This document shows positions 1-64,000 of a stretch of 64,000 nucleotides of DNA, one piece after another. Position numbers and translations under genes: made by a program. A model generated the notes under the pieces. The model made no database searches. It saw only the letters and a list, made by a program, of their open reading frames with translations, and was not told the origin of the DNA. Each line of letters starts with the position of its first letter. The stretch's first letter is position 1. The stretch is from the human T2T-CHM13v2.0 reference genome, Homo sapiens, in assembly GCF_009914755.1 (NCBI RefSeq), contig NC_060931.1; one strand, 5' to 3'.

Positions 1-90
1 GGCGGAGGCGGGAGGCGGCGGGCGGCGGGCGGCGGGCGGCGGGCGGCGGGCGGCGGCGGCGGCGGGAGGCGGCAGGTGGCGGGAGGGGCG
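1..90 (+). repeat. GC-rich tandem repeat tail: (GGCGGCG)6 at 14-55 merging into (CGG)5 at 51-65; 5' region of ZNF713 (FRA7A CGG-repeat region), cut by the window start
   Basis: Repeat units read directly. The link to FRA7A rests on established knowledge that ZNF713 has a 5' CGG repeat whose expansion causes FRA7A. Confidence 0.8.
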
Positions 91-426
91 GCCGCTGTCC
101 CCGCTGTCCCCATTCCTGTCACCCGCCCCGTGTCCCTTTCAGATTTTTGGTCTTTTATAGGAAGGTCTTACCCGTTCCAATATTATAAACACATTGTCTT
201 CTACTATCTGGGAATGACTCTGAGGCTGAAGAAAAACTTGCAGTTTATTTTTGGGCAAGCGTCCATAGGTGTCATTTTGGGGGAAAGTTTTTCCTCATCT
301 CAGGATTATGCAAACGTTCGGCTTTATTTTCTTATAATACGTTTAAAGAATTTTTAAAATATTTTCTTTTTCTCCTTTTTATCTGTATTTCATTGAGTAT
401 GATATTTGTGGTAAGGGGTTAGGTAG

Positions 427-843
<417 letters not shown>

Positions 844-1292
844 TGTTTCTAGATTCTGTCACTGCCCTGACAGTTTCTGCACTGAATACATATACGTACA
901 TACATGCGTACATACATACATAGATTTTTTCATTTAAAATGTTTAGGCCGGTTGCGGTCCTGTAATCGCAGCACTTTGGGAGGCAGAGGCAGGAGGATCA
1001 CTTGAGCTCATGAGTTCGAGACCAGCCTGGGAAACATGGCAAGACCCTGTTGCTACAAAAAAAACTAGAAAAATTAACCGGACTTGGTGGTGTGTGCCTG
1101 TAGTCCCCAGCCACTCAGGAGGCTGAGGTGGGAAGATGGCTTTGGCCCAGGAGATGAAGGTTGCAGTGAGCCAGTCACTGCACTCCAGCCTGGGCGACAG
1201 AATCAGACCTTGTCTCAAAAAATAAAATAAATGTTTTAAGCAAATCCCCCTTAATTGTGTCCTTTCATATAATGATTTTTTTTTTTTTTTGA

Positions 1293-1553
<261 letters not shown>

Positions 1554-2051
1554 TGAGCCACTGCGCCCGGCCTGATCTATTTCTTTTAACTTAAATTGTG
1601 AGGCATTTAAAAGATACAGAAAAGTTTAAAAAAAAATAATTTTTTAAAAGGCAGGTTGGAACACTTAGTAGGTTGTAGCAATTAGTACGTTCTAAATAGA
1701 TAGTTATTCGGTGATGAATGTTGGTGGAAAGTCACTCTGTTGCTGAAAACTTGCGGCTCCCTGCCGCCATCAGGAAAATGTTCTAGTTCCTTAGTGATGC
1801 CCTCAAAGCCCTTTATGATCTTGATATTGCATCTGGCTTTGTCTTACACCCATGCACTTTTTTTTTACCCCCAAAAAAGCAGTTTAATTTGAGTGCAGAT
1901 TTGTATGTGAATTTCATTAGAAAAGAGGACTATATAAATCTTATGAGTTATAGTTCTTGTAACACGTTGGTGTCATTTTCAACTGATTGGAAATGTCAGC
2001 TGTGAAGACCATGCTTTTAATTTTACCTTAGAGTATGCATCTTTGGTGACT

Positions 2052-2738
<687 letters not shown>

Positions 2739-2895
2739 GTTACAACATCAAAATGAGTTGAAAATTCTAATCTGCTGTAAGATTAAAACTGCCTCAATTA
2801 AATCATTATTACAAGAAAAAATGTATCCCTTAAGAGAATTCTAAATAAAGATATAAGAAGAATTATCCTGGTATCACAGATACACAGGAGAATCA

Positions 2896-3024
<129 letters not shown>

Positions 3025-3464
3025 CTAAAAATACAAATATTAGCTGGGCGTGGTGGCACGTGCCTGAGGTAGGAGAATTGTGCTTGAACCCAGGAGGTGG
3101 AGGTTGCAGTGAGCCTGGATTGTGCCGCGGCACTCTAGCCTGGACGACAGAGTGAGACTCTGTCTCAAAAAAAAAAAAAAGAAAAAAAAATTAAGGAGTG
3201 TGCCTACTCCCACACATGCTTGGAACAATTCCTAGCATAGATTAAGGTTTTAAACTATTAAGTTTTGAATGAACACTAAATGAAAAAGTTACTATTTGAT
3301 TAGTTCATCAGCAAATAAATGTGGACAATTAGAAGTTTATATACAGGAACTAAGAAATAATTCAGTTTCAACATTCTAATATAAATATGAACGAAATTAA
3401 AGCTCAGTCTAAATACCTTTCCAAAGTCACATGGTTATTTAATAGAAGAATTGTGTCTCCATTT

Positions 3465-4080
<616 letters not shown>

Positions 4081-4228
4081 AAAAAGTAAATCTCAACTAA
4101 GATAGACTGTCATCTATGAATCTAAAGTGGGAAGTAGTAAACCCTTGTTTATAAAAATCACAAGTGGCTGGGTGCAATGGCTTATGCCTGTAATCCCAGC
4201 ACTTTGAGAGGCCTAGGCAGGCGGATCA

Positions 4229-6500
<2,272 letters not shown>

Positions 6501-7650
6501 TTTATACTACCTTCTGTCTAAAGACCTCTTGCAAATCAAGAAATCACTATTGTCAAGAAAAACACAATAGTGGAAAAATGGACAGATGACACGAAAGGGT
6601 AATTTATTTAAAAAATAAAGCTAAAATATAAATACTTCTGTCCCATATATCTAAGAAGTGCATGTTAAAGCAATGATTAAATATGTTTATGTATTTCAAA
6701 AGAACAAAGCCTGACATTGGTTAATGGTCTCATGTATTGGTGATGAATATATAAATTGATACAACCTTCCTGGACAGTGTTTTGCCTTTTCTTTGACCCT
6801 GCAATTACACTTTTCCTAAGGAACTAATCAGGCAAAATCATTCAAAAACTGTATGTCTAACAGTGTTTGCTGTTGTCTATAAAAGCAAGCAAGCAAGAAA
6901 GAAAACAACCTAAAGGTCTATTAATAATGAAATAAGTTTTGGTTATTGCATGCAAAGGAATATATTATGAATCTATTAAGAAAATGAATGTTTTGACTTT
7001 TGTTTTCTGTCATGAAGTGAGATCTACAATATTGTCAATTAAAATGTAGATTTCTGAAAAGAAAATTATACATTTAATAATATGTGCATGTGTATGCCTG
7101 TGTGTGTATACATGGAAAAAGCCTGAAAGGATAAATCCCAAAAATAAGGTAACTAGTTATCTCCAGGTGATATTATAAGTGATTTTCATTTTTTATATAT
7201 TTACTAAAATTTGTGTTTTAATATTTGCCAAAAAGTAAAATGAGGGTATTTCCATGGTAGAGAGGGGTATAGGAAAGATCACTCTGGCTGCAGTATGAAG
7301 AAAAGGTTAGACTAAAGTCAAGGAGATAAGTTAGAAGGGAATGGCAGTAATCAAAGTGAGAGCTGATGGTGGCTGAACCAATGTACTAGACATGAAGATG
7401 AAGACCAGAAACATTCATGAGATACTGAAGGGAATACGTATACCAGAATGTGACATTGATTAGATAGAGAGCCTAAGGGAGAACGAGGGAGCTCAGGATG
7501 CCATTCGGGTTTCAGGCTTGGTGTTGCTATTCATTGAGATCGGGAATATGATAGAAGAGTTAGAATTAAGATATATCTATCTATCTACTGCTTATTATAT
7601 GCTGTTATATTCTGTTATACTCTTTTTTTTTTTTTTTTTTTTTTTTTTGA

Positions 7651-7809
<159 letters not shown>

Positions 7810-8344
7810 TAGTAGAGGTGGAGTTTCTCCATGTTAGTCAGGCTGGTCTCGAACTCCCGACCTCAGGCAATCTGCCCGCCTTGGCCTCCCAAAGTGCTGG
7901 GATTACAGGTGTGAGCCACTGCGCCTGGCTTGTGCTGTTATATTCTAAATATTTACAAATTTTCACTTTTCCTTAATCCTCACAACAAACCCACAGGTAG
8001 ATACTATTATTATTCCTAGTTTTATAGATGAGGAAGTGGAAGCCTGGAAAGGTTGAGTCATTTACCCAACCAGATTCATACAGCTAAAGTCATGGAGCTG
8101 GGAATCCAACCCATATGGTTTGGCTGTGGAGTCACCATTCTGACCTACCTTACTGTATGGAAAATTAATGGCAAGAGACGAGAGAGAATGAGTTTTGGAT
8201 ATGTTAGGCTTCAGAAATATGAGGGACATCTACCTGGGGGTGTCCAGGAGGGTGGTTACATTTGTATGTTTTTCTGTAGCTCAGAAAGGATGAGCAGTGA
8301 AACCAAGACAATGAGAGAAGCCACCTGAGAATAAATACAATAAA

Positions 8345-9900
<1,556 letters not shown>

Positions 9901-10504
9901 CATTAATGAGACATATTACCATTAATGAGACATATTGACATCGTGAACATATTGACGTCATAAACATAGTAGACATATTGACATTGTATAGAGTAGATCT
10001 TCATGTCCAGTTCCTGCCGCAGAGCTCCTAAAACCCTCGTCATTTTCTGAGTGATAGGGATGATAGAAGCGTCTTTTGCTATTCATAACCAATGAGATGA
10101 CTGGTGACTCCAAGTTCCTACATAGCTTCAGGATGGAGGCTAGTGGCTAAAGGAACCTACCATGTAATTAGAGGGTTGAACTTTAAACCCCAACCCCAAA
10201 CCCCACCCCACCTCTGAGGAGAAGAGAGGGGTTGAAGATAGAGTTAATCACCAATGGACAATCAACTCAAAATGGATTAAGGACTTAAACAGAAGACCTG
10301 AAGCTATAAAACTCAGAAAGGAAAATGTTCCATGACGTTTGTCTAGACAAAAATTTCTTGGATATGACCACAAATGCAAAAGTAAACAAATAGGGTTGCG
10401 TCAATCTAAAAAGCTTTTACACGGCAAAGGAAACAATCAATAAATGAAGAGAAAAACCAAGGATTGGGAGAAAATGTTTGCAAACGATACATCTGATATG
10501 GGAC

Positions 10505-10847
10505 TGTATTAGTCTGTTCTCACTGCTAATGAAGAACTACCTGAGACTGAGTAATTTATGAAGAAAAGAGGTTTAATTGACTCACGATTCCTGTACAGGC
10601 TGTACAGGAAGCATGACTGGGAGGCCTCAGGAAACTTACAAGCATGGCAGAAGGCCAAGGGGAAGCAAGGACCTTCTTCATATGGCAGGAGGAGAGAGTG
10701 CAAAGTGCCACATGCTTTTAAGCCATCAGATCTCGTGAGAATTCACTCATTATCGTGAGAACAGCAAGAGGGAAATCCACCCTGTGATCCAATCACCTTC
10801 CAATTCAACATGAAATTTCGGTAGGGACACAAATCCAAACCATATCA
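10505..10847 (-). mobile_element. MSTA-like MaLR solo LTR
   Basis: TGTATTAGTCTGTTCTCAC...CCAAACCATATCA termini; near-perfect 5-bp TSD GGGAC/AGGAC. Confidence 0.8.
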
Positions 10848-11330
10848 AGGACTAATATCCAAAATATATAAGGAACTCAGTAGCGAGAAAACAAGTAACC
10901 CAATTTTAAGATGGACAAATGTCCTGAATAGACATTCTCATTCACAAAAAATTAAATTCAAAATTTCCCATTTACCTCTAAAAAAAAAGACAACATACAA
11001 ATGGCCATCAGAGATAATGAAAAAATGCTTATCACTGATCTTGATGGATATGCAGATTAAAACCACAATAAGAGAGCACTCACCCCTGTTAGAATGGCTT
11101 ATTATCAAAAAGACAAAAGATAACAAGTATTGGTGAGAGTGTGGAGAAAAGGGAACGCTTATGCACTGTTTGTGGGAATGTAAATTAATACAGCCATCAC
11201 AGCAAACTACAGGAGTTCCTCAAAAAACAAAAAATCGGCCGGGCACGGTGGTTCATGCCTGTAATCCCAGCACTTTGGGAGGCCGAGGCGGGCAGATCAC
11301 AGGGTCAGGAGATGGAGACCATCCTGGCTA

Positions 11331-11556
<226 letters not shown>

Positions 11557-11884
11557 TTATGCCTGTAATCCCAGCACTTTGGGAGGCCGAGGGGGGGGGG
11601 GTTGATCACAAGGTCAGGAGTTCAAGACCAGCCTGGCCAAGATGGCGAGACCCCATCTCTACTAAAAATACAAAAAAATTTGCCGGGTGTGGTGGCAGGC
11701 ACCTATAATCCCAGCTACTCAGGAGGCTGAGATGGAGAAATGCTTGAACCCAGGAGGCAGAGGTTGCAGTGAGCTGAGATGGCACCACTGCACTCCAGCC
11801 TGGGCAACAGAGCGAGACTCCATCTCAAAAAAATAAAAAATAAAAAAATCGAACTACCATATGATCCAGCAGTCCCACTTCTGA

Positions 11885-12199
<315 letters not shown>

Positions 12200-12516
12200 T
12201 GAGTATATATTCAAAGGAATTGAAATGGGTATGCCAAAGCGATATCTGTACTCCTATGTTTATTGCAACATTATTCACTGTAGTCAAGATATGGAAGTGA
12301 CCTAGATGTCCATTGGATGAATGGATTTTAAAAATGTGGTGGCCGGGCGTGGTGGCTCACCCCTGTAATCGCAGCACTTTCTGGGAGGCCGAGGCAGGCG
12401 GATCACGAGGTCAGGAGTTTGAGATCAGCCTGACCAACATGGTGAAACCCTGTCTCTACTAAAAATACAAAAATTAGCCAGGCATGGCGGCACGTGTCTG
12501 TAATCCCATTTACTCA

Positions 12517-12663
<147 letters not shown>

Positions 12664-12946
12664 TCAGCCTTCAAAAAGAGGGAAATTATATTATTCGTGA
12701 CAACATAGATGAACCTGGAGGACATTGTATTAAGTGAAATAAGCCAAGCACAGAAAAACAGAAACTCTATGATCTCACTTAAAACGTGGACTCTAAAAAT
12801 GTTGAACTTGTAGAGAGTAGAATGGTTGTTACTAGAATCTGGGGCTGTGTGGGAGGGGGCTAAAGAGATGTTGACCAAAGGGTACAAAGTTTTAGTGAGA
12901 CAGGAGGGATAAGCTTTAGTGATCTATTACACAGAATGATGACTAA

Positions 12947-13153
<207 letters not shown>

Positions 13154-13239
13154 TAAAAGAGTAGATTTTAAATGTTTTCACCACAAATAATTTAAAAGTA
13201 TGTGAGGTGACAGATATGATAATTGGCTATTCCACAATG

Positions 13240-13604
13240 TGTATTAGTCTGTTTTCACGCTGCTGATAAAGACATACCCAAGACTGGGCAATTTACAAAA
13301 GAAAGAGGTTTAATGGATTTACAGTTCTGAGTGGCTGGGGAGGACTCACAATCATGGTGGAAGGCAAGGAGGAGCAAGTCACATCTTACATGGATGGCAG
13401 CAGGCAGTGAGAGAGAGAGAGAGAGCTTATGCAGAGAAACTCTAGCTTATAAAGCCATCAGTTCTCATGAGACTTATTCACTATCATGAGAACAGCATGG
13501 AAGAGACCTGCCCCCATGATTCAGTTACCTCCCACTGGGTCCCTCCCACAACATGTGGGAATTCAAGATGAGATATGGGGTGGAGACACAGCCAAACCAC
13601 ATCA
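13240..13604 (-). mobile_element. THE1B-like MaLR solo LTR
   Basis: TGTATTAGTCTGTTTTCACGCTGCTGATAAAGACATACCC...GACACAGCCAAACCACATCA. Confidence 0.85.
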
Positions 13605-14239
13605 ACTATGTAAATATATATTAATGCATCACATTGTACTCTATAAATATATATAATTATTTGTCAATTAGAAATTTAAACAAATTTTTAAGTTACCAGT
13701 GTCTAGTAGTTTAATCAATCTTGACTATATAATGCAACCTCCATAGAAACACTAAAAAAAGGAGTCTGGAGAACTTCCAGATTGGTGAACACATACAGGT
13801 GCTGGAGGTTGCCATGCCCAGAGAGGGCATGGAAGCTCTGCACCCACCAACCCTCCACCCCTTGCCCAATTTACCTCTTACATTTGGCTGTTCCTGAGTT
13901 AAGTGAACACAAAGGATTTAACCTTCATTAAACAGATCACGTGTATGATTTCACTGCAGCCATAGTGCAGCTTATTAACTCTACAGAGCAAACCTTTGTA
14001 TCACTTACTAACATGACATGTAGTTTGCTGTATCAACTTATATGACAGTTACACATGTCAATATGACTGAGCACAGTGGCTCACGCCTGTAATCCCAACA
14101 CTTTGGGAGGCCAAGGCAGGCAGATCACCTGAGGTAAGGAGTTCGAGACCGGCCAGTCAACATGGCAAAACCTCGTCTCTACTAAAAATACAAAAATTAG
14201 CCAGGCTTGGTGACGTGTGCCTATAATCCCAGCTGCTCA

Positions 14240-14371
<132 letters not shown>

Positions 14372-14984
14372 TCAATATATAAGAAGGAATAGAAAACTGA
14401 TAGGATTTTACTCTTTTGCTAAAATACATTATATTGTATCTTTGAGATTGTACTAGTACAAAGTGTAATAAAACTAGATGTTTATTAAACCATTTAAATC
14501 ATTGGTAAGTATACAAGAGCACTAAAGCATTTAATAGACAAAGTAATGTTAATCTATTGGTTACTTGCTCCTGCATTGTCATGCTGTTATAATTTACTTC
14601 ATCACCTTGCTATTTGATACATAGTGTGAATTTCTCTTGTCATCTTAACTATTGTAAAGACGAATTTTCATCTTACTACACAATCAAAATGGCGTTGATG
14701 GTAATGAACTCCAGAGCCTGGGCCTGAACAGGGAGGTGGTCTCTCAGGCTTGATGCTCAGGCCTATATCTCTCCATTTTTGCCCTATCTCTTAAATATAT
14801 GTAATGTCATAAAATGCTTTTGAATCTTTTTAAAAAGTGTCAAGCTCATGAAAGACAGCCTAAGAAACTATTACAGATTGGAGGAAACTAAGGAAAAATA
14901 AAACTGAATGCAGTGTGTATCCTAGATCAGAGAAAGAACATTAGTGGAGAAAGAACATTAGTGAAATGTGAATAATTTGAGCTA

Positions 14985-15146
<162 letters not shown>

Positions 15147-15461
15147 TCAAAAAAAAAAAAAAAAAAAAGAGTGTTAATTTCTTGGTTTTGAGCATTGTAC
15201 TGTGGTTTTGTAAACTGTTAACATTAGGACAAGTAGAGTGAGTGGTATACAGGAGCTCCACTATTTTGCAACTTTCCTGTAAGTCTAAAATGGGTTTAAA
15301 ATTAAAAATTTAAAAAAAATTAAAAGCAAACACCAAAATCCTTTCATTTACAAATTTAGCAAATATTTATTAAGTGCCTTCTATGTGCCAGGCACTGGAC
15401 ATTGAAAATATTAATAGAATAGTTAACCAGATAGACCAGGTTCCTACCGTCATGGAGATTA

Positions 15462-15842
<381 letters not shown>

Positions 15843-16247
15843 CTACCTGGAAAAGGAAGATGTAAATGAGCAACCTCACCTGGTCTGTGATGTCAAAATC
15901 TTCCCTGAGACCTGAAAAAGGAGTAGATATCATGGGGGTGGATGGAGGGCACATGGCACGTTTCAGCACCTAACAGCAGGTCCGTGTGAATGAAGCCTCG
16001 AGCAAACAGGAGAGTAACTGCAGAGAGCAGAAAGCAGTCAGTCGTAGGATTCTTTATGGCTTTCTACTCCAACCTAAGAGTGGCAGGATGCCCTGAATAA
16101 TTTTAAGTGTGGGACTGATATGATCAGGTTTTTGTCTTTTTAAGATCCCTGTAAGTCAACTACAGAGGAAAAAGAGTAGATCTTGGGAAAACCTAAGAAG
16201 CAGCAACACATAAAAGGCAGGCAAAGGAAAAACAGAGCCAGACTGTA

Positions 16248-16283
<36 letters not shown>

Positions 16284-16523
16284 TGAGGTCCATTGCATGA
16301 ACAACAACATAAAGGTTTTTGGTGGTCATAACCAGAGCAGTTTCAGCAGAGTACTGAGGGCAGAACAAAAGCCAGACTATAGAGAACTGAGAAATGGGCG
16401 ATGAGGAAGTAGAGAAAGTATTGACAATTTTTTGAAGAGTTGTGGCCTTGAAAAAAAGAGAGGATGGTAGTTGCAAAAGGGGTGTGTGGCCAGTGAGAGT
16501 TTTTAATGTTGGAGAGACATTAA

Positions 16524-16815
<292 letters not shown>

Positions 16816-17283
16816 TAATTTCTTTCCTTTTAAGCCACTCTTCTCTTCACTTTCTTCCCTATCCAGTCTAGATCCCACTGTCTAGTGTTTTCTAAGGTAA
16901 GAAAGATTTCAGAAGGGGCGTGGCCTCCGAAGTGGGTGACTGAAGTAGAAAGATAGTGAAAAACATTGAGGTTGAAGAAGTCAAGGAAATGAAAGGTTCC
17001 AGTAGTTGTTCCGAACTCTGGCTCGGATCAAAATCACTTGTGGGGCATTTAAAAAATATGTAGATGGCAGATTTTCACCTCTCAGATTCTGACCTAGGAG
17101 CTCTCTGGTGGAACCTGGATGTCTATGTATTTATATCTGTGTATTTTAAAATCACTACATTAGACTCATTACTACACTAGTGTGTCTAATGCACAGCTCA
17201 GACAGAACCACTACACAGGCAGTGAGCTTCACTGGTATTCCTTAGGCATGGATTTTGGTATCCATGGGGGTTCTGGAACCAGT

Positions 17284-22717
<5,434 letters not shown>

Positions 22718-23404
22718 TAGTTGCCCATCTTGGGGAAAAACCCGTCTGCTTCTCCTGACTGTGGGGCTTCTTCCAAGCTTATGCTTAGGGAATGAAGAAC
22801 CTATTTCTTAAAGTGTTTTTAAATCACTCCTGAAAGGTCTGACTGTTAATGAAGGACTTTTGAAATGTTAGATTCCTGCCATGCTTGGAATGGCTGCCTT
22901 ATCTCACAGGACCATTTCACTGGAACTGCAGTTTTCTCTTTTAAAAAATTGCTCCTCAGAATGGCTTCTTTCTTTATTTCCATCACTCACATTTTAAAAT
23001 AGATTTCTCAGGTCAACCTTTGTGAACAGAAAAAGATGTATTCCTTCATGATTATTAGCAAATAATAATACAATCTTACTTTGTTGTTGAAACATGTGTT
23101 TTTCCATCTTTCTAAAGAAAACAGTCATTGTTTCTCGAGGCAGAGAGCATGTGTTCTCTGTTCTGGAAAAGGTAAGAAAAGGACTGAGGCTGAATTTGTT
23201 GTTATTGACACATGTACACCTCTGCCTTTTGTAATGTGTGAATCTGAGAAATTCTAAAAGTGCTTTTTGATTCAAGAATGCCACACCTTACTGTGCTCTG
23301 TCTGTGTGAAGAATAGTTTGTATGTCTCCTTACAGACTCTGTAAGCCCCTAGGTGGCTGAGACTGCTGGATTTCTTCTGCTGACCCTGGTGCATCTCATT
23401 ACAG

Positions 23405-23857
23405 GTCTTCAACCTAAAATTCTATCTTACAAGATCCTTGCCAGGATGCAGATTTGAATACTATAGTGAAGTCTGTACATGAAGAAATGATGCTTTTAGG
23501 GAGGAAAAAAAAAGGTAATAACAACCTTCAAGAGCCCCTTCATCTCAACTCGGCATAAACAAGGCAAGATTCTGAGAGTGGCCGCCCCTGGAAGCAGAAA
23601 TTATTCTTGTGGCTATCCATTGGCTCCTGAGGCTCTAATCAGAGATGGGGCACCTTTAGTACCAGGGGAGTGACTGTTGCCCATAAGGTACTGGACATCA
23701 ACTTTCAAGAGCAGCCCCAGCTCCTTAAGCTGCTGGTCCTGGTGCATCTGCTGACTTTCATGTAGAAGATAGCAGAGCTTTGGCGACATTACAACATAAG
23801 AACTGCAGAGAGGTGTAATCCCAGTGGAAGACTGAATCGAGAGACTCAAAAAGGAAG
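23405..23857 (+). other. ZNF713: Probable ZNF713 5'UTR exon (453 nt) containing a degenerate SCAN-domain coding relic and several uORFs
   Basis: Acceptor CTCATTACAG|G and donor AAG|GTAAAC; non-repetitive; translated fragments match the SCAN consensus. Confidence 0.75.
23626..23846 (+). pseudogene. Fossil SCAN domain (frameshifted, internally deleted, with stops)
   Basis: Collinear fragments PEA / QR / YQG / VTVAHKVL / QL,QE / QLLKLLVLVHLLTFM* / QHKNCREV / VED,NRE versus SCAN consensus [22 protein letters not shown]...[15 protein letters not shown]...HPE.GEE....VEDLERE. Confidence 0.8.
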
Positions 23858-24425
23858 GTAAACACTTGGAAAAATCAGAATAGTGACATCTCCTTTGCAT
23901 ATTGGAAGGATCACCTTAGGGGAGAGGAGAGGCAGATCTCTGGAGTATTCACTTTGGGGTGAATTCATTCCTTGTGGGGATAAAGAGTAAGAATGGACCC
24001 TCACCCATGTGCTCTCCATCGCCTCATCCCAGTAGTTCTCATCTACACTTAGAGTCACTTGGAGACTTTACAATTTAAAATGCTGTTGCTCAGACCCATG
24101 CCAGATCAATTAAATCCAAATCTCTGAGTGTAGGGGCTGAACACTGGCTTCTTTTTAAATTGCCATCAGTATTTAGCCAGGGCTGAAAGCCCCTGAGCTC
24201 CCCTATGCCACAACAAGGGGAGTTGCACCCCCGAAGACAGACAGTTCTGCATTGAATTCCCGAACTCCCGAACATCATAGAAGAGTAGAGACGTCACAAC
24301 CTTTAGGCTTATGTCTTAGAGGGCTTCTCAGTACTGTCTGCCATACCTACACAAAGCAGAATCTCCAGGATTTAAATTTAACCTTCGTGTCATATATTAA
24401 CAAGATGCTTCTCTTTTTCCTAGTT

Positions 24426-24512
24426 ATGCCTTCTCAGAATGCTGTTTTTTCTCAGGAGGGGAACATGGAGGAGGAAGAAATGAATGATGGCTCACAGATG
24501 GTGAGATCTCAG
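24426..24512 (+). CDS. ZNF713: ZNF713 first coding exon (exon 24424-24512): MPSQNAVFSQEGNMEEEEMNDGSQMVRSQ
   Basis: Acceptor TTTTTCCTAG|TT ATG and donor CAG|GTAAGT; 87 coding nt, phase 0, in frame with KRAB-A; second ATG with strong Kozak context (AACATGG) at 24465. Confidence 0.88.
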
Positions 24513-24980
24513 GTAAGTTCAGTTTTCCTCTCCTCTGAAATGCCAGTGTTCTCAGAATGTGGGCACTTTTACTTTTTCATTTCTCAGAAGTGCTGAGTCA
24601 CAAAAATCCAGAGCCCAGGAGATTCATGTGACAGATGATATACTCTCCACAGCATGTTTTCCATTCACCTATGTAGCTCTTTCTAGCTCTTCCCTCCTTC
24701 CAGCATTTTCACCAGACTCAATTTCATGGATTCCTGCCTGTTCTGGACGCTGTGAAGAAAACAAAACAATGGACTGTCTTTTAATCGTCCTTAAATAGCT
24801 CAGTAAAATTTAAACAATGCTTGCATTCTCTGTGTAAACACAGTGACTGATGCCGAGGCCCCTAGGACTGCTTGGAGCTAATGGGATTAATAAGAATGCC
24901 TGAGGGTAACATCTATCACAAATTAATGTTTCCCAAGCATCTGTTGTATCTCTTCCAAAACCTGTTTAAATCTGTTTTGA

Positions 24981-25193
<213 letters not shown>

Positions 25194-25635
25194 TAGCCAG
25201 GATGGTCTCGATCTTCTGTCCTCGTGATGCACCCACCTCAGCCTCCCAAAGTGCTGGGATTACAGGTGTGAGCCACCACGCCCGGCCTAAGTCTGTTACG
25301 ATTCTATAATCTGATTCGGTATTATGTAAACTGGTGAGTATGAATGCAACAAGAGTTGTTTCTATGAAAACTAGTCGAATGCTTTGGAAGGAGTTGATAA
25401 ATGCTGTCACTTTTTAAAAATTGCTATCAAATTAGGTGTTAGCAATACTACCTCACTGAAGAAAAATCATAAAACTCTCAGGATTCCTCCACAAATATTT
25501 GCCACGTGTCAGTTGCTTGTGTAATTGACTTGTGAAACTGCTTCATGAAACAGAAACTGTTGCATTATAGGTATGAGCACCCATTCTTTAAAATCACTCA
25601 TAGAAAAGGCTTAGCTGGCTGAGTGCAGGGGCTCA

Positions 25636-25971
<336 letters not shown>

Positions 25972-26591
25972 TTAAAATAAAATATTTAAGATCTCTTTTA
26001 TGGATCGCTAGTTTAGCCATCTTTTTTGCTTAACACATCAGATACCGGTCTCAATTGCTTCAGATAGGATTTCTATCATTCCAATTATATGTGATAATCA
26101 TTATCCTTATGTAGCCAATAAACTCATTGAAGGGGATTTTTTTGGTTTGTTTTTTGTTTTTTGTAGAGACAAGGTTTCACTATGTTGCCCAAGCTGTTCT
26201 CAAACTCCTGGGCTCAAGCCATCCTCCCACCTCTCCCTGCCGAAGTGCTGGGATTGCAGGTGTGAGCCACCACACACAGCGTGGGGGGCTTGTTAAAATC
26301 CACATCACACAACTAATATTCAGAAATGCATAATGTTGGATGCTGCTGTGAATGCAAAAGACAACAAATACAACAGGTGCTGGGAGAAGGGAGAAGTCTG
26401 ATTGAGACTGTAGGGATGAGGGAAGACTTCATGAAAAAGGCAGAGTTTGAATTTGTGTTGATACCAGCAGGTAGGGTTTGGAGATTAGAGAAAACGGGGG
26501 ACCATTGCAGACAGGAAATAAAACTTGAGCAAGAGCAGGGACAATAAGGAGACTGTCAGCTAGAGCTGAGCTTTTATTTGGTGTATATTAG

Positions 26592-26936
<345 letters not shown>

Positions 26937-28813
26937 TAACTGTAAGACTCCCCAAAGACAGGAATAGAAAGACATCTAGAAATAAGTGGCATGTCTGCTT
27001 TTCCACATTCTAGCCCAAGGAGTTAGTTTTAATTTTCTGGAACCATTTATTATGTTTAGAAGGAAGATGATTCATTCACTCAATAAATATTTTTTGAGTA
27101 GCTAGTATGTGACAAGTTTTTTTTCTTTTCCTTTTTTCTTCTTATGGTCTACTGGTCATTTCATATGTGACAAAAATTATGCTTTTTATCAGCTAGACAT
27201 CACTGAGAAAAATAGACATGACCCCAAACCCAAGGAGCTTATTGAAAGACATTTAGCAACTATACTAATAAATTGCAAAAGAGATGTGTTTTAAACAAAA
27301 TGAAAACAGGGTGCTATGAATACACATTAGGGAATCAGGGAGAAACTGTGGGGAAGTGAAATTTAAGATGAGAAAGAAAAGATAAGTAGAACCTACGAAA
27401 AGTAAGTGGAAAAGAGCATTTTGGACATGTGCTAAAAATCATCTGCAAAAATCACGGGTATATTTGAGAAATTAAAAGAAGACCACTGTGGTTGGTGTGG
27501 AAGGAGGGAGAGAATGACTTGAAGTGAGCTTGGAGAAGTGAGCAGGTCTTAAATACACAAAGCCTGTGGCCATGAAAACAGGTCTGACTTTTACTCTGAG
27601 TGCAGTGGAAAGCCTTTGGGGGAATTTAAGCAGAAAGATAACATAATAAGTAATCCAATTCTACATTAAAAATCATCCTGGTGCTATATACTAACTGAAT
27701 TTGTGAGAGGCAGAGGTTGAAAGGAGAAAAACCAGTTAAGCTACTGTAGCATTCTCAGTGATAGAAAATAGCATAAAACTAGTCATTGGAGGAAAGGAGG
27801 GAGATTTGAGTGCTTTCCTTTGGAAACAGCAGAGATTAGCTAAGGGGTAAAAGCAAAGGAAGAAAAAAGATGACTTCAAAGAGTGGAACCCAGGAAATGG
27901 CACTATTGGTAATGGTAAATCAGATCATGTCATTCCTCTGCTCAAAGCGCATGGCTCCCATTTCACTCAGAGTAAAACCCAAAGTCCTTAAGATGGCCTA
28001 AACAGTCCTATAGAATCTGGCCTGTTACCTGTCGAATTTCATCATTTACTTTTCTTCCCCTTATTCCATTCTAGCCATCCTGGCCTCATTCTTCTTCCTT
28101 AAACATGGCCCTGGGGCCTTTGCACTGTTAACCTGTCAAGCTTCTTTCTCAAATGTCACCTCTCCAGTGCCATCTTTCCTGACCACGCTATTTAAATTTG
28201 TAACTGCCCCACACCCATATTCTTGAACCCTTACACTACTTTACTTTTATCTTCTGACATACTATATAATTTACCCAGTTATGCTGTTTGTTGTCTACTT
28301 TCTTTCCTAGAATATAAGCTTCATAAAGGCAGGGAGTTTTTGTCTCTTTTATTCACTGGTACATCCCAAGCACCATGCCTGGCATATATATAGGAAGCAC
28401 TGAATAACCATTCATTAAACACATGGGGAATTTAGCATATGATAAAGGTAACATCTCAAACCAGTGATAAAAAGCTGCTTTGTTCAATAATTGATGTTGG
28501 GATTTCTGGGAAACCATCTGGAAAAAGATAAAGTTGGATCTGTACCTCATACTTCACATCAGAATAGTCTTCAAATGGATCAAATATTTAAATATGAAAA
28601 ATGAAACCACAAAAAGTTATGCAAGAAAAAAATGGGAGAATTCCTTTATAACTTTCACCAAAGAAAAACTTTCTAATCACAGTGATTGATGGGTTCAACT
28701 CATTAAAAACACCAAAAGCGGCCGGGCGCAGTGGCTCACACCTGTAATCCCAGCACTTTGGGAGGCCTAGGTGGGCAGATCACAAGGTCAGGAGATTGAG
28801 ACCATCCTGGCTA

Positions 28814-29116
<303 letters not shown>

Positions 29117-29819
29117 TTACAGTGGTCTCATCTTTCTAATATATAAAATACTTCTCTAAATCAGCAAGAGATTAGGAGTCCAACAGAAAAAGGTACAAAA
29201 GGCCAGGGACAGTGGCTCATGCCTGTAATCCCAGCACTTTGGGAGGCTGAGGCAGGCTGATCACTTGAGGTCAGGAGTTTGAGACAAGTGTGACCAACTT
29301 GGTGCAACTTCATCTCTACCAAAAATACAAAAATTAGCTGGGGGACTAGTGGTGGTGTGCACCTGTAGTCCCAGCTACACAGTAGGCTGAGGTCAGAGGA
29401 TCACTTGAGCCCAGAAGGTGAAGATTGCAGTAAGCCATGTTTGCACTACTGCACTCCAGCCTGGGTGACAGAGTGAGACCCTGTCTCAAAAAAAAAAAAA
29501 GAAAAAAAATTTTAAAGACAGTTCACAGCAAATAAAGTTCAAATGGATCTTAAACACAGGAAAAGTGTTCATCTGTACTGCAAACAAGAGGAAATTTGTG
29601 TTAAAACTAGAGAAAGCTGGATATTTTATCACCAAGCTTGATATTTGCCATGAGTTTGATATTTTCCACAAGTATAACATATTCTGTTGGCAAAGCTGTG
29701 GGGAAACAGACACTCTTACACTGCTGGTGTGAATGTGACAGATTGCATTTTCAGAAAAATGGCCAAAATACCTCCCATCCCAAATGCTTTCTTGCAAGTG
29801 ACTTTGACACTCATCCCAT

Positions 29820-31260
<1,441 letters not shown>

Positions 31261-31274
31261 TTGGTAAACACTCC

Positions 31275-31307
<33 letters not shown>

Positions 31308-31313
31308 AGATGA

Positions 31314-31516
<203 letters not shown>

Positions 31517-31722
31517 TAAATGTTAAAAGCTCAATTAATCACCAAATGAATTCATTCGTGCAATCTTCATCCAGATCAAGAAACAGAACATTACCAGTAT
31601 CCCAGAAGATCCTTCTGTGTGTTCTCTCCTACTCTCTACCTCAAGTGTATTTTTTTTTTAATTATACTTCAAGTTCTGGGGTATGTGTACAGAACGTGCA
31701 AGTTTGTTACAAGGGTATACAT

Positions 31723-34659
<2,937 letters not shown>

Positions 34660-34912
34660 TAGTTTTTTAATCATTTGGATGAAATGAGAGTCATTTTTCC
34701 CGTGCAGCAAACTGTAAACACTTAAACGCAGAAATTATTTCATGTATGTTTTTGTCTTGAAAGATGATAGAAAGGTACTAATTTTTTTAAAAGAAAAGTT
34801 TGACCTGAACAACTCAGAGTCCTGAAGACTATCAGCACAATGGCTTAGATAACCTGGTGCTACACTTTCATTCCCTCCCTTGAGGGTCCCTGTAAGAACC
34901 GTTTTTGCCTGA

Positions 34913-35176
<264 letters not shown>

Positions 35177-35381
35177 TAATCAGTTTTGGAGTCAAAGACC
35201 TTTGTTTTCTGCTCTTTCTCCTCCAATGGAATGTCTTGATTGAGTTTGAGATGAGTGGCTTTATTTTGCTGCCTCTGAAGTCTCCCCTCCAGAGGCTCTA
35301 AAGATTGAAAAGGTTGGGAGTGTGTCTGAGAATTTTGTTCCCAGTACAAACTCCTAAGATGTATGTTACTCCTATGAATAG

Positions 35382-35474
35382 GGTATCAGCTTTGTAAGCC
35401 AGAGGTAATCGCGCAGTTGGAGCTAGAGGAAGAATGGGTGATAGAAAGAGACAGCCTGCTGGATACTCATCCAG
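35382..35474 (+). CDS. ZNF713: ZNF713 KRAB-B exon (YQLCKPEVIAQLELEEEWVIERDSLLDTHP)
   Basis: 93 nt; AATAG| acceptor and CAG|GTAAGT donor; KP.VI.QLE...W KRAB-B motif; keeps frame. Confidence 0.93.
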
Positions 35475-37178
35475 GTAAGTGCACACTCTTGGGCACTGCT
35501 ACTTAATGAGGGAAAACAGCCACTTCTGAACCACTCAGTGGAGTGTTCCAAAAATCTCCCTCTGGGATATAAGGAATACTAAGCCTTTTGAAAAAAATCA
35601 GTTCATATTTTATATTTTTCTGAATTTGAAATGGCTGTCTTATTTTTTCTCATTGAACAGATAATATACACTTATATTGTTTTAAAAATGCACACAAACC
35701 AAAGGTTATTTTGAAGGTATCCATTTAAACACCCATAAATATCTTGATATTACAGATATCCACACAGCACTTTCTTTGTATTTTTTATTTACACATCCCT
35801 TATCAGTATTCTTTAAATCTTTCTTTTCCATGAGAGGTGATCCGAGAAGAAATTTTTTAAAAAGCTTTCTTTTCCATATCAAAAATCTTCTGCCATTTTA
35901 ATCTATTTTTCATCTTTTCTTTTTCCTTTTATCATCAAACTCTTGACACTTGTATACAACCCACAGCCTAATTTCTAATTCTCTTGCTCTCCTTTGTGAT
36001 ATGTCCCCAATTCCTACCTCTACTACTAACATTGTTTTCTTGGAGATTACCACTAATTTCCTTCCAGTCAAATCCAGTGGCTACAAAGCCAGTTAGGATT
36101 GTGTTGACTTTCCCTTCTTGAAATGTTCTTCCACCCTGGCTTGTGATGCACACGATTCTTGTCCCTTCCAGCCTCTCTCTGTATCTCCCTCTGTCCCTTT
36201 CCTGCATTTTCTTTCTCCTTATTCTCCTAAAAATATGTATCCCTATGGACTGGCTGTTCCACTCTGCAGTAAAGTGCTTTTAAGTAGTCCTTCTGTATCA
36301 TTTTCCCATTTCTCCATTTCTAGTCCCAGTATTTCACCCACATTCTCCTGTCAGAATTGAGATTATGGCTGGTCATGGTGGCTCACGCCTGTAATCCTAG
36401 CACTTTAGGAGGCCGAGGCAGATGGATCACCTGAGGTCAGGAGTACGAGACCAGCCTGGCCAACATGGTGAAACCCAGTCTCTACTAAAAATACAAAAAA
36501 TTAGCCAGGCATGCTGGCACTCGCCTGTAGGCCCAGCTACTTGGGAGGCTGAGGCAAGAGAATTGCTTAAACCTGGGAGCGGAGGTTGCAGTGAGCCAAG
36601 ATCGCGCCACTGCACTCCAGCCTGGGTAACAGAGCGAAACTCCATCTCAAAAATAAAAAAACAATTTAGATTATATTTTTGTTTATTAGTGTCATGCTGT
36701 CATTTTACTTAAATATTTCAAAACCTGGATCTGTTGGCTTTATACTCTCTTCTTTAAAGCATTCCCTTAAATATGGGATTTCTTGACCAAAAAAAAAAAA
36801 AATCCCAACCACCTTAGTTTCCTATTTCTGGCATACCACCTACGATGTTCTGCCTGGCTGTTTTAACAAGGAGTGGACTGCTGACTGTACACCAGATGCT
36901 GAGTTAGGTAGTTTCTACTCTGGTCCATGACACCAGGTGAACCTACCCCATCTCTGTGAGTTCCCACTCTGGCTCTTTGCTCTGGTACCTGGCTTCATCG
37001 TTTGGACTTGGTTTTCTGTCATTCAAACTCTTCGGCTTTTTCAAGTTGACTTTGACTTGGCTATCCTTCTTGCTTTTAATGCTCTAAGTGATCTTAGGTA
37101 GAAAACCTTGTTCCTGGCCGGGCACAGTGGCTCACGCCTGTAATCTCAACACTTTGGGAGGCCGAGGCGGGCAGATCA

Positions 37179-37433
<255 letters not shown>

Positions 37434-37880
37434 TTAGCCTCACTGAGATCTCTTAGCCTCACTGAACCAGAATTTTCACCTAACCAGTGCTCACATTCCA
37501 TGAATAGAGTTGGTAATTAAGACATTTTGTCAAGAAGCCTGGGCACCTTCCCTGACAATGCTGGGACATATTTCTACAGCCTTCCACATCCCCAAACCTG
37601 GGGAGTAGGAAACTAAAGGAACAAATTAGAGAACTCCCTTTTCAGGTAAATTTCCAGGGCAGGGACCTACAGCAGAGAGCAGAGCTATTCCTTCCCCCAG
37701 GCACCTATGCTGCCATCTGTAGGACCCACACTATCTCCTATTGTGTCCCTCTACACAGACCCCCAACTCGAAAAAATAACTGCTAATTTAGGAAAACTTC
37801 CAGATTTTGACCGGGCTCAGTGGCTCATGGCTGTAATCCCAGCACTTTGGGAGGCTGAGGTGGACAATCACTTGAGATCA

Positions 37881-38222
<342 letters not shown>

Positions 38223-38693
38223 CTAAGGTGACTGTTTGCATTTCTTCAATATCCTGTGAGACAGAATCAGGGGTTCCCCTGAGAGGATGTAGTAAAACAT
38301 TTCTGTTTGTCAGGAGGCTAAGAGAATGATAGAGCTTATGCAGTCTAATTCTGCACGCCCACTAGGGTACTGCATGCCTCATTGTTATTGACATTTGCTG
38401 GTCCTTATTTATCTAAAATCTTTCTTAAGCTAAGCTGAGACCTGGAAAATACCCAGTAGATTTAGCAGCAAGAAAATTGGCAATTATATTATTGAGAGAA
38501 GTGACAGGGGGATGATTGGAAGAACAGTCAGTTTGTACATTGTTGCATGAACAACGGGGAGGTTTAAAATGAAAAAATTAGAGCTAGCAAGTGTGTAATA
38601 TTCTTATAAGCAGCTAGACTGAGGGCCGGGCACAGTGGCTCATGGCTCATGCCTATAATCCCAGCACTTTGGGAAGCCAAAGCAGATGGATCA

Positions 38694-38945
<252 letters not shown>

Positions 38946-39137
38946 CTAGAGTGAGGAGTGGGAAGGGGAAATAATAAAGAGGATATTAGCAGCCAGAATA
39001 AAAGGTAGTGTCAAAACAGGATTGTTCTAGGCCAGGCTCAGTGGCTCACGCCTAGCACTTTCGGAGACCGTGGAAGGATCCCTTGAGCCCGGGAGTTCAA
39101 GACCAGCCTGGGCAACATAGTGAGACCCCCATCTCTA

Positions 39138-39821
<684 letters not shown>

Positions 39822-42794
39822 TCATGACTTCTGTTTTCTTGGCAAATTAGGAAGCAATTTCCTTTGTTGAGTGTAAGGGAATTGGGAAGGCAGGTAGAGG
39901 ACTCATGGTACATTTGCTGAAGCTTACAAGAGTCAGTGGAAGCTGACCAAAGACGAGCAGAGGCAGCACTGAGCAGTGATGAGGGCCCCCGTGAGACTCT
40001 GCCCCATACAGCTGTGGTTTCTAATTTGCATGAGTATGCTCTTCCTCCTGTTATATTTAACACTGGAAAGGGTTTATAGGACAGGGGTTGAGGGTGTTAG
40101 ATTTTAGGGACTGAAGGAGGAAAACTGTGTGAAACTGTATGAGAGTTAATTCAAGTGATTTGACAAGTCTAGGAAGTGACAGGAAGTAGAATGAGGCCTG
40201 ACGAGGACTTAAAACTAAAAGACCAAGGGAGAGTCAAAGAAATGGAGGTGTAGAAGAGGTCAGAAAGAGACAGAATGTGAGTAAGGCAGGAGAGTGTTAC
40301 AATGAGTTGGAGATTTCTTAACGTGGAGCAGGCAAGGTCCAGAATATGAATGTATTGCCATGTAAGTAGACTGTTGAAGGTGGAACAAAGGTGAAGGCAC
40401 AAACAACTACCAGTTGGATTACAAGATGGAAGAGAAGCACCCATGTAATAGCAACTGAACTGAAAAAAATAAAACACCTAGGAATAAACTTCAACAAGAG
40501 ATATGCAATACCTTCATAGGAGAAACTTTAAACACTTCCGACAGACACAAAAATAAACCTGAATAAATAGACATGCCAAGATGGCAATGTCCCTACTATA
40601 CATGTAATACAATTCCATAAAAAGTGCCTGCAGGCCGGGTGCCAGGGCTCACACCTGTAATCCCAGCACTGTGTGAGACTGAGGCAGGTGGATTACTTGA
40701 GTCCAGGAGTTTGAGACCAGCCTGGGCAACAGGTTGAGAGCCCATTTCTACCAAAAAAAAAAAAAAAAAAAATAGCCAGGTGTGGTAACACACGCCTGTA
40801 GTCCCAGCCACTCAAAAGGCTGAAGCAGGAGGATCAATTGAGCCCTGGATGTCGAGGCTGCAGTGAGCTATGATTGCACCACTGCACACCAGCCTGGGCT
40901 ACAATGTGAGTCCATCTCAAAAATAAAAAACGTGCCTACAAGAGTTTGAGGGGAAAGCTAGGTAAGCTTATCTAAAGTTCATATGGAAAATCCAAAGCAC
41001 AAAAATTATCAAGAAAATTCTGAAAAGGAAAATCGATGAGGGAGATTATTCCTACTAGATATTTAAAATATACAGTAAAATTTCATTAATGAAGTCAGAC
41101 CAACTGAACAGAATAGACAAGTCAGAAGTAAACCCAAATACATGTGGGCATTTAATATAAAGGCATTATTTTAAATAATGGCATCATTTCAAATTAGGAG
41201 GTGAAAAGTGGGAATTGTAGTAAAGTGTTGAGACAACTGGTGCTTTTGAAATGTGCACCTCCTCATATATGGTAGATAGCCATCTGGAGAGAGACAGAAT
41301 TGGATCTATAGCTTACCCCTTGAGCCAAGATAAACTCCAAAGGAAACAGATTTTACACGTAAAACATGAAACTATAAGAGATCTGGAAGAGGCTGGGTGC
41401 AGTGGCGCACACCTGTAGTCCCAGCTACTCAGGAGGCTGAGGCATGAGAACCGCCTGAGCCTGGAAGGTGGAGGTTGCAGTGAACTGAGACTGCGCCACT
41501 GCACTCCAGCCTGGGTGACAGAGCAAGACTCAAAAAAAAAAAACTGGAGAGAGAGACCTGGAAGAAAACATGGGAGACATCTTTTATAACCTTGAAATGG
41601 GGGAGTTTTTTCTGACTATAATTTAAAATCCAGAAGCCATTAAAGAGGAGATTCATATATTCAATACACACAAATCCAAAAATTCTGCATGGTATAAAAT
41701 AATAATTCTGCTTGATGTAAAATAAGTGAAAAGATAACAATGGAGGAAAATATTTTCAACTTAGGTCAAAAGAGCTGATCATCCATGAATATTATAAAAT
41801 GCTCCTCTTAATAAGAGGCCAACAGCCCAATAAAAATAATATGAACAGTTCTTTTTTTTTTGAAATAGAGTCTTGCTCTGTTGCCCAGGCTGGAGTGCAG
41901 TGACACGATCTCCGCTCACTGCAACCTCTGCCTCCCAGGTTATGAACAGTTCTTAAAGGAATCCAGATACATTTAACATATGAAAAAATGTTCAATCTCA
42001 GTCATAATAAGAGAAATACAAATTAAAGCTGCACAAATTATATTTTCTTGCCTACCATATTAGCAAAAGTTGAAAAGTTTGGCAGTATACACCGCTGGGT
42101 CCATGAGGAGGAAAGCATTTTCATACATTACTGGGATCAGGTGAACTGGAAGTCAGCACAAAGATGTCCTAGACCAGTCATGGGGCTTCCTTTCCACATA
42201 CCTTGTTTGGTGTTGTAGGCTCTTTGGATGAAAAATAATGTAGTCTAGAGTAACATGTTTTTGTAAATAAAGTTTTATGGGAACACAACCACACTCATTC
42301 TTTTACATAAGAGGCGGGAGGATTGCTTGAGCTCAGGAGTTCAGGACCATCTTGGGCAACATGAAGAAACCCATAGCCACAAAACACAAAAATTAGCTAA
42401 GCGTGGTGGTGCACACCTGTAGTCCCAGCTATTCGGGAGGCTGAGTGTTGAGCCAAGAGGATCACTTGAGCCTAGGAGGTGGAGGTTGCAGTAAGCCGAG
42501 ATCGTGCTACTCGCCTCCAGCCTGGGCAACAGAGACTGTCTCAAAAATAAAACAACCAAAAAACCATTGTCTGTGGATTCTTTCACCCTGCAACAGCAGA
42601 GCTGAGTGCGACAGAGACCATATGGCCCACAAAACTTAAAATATTTACTATCTGGCCCTTTACAGAAAAAAAACTTGTCAACCTTGCCAAAGCAATAGTT
42701 GTAAATTATTGTTAACCACCACTTTCATTAAAAAATGCATTTTTCTTGCCATCCATAAGATCTATATAATCTATAAAATTGAAATTGAGGCCTA

Positions 42795-43175
<381 letters not shown>

Positions 43176-43303
43176 CTAATTTGAATTAACTACTGAATTA
43201 AAGTCATAACCCACTATAAATTGACGCATTTTTAAATTAATAAGAGAACCAAAAATATGATGATGCTTTACATGTAGAAAGGATTAATATTTTTTCAAAA
43301 AAA

Positions 43304-43475
43304 TTGTTTTCCCCCTTCCCTTTCTCCCTAATTCTCTCCCTCCTTTCCCTCTCTTCTTCTCTCCCTCCTTCTTTCCCTCTCTCCTCTCCCTCCTTCTTTC
43401 CCTCTCTCCTTTCCCTCCTTCTTTCCCTCTCTCCCTTCTTTCTTACTTCCTTGTTTCCTTCCTTCCTGTTTCCTA
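43304..43475 (+). repeat. CT-rich low-complexity (polypyrimidine) tract
   Basis: About 160 nt of almost pure C/T. Confidence 0.9.
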
Positions 43476-44386
43476 AACAATGTAGTTCAAAAGCCATGGA
43501 TGGGCCTGAGCAGGGGAAACATCTGCTTGGCAAGGCATGCCCTGGTGCGGAGGCCCTGCAAGATGTTCTTCAGGTTGCCCAGTGGCATCACAGCATGCTC
43601 ATACTAAGCTAGAGCTTAGGCAATGAATGCCTTGAACTCCAGACTCCTGTGTAGTAGGAGCCTAGAGGACCATACCTCCCTGTGGGTTCAGGAACCAGGT
43701 CCACAGGCTGCAGATTCAGTGCTAAGAGACGTGAGAGGCAGTCTGTAGAGCTCCAGCCAATCATTTCAAACACTCTGGAGTCAAAGTCCACATGCAACAG
43801 AAGCCTTTTGGCTGAAAAGAAAGTGTTCCAGTTGATAGTTTGGTTGAAATAATACATCGGTTTAAAATTAATCTTCTCAATCAGGTATAACTGTAATCAC
43901 ATATACTTTTAATTTTTCCATGTGTAATTTAATCTTAGACCATAGTCATTTGTATATATTTTGTACATCTATTGATCTATTTTCCATAACTTTTTGACTT
44001 GGACTTTTTTTTTTCTCTTAAAAATTTGTGGCCAGGCGTGGTGGCTTACGCCTGTAATTCCAGCACTTTGGGAAGCCAAGGCGGAAGGATCACTTGAGCC
44101 CAGGAATTTGAGACCAGCCTAGGCAATGTAGGGAGACTTCGTCTCTACCAAAAAAAAAAAGGCAGGGTATCGTGGCACGTGCCTGTGGTCCCACCTACTC
44201 TGGAGGCTGAGGCAAAAGGATCACTTGAGCCCAGGAGGTCAAAGCTGATGTGAGCTATGATCACACCACTGCACTCCAGCCTAGGTGACAAAGCAAGACC
44301 CTGTCTCAAAAAAAAAAAAAAAAAAATCTAATATATGTTTGGCCAACTAACTACTCTTGCTGTGCTATTTCTAATAAGAAGCTACA

Positions 44387-44695
<309 letters not shown>

Positions 44696-44834
44696 GAAGC
44701 TACAACCTAAATGTGAATTGGTTAAAAATACTTTGGTACTGACTGGGTGCGGTGGCTCACACCTACAATCCCAGCACTTTGGGAGGTTGAGGAGGGCGAA
44801 TCACAAGGTCAGGAGTTCAAGACCAGCCTGACTA

Positions 44835-45110
<276 letters not shown>

Positions 45111-47550
45111 TCACTCTTGTTGCCCAGGCTGGAGTGCAATGGCACAATCTCGACTCTGCAACCTCCACCTCCTGAGTTCGAGTGATTCTCCTGCCTCAGC
45201 CTCCCGAGTAGCTGGGATTACAGGCATGTGCCACCACGCCTGGCTAATTTTTTGTATTTTTAGTAGAGATGGGGTTTCACTATGTTGGCCAGGCTGATCT
45301 CGAACTCCTGACCTCAGGTGATCCACCCAACTCGGCCTCCCAAAGTGCTTGGGATTACAGGTGTGAGCTACTGTGCCCGGCTTCCTCCTATAATTTTATG
45401 CTTGAATTTACTTATTTGAATGTACTGTATTAAATGAGTAGGAATAGCTTGTTGGCCATGCATAAACTAATTTTTGTTTTGTTTTGTTTTTGTCGTTGTT
45501 GTTTGCGAGACAGGGTCTGGCTCTTGTCACCCAGGCTGAAGTGCAGTGGCACAATCTCAGCTCACGGCAACCTCTGCCTCCCGGGCCCAAGCAGTTCTCC
45601 CACCTCATCCTCTCCAGTAACTGGGACTATAGGTGCGCACCATCACACCCAGATAATTTTTGCATCTTTTTGTAGAGACAGGGTTTTGCCATGTTGCCCA
45701 GGCTGGTCTTGAGCTCCTGGGCTCAAGCATTTGCCCACCTTGGCCTCCCAAAGTGCTGGGATTACAGGCAAGAGCCACCATACCGAGCCTAATTTTTTGT
45801 TAAGGATAATTTAAAAGGGTTGGGGCTACCAGATTTTGTGTGGGTGAACATGATGAAATCAGTGACTTAGGAAGAATAATTTAGTTTTATTATGCTGAAT
45901 AATAAAATGGGAGGAAAGATTGTTGGCAAAGAGACTAGTTAGGATCTCCTTAAAACAGAGGCTCTTAAACTTTTTTTGAATCTTGGACCCCTTTGAAAAT
46001 CTAATGAAAGTTATGGTTCTCGCTCCAGAAAAAAATATATATGTACTTGCGCACAAAACTTCGTGTTCAATTTTAGCAGGTCTACAGATCCCCAGTACCA
46101 CCAAAATATTCACAAAAGAAATAAAACAGCCCATAAATATATGGGGAAATGCTCAAGCTAAACATAATGAAATAAATAAAAATTAAAATGGATGAGGTAC
46201 CATTTTTCACCCATCAAATTGGCAAAATCAAAATGTTATCACATCTTGTATGGGGAATGGTGTGGGTGAAATGAGTTACATTTCACACTGTTAGGTGCAT
46301 TTGGTAGAGCCTTATGTGTGTTTGGTCTCCCAGGCTTAGGTACAGTGGCACAATCATGGCTGACTGCAGCCCCAGCCTCCCTGGGCTGAGGTGGCCCTCT
46401 CACCTCAGCCTCCCTAATAGCTAGGATGGCAAGCACATGCCACCACACCTGGCTGTGTTTTTTGTATTTTTTATAGACAGGATTTCACTTTGTTGTCCAG
46501 GTTGATCTTGAACTCCTGGGCTCAAGCAGTCTGCCTGCCTTGGCCTCCCAAAATGCTAAGATTACAAGTGTGAGCCACTGTGCCCAGCCATGGTAGAGCC
46601 TTTTAAGAGAACAATTTGACAGAATTTATCAAAATGTGTAGTGTGCAAACCCTATGATCTGGCATTGCCTTTTTTTTTTTTTTTTTTTCCTGAGACGGAG
46701 TCTTGCTCTGTTGCCTAGACTGGAGTGCAGTGGCACGATCTTGGCTCACTGCAACCTCCGCCTCCTGGGTTCAAGTGATTCTCCTGTCTCAGCCTCCTGA
46801 GTAGCTGGGATTACAGACATGCACCACCACGCCCAGCTAATCTTTGTATTTTTTTAGTAGAGATGGGGTTTCACCGTGTTGGCCAGGCTGGTCTTGAACT
46901 CCTGACCTCACGATCCGCCCACCTTGACCTCCCAAAGTGCTGGGATTACAGGTGTGAGCCACCGTGCCTGGACTGGCATTGCATATTGTCTGTCATATTG
47001 AAATACTAGCTTAGGTCCATAAGATGTTTGTATAAGGATGTTCATTGCATTATTGTATGAAATAGCAAAGAAAATTGGAAACCTAAAATTTAACAGCAGG
47101 AGAAAAGATTTTTTAAAAGTAGGATATGCCCTTTAAAAAGAATGAAGTAGACCTATATATATATATACTCATTTAGAAAGAATATTGTTAAGTAATGAAA
47201 TTACATGGGCAATACATACATTATCCTGTTTTGGTTTAAAAATAAATTAAAACTATATATGTATAAATACATACACATAGTTACTCATATATACGTGTGT
47301 GTTAGAAGGGACTCTTCCTCCCTGAGAGTTGACAGAAGATACCTGCATATCAAAGTAGGTGTAGGAACCCTCACCCACATCTCCATGAGCATAGGAAATG
47401 GCCTCATGAACCTCATCCCTTGGCCAGCCAGAGCAAGGCTATAAGAAAGATCTAACGGCCAGGCGCGGTGGCTCACGCCTGTAATCCCAGCACTTTGGGA
47501 GGCCGAGGCAGGCGGATCATGAGGTCAGGAGATCGAGACCATCCTGGCTA

Positions 47551-48165
<615 letters not shown>

Positions 48166-49551
48166 TTAAGGGTTGTGCCAAGGTGGAATGGTCAGAATTC
48201 TCCCCACCCAGTTTCCCATGACAGTTCCTGGCAGAATTAGTGATGATACTGCCTTTTACCATCAAGTGTCCCAATTAAGACAATAATTATCTGGTTACCC
48301 AACTTCAAGGGGACCACTCTGGCACCTGTAATATCTGTTCCCTGTGGTTGGAAGGTGAAGACTGATGTGGACCTCATGTCTAAGAATGCTGAAGCTGACC
48401 CACTCAGAAAGTCCAAGACCAGGAAGAGATGACTTAAATGGCCTTTGTGGGTCAGCCAGGAGAAGCTGCTGAGTTGGGATGAGTCTGCATTGCCCCGCTT
48501 TGTTGGGGCAAGGTATCATCGGTGTTTCCTGTGGGTCAGCCAGCATGGTCTTGGATCTTGTCAAGTAGGATGCGTGCCCAAAGTAGAGATATATCTATCT
48601 AGATTATGGAAATGACAAGGGGTGAGGGGGAGGTGTCTAGCAAGAGCCTCCCAAAAGTGGTAAAAGTTCTCCAAAATGAAGCCATTTTAACCATCTGCTA
48701 AGCTGAGTGAAGCCACTCCGCCATACAAAAACGAGCCTTTCTCTCCTCCCTCCACACAGTCCCTAATCCCTAACTCTTGTTAGAAACTAAACTGCAGTGA
48801 GTGGGCTGGGTGCGGTGGCTCATGCTTGTAATCCCAGCACTTGGGGAGGCCAAGGCGGGCGGATTGCCTGAGCTTGGGAATTCGAGACCAGCCTGACCAA
48901 CATGGCAAAACCCTGTCTCTACTAAAAATACAAAAGATTAACCAGGTGTAGTGGTGCATGCCTGTGGTCCCAGCTGCTCAGGAGTCTGAGGCACAAGAAT
49001 CGCTTGAACCCACAAGACAAGAGGTTGCAGGGAGCCAAGAGCACGCCACTGCACTCCAGCCTGGCCACAGAGCAAGACTCTGTCTCCAGATAAAATTAAA
49101 ATTAAAATTAAAATTAAAAAAAACTACAGTGAGTGAGTGAGGGCAGGGGCGAGCAGGGAAGTAGTTAAGCGGGGAAAGAAGCAAGAGAGTAGAGGCAGAG
49201 AGACTCATTGGGAGAGGGTAGAGTCGGGGAGCGGCTCAGGCAGGGAGAAAGATAGAACATGACCCTTTCTGTAACCCATCCAGGGGAAGGGAAAGGAATT
49301 ACTTTGGGGTTCTATTACCCAGGACTGAGCATTTTAATTATTGAGTAGATACTGTGTTTGTGACAATGTAACAGTAGGAACATCTGTTACCTAAGAATTA
49401 AGGGGAGGCTGGCAGCAGTGGCTCACACCTGTAATCCCAGCAACTTTGGGAAGCCAAGGCAGGAGGATTGCTTCAGGCCAAGAGTTCCAGACCAGCCTGG
49501 GAAACGTAGTGAGACCCCGTCTCTAAAAAAAAAAAATCAAAATATTAGTCA

Positions 49552-50043
<492 letters not shown>

Positions 50044-50768
50044 TCATCTAGAAGCAGAGGAAGAATACCTCCACTAAGTAAAGTTTAAAGAAGTTGTGGG
50101 AAACTAAAATGAAATTTAAAAATCATAATCCATAAGTCATGCTTGTCCAAAATATGTTTTTCATATATACCTGTGTGTACATAGGGAAAATCTGACAAGA
50201 CAGGCTCTAAACTATTAACAAGGATTTCCTTTAATGGGTGGGATTCTTTCTTTACACATTCTCACATTATTTGAATACATTTCTATCAGCAAGTATTAGT
50301 TTTATCATTTTAAACAAAAGATAAAAATAGGAAGAAATACTTTTTAAATGAACAAGTAGCTGGCATTACAATCAAGTCATTGGCGTATGAGATTTATAAA
50401 GGCCTGGCCTTAGACCAGCCTTCTCTAATTAATCATTCCCCTGTCTCCCACCACTGATCAGAGACTTTTCCCTGATATGTCTTATTCTCCTGTCCATCTG
50501 CTTTCAAGCATGGATACTCCTGGATGAGCTCTTCTTTCTATGATTACTGCACATGTTTAAAAATTTCCCCCTGCTCCTTGCTTCTTGTGACTTCTCATAA
50601 TCTTTCCCTTTGTGACGTGGCCACATTGAAAAACTTTCAATGCCGTGTATGCCTTGTACACATTACTGTCAGTTTTATTTGGTAATTCGCTGTGCAACAA
50701 TTTCTTTTTCAAATCATAGATAACATGAGAATATTGGAAAGTATTTGTATGTTCTGAATTTCTTTTAG

Positions 50769-51793
50769 ATGGAGAAAACAGACCCGAAATCAAAAAGTCA
50801 ACCACAAGCCAGAATATTTCTGATGAAAATCAAACCCATGAGATGATAATGGAGAGACTCGCAGGAGACAGCTTCTGGTACTCCATCCTAGGAGGACTCT
50901 GGGATTTTGATTACCATCCAGAGTTTAACCAAGAAAACCACAAGAGATATTTAGGACAAGTAACTTTGACCCACAAAAAGATCACACAGGAGAGAAGCCT
51001 TGAGTGTAATAAATTTGCAGAAAACTGTAATCTGAACTCAAACCTTATGCAGCAGAGAATTCCTTCCATTAAAATACCCCTGAATTCTGACACACAGGGA
51101 AACAGCATCAAACATAATTCAGACTTGATTTACTATCAGGGAAATTATGTAAGAGAGACTCCCTATGAATATAGTGAGTGTGGAAAAATCTTCAATCAAC
51201 ATATTCTTCTTACTGATCATATTCATACTGCAGAGAAACCCAGTGAGTGTGGGAAGGCCTTCAGCCACACCTCATCTCTTAGCCAGCCTCAGATGTTGCT
51301 TACAGGAGAGAAGCCCTATAAGTGTGATGAATGTGGAAAAAGATTCAGCCAGAGGATACATCTCATTCAACATCAGAGAATTCACACAGGAGAAAAGCCT
51401 TTTATATGCAATGGATGTGGGAAAGCCTTCCGTCAGCATTCATCCTTTACTCAACATCTGAGGATTCATACTGGAGAAAAGCCCTATAAATGTAATCAAT
51501 GTGGTAAAGCTTTTAGCCGCATCACATCCCTTACTGAACATCATAGACTTCATACCGGAGAGAAACCTTACGAATGTGGTTTCTGTGGCAAAGCCTTCAG
51601 TCAGAGGACACATCTGAATCAACATGAAAGAACTCATACAGGAGAGAAACCCTATAAATGTAATGAATGCGGGAAAGCCTTTAGCCAGAGTGCACACCTT
51701 AATCAACACAGGAAAATCCATACTCGGGAGAAATTATGTGAATATAAATGTGAGCAAACTGTTCGCCACAGTCCTTCATTTAGCAGCACATAA
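50769..51793 (+). CDS. ZNF713: ZNF713 terminal coding exon: spacer, two degenerate fingers, five intact C2H2 fingers (51317-51721), stop TAA
   Basis: TTTCTTTTAG|AT phase-1 acceptor; contains ORF 50843-51793; TGEKPY linkers; total spliced CDS is 443 aa. Confidence 0.95.
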
Positions 51794-54020
<2,227 letters not shown>

Positions 54021-54135
54021 AATCATTTATTTTATTTATTGAAATATATATCTGGGCTGGGCACGGTGGCTCACATCTGTAATCCCAGCACTTTGGGAGG
54101 GCAAGGCAGGTGGATCACTTGAGGTTAGGAGTTCA

Positions 54136-55835
<1,700 letters not shown>

Positions 55836-55906
55836 TATATCAGAATTTAAGGTGATTTCATTTGATTTTTATGATTGCTGCCTTGTTTGACAGAAGTCAC
55901 ATTTGA

Positions 55907-56155
<249 letters not shown>

Positions 56156-57214
56156 TGATCCACCCGCCTCAGCCTCCCAAAGAGTTGAGATTACAGGTGT
56201 GAGCCACCGTGCCCGGCCCCACATTTGATGTTTTAAAGCATTCAAAATGTAAACGGTCATAAACCAGGAATAGCTGCAAGCATAGGGACACTTCAGTTTC
56301 TTGGTTTTCAGGTTTCCTCTGTCTTCTCAGGCATGGCTGAAGAAAACATAAGGTTAAGGTAGGAGTGCAGCCCACTTGCTTTCTCATCTTTCTTCTAACT
56401 TGAGCCTGGCTCAAGACTTCCCTGATTTATTCTCCCCGAGAAAGGACTAGATTTTGTAGGCCCTGAGTCAAAGCTGAAATGATTTAAGGACTTTAAAAAA
56501 CAAAAACAATAAAACCCCCCCAAAAAAACTCATTTCATTGTAGAAATTAAACTTTTCAAAAGCATTTTTGTCCCATGCAACAGTAGGTATGAAATAGTTA
56601 ATAAAACCTTGAGTTACTGTAATCAGGGAGGATTTCTAATAGTATTTTGTCCAAACGTGTGCAGTGGCGATGCATTTTCAGGGCAAATCAATTCTGGAAG
56701 CATCCTCACCCAAAAAAAGCCACATTTAACATTCATTTGCCATAATGAGGCAGGATATAGGGCACTCAGATTTCAGGAGGGGAGAGAGTGAGCGAAGGTG
56801 ACGTCTCAGCAGAGGTATGTACTTTTTTGTTTGTTTGTTTTTTGAGACGGAGTCTCGCACTGTTGCCTGAGCTGGAATGCAATGGCACTATCTTGGCTCA
56901 TTGCAATCTCCGCCTCCTGGGTTCAAGCTATTCCCCTGCCTCAGCCTCCTGATTAGCTGGGATTACAGGCGCCTGTCACCACGCCCGGCTAATTTTTTGT
57001 ATTTTTAGTAGAGGGGGGGGTTTCACTATGTTGGCCAGGCTGGTCTCAAACTCCTGACCTCGTGATCTGCCTGCCCTCGGCTTCCCAAAGTGCTGGGATT
57101 ATAGGCGTGAGCCACCGCACCCAGCCAAGTATGTACTTTTTAAAAGTAATGGTTAATTACACTTGGTAAAATCTTTGATCAAAGCTTAATTTTGTGGCTG
57201 GGCGCAGTGGCTCA

Positions 57215-57544
<330 letters not shown>

Positions 57545-58337
57545 CTAAAGGCTCCAGCACAAGGCAGTGTATCTGTATCACAGCACAGGTGAAAAACAAG
57601 AACAAGATGGAATTCTCAGAAGAGGATGAGCAGAACTTGGACATCCCAGAAAAAAGGTGTCTGGACTGAACCCGACCACAGTTGGCCAAGGACTTTCACC
57701 AATTCTTCATACATAGGAATGGTACATTAGAATCCTATTATATATTCCTTAGGGTCACAGATGATTCTGTTTATGTTAATTGTACAGTAAAATTGGTGCG
57801 GATTCATTCTCATGTTGTCCTTTGTTCTCTTCAAAATGTTCCAAGTTAAGGAGTGAAGCCTAAATATGTTCATTACATCAAAATACTGGTACCCCCAGTG
57901 TACGGGAGCCAGAGGTGTACACATTCCAGTACTTATTTGTTATGACTTGTTTCTATCTAGGAGAGCAATATATTACCCTTTCACTGTATCAGTTTCTTTG
58001 GTCCATCCAACCAGGTGTTGTTGTCCTTCTATAAGAAGAAATACTTAAGCTACACATAGTAGTAGATGACTTATTATTCAGGGTTTCTCTGACTGAAATG
58101 TCACTATAACATCAGTCATTTGACTCCTAATCCAGTAGATATAAACAGTGCCTGGAACAGTCTATTATAACACTCTGAAAACATTTGGTAAATATATGAA
58201 TTTTAATAAAAGGAAAGATTGCTGCTCAACACCAAAATCTGTGTGACTATTTCTCTAACCTCAAAGTATTAGTAAACAATCGTCCTGTTCATTGGTTCTT
58301 TTATGTCCAAAGAGCTTGTTAGCATGGAGAAAAATAC

Positions 58338-58903
<566 letters not shown>

Positions 58904-59180
58904 TAATAGAGACAGGGTTTCACCATGTTAGCCAGGATGGTCTCGATCTCCTGACCTTGGGATCCGCCCATCTCAGCCTCCCAAAGTGCTGGGATTACAG
59001 GCATGAGGTACGACACCTAACTCTGTGTATTTATTTAAGAAAACAATTGATGTTCTTTAAACAGTCAGCATTCCTCTACTTATTTGGACATTTGCAACTA
59101 ATAAATAAAAAATTAAGAATTTCTAAAATTAGATATGCCTACTCTTTTAAACATTAACTTCAGATGTAAACAGATCTTAA

Positions 59181-59934
<754 letters not shown>

Positions 59935-60408
59935 TGATCCGCCTGCCAATCTTACCAGACCCAAAATAATAATACTGTCTCAAACTAAATTGTAGCATAT
60001 GCATTAGCAATGCCTCATCCTTGGTCACGTCATCCATAAGACCTTGCATCAATGAAATAACTCTTATTTGGTCTTTTATAACAAAATATCACTTGTAGTG
60101 TTGTGGGACATTTTAAGACCTTTTGTATAAACTTTAAATTTTTGAGACTTGAACTTTCCCAAAAGTATCTAGCCATTGTCTGGTCATTTTTATGACAGGA
60201 CATAATGATCTTTTTAGCTAGCATTATTCCAAAGCCTTTATATTCCTTATTTGTATAATCAAAAGGCCATCCAGCTCCTTCTTCGTGAAGAGTGCAGTTT
60301 TTGTAGTCAGCTTTTCATTGTAGAACATTTGGCTGCTTAATCATTTTGAAACACACTGTTGAATCCTGCTTCTCCTTGGTTATTATTGTATGTAATCATT
60401 AGAGCCAA

Positions 60409-60489
60409 TTAACTGTTAGACCGTCTTTCTACTTTGTTGAAGTAACTATTTTAACTGTTAGACCATCTTTCTACTTTGTTGAAGTAACT
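60409..60489 (+). repeat. Tandem duplication, 42-bp period, two copies
   Basis: TTAACTGTTAGACC(G/A)TCTTTCTACTTTGTTGAAGTAACT at 60409 and 60451. Confidence 0.9.
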
Positions 60490-60630
60490 TTTTCCAAGAT
60501 TACTTGGCTTGCCTAGCACCCCAATGTTTATTATTTCTTGATTAAACAGGAACAAATCTATATACACATACATATATATGTGTGTGTGTACATATGCTCG
60601 TACCTAGTAAGAAAAAAATATATATTTTTA

Positions 60631-60957
<327 letters not shown>

Positions 60958-61247
60958 TCACATAGTAAAGTTCTGTGCAACTGAAAAGAAAGATCAGCAT
61001 GTTCAGTACACTCCAGAAGCTGATTTGGAGCGATTCTTCCAGGATATGTTAAGTGAAAAGGGCAAATACAAAGCAGTCTACATAGAATGTTACTTTTGTA
61101 AGAGAATATATACAATCTTTGCAAAAAGAAATATAAGCAGGCCAAACCAGAAACTAATAAATTAGTTACCTATGGGAAACAAGAACAAGATCAAAAAGAT
61201 TGGGAATGGAATGAAATTTCTCTGCTTGTATCTTTTTAAAGTTTTAG

Positions 61248-61439
<192 letters not shown>

Positions 61440-62436
61440 TGAGTAGGTGGGATTACAGGCGTGTGTCACTATGCCCAGCTAATTTTTGTATTTTTAGTAG
61501 GGATGGAGTTTCACCATGTTGCCACAGGCTGATCTCGAACTCCTGGCCTCAGGTGATCCGCATGCCTCGGCCTCCCAAAGGGCTGGGATTATAGGCGTGA
61601 GCCACTGCGCCCAGCCTTAAAGTTTTAATTTTTGAACCATTTTAATGATTTACACATTCAAAAAATAAGATTAAAAGGATATGGTTTTTCCTATCCTCGA
61701 ATACAAAATTGTATACAAACATATAAAAATGAAGGCCAGGCACGGTGGCTCACGCCTGTAATCCCAACACTTTGGGAGGCCGAGGCGGGCGGATCATTAG
61801 GTCACAAGATGGAGACCATCCTGGCTAACGCGGTGAAACTCCATCTCTACTAAAAATACAAGAAAAATTAGCCGGGCGTGGTGGCGGGTGCCTGTAGTCC
61901 CAGCCACCCGGGATGCTGAGGCAGGAGAATGGCGTAAACCCAGGAGGCAGAGCTTGCAGTGAGCCGAGATTGTGAGCGAGACTCCGTCTGAAAAAAAAAA
62001 AAAAATCTAATTGTATAGAATATTGTTACAACCACACAGAAGAAAAAAAAAGAATCCCAAGAAATGTTGAACACAGTGCTGTCATTGTACACTCTAAGGA
62101 CAAAAAGAACCACAAAAAATAATCTCACGCATCACTTAGAAAGTTTGTTTTTAGTCGGGATATTGTTAGTACAACTCCAAAAGCATATAGTGTATACTAT
62201 AGGATTTAGCAGTAATCATTGATGTTGTCGGGGTAGGGACCAGAGTTCTAACTGTGGAAGAAAGGAGATAAAAATACGGAACTGGTGAAGCAAAAGAAGA
62301 AACCCACTGGTGGCTCATGCCTGTAATCCCAGCACTTTGGGAAGCCGAGACGGGCGGATCACGAGGTCAGGAGATCGAGACCATCCTGGCTTACACGGTG
62401 AAACCCCGTCTCCACTAAAAAAAATACAAAAAATTA

Positions 62437-62718
<282 letters not shown>

Positions 62719-62793
62719 TCAGAGCTTTGTTGCTAAGTACCACTCCCCACTGATACTTTTCGTTTGAAAAACTTCTGATACAATAACTGGTCA

Positions 62794-64000
<1,207 letters not shown>

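What the first reader, a model, noticed from the sequence alone, without database searches (positions are those of the whole stretch)
23626..23846. Fossil SCAN domain hidden in the 5'UTR: ZNF713 looks like a ZKSCAN gene that lost its N-terminus
Seen: collinear fragments CCT GAG GCT (PEA, 23626), CAG AGA (QR), TAC CAG GG (YQ), VTVAHKVL (23670), CAACTT-CAAGAG (QL,QE), QLLKLLVLVHLLTFM* (23718-23765), QHKNCREV and GTG GAA GAC (VED, 23824)..NRE. Established: the SCAN consensus reads [50 protein letters not shown]......HPE.GEE....VEDLERE and is encoded by one ~400-500-nt first coding exon of SCAN-KRAB-C2H2 genes. Here the QWLRPE..TKE block is deleted and frameshifts and stops are present, yet both splice sites survive. 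Inference: the oligomerisation domain was lost while the exon was kept as regulatory UTR. The ORF track does not show it.
Basis: partly seen in the sequence, partly recalled or inferred. Interest (0 to 1): 0.85.

Follow-up and report, generated by a model that had tools for sequence, protein, structure and literature searches.

The report
Decayed SCAN-box remnant in ZNF713 5'UTR
A non-coding exon in front of the human ZNF713 start codon very probably holds the worn-down back two thirds of a SCAN dimerisation domain, one more example of a KRAB zinc-finger gene that lost this domain by decay.

Summary
Only the 3' part stands above chance. A DNA profile I built from 47 human SCAN exons has its best hit in the whole 64-kb window, both strands, at 23718-23849 (+). 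That hit scores 12.4 bits, E 0.00099, and the next best hit has E 0.34. No dinucleotide shuffle of the exon reaches the real score (0 of 2000). A frameshift-tolerant codon alignment covers SCAN positions 31-90 of 95 at 23678-23852. It needs four frameshifts and one codon deletion.

The hit lies on the gene's strand in the exon just before the start-codon exon, and it ends about 8 nt before the splice donor. ZNF713's paralogues ZFP69 and ZFP69B carry a clear SCAN 3' half in the equivalent exon.

None of the 51 eutherian ZNF713 proteins I found has a SCAN domain, so any loss predates the placental radiation. I could not inspect orthologous DNA. Loss of SCAN by degeneration is already described as recurrent (PMC2443715). 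This is a new member of a known kind and of modest interest.

The parts
23405..23857 (+). ZNF713 5'UTR exon, exon 3 of 7 in NM_182633.3, the host of the fossil. The acceptor reads ..TTACAG|GT and the donor AGGAAG|GTAAAC.
   Evidence: Hub annotation; splice sites read. A DNA search of the whole genome finds only this copy (1 match), so it is not a dispersed repeat at that sensitivity.
23678..23852 (+). SCAN-like fossil. It is collinear with positions 31-90 of a 95-position SCAN profile and is broken by four frameshifts (near 23681, 23762, 23815, 23832), one codon deletion and in-frame stops.
   Evidence: Codon alignment trace, 21.04 bits; shuffle controls.
23718..23849 (+). DNA-level match to columns 130-267 of the 285-column SCAN exon profile.
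   Evidence: nhmmer 12.4 bits, E 0.00099, best hit in the window. The 3'-half model alone gives 14.0 bits, E 0.00095. The segment matches the majority consensus at 76 of 126 aligned columns and averages 55% identity to the 47 SCAN exons, which average 70% among themselves.
23688..23765 (+). Best-preserved block, one open frame reading VLDINFQEQPQLLKLLVLVHLLTFM then a stop. It corresponds to the central, most conserved SCAN stretch.
   Evidence: hmmsearch --max gives 5.3 bits, E 9e-4 for one sequence. The middle block alone is reached by 3 of 2000 shuffles.
23626..23693 (+). They are present as letters but not distinguishable from chance.
24424..24512 (+). Linker exon with the present start codon at 24426. 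Its product aligns with the ZFP69B residues that directly follow that gene's SCAN remnant.
   Evidence: Annotation; BLASTP of lemur ZNF713 against ZFP69B gives one alignment from residue 6 to residue 43 onward, 48% identity; multiple alignment. The two human linker exons alone give no BLASTP alignment.
34937..35063 (+). KRAB-A exon.
   Evidence: Translation; genome-wide KRAB matches.
50769..51793 (+). Last coding exon, holding the tether and the zinc fingers. The tether (first 135 residues) identifies the paralogues.
23446..23762 (+). Six upstream ATGs inside the fossil exon (23446, 23479, 23487, 23490, 23645, 23760). All open short reading frames of 1-23 codons that end before the main ATG.

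Best explanation
Window 23678-23852 (+) is a molecular fossil of the C-terminal two thirds of a SCAN box. An ancestor of ZNF713 carried a SCAN-coding exon upstream of its linker, KRAB-A, KRAB-B and zinc-finger exons. The reading frame decayed through frameshifts, stops and heavy substitution, and the N-terminal third is now unrecognisable. The exon kept working splice sites, so it persists as a non-coding 5'UTR exon. Translation now starts at 24426 in the next exon, so the protein is a plain KRAB zinc-finger protein without the SCAN oligomerisation surface.

Shown here: the SCAN-like signal, its strand, its place in the gene, and the half-SCAN in the paralogues. Inferred: the ancestry, a loss before the placental radiation, and any effect of the exon's six upstream ATGs on translation.
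For: 1. A DNA profile of 47 human SCAN exons has its best hit in the window exactly here: 12.4 bits, E 0.00099, with the next best at E 0.34. No comparable chance hit appears in 360 kb upstream of six paralogues. The only strong hits there are the true remnants in ZFP69 and ZFP69B.
2. 0 of 2000 dinucleotide shuffles of the exon reach the nhmmer score. The tail adds collinear signal beyond the middle block, with 5 of 1000 shuffles as good.
3. The frameshift-aware codon alignment is reached by 1-15 of 2000 shuffles over four penalty settings. Its path is collinear over 60 profile positions.
4. Context that does not depend on the score: the hit is on the gene's strand, in the exon just before the start-codon exon. 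Its end, at profile column 267 of 285, lies 8 nt before the donor. In 39 of the 47 real exons the donor GT sits at columns 283-284. In ZFP69 and ZFP69B it sits near column 275.
5. The ZNF713 tether has ZFP69B and ZFP69 as its 5th and 6th best genome matches, counting its own locus first, at E 9e-8 and 5e-7. Both have a strong SCAN 3' half, at E 2e-12 and 3e-14, in the exon before their linker exon. They are named ZFP69 and ZFP69B in public records, and some orthologues carry PF02023. ZNF713 aligns with ZFP69B from the residue right after that remnant to the C-terminus.
6. Passages of PMC2443715 describe SCAN loss 'by deletion or sequence degeneration' in SCAN-KRAB genes as recurrent, with degenerate SCAN sequence left in the corresponding exon.
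Against: - The signal is weak and comes mostly from one leucine-rich block of about 28 codons. At protein level the tail alone is not significant: 402 of 2000 shuffles are as good, and the tail extension is reached by 95 of 2000 at default penalties.
- The second-best window tile in the codon test scores 19.25 against 21.04.
- Pfam's SCAN model sees nothing in single frames.
- The 5' third is absent.
- No direct DNA similarity to the ZFP69 or ZFP69B exons was found; the best blastn hit has E 0.57 and is off-diagonal.
- A profile of the ZFP69-type 42-residue remnant is not significant on the exon: 1106 of 2000 shuffles as good over the whole exon and 247 of 2000 over 23740-23857 at default penalties, and 175 and 13 of 2000 at lax penalties.
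- The three best tether paralogues after ZNF713 itself (chr16, chr12, chr5) show no SCAN signal in the 40 kb upstream.
- The KRAB-A box resembles ordinary KRAB genes more than those beside intact SCAN exons.
- No orthologue with a better frame was seen.
- At nhmmer's own E-value, a genome-wide scan would give dozens of chance hits of this strength, so the case rests on the combination with position.
Confidence: 0.78

Rival explanations
1. Chance resemblance. A CTG-rich, leucine-coding stretch in an ordinary 5'UTR exon happens to resemble the most conserved SCAN stretch, and the rest is over-reading.
For: Most of the score sits in one block. The 5' fragments are at chance level. Pfam finds nothing. 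The runner-up tile scores 19.25. The ZFP69-specific profile is not significant.
Against: 0 of 2000 shuffles reach the DNA score, and the tail adds independent collinear signal with 5 of 1000 shuffles as good. The hit is the best in 128 kb of searched sequence. It also falls on the right strand, in the right exon, and in register with the donor. By my rough estimate (7 donors x 20 nt out of 128,000) that placement alone has odds of about 1 in 1000. Paralogues carry a real SCAN half in the equivalent exon.
Confidence: 0.17
2. The sequence is SCAN-related but was never part of the ZNF713 reading frame. For example, it could be an exonised fragment of a SCAN pseudogene or of a SCAN-like retroelement capsid sequence inserted into the intron.
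For: The match covers only part of the domain. The N-terminal third and any start codon are missing.
Against: The exon is single-copy in the genome. The match is in register with the exon's donor, as in real SCAN exons. ZFP69 and ZFP69B show the same arrangement with the remnant still coding. The 5' part of the exon is present in squirrel and rabbit gene models, so it is old.
Confidence: 0.05

Closest known systems
ZFP69 and ZFP69B (human chr1 cluster), KRAB zinc-finger genes whose first 42 codons are the C-terminal half of a SCAN box
   Same: They are paralogues of ZNF713 by the tether and are collinear with it over the whole protein at 48-50% identity. The SCAN-derived sequence lies in the exon before the linker exon and ends at its donor. 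Only part of the domain survives.
   Different: In ZFP69 and ZFP69B the remnant is still open and translated, scores 42-49 bits with the DNA profile, and is recognised by Pfam in some orthologues. In ZNF713 it is non-coding, frameshifted, and scores 12 bits. No direct similarity between the two kinds of remnant could be shown.
Degenerate SCAN or KRAB exons in C2H2-ZNF orthologues (Tadepally, Burger and Aubry 2008, PMC2443715; passages read)
   Same: An effector domain is lost by sequence degeneration while the exon-intron structure of a SCAN-KRAB gene is kept. The paper reports a degenerate SCAN in the corresponding exon of human and mouse ZNF187 orthologues, and it proposes that KRAB genes arose from SCAN-KRAB genes in this way.
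   Different: Their cases were shown by high nucleotide identity to an intact orthologue. Here no intact orthologue is known and the decay is much deeper. ZNF713 has 0 occurrences in that paper's main text; I did not look at its supplements.
Canonical SCAN-KRAB zinc-finger genes (intact SCAN exons L001-L049)
   Same: The exon order is the same (SCAN exon, linker, KRAB-A, KRAB-B, finger exon), and the SCAN sequence runs up to the exon's donor.
   Different: Those exons are open frames scoring 100-154 bits with PF02023. The ZNF713 exon is closed in all frames and is invisible to PF02023.

Membership tests
SCAN domain (Pfam PF02023) | Match to the curated family profile above its cut-off (27 bits) | tested here: not met
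   hmmscan of five + strand frames and one - strand frame gives no SCAN hit at E<=10. The whole-genome six-frame PF02023 scan gives 91 matches, none in the window.
SCAN domain (Pfam PF02023) | An open frame of about 85-90 codons encoding the whole domain | tested here: not met
   The longest stop-to-stop frame through the region has 44 codons. The best path needs four frameshifts and one deletion.
SCAN domain (Pfam PF02023) | N-terminal third of the domain present | tested here: not met
   The 5'-half DNA profile has no hit in the exon among 54 hits at E<=200. In the codon test 1930 of 2000 shuffles do as well.
SCAN-derived sequence (fossil) | Similarity to SCAN exons above shuffled and genomic controls | tested here: met
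   nhmmer E 0.00099, best hit in the window. 0 of 2000 shuffles reach it. The codon alignment is reached by 1-15 of 2000 shuffles.
SCAN-derived sequence (fossil) | Position and register of a SCAN exon: same strand, upstream of linker and KRAB-A exons, domain end next to the donor | tested here: met
   Annotation. The hit ends 8 nt before the donor. In 39 of 47 real exons the donor follows profile column 282.
Effector-domain loss by degeneration (Tadepally 2008 type) | An orthologue or outgroup in which the same exon still encodes the domain | not testable with these tools
   Only proteins could be searched. 48 + 3 ZNF713 orthologue clusters were found, none with PF02023 and the best E 0.78 with my profile. 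No mammalian genome other than this one is held.
Effector-domain loss by degeneration (Tadepally 2008 type) | A close paralogue that keeps SCAN sequence in the equivalent exon | tested here: met
   ZFP69 and ZFP69B.
ZFP69-type truncated SCAN | Specific similarity to the 42-residue ZFP69/ZFP69B N-terminus | tested here: inconclusive
   A profile of 81 aligned segments from 78 proteins was tested. Over the whole exon, 1106 of 2000 shuffles do as well at default penalties and 175 of 2000 at lax penalties. Over 23740-23857 the counts are 247 and 13 of 2000. blastn finds nothing.

The most novel reading that the evidence does not exclude
ZNF713, ZFP69 and ZFP69B, and perhaps further 'plain' KRAB genes that share their tether, descend from one SCAN-KRAB ancestor and show three stages of the same decay. 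The ZNF713 exon has survived about 100 million years as a spliced exon because it now acts on translation through its six upstream ATGs, or on transcription through the overlapping RefSeq enhancer feature at 23608-24807. That would make it a domain exon re-used as a regulatory leader.
Probability: 0.2. Interest if true: 0.5.

Novelty: new member of a known kind. Interest (0 to 1): 0.3.

Why it matters
It adds a concrete and deeply decayed example to the model that KRAB zinc-finger genes arose from SCAN-KRAB genes by degeneration of the SCAN exon (PMC2443715). It ties ZNF713 to the ZFP69/ZFP69B lineage. It also explains an odd feature of the gene, a 453-nt, ATG-rich non-coding exion just before the start codon.

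For ZNF713 biology (the gene carries the FRA7A CGG repeat; Metsu 2014, seen only as a reference), it means the protein cannot pair with SCAN proteins. It also means the 5' leader is likely to dampen translation.

It does not change any general principle.

Tried and rejected
- Pfam hmmscan on single frames gave nothing.
- phmmer of the 44-residue frame against PDB sequences gave nothing.
- The whole-genome PF02023 scan had no hit in the window.
- A DNA search of the exon against the genome found only itself, so it has no near-identical paralogous exon and is not a repeat family.
- blastn of the exon against the ZFP69 and ZFP69B remnant exons gave only short off-diagonal matches, best E 0.57.
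- The ZFP69-specific N-terminal profile was not significant at default penalties.
- BLASTP of the two human linker exons gave no alignment at E<=100.
- The linker exon searched against the genome found only itself.
- I considered calling a chr19 tether match (C19:61163545) a SCAN-KRAB relative because a SCAN exon lies 29 kb upstream. I rejected this because the SCAN exon may belong to a neighbouring gene, and I did not resolve it.
- I considered a KRAB or finger phylogeny. I did not build one, because the 42-residue KRAB-A box gives 60-81% identity to 150 genes with no resolution, and the tether is only 31-38% identical among paralogues.

Full report
**What was checked.** The window is human chr7 with ZNF713. 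The finding lies in the 453-nt 5'UTR exon 23405-23857, which is followed by the exon that holds the start codon (24426). I read the sequence and all stop-to-stop frames.

**Standard tools see nothing.**
- Pfam hmmscan on the five + strand frames and the 100-codon - strand frame gave no SCAN hit at E<=10.
- phmmer against PDB sequences gave none.
- A six-frame PF02023 scan of the whole genome listed 91 matches, including several decayed ones, but none in this window.
- A DNA search of the exon against the genome found only itself.

**Building a fair test.**
- I fetched 48 intact human SCAN exons and kept 47. One, L012, was dropped by my motif filter.
- From these I built a 95-position protein profile and a 285-column codon-aligned DNA profile.
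- hmmsearch with all filters off gave 5.3 bits, E 9e-4 for a single sequence. The hit is in the frame that reads ..VLDINFQEQPQLLKLLVLVHLLTFM, aligned without gaps to profile positions 35-65.
- nhmmer over the whole window, both strands, put its best hit at 23718-23849 (+), profile columns 130-267, 12.4 bits, E 0.00099. The next hit has E 0.34.
- None of 2000 dinucleotide shuffles of the exon reached the real score (real 11.7 bits, maximum 8.5).
- The same profile run over 360 kb upstream of six paralogues gave only two strong hits, both true SCAN remnants, and nothing else above 5.4 bits. The E-values therefore look honest.

**A frameshift-tolerant codon alignment of my own.**
- Penalties were set beforehand. 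The exon scores 21.04 bits against a shuffle mean of 12.9 and sd 1.9. Shuffles reach it in 3 of 2000 and 2 of 2000.
- Three other penalty sets gave 1, 9 and 15 of 2000.
- It is the top tile of 848 tiles of the window, but the runner-up, a chance match near 17563-17586 (-), scores 19.25.
- The path runs from 23678 to 23852 over profile positions 31-90, with four frameshifts and one codon deletion.

**Where the signal comes from.**
- The middle block (23678-23765) alone is reached by 3 of 2000 shuffles.
- The tail (23766-23857) alone is reached by 402 of 2000 at protein level.
- Keeping the middle block and shuffling only the tail, the real total is reached by 5 of 1000 shuffles at DNA level. 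At codon level it is reached by 95 of 2000 at default penalties and 2 of 2000 at lax penalties; at strict penalties there is no extension at all.
- The tail therefore adds modest, collinear support.
The 5'-half DNA profile has no hit in the exon among 54 hits at E<=200, and 1930 of 2000 shuffles do as well in the codon test.
That stretch aligns without a gap as diverged residues.
- At DNA level the segment matches the SCAN majority consensus at 76 of 126 columns and averages 55% identity to the 47 exons, which average 70% among themselves.

**Context.**
- The hit is on the gene's strand, in the exon directly before the start-codon exon and two exons before KRAB-A.
- It ends 8 nt before the exon's donor. 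In 39 of the 47 real SCAN exons the donor GT occupies the last profile codon.
- This placement does not depend on the similarity score. By my rough estimate it would happen by chance about once in a thousand for a random hit in the window.

**Relatives.**
- The pre-finger tether of ZNF713 found orthologues in all three placental superorders: 48 clusters of 217-539 residues and 3 longer ones. None has PF02023, and none scores better than E 0.78 with my profile, whereas 78 of 78 ZFP69-type proteins are detected.
- The long forms only extend into GC-rich upstream exons.
- Squirrel and rabbit gene models start inside the orthologous exon's 5' part (13 of 22 and 10 of 19 identities), so the exon is old.
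- Within the human genome the tether matches 41 places. After ZNF713 itself come genes on chr16, chr12 and chr5, and then two neighbours on chr1.
- These two chr1 genes are ZFP69B and ZFP69 by the names public records give their products. Passages of PMC10547255 describe them as side-by-side paralogues about 105 million years old.
- Both have a strong SCAN 3' half (profile columns about 150-279; E 2e-12 and 3e-14) ending at a donor. It encodes the first 42 residues of the proteins. Some orthologues carry PF02023 in precomputed annotation.
- Lemur ZNF713 aligns with ZFP69B in one BLASTP segment from its residue 6 to ZFP69B residue 43, the first residue after the remnant, and on to the C-terminus at 48% identity (alignment).
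- The ZFP69 linker exon is 92 nt and the ZNF713 one 89 nt. Both begin with two bases that complete a split codon and both end ..TCN CAG|GT.

**Results against a specific tie.**
- The two linker exons alone give no BLASTP alignment.
- The two kinds of remnant show no direct similarity.
- The chr16, chr12 and chr5 paralogues show no SCAN signal in 40 kb upstream.
- The KRAB-A box is closest to ordinary KRAB genes.

**Reading.**
- The most economical account is a SCAN exon that decayed in the ZNF713 lineage before the placental radiation and stayed on as a spliced, non-coding leader. I put this at 0.78.
- Chance resemblance remains possible at 0.17, because the score is modest and concentrated.
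- A foreign SCAN-like insert is unlikely, at 0.05.
- The exon carries six upstream ATGs with short reading frames and overlaps a RefSeq enhancer feature. Whether it is kept for a regulatory role is untested.

**What is known.**
- Passages of PMC2443715 describe degenerate SCAN and KRAB sequence left in the corresponding exons of orthologues. They propose recurrent SCAN loss 'by deletion or sequence degeneration' as the route from SCAN-KRAB to KRAB genes. ZNF713 and ZFP69 do not occur in that paper's main text.
- A full-text search for ZNF713 with 'SCAN domain' found one paper, a review that lists ZNF713 among KRAB genes without such a claim.
- A search for ZNF713 alone listed 25 of 107 papers, none on gene structure by title or abstract.
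- A search for ZFP69 with SCAN found 17 papers. In the two whose passages I read, I saw no statement on a SCAN remnant.
- I did not open any supplements.
- So this is a new member of a known kind.

**Limits.**
- No mammalian genome other than this one is held, so the decisive comparison of orthologous DNA could not be run.
- My profiles come from human paralogues only.
- The codon aligner is home-made and its penalties are arbitrary, which is why I report four settings.

Noticed in passing
L051:8915-9113 (chr1:40348915-40349113) and L059:523-652 (chr1:40320523-40320652): ZFP69 and ZFP69B start their proteins inside a former SCAN box. The first 42 codons are the SCAN C-terminal half (nhmmer E 3e-14 and 2e-12). 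In ZFP69 a weak piece of the SCAN N-terminus (profile columns 4-59, E 0.38) lies just upstream of the ATG, so the middle of the domain appears to be deleted.
   Followed up: partly
window 23446-23762 and 18130: There are seven upstream ATGs in the spliced 5' leader, six of them in the fossil exon. All open short reading frames of 1-30 codons that stop before the main ATG at 24426.
   Followed up: partly
window 23613-23915 (-): A 100-codon stop-to-stop frame on the opposite strand spans the fossil. It has no Pfam match at E<=10 and is probably chance.
   Followed up: partly
window 17563-17586 (-): A 24-nt chance match to the most conserved SCAN stretch (nhmmer E 0.34). It is the runner-up tile in the codon test at 19.25 bits and a useful measure of the noise level.
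   Followed up: no
window 3726-3753 (-), 668-696 (+) and similar: A recurring short motif matches profile columns 96-125 of the SCAN DNA model at E 0.3-4 at several places in the window. It looks like a dispersed repeat (Alu-like, from recall) giving spurious weak hits.
   Followed up: no
proteins P0020, P0022, P0027; window 63666 onward: Some public ZNF713-like proteins are named as mitochondrial ribosomal protein S17 isoforms, or carry its Pfam domain beside KRAB. This points to read-through gene models between ZNF713 and its downstream neighbour MRPS17.
   Followed up: no
G000:C1:49723376-49723759 (+): A tether match to ZNF713 with an in-frame TGA (E 9e-6), possibly a pseudogene of this subfamily. 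No SCAN signal was found in the 20 kb upstream.
   Followed up: partly
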